The notes beneath the pieces were generated by a model, which worked only from the letters and a program-made list of their open reading frames with translations, did not search any database and was not told the DNA's origin. This document shows, piece by piece, positions 1 through 64,000 of a DNA stretch of 64,000 nt. Positions within the stretch are counted from its first letter, which is position 1; each line of letters opens with the position of its first letter. Where the stretch lies: positions 27,090 to 91,089 of the forward strand of contig CAXHJY010000869.1 of assembly GCA_964016885.1 (NCBI GenBank), in the 5' to 3' direction. The position numbers were made by a program, and so were the translations under genes. The stretch comes from Eledone cirrhosa. Taxonomy: Eukaryota.

Positions 1-120
1 TGTATGTATATATGTATGTATAGATATATGTATATATATATGTATGTATATATGTATATATATATTTATCTATATATATATATGTATATATATATATATG
101 TATGTATATATATATGTATG

Positions 121-155
<35 letters not shown>

Positions 156-200
156 ATATATGTATGTATATATATATATATATATGTATATATATGTATG

Positions 201-231
<31 letters not shown>

Positions 232-292
232 GTATATAAATGCATATATATGTATATATATGTATATATATATATGTATGTATATATGTATG

Positions 293-325
<33 letters not shown>

Positions 326-660
326 GTATGTATATATGTATGTATGTATATATGTATGTATATATGTAAGTGTATATATATGTATATATATATGTAAGTG
401 TATATATATGTATATATATATGTATGTATATATTTATGTATATATGTATGTATATATATATATGTATATATATGTATATATACATATGTATGTATATATA
501 TATATGTATGTATATATGTATGTGTATATATATGTATATATATGTATATATATGTATGTATATATGTATGTGTATATATATGTATATATATGTATATATA
601 TGTGTTTATATATATGTGTATATATATATACATATATATATGTATATATATGTATTTACA

Positions 661-702
<42 letters not shown>

Positions 703-729
703 GTGTGTGTGTGTGTGTTTGTATATATA

Positions 730-778
<49 letters not shown>

Positions 779-830
779 ATATATAGACATGTATATATAT
801 ATATAGACATGTATATATATATATAGACGT
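1..830. repeat. (TA)n/(TATG)n microsatellite with an (ATT)n tract
   Basis: Direct reading of the sequence. Confidence 0.97.
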
Positions 831-982
831 CTCAATAACTGCATGCATATGCGCACGAGTGTATATATATATAGATGCCTCAATAACTATGTATGTATAA
901 GCGCACGAGTATATTTATTTCTGGGACAGTTGACATTGTGTATTGAGGCATATATGTACTATGTGTACTTTAAAGCATTCCC

Positions 983-3900
983 CTCTCTCTCTCTCTCACT
1001 GACTCGCTCTCTCACTGTCTGTTTGTCTCTCTCTCTGTCTCTCTCTCACTGACTCTCTCCCTCTGTGTCTCTCTCTCTCTCTGTCTCTCTCTCACTGAAT
1101 CTCTCCCTCTGTCTCTCTCCCACTGTATCTCTCTCACCGACTCTCACTGTCTCTCTCTCTCACCGCCTCTCTTCCACTGTCTTTCTCCCACTGTCTCTCT
1201 CTCACTGTCTCTCTCTCTCACTGAATCTCTCCCACTGTCTCTCTCCCACTGTCTCTCTTCCACTGTCTCTCTCTCACCGTCTCTCTCTCACTGTCTCTCT
1301 TTCACTGACTCTCTCCTACTGTATCTCTCTCTCACTGTCTCTCTCCCACTGACTGTCTCTCACTATCTCTCTCTCTCTGTCTCTCTCTCACTGACTCTCT
1401 CCCTCTGTGTCTCTCTCTCTCTCTCTGTCTCTCTCACTGAATCTCTCTCTCTCTCTCTCTCTGAATCTCTCCCTCTGTCTCTCTCCCACTGTATCTCTCT
1501 CACCGACTCTCTCTCACTGTCTCTCTCTCACCGTCTCTCTTCCACTGTCTTTCTCCCACTGTCTCTCTCTCACTGTCTGTCTCTCACTGTCTCTCTCTCA
1601 CTGTCTCGCACTGTCTCTCTCTCTCACTGAATCTCTCCCACTGTCTCTCTCCCACTGTCTCTCTTCCACTGTCTCTCTCTCACCGTCTCTCTCTCACTGT
1701 CTCTTTCACTGACTCTCTCCTACTGTATCTCTCTCTCACTGTCTCTCTCTCTCACTGAATCTCTCCACTGTCTCTCTCCCACTGTCTGTCTCTCACCGTC
1801 TCTCTCTCACTGTCTCTCTCTCACTGTCTCTCTCTCACCGTCTCTCTCCCACTGTCTCTCTCTCACTGTCTCTCTCTCACTGTCTCTCTCTCACTGTCTC
1901 TCTCTCACTGTCTCCTTCTCTCACTGTCTCTCTCTCACTGACTCTCTCCCACTGTATCTCTCTCACCGTCTCTCTCTCACCGTCTCTCTCCCACTGTCTC
2001 TCTCCCACTGTCTCTCTCCCACTGTCTGTCTCTCACCGTCTCTCTCTCACTGTCTCTCTCTCACTGTCTCTCTCTCACTGTCTCTCTCTTACTGTCTCTC
2101 TCCCACTGTCTCTCTCTCACTGTCTCTCTCCCACCGTCTCTCTCCCACTACTCTCTACGACTGTCTCTCTCTCACTGTCTCTCTCTCACTGACTCTCTCT
2201 CACTGAATCTCTCCCACTGTCTCTCTACGACTGTCTCTCTCTCACTGTCTCTCTCTCACTGTCTCTCTCTCACTGTCTCTCTCTCACTGTCTCTCTCTCA
2301 CTGACTCTCTCCCACTGTCTCTCTCCCACTGTCTCTCTCTCACTGTCTCTCTCTCACTGACTCTCTCCCACTGTCTCTCTCCCACTGTCTCTCTCTCACT
2401 GTCTCTCTCCCACTGTCTCTCTCTCACTGTCTCTCTCTCACTGAATCTCTCCCACTGTCTCTCCCACTGTCTGTCTCTCACTGTCTCTCTCTCACTATCT
2501 CTCTCTGACTCTCTCCCACTGTATCTCTCTCTCACCGTCTCTGTCTCACCGTCTCTCTCCCACTGTCTCTCTCTCACTGTCTCTCTCTCACTGTCTCTCT
2601 CTCACTGAATCTCTCCCACTGTCTCTCCCACTGTCTGTCTCTCACTGTCTCTCTCTCACTGACTCTCTCCCACTGTATCTCTCTCTCACCGTCTCTCTCC
2701 CACTGACTCTGTCCCACTGTCTCTCTCTCACACTCTCTCTCTCACCGTCTCTCATCCGCTGTCTCTCTCTCACTGTCTCTCTCTCACTGTCTCTCTCTCA
2801 TTGTCTCTCTCTCACTGTCTCTCACCCACTGTATCTCTCTCTCATTGTCTCTCTCTCACTGTCTCTCTCTCACTGTCTCTCTCTCACTGCCTCTCTCTCA
2901 CCGTCTCTCACCAACTGTATCTCTCTCTCACTGTCTCTCTCTCACTGTCTCTCTCCCACTGTCTCTCTCTCACTGTCTCTCTCTCACTGACTCTCTCTCA
3001 CTGTCTCTCTCTCACCGTCTCTCTCCCACTGTCTCTCTCTCACTGTCTCTCTCCCACTGTCTCTCTCCCACTGACTCTCTCTCACTGTCTCTCTCTCTCA
3101 CCGTCTCTCTCTCACCGTCTCTCTCTCACCGTCTCTCTCCCACTGTCTCTCTCCCACTGACTCTCTCTCACTGTCTCTCTCTCACTGAATCTCTCCACTG
3201 TCTCTCTTCCACTGTCTCTCTCTCACCGTCTCTCTCTCACTGTCTCTCTCTCACTGACTCTCTCCCACTGACTCTCTCACTGTCTCTCTCTCACTGACTC
3301 TCTCCCACTGACTCTCTCCCACTGACTCTCTCCCACTGTCTCTCTCTCACCGTCTCTCACCCACTCTATCTCTCTCTCAATGTCTCTCTCTCACTGTCTC
3401 TCACTGTCTCTCTCTCACTGCCTCTCTCTCACCGTCTCTCACCCACTGTATCTCTCTCTCACTGTCTCTCTATCACTGTCTCTCTCCCACTGTCTCTCTG
3501 TCACTGTCTCTCTCCCACTGACTGTCTCCCACTGTCTCTCTCTCACTGTCTCTCTCTCACCGTCTCTCTCTCACCGTCTCTCTCCCACTGTCTCTTTCTC
3601 TCACTGTCTCTCTCCCACTGACTCTCTCTCACTGTCTCTCTCTCAGCGTCTCTCTCTCACTGTCTCTCTCTCACTGTGTCTCTCTCACTGTCTCTCTCTC
3701 ACTGTCTCTCTCCCACTTTCTCTCTCCCACTGTCTCTCTCTCACTGTCTATCTCTCACTGTCTCTCTCCCACTGTCTCTCTCTCACTGTCTCTCTCCCAC
3801 TGTCTCTCTCTCCCACTGTCTCTCTCTCACTGTCTCTCTCTCACTGTCTCTCTCCCACTGTCTCTCTCTCACTGTCTCTCTCCCATTGTCTCTCTCCCAT
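983..3900. repeat. Pyrimidine-rich cryptic satellite, unit about ctctctcactgt
   Basis: About 2.9 kb of variants of (ct)n-cactgt. Confidence 0.95.
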
Positions 3901-4379
3901 ATATATATTTCTCTTACTTTCTTTCGTCCCCTCTGTCATGTCAGTTAACACTTTCTCTCTACTGACCTCTTCCTCACACTTCCACTCACTCACTGTTTCT
4001 CCCCTTCTCACCCCCCCCCCCCCCGTTCGCGACGTTAACGATTCCTTCTTTCTTACATCGGATTCATTTCGAAAGGTCTATTTTCTACTCGCTCATATAT
4101 TCACCCAGCTTATACTGATAGAATAACTATGTAGCTTGTGTCTTTTCCTATCTTCGGTTATCTTTCCTCTATGTTGTTTACTTGTCTCACTCGCTTTACG
4201 CGTTTTAATTGTCCTAATAACTTATTTTAGTTATTATTGCGCCAACGTGAGGTATATGATTTTTAATGCAATGAAATACCTATGACCGTTGGTAAATCAC
4301 TGATGAGGGACTCATTTTATAACATGTTATCCATGTGCAACCATGCAGTATTCTTCTCCCCATTTTTTCATATATATAT

Positions 4380-4746
4380 ATATATACATTCATATATATA
4401 TAGCTATTTCAGAGCACCAATTCTAATTTTCAATTTCTGCTTGACCGGCAACCGCTCTGTATAATCAGTTCCTGATTATTTACTAGAATTCTATAAGAAC
4501 CAAACATCCATGATTTCAGCAAACAGGAGGAGTAGTCGGCTTTGATAAGCATCAATAAATGCGAAACAAGGCCTTGTCAGCTTTATCTCCCCTGTTTGCT
4601 GAAAATTAAAGTAAGTGAGCCTGTCACTACACTAAAACAATAGCATAAGGTCTTCGAAATGCTTTTAATTAAGCATACAGTGTATTGCAAAATACACTAT
4701 ATATACATTCATATATATATAGCTATTTAAGAGCACCAATTCTAAT
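4380..4746 (+). mobile_element. Penelope-like pLTR fragment with a terminal direct repeat
   Basis: atacattcatatatatatagctattt.agagcaccaattctaat at about 4384 and about 4703; 4473-4696 is homologous to 5578-5760. Confidence 0.65.
4514..4604 (+). ncRNA. Type I hammerhead ribozyme, U3-A8 core variant, long helix I
   Basis: gct-TTGATAA-gcat(caataa)atgc-GAAA-caag(gc)cttg-TC-agc; distal helix I tttcagcaaacagg 4514-4527 pairs with cctgtttgctgaaa 4591-4604. Confidence 0.85.
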
Positions 4747-4891
4747 ATATATATATATATCATAAAACATGTCTATAGAATCACAAGATAAAATATATAC
4801 TATTTATATATATATATGTATATATATGTGTATATAATAGAAAAAAACGGGTAAGTTTCGTTTACATATGAAAAATATTTATTGCGTATCG

Positions 4892-4967
4892 ACCTGTTAC
4901 GCGCGTTTCGCACAGGATTGGCTCAAGGTGACACATTGGAGAGTATCGATCTGCTCCTCAGACTGGT
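4892..4967 (-). ncRNA. Type I hammerhead ribozyme
   Basis: Minus strand: accagt-CTGAGGA-gcag...ctgtgc-GAAA-cgcgcg-TA-acaggt, followed by AATAAA. Confidence 0.7.
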
Positions 4968-5541
4968 GATGCGACAAATGATATAGTTTAGTTGTGGTAT
5001 GTGGGCCGAGAAGGTATATATATATAGAAAGAGGCATTGGCTCTATTTTTTTATGTGCTGTGTGTATTTTGGTGCAATTGGTGGCGTATGAATGCAGGTG
5101 TGTATTCACCGATATTCATGTGCGTGTTTACGTGAGCGCGCTAGCAATTAATGAATCGTGTTTGTATATATTGGAATGATTTTAAGCCCTACGGCTGAGG
5201 TCTTGCTGCTTTGACTACATGTAGGTAACTAGGGCAGAAAATAATTATAATACCTAGACTATTCTTTCTTAGATATCCTGTACTAAGCTGAACAATTGTT
5301 TCACTGTTCTTGACTAGTATCTCCCTATCTGTCTGTCTATCTGTATATTTATCTCTCGGCCTCTCTTTCTCACTTTCTCTCTCTCTCGTCCTCTCTCTCA
5401 CTCTCCCTTTTTCTCCCCCTCTCTCCCTTTCTCTCTCTCACTTTCCCTTCTCTCTCACTCTCTCTCTCTCTCTCTCTCTCTTCCCGTTCTCACTTTCTCT
5501 CTCTCGCTTTCACTGTTTCTCTCTCACCCCCCCCTCTTTCT

Positions 5542-5579
<38 letters not shown>

Positions 5580-5639
5580 ATTATTACTGGAACTCTATAA
5601 GAATCCAACACACATAATTTTCAGCAAACAGGGGTGGTG

Positions 5640-5684
5640 AACTTTGATAAGTACCAAAAAGTACGAAACAGTGCTCTGTCAGTT
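5640..5684 (+). ncRNA. Type I hammerhead ribozyme, U3-A8 core variant
   Basis: aact-TTGATAA-gtac(caaaaa)gtac-GAAA-cag(tgct)ctg-TC-agtt. Confidence 0.85.
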
Positions 5685-5843
5685 AAAACATGATTTTAAA
5701 ACAATAGCGTATGGTCTTCAAAATGCTTTTAATTAAGCATACAGTGTATTGCAAAATACAAAATATTGATGAACATTACAACCCCTAGAGGTGAACTAGC
5801 TTACTAATTTAGAAGGGCCCTAGATAAACTTAAACTAAATATT

Positions 5844-6273
5844 AAGATACTGGAAAGACCAGGTACCTCCATAAAAACACTTATTAATAATACATACTCT
5901 TTTCAAAGACCTCTCTGTATAGATAGGAAATGCATAATCTGTAAACTAGGCCCCCATATTAACTGTAAAACTAGAAACATAGTATATATCATAGGATGTA
6001 CTGAGGGGCAATGTAAAGATGAGAATATAATGTACATAGGTGAGACAGCTCGTAGCATAGGAGAACGATTAAATGAACACTGGCGAGAACTCCGAGATAG
6101 AAAAGACTCATAAGTACTCCACCAACATGCTAAAATAGAACATAAGGGCAAACTAGAGAACATAGAAATAAAAATAAAATCTACATACAGAAAAGACAAT
6201 GTTTAGACAAATCACAGAGGCAATAAACATAAATGAACTCCAACCGAAATTAAATAGAAAACATGAATGGAAT
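5844..6273 (+). pseudogene. Penelope-like element GIY-YIG endonuclease C-terminus (one stop, one frameshift)
   Basis: Manual translation: CIICKLGPHINCKTRNIVYIIGCTEGQCKDENIMYIGETARSIGERLNEH...HQHAKIEH...RQITEAININELQPKLNRKHEW; not in the supplied ORF track. Confidence 0.9.
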
Positions 6274-6685
6274 AGCAACATCACAACTTACAATTAAGGA
6301 CAAAATGAAAACACACACACATAGAACAAACAACCAACCAGTAACATGTAAAGAAACAAATAAATAAACAAATAAAAACACACACAGACACCCGGATGTA
6401 ACACATGCGCAAACTAAGCACACAACACACACAAAAACAAGATGGCGTAGGACAGAACAAAGGAGAGGCACAACACAAACAAAAGAATCCCCAGTCACTG
6501 AAGAGGTCACATAATGTGTGACAAAAGAACTTTGAGAATATATGAACAACCGTCCGGTGGTGGAACCAACCAACCAACCGGAAATTTATAAAAAATTTTA
6601 AATTTATAATTTAATTTATAATAAATTGAAGTGAAAGCAACTGGTGCATGTGTTTCTTATTGGCAACATGACCCTCCCAAAGTAT

Positions 6686-6782
<97 letters not shown>

Positions 6783-6926
6783 GAGTATATGTTGGTTGTA
6801 TACCAGTTGGTTGTATTCCAGTTCCTCAGAGAAATAACAACCCAACCAGGAACTGGACATTTCAGAGTATTGACAAAATCATACACCTCAACAACATATG
6901 TACTTGTCTATACCACACTAATTCAA

Positions 6927-6981
6927 ACTGCCTGAAGAGGTCTCAGCCAAAGATGGCTGACACTGAAATATATATAGCAGT
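6927..6981 (+). ncRNA. Type I hammerhead ribozyme
   Basis: actgc-CTGAAGA-ggtctcagcca..tggctgacact-GAAA-tatata-TA-gcagt, then AATAAA. Confidence 0.85.
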
Positions 6982-7026
6982 AATAAACGAAGCTAAATTT
7001 TAAACATTTGACTTTTTATTTAACTT

Positions 7027-7058
<32 letters not shown>

Positions 7059-7329
7059 TCATACATTCAAACATACATACATGCATATTTATGTTAAATT
7101 CGTAAACCCAGTTGAAACCATATTTTCATTAAACGTATGTTTAGCCAGTTGTGAAAACAGATCCCGTGGTTTAACCACAAGCAATTCTGCTGACATGATT
7201 TGTGGCCATATTGTTTCTTTCGACTCCGGTTAAAAAAGGCATCGTCAGAATACAATCAAATACCTCTTACTTTCAGATCGAATGTAACGATAGTATAATA
7301 GTCTAGTCGAACTTTCTGTGGCATGAAGC

Positions 7330-8030
7330 GACTGAGAGTACAATCCACACACCCCTGGACAGGATAGCAGTCCATCGCAGGGTTAAACCACCAGCTATTG
7401 CTGGCATTAATTTTCAGTTGAGTATACTGGAGCAACGGGAAATGAAGCGTTTTGCTCAAGAACACAACATAAAAAACTAGCCCAGGAATAGAACCCGTGA
7501 CATTATGATCGTAAGTCCATCACTTAACCATTGGAGTGACATGAAATGAAGTGTTTTGCTCAAGAACACAACATAAAAATTAGCCCAGGAATACAACCTA
7601 AGACAGTATCATTGTAAGTCCAACACTTTACCACTGGTGTGACATGAAATTACCGTATTTCCCAGCGCCGAAGATGCTTCGTCCTCGAGGACGCACCCTA
7701 ATTTTGACAACCAAAAGTTTGAAAAAAAATAATAAACAACTTTCGGCCTCCAGGACGCATAGAAGATTTTTGATACTTAGTTTAGGAAAAAAAGTAGCGT
7801 CTTTGGCGCCGGGAAATGCGTTTTGTTTTGCTCAAGAAAACAACACAACAACCGGCCCAGGAATCGAACCCACGACATTATGATCGTAAGTCCAACAACC
7901 TTACCACTGGAACAACATGAAATGAAGTGTTTTGCTTAAGAAAACAATACAACACGCAGCCCAGGAATCGAACCGACGACATTGTGATCGTAAGTCCAGC
8001 TCATTTACCGAGCCACGCGGCCCCACACGA
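7330..8030 (-). mobile_element. tRNA-derived CORE-like SINE with its 5' part tandemly repeated about 4 times
   Basis: Repeated ttttgctcaagaacacaac...ccaggaatcgaaccc (reverse of B box ggttcgattcc and the cttgagcaa motif). Confidence 0.75.
7653..7820. mobile_element. Tc1/mariner(pogo)-like MITE nested in a SINE
   Basis: TIRs ccgtatttcccagcgccgaagatgc / gcgtctttggcgccgggaaatgcg; TA on the left. Confidence 0.7.
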
Positions 8031-8224
8031 TAACACTTATGGTAATATATAAACACCGTCAGCGGTTGACCTGATTGCATTTACATATCGGTGCAAAGTT
8101 GAGTAGGTACAACGATAATAACAGCAATGAATAAACAGCAGATCAACTCAGCAGATAGGAGATAACAATTTGTACACGGAATTGGAGGCGAATGTTTTCA
8201 CATCATATATTTTATTAACTATAG

Positions 8225-8365
8225 AATCAGTAGAGCATCGGACAACATGCTTTTGTGGCATATAGGTATGTCGCTTTACGTTCTGAGTTCAAATCCCGTC
8301 CAGGTTAAATTTGTCTTTCATCCTTACGAGGGCTTCATCAAATAAATTAACCGGAACGTACTGGG
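8225..8365 (+). mobile_element. Meta-domain-type SINE (degenerate)
   Basis: gagttcaaatccc B box followed by tgtctttcatccttacgaggg. Confidence 0.65.
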
Positions 8366-8372
8366 ACCACGT

Positions 8373-9135
8373 ATTGGACGACAAGGTCACTTCAGAAGCT
8401 CTCTACATTCCAGAACCACATCATGAGACTTGTGACTGGCAAGCGGCTCACCGATCGTATCTGTATCAGTGAGCTGGTCTTGACTGTGCTAATTGGACGA
8501 CAAGGTCACTTTAGAAGCTCTCTACATTCTAGAACCAGATCATGAGACTTATGACTGGCAAGCGGTTCAACGACCGTATATGTATCAGTGAGCTGGTTTT
8601 GACTGTGCTAATTGGACAACAAGGTCACATCAGAAGCTCTCTACATTCCAGAACCACATCATGAGACTTATGACTGGCAAGCAGCTCAGCGATCGTATTT
8701 GTATCAGTGAGCTGCTCAACATTACCAAACTTAGACCAATTACATCAATTGTCAAGTCAAGAGTACTTAAATTATACGGTCATATAAAAATATCAACTCG
8801 TGGTGTGAGTAGGTTATGTATGGAAAGAAGGTTGGCTGGTAAGAGAAGTAGGGGTCAGCAGCCAAAACTACGGCTTGATAATGTCAACCTATGGACTGGA
8901 CTTGATCTTTGCACTTTAAACTCTGCTGTTGGTGATCGAAAGGTATTATATATTCCTGGAAGGAAGGTTGGCTGGTAAGAGAAGCAGAGGCTGGCAGCCA
9001 CAACGATGGCTTGGTAATGTCAAGCTATGGACTGCACTTGATCTTTGCTCTTTGAACCCTGCTGCTGGTGATCGAACTTTGTGGAGAGAGATACTACATG
9101 TTGATGCACAGTCTACAGCTGGCGGAGTTTAGCGT
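8373..9135 (+). pseudogene. RTE-type LINE ORF2 C-terminal fragment with internal duplications
   Basis: WTTRS..KLSTFQNHIMRLMTG...SRVLKLYGHI...GKRSRG..WLGNVKLWT; 119-bp unit at 8373, 8492 and 8611. Confidence 0.8.
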
Positions 9136-9229
9136 CACCAGAAGAATTGGGGCCAATTTAATTGACCTTCTCATCCGCCCCCCTATTTTGTTATCCTTAT
9201 GCCCAAATCAGAAAACATATACTATATAG

Positions 9230-9695
9230 CATGGATGTCAAACTGAGGGTACCCCCGAGGGCCACATGGATCACATATGTGTTGTCTGAGGACCATATGG
9301 GTCACATATGTGTTGTCTGAGGACCATATGGGTCACATATGTGTTGTCTGAGGACCATATGGGTCACATATGTGTTGTCTGAGGACCATATGAGTCACAT
9401 ATGTGTTGTCTGAGGACCATATGGGTCACATATGTGTTGTCTGAGGACCATATGGGTCACATATGTGTTGTCTGAGGACCATATGGGTCACATATGTGTT
9501 GTCTGAGGACCATATGGGTCACATATGTGTTGTCTGAGGACCATACATAACAACTAATTGCGCACATTACTACTAATTTTTTTTTTTATATTACAAAGAA
9601 AAAACATGTTCGAGCTGTAAAAACATTTGTACGGACCGCAGGTGTGCTTGTAAATGGGCGCATGCGGCAGGCGGGCCGCATGTTTGTCATGCCTG
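9230..9695. mobile_element. hAT (Charlie-like) MITE containing an expanded 31-bp minisatellite
   Basis: Ends catggatgtcaaact / atgtttgtcatgcctg; flanks ctatatag / ttatttag; homologous to 48172-48371 in inverse orientation. Confidence 0.8.
9270..9545. repeat. 31-bp minisatellite, about 9 copies
   Basis: Unit gtcacatatgtgttgtctgaggaccatatgg. Confidence 0.97.
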
Positions 9696-9719
9696 TTATT
9701 TAGGTAGTGGATTGTCAGT

Positions 9720-10560
9720 GAAGGCGTGTGGCTGAGTGGTTAGAGAATTGGATTCGCAATCGTAAAGTTGTGAGTTCGATTCCTGGACCGGGCGGTGCGT
9801 TATGTCCTTGAGCAAGACACTTTATTTCACGTTGCTCCTTCTACCTGGAGTTGCGACCGATAGATAGTATTAGCAATTGGAAAGACCAATGGAAACACTG
9901 TTTCCTCGGTCCGATTTGACGAAAGTCGATCGTTGGGAATTGTCAGTATCATTAGAGTGTCATGCATGCTTTTTTGGCATATAGTTATGTCCCTTTACGT
10001 TCTGAGTTCAAATCCCGCCGAAGTTAGCTCTGCCTTTCCTCCTTACAGAGGCTCAATAGGATGAAGTGTCAGTAATGCACTGAGGTTGATTTAGTAGAAT
10101 TTCCCCTTTCCACAAAATTGTCGTCATTGTACATGAATCAGATCGCTGGTGTTGTTTATATATTACCATAAGTGCTATCATGTGGAGGCGCGTGGCTGGG
10201 TGGTAAAGGAGTTGGTCTTATGATCATTATGTCGTGGGTTCGATTCCTGGGCTGGGTTTTGCGTTGCTTTCTTGAACAAAACACTTCATTTCATGTCACT
10301 CCAGCCGTAAAGGTGTTGGTCTTACCATCAAAATGTCACGATGGGGAATTAGCAGAATCGGTAGAGCGTCAGACAACATGCTTTGCGGCATGTAGTCACA
10401 TCCCTTATGTTTCTAAGCTCAAATCCCAACTAGATGAGCCCTGTCTTTCATCCTTAATGGGGATCGATATAATAAAGTACTAGTAATACATTAGGGTCGA
10501 TTTAATTGACTTTCCCGCTCCCCTATTCTCGGAAATGGGCCTATATCTGAAACCACTAAT
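9720..10560 (+). mobile_element. Cluster of four tRNA-derived SINEs (CORE-like and Meta-like alternating)
   Basis: A/B boxes gtggctgagtgg / gagttcgattcc; gtccttgagcaagacac; gcctttc.tcctt.c motifs. Confidence 0.75.
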
Positions 10561-10768
10561 AATTAGTCAAAGTGTATATTTTTTGTTTTGTTTTTGTTGC
10601 GTTTTTTCTTCTGTGGAATCTGTGTATGTGTTAATGTATGTGAGAGTGTTTGAGTGGGACTAAGACGTAGCCATAGTTGTGTGTGTGTGTGTGTGTGTGT
10701 GTATGTCTCTCGGCGCATGCGTGCTGTAGTTTACGAATATCATTTTTTTTGTTGCATCAATGTCATTT

Positions 10769-10813
<45 letters not shown>

Positions 10814-10815
<2 letters not shown>

Positions 10816-11012
10816 AAAATGTATGATTCCGACGGCAGAGCTCAAGCCGTTTCGACGGCTATTTCTGGACTCGGGGCCCCAGAAATAGCCGACGAAATGG
10901 CTTGAGCTCTGCCATAGGGGTTAAACTTTTTCCTATTACCCGCTCTACTACCCTAAGTATTGAGTACTCTGGTGCGTTATTGTCCATCTGGTTCTTTACC
11001 ACACCTCCTTCG
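10814..11012 (+). mobile_element. Palindromic (TA)n-embedded element, family A, copy 1
   Basis: Inverted arms of about 60 bp plus a unique tail of about 80 bp; nine copies in the window. Confidence 0.85.
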
Positions 11013-11052
<40 letters not shown>

Positions 11053-11172
11053 TAACACGTAATTATATTAGATATATTACACACATATATAATATATATA
11101 TATGCCCCAGCATGGCCTCAGCCGGATGGCTGGATCAGATATATATAGTAAAAGATATATATATAGAAATAT

Positions 11173-11243
<71 letters not shown>

Positions 11244-11265
11244 TTATATATTATATATATTATAT

Positions 11266-11355
<90 letters not shown>

Positions 11356-11368
11356 ATAAATATATATA

Positions 11369-11427
<59 letters not shown>

Positions 11428-11539
11428 TTATATATTATATATATATTATATATATATATATTATATATATATATATATATATAATATATATATTTATATA
11501 TATATATATATTATATATATATATTATATATATATATAT

Positions 11540-11570
<31 letters not shown>

Positions 11571-11639
11571 ATATTATATATATATATATTATATATATAT
11601 ATATATATTATATATATATATATATATTATATATATATA

Positions 11640-11682
<43 letters not shown>

Positions 11683-12096
11683 ATACTTATATGTGTATAC
11701 ACGTAAATTTATTTGACATAGTACACACACACACTCACACACATATATATATATATATATATATACGTCCATGTAAATAATGAACATCTGTTTTGCCACA
11801 GACACCATTTATCTGAGTGACTGAGACATATTATCTCTAAATATAATCCAAACGCGGAAATAATAGCAACCACACACACGCACACACACTGACACACACA
11901 CACACACTCACACTGACACACACGCACACACACTCACACACACACTCACACTCACACACACACACACTGACACACACGCAGACACACACTGAAACACACA
12001 CACACTCACACTGACACACACACACACTCACACTGACACACACTCACACACACACACTCACACACTCACTCACACACTCACTCACACACACACACA

Positions 12097-12143
<47 letters not shown>

Positions 12144-12512
12144 GTATATATATAAACTTTGTGACAGGAGCATTAAAATGTTTGCTCTATAAATGTTTCT
12201 CCTCTGTGTGTACAGAAACGGAAATTGCTGTTTGATTATCTATTATTACTAAATGCCGCAGCGCCATCTGTCAGACAGAGGGGCCTTGTGACATCTTTTT
12301 TACTATTGAAGAAGCCCTTCATTTTTCTTTCTTCTTATCTCTTGTTGTTTTTTTTTTTCCTTTTTACCTTTCTGAGTTCGAAATCCTACTGAGGTTAGCT
12401 TTGCCCCGAAATGACCCCGGGAGTTGGTTTTGGTTATTTTAACGCGTCTTGCTTGCAATTGGCCACGTGGCCGCCTGCACACGGTGCCGGATTTAGGCAA
12501 GGATTGGCAGAT

Positions 12513-64000: not shown

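Follow-up and report, generated by a model that had tools for sequence, protein, structure and literature searches.

Two copies of a U3-A8 type I hammerhead with a palindromic helix III in a high-copy repeat: a predicted dimer-dependent ribozyme of likely Penelope ancestry

The window analysed here, a whole stretch of 64,000 nucleotides, carries on its plus strand two type I hammerhead motifs with a U3-A8 core, which start at 4542 (copy 1) and 5644 (copy 2) and were located by BLAST and by descriptor search. In our judgement each is probably a separate insertion of a roughly 320-nt, high-copy repeat with a U3-A8 type I hammerhead fold, likely a Penelope-derived element of the terminal-repeat or retrozyme-like kind, whose RNA is predicted to cleave itself after GUC mainly as a dimer. 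The motif is real and conserved. Copy 1 is structurally intact but solitary, while copy 2 is likely dead.

The hammerhead motifs

Copy 1 reads ggct TTGATAA GCAT-CAATAA-ATGC GAA ACAAGGCCTTGT C agct, with C17 at 4578, and copy 2 reads aact TTGATAA GTAC-CAAAAA-GTAC GAA ACAGTGCTCTGT C agtt, with C17 at 5680. Their parts are as follows.

4514-4604, plus strand: extended type I hammerhead of copy 1, from folding and alignment
4542-4548, plus strand: core of copy 1, U3-U4-G5-A6-U7-A8-A9, with no variant at 4542 or 4547 among the best 40 of 62 variant rows
4549-4562, plus strand: helix II of copy 1, 4 bp with a G10.1-C11.1 pair and the 6-nt loop CAAUAA; pair probabilities 0.87-0.99
4566-4577, plus strand: helix III of copy 1, a perfect 12-nt palindrome and predicted dimer interface; predicted cut after C4578
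4514-4527 with 4591-4604, 4529-4532 with 4587-4590, and 4538-4541 with 4579-4582, plus strand: helix I of copy 1, made of a distal helix, a 4-bp helix and a proximal helix, with an internal loop
5640-5684, plus strand: hammerhead of copy 2, with core 5644-5650, helix II 5651-5664, helix III 5668-5679 and a predicted cut after C5680

The general hammerhead core (N3-UGAN-N8-A, GAAA, an NUH site and a pairable 3/8 couple) is present in both copies, in the form of U3-A8 and GUC. The topology is that of type I, since three helices surround the core, helix I is open-ended and the arrangement is backed by covariation. A strict descriptor, which demands the U3-A8 core together with three stems of 4 bp or longer, finds exactly two matches in the window, namely copies 1 and 2, and none in any of 300 dinucleotide shuffles of the window made in 500-nt blocks. 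The UUGAUAA cores that the sequence-only reading of this DNA had reported are thus borne out by the letters and by these shuffles, and the GUC sites that it had named at 4578 and 5680 are in place; the cuts there are predicted. Neither BLAST nor a two-sequence covariance model detects further copies of the repeat in the window. The Rfam model Hammerhead_HH9, whose gathering score is 52 bits, responds weakly to both copies, with 20.9 and 20.1 bits (E 0.074 and 0.13), and no Rfam match anywhere in the window, hammerhead sites included, reaches the gathering score.

Covariation between the two copies

Over the ribozyme part the two copies share 76% identity. The 45 nt that run from one strand of helix I to the other hold 12 changes. 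None of the 12 falls in the 12 constrained core positions, one lies in loop 2 and 11 are in stems. Of 13 pairs counted, four have both partners changed (two of these in helix II) and one has a single partner changed. One pair no longer forms, the innermost of helix III, which would close a 2-nt loop; the count that accompanies the random placement below has no broken pair. When 12 substitutions are placed at random with the observed transition bias, at least four double changes arise with P ~2e-4. With the core fixed and helices II and III alone considered, the same kind of null gives P ~3e-3. The identity of all 12 constrained core positions, including the A15.1-U16.1 pair and C17, has P ~0.012. 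The pair-counting tool's own shuffle gave 35/500, a figure that is uninformative with two rows.

Less weight can be put on the compensatory pair of helix I in copy 2 than on those of helices II and III, because the 3' strand of this helix abuts a deletion junction marked by an 8-nt direct repeat; the double change there may be partly accidental. The earlier claim that all three stems differ between the copies and still pair stands, except that the strands it gave for helix III, caag and cttg, cannot fully pair in a hairpin.

U3-A8 as a compensatory pair, and selection on the stems in the source family, are supported by these data. The proposal that C3U and G8A compensate one another finds support in the covariation as well as in the family variants described below. 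The selection had also been assigned to a parent Penelope family. Covariation and variants uphold the part about stem selection; the part about a Penelope parent goes further than what the window offers, which is adjacency to a GIY-YIG fragment.

One could suppose that the motifs are chance matches, or CUGAUGA cores that decayed independently, given the sub-threshold Rfam scores and the fact that each of the two core changes is a transition. The 300 shuffles without a match and the covariation argue against this, as does the absence of C3 or G8 from the best 40 of 62 family variant rows, and we regard the idea as largely refuted and very improbable.

The repeat family in public sequencing runs

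The family was surveyed through contigs of four public runs, out of 13 listed, that match 4200-4745 at 80% identity or more; eight public runs cover part of the stretch. Run X1 contributes 3,716 contigs on 4200-4745 and the three other runs 70, 10 and 3, figures that must be read with the provisos that contig depth is not copy number, that the contigs are DNA-type and that the window itself may derive from the run with the most contigs. With contigs in the thousands and varied in sequence, the repeat is nonetheless a large family.

No reversion to C3 or G8, at 4542 or 4547, is found among the best 40 of 62 variant rows; the rows outside these 40 include 5 of the 10 T>C and 2 of the 6 A>G places in X1. 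A C3-G8 majority is unlikely because the best-supported variant rows are those within the 40, and a minority C3-G8 subfamily is possible. The sole X8 contig over the core keeps A8, as all three A>G rows of X8 fall elsewhere. U3-A8 thus looks like the family norm, and the CUGAUGA family consensus that the sequence-only reading had set as its own refutation is not seen among the best 40 of the 62 rows.

Part of the unit (4407-4474) is common to another repeat family, as sequences from three runs leave the unit after 4474 and all continue into one and the same other sequence. A second hammerhead at about 4632-4686 was considered and rejected: it has no CUGANGA box, and the G of its GAAA (4656) is A in 50% of the X1 depth and in copy 2.

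Helix III as a predicted dimer interface

What had been described as a caag/cttg stem is half of a perfect 12-nt palindrome. The paired strands of that description exist, while the palindromic dimer anatomy had been overlooked. By folding, 4566-4577 of copy 1 forms a self-duplex of -19.5 kcal/mol and no stable hairpin.

The family varies at four positions of this palindrome, each change being present in roughly a third of the X1 depth (A4569G 34.5%, G4570A 32.7%, C4573T 36.4%, T4574C 37.6%; 35-44 contigs each). Combined, the four would give a second perfect palindrome. They are linked in one contig, which also carries the 3' strand of helix II of copy 2 and, in addition, a change whose result is a G-U pair; the linkage is read from this contig, as the variant table holds none. 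Positions 4570 and 4573 enclose two nucleotides, so that their complementarity is usable only between two molecules. The covariation thus appears to point directly to pairing in a dimer, through a base pair that is impossible in a hairpin.

Copy 2 has three of the four changes and a different base at the fourth, so that its helix III (5668-5679) is a palindrome with two mismatches. The idea of copies 1 and 2 as a working heterodimer was dropped, since they are 76% alike and their helix III heteroduplex reaches -6.5 kcal/mol versus -19.5 for the self-duplex of copy 1.

Folding of the monomer and the dimer

As a monomer, copy 1 is not predicted to adopt the hammerhead fold, which lies at -33.4 kcal/mol, 6 kcal/mol above the minimum of -39.4. 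In that minimum, a 7-bp helix of 4538-4544 with 4567-4573 buries U3-U4-G5, and in the ensemble the pair probabilities of hammerhead helices I and III are 0.01 or less. In the dimer, the double hammerhead is computed at -87.1 kcal/mol, against -87.3 for the free dimer minimum and -78.8 for two monomers, all of these being nearest-neighbour energies that ignore concentration and tertiary contacts and treat junctions crudely. If the distal helices are omitted, the double hammerhead lies above the best dimer fold by 4.8 kcal/mol for copy 1 and by 7.2 for the copy 2 core.

These predictions suggest a sequence of events. A single copy would misfold through the 7-bp helix just described. In a head-to-tail transcript, the two palindromes would instead join in a shared 12-bp helix III, and the double hammerhead, being about as stable as any dimer fold, is predicted to permit cleavage after GUC. 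By analogy with published systems, cleavage would free unit-length RNA, which a Penelope-like reverse transcriptase and endonuclease would copy back into (TA)n tracts.

Alternatively, the U3-A8 hammerhead might act as a monomer, with a 4-bp helix III hairpin closed by a GGCC loop and a contact between loop 2 and the internal loop of helix I, the palindrome being incidental; this is the rival closest to the sequence-only reading. It fits the 4-bp helix II, whose 6-nt loop starts with CAA and ends with A in all three versions seen, and the internal loop of helix I, closed by long helices, features that resemble canonical type I ribozymes. Fungal Penelope-like hammerheads with a large helix III are also described as cleaving as monomers by Cervera and De la Pena 2014 (PMC4209133). 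Against it are the negligible probabilities of helices I and III in the monomer ensemble, the family variation that preserves complementarity at a pair impossible in the hairpin, and a proximal helix I of 4 bp instead of the 6 bp of canonical type I ribozymes. We consider this unlikely, and return to the dimer.

The blocking helix is strong in copy 1 (-8.3 kcal/mol) and is lost in copy 2 (-0.9). G4538A is found in 39.5% of the depth and, together with the second version of helix III, would keep all seven pairs of the blocking helix; the off state may thus itself be selected. This leads to a bolder and rather doubtful picture, that of an animal retrozyme family whose U3-A8 hammerhead would have a built-in switch: the palindrome would block the monomer or circle, and in tandem transcripts a swap of partners would turn cleavage on.

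Catalysis could also have become negligible. The U3-A8 version would then be a former hammerhead whose pairing is kept for RNA dimerisation or for recognition by an element protein. U3 and A8 do favour competing folds in copy 1, and metazoan Penelope hammerheads are reported as weak in vitro, with other functions left possible, in PMC4209133. Yet all 12 core positions are the same while 12 of 45 sites differ (P ~0.012, as above), and U3-A8 ribozymes are stated to be active in vitro by Perreault et al. 2011 (PMC3088659), who cite other work on this point. We find loss of catalysis quite unlikely, and prefer cleavage in the dimer.

The distal part of helix I

Folding confirms the 14-bp distal helix of copy 1, in which 4514-4527 pairs with 4591-4604 (fold z -6.1). 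It had been put forward as a possible source of the tertiary contact; by analogy, it would merely close the internal loop, which is the part that makes tertiary contacts in type I hammerheads. Copy 2 keeps the 5' arm of this helix (5615-5634) and has lost the 3' arm. Since its 5' arm complements the 3' arm of copy 1 at 20 of 20 positions, the distal helix of the family was perhaps once about 20 bp long. In the paired stretch of the distal 5' arm, three of four transition rows (4520, 4522 and 4525) leave G-U pairs, while the fourth, at 4515, breaks its pair; this is consistent with selection and is not significant.

The repeat unit and its surroundings

The unit and its neighbours comprise the following features.

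4401-4719, plus strand: repeat unit with copy 1, 319 nt, 35% G+C
4379-4427, plus strand: first copy of a 49-nt direct repeat, which opens the unit; TA-rich in its 5' half and identical to 4698-4746 at 48 of 49 positions
4698-4746, plus strand: second copy of the direct repeat, 319 nt downstream, giving a terminal redundancy
4659-4676 and 4680-4697, plus strand: two adjacent hairpins near the 3' end of the unit, the second with a GCAA loop; 93% identity with copy 2 over 70 nt
5578-5766, plus strand: copy 2 of the repeat, which starts after a (TA)n tract and has lost the distal 3' arm
5760-6300, plus strand: C-terminal remnant of a Penelope-like ORF, in decay, that still shows a CX4CX2C linker and GIY-YIG and abuts copy 2

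With its 319 nt, 35% G+C and non-coding content, the unit lies within the range of retrozymes (about 170-400 nt, G+C below 45%). It sits among (TA)n tracts, and the host genome appears to be AT-rich and microsatellite-rich. The window holds one unit plus 49 nt and no tandem array; head-to-tail joints occur elsewhere, as two single contigs of low depth (4739->4419 and 4742->4433), such as tandem units would give. The hairpin at 4680-4697 (plus strand) has 7-8 bp and a loop of the GNRA type, and lies where contig coverage of the family is highest. It could be an element recognised during reverse transcription.

Each copy represents an insertion of its own, from a different subfamily, and the two do not form the ends of a single element. 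A reading of them as terminal repeats of one element was rejected, given that they are only 76% alike and that no ORF of at least 120 aa lies between them.

The ORF fragment has stops at 5805 and at about 6111 and one frameshift. Pfam GIY-YIG scores 21.5 bits on it (E 3e-4), just under the cutoff of 22.6. Among 55 candidate proteins it matches one only (P0001, 45% identical), on which no Pfam family is detected. Craig et al. describe a CX4CX2C linker in Neptune and Nematis, an insertion bias towards (TA)n in related elements, and tails of 30-40 bp. Local alignment of the fragment's own 3' region (6300-6670) with the 319-nt unit scores within the range of shuffles, and on the same ground we discarded the idea that the unit is related in antisense to the 3' region of the GIY-YIG element. 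With the fragment's 3' region unlike the unit, our inference of a Penelope origin draws on adjacency, the target site and published work.

Relation to known hammerheads

U3-A8 cores, palindromic helices for dimers and the tie to Penelope-like repeats are all found in earlier papers. Lunse et al. are also said to have worked on dimeric Penelope hammerheads. Perreault et al. 2011 (PMC3088659) note that in several natural hammerheads the C3-G8 pair is replaced by U3-A8 through covariation, and describe a palindromic stem III for dimers. The compensatory 3-8 change is the same as here; the passages concerned give no animal repeat family context. Cervera and De la Pena 2014 (PMC4209133) found the U3-A8 variant through Cercyon of Schistosoma mansoni, with about 1,300 hits. 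Their Fig. S3 contains a Schistosoma family, Sm(3), with UUGAUAA and a 4-bp helix II. The same paper reports a 10-nt palindromic helix III in other animals, and a minimal motif that was low in activity and dimer-dependent when assayed. Non-LTR retrozymes of 170-400 nt were defined by Cervera and De la Pena 2020 (PMC7229834), who also describe mussel retrozymes without most of the contact residues, and Li et al. (bioRxiv 10.64898/2026.07.22.740005) derive retrozymes from Penelope terminal repeats.

The closest parallel is provided by the minimal hammerheads of S. mansoni Cercyon, which share with the present copies the type I fold, U3-A8, the G10.1-C11.1 pair, a palindromic helix III, a predicted action as dimers and mostly solitary copies. 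Unlike them, the present copies have no extra nucleotide after A9, their helix III palindrome measures 12 nt instead of 4 nt, and helix I runs through an internal loop into a distal helix of 14-20 bp. Helix II also differs: it has 4 bp here, whereas in the 2014 consensus it is usually long (7-8 bp in S. mansoni). The alignment in PMC4209133 includes exceptions both to the extra nucleotide and to the long helix II. Measured against the description of Penelope minimal hammerheads, the present copies have the G10.1-C11.1 pair and the palindromic 15.2-16.2/loop 3, while an extra nucleotide between A9 and G10.1 is missing and the helix II of 4 bp is not long.

The Penelope-type motifs of Aedes aegypti, Saccoglossus and Drosophila resemble ours in having a palindromic stem-loop III, all of which is paired in a dimer (10 bp in Aedes), and one Saccoglossus motif, like ours, has no extra nucleotide after A9 (PMC4209133, Fig. 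S3; PMC3088659, legend of Fig. S8). These motifs are C3-G8, however, whereas here the long palindrome is combined with U3-A8. Metazoan non-LTR retrozymes share the non-coding unit of about 320 nt, the low G+C, the single type I hammerhead and the 4-bp helix II; solo monomers are common among them, and an origin from Penelope terminal repeats has been proposed. The present repeat differs from them in the lack of a tandem array in the window, the U3-A8 core and the longer helix III, and in being known from DNA alone. The canonical type I retrozyme fold combines a loop-loop contact with helices of 6 bp (I), 4 bp (II) and 1-2 bp (III); of these lengths the present repeat has that of helix II, its proximal helix I having 4 bp and its helix III 4-6 bp.

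The ribozyme thus resembles published Penelope and retrozyme hammerheads and fits neither consensus exactly, because of the missing nucleotide after A9, the longer palindrome and the long distal helix. Judged from the predicted folds, it is most likely a U3-A8 hammerhead that depends on dimer formation, in a retrozyme-sized repeat of Penelope descent. No published description of this repeat family was found in the literature searched, which consisted mostly of sources other than subscription journals. All the ingredients are in print, except possibly their combination and the predicted self-blocking fold of the monomer. The family adds a well-supported natural U3-A8 hammerhead to a known picture that is otherwise unchanged, and provides a convenient test RNA for the role of hammerheads in Penelope-like elements.

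Other hammerhead-like motifs and repeats

A pattern scan of metagenomes yielded 31 loci, none of which belongs to the studied family by BLAST, and viral contigs gave no match to the repeat. Only one locus (L002) has a near-complete fold; the model E-values of these loci are inflated because the loci had been picked by the pattern. L002 (1466-1575) and L016, at a contig end, are unrelated DNA with U3-A8, a 4-bp helix II, a CAAAAA loop, a palindromic helix III and a changed U16.1; the two are 81% alike over the motif and have a second region in common.

A looser descriptor detects in the window six more hammerhead-like motifs with C3-G8 and one more U3-A8 candidate. The latter (55346-55381, plus strand) has a UUGAAAA core, a 4-bp helix II with a G-C closing pair, a 6-nt palindromic helix III and a 3-bp helix I; it lies just before an A-rich and (TA)n tail and shows no similarity to the studied family. 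C3-G8 hammerheads with an AU-palindromic helix III are found at 17949 and 6932 on the plus strand and at 44106, 54003 and 23057 on the minus strand. These five are short units in or near (TA)n, and three of them are closely related. Another C3-G8 hammerhead (34418-34476, minus strand; model E 1.6) has a 5' flank and helix III ends as in copy 1.

The DNA upstream of the unit (4200-4350) is a separate, heavily covered high-copy module with a CTGATGA box at 4300 and no GAAA downstream. On the minus strand of this module, 32 nt match 6859-6890 with a score above 200 of 200 shuffles. In the 3' region of the GIY-YIG fragment (6498-6540, plus strand) lies a decayed hammerhead-like motif with a CTGAAGA box and a hairpin, its GAAA being altered. 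Further on, at about 7400-8000, a SINE-like repeat about 110 nt long is present as several tandem copies that have diverged from one another.
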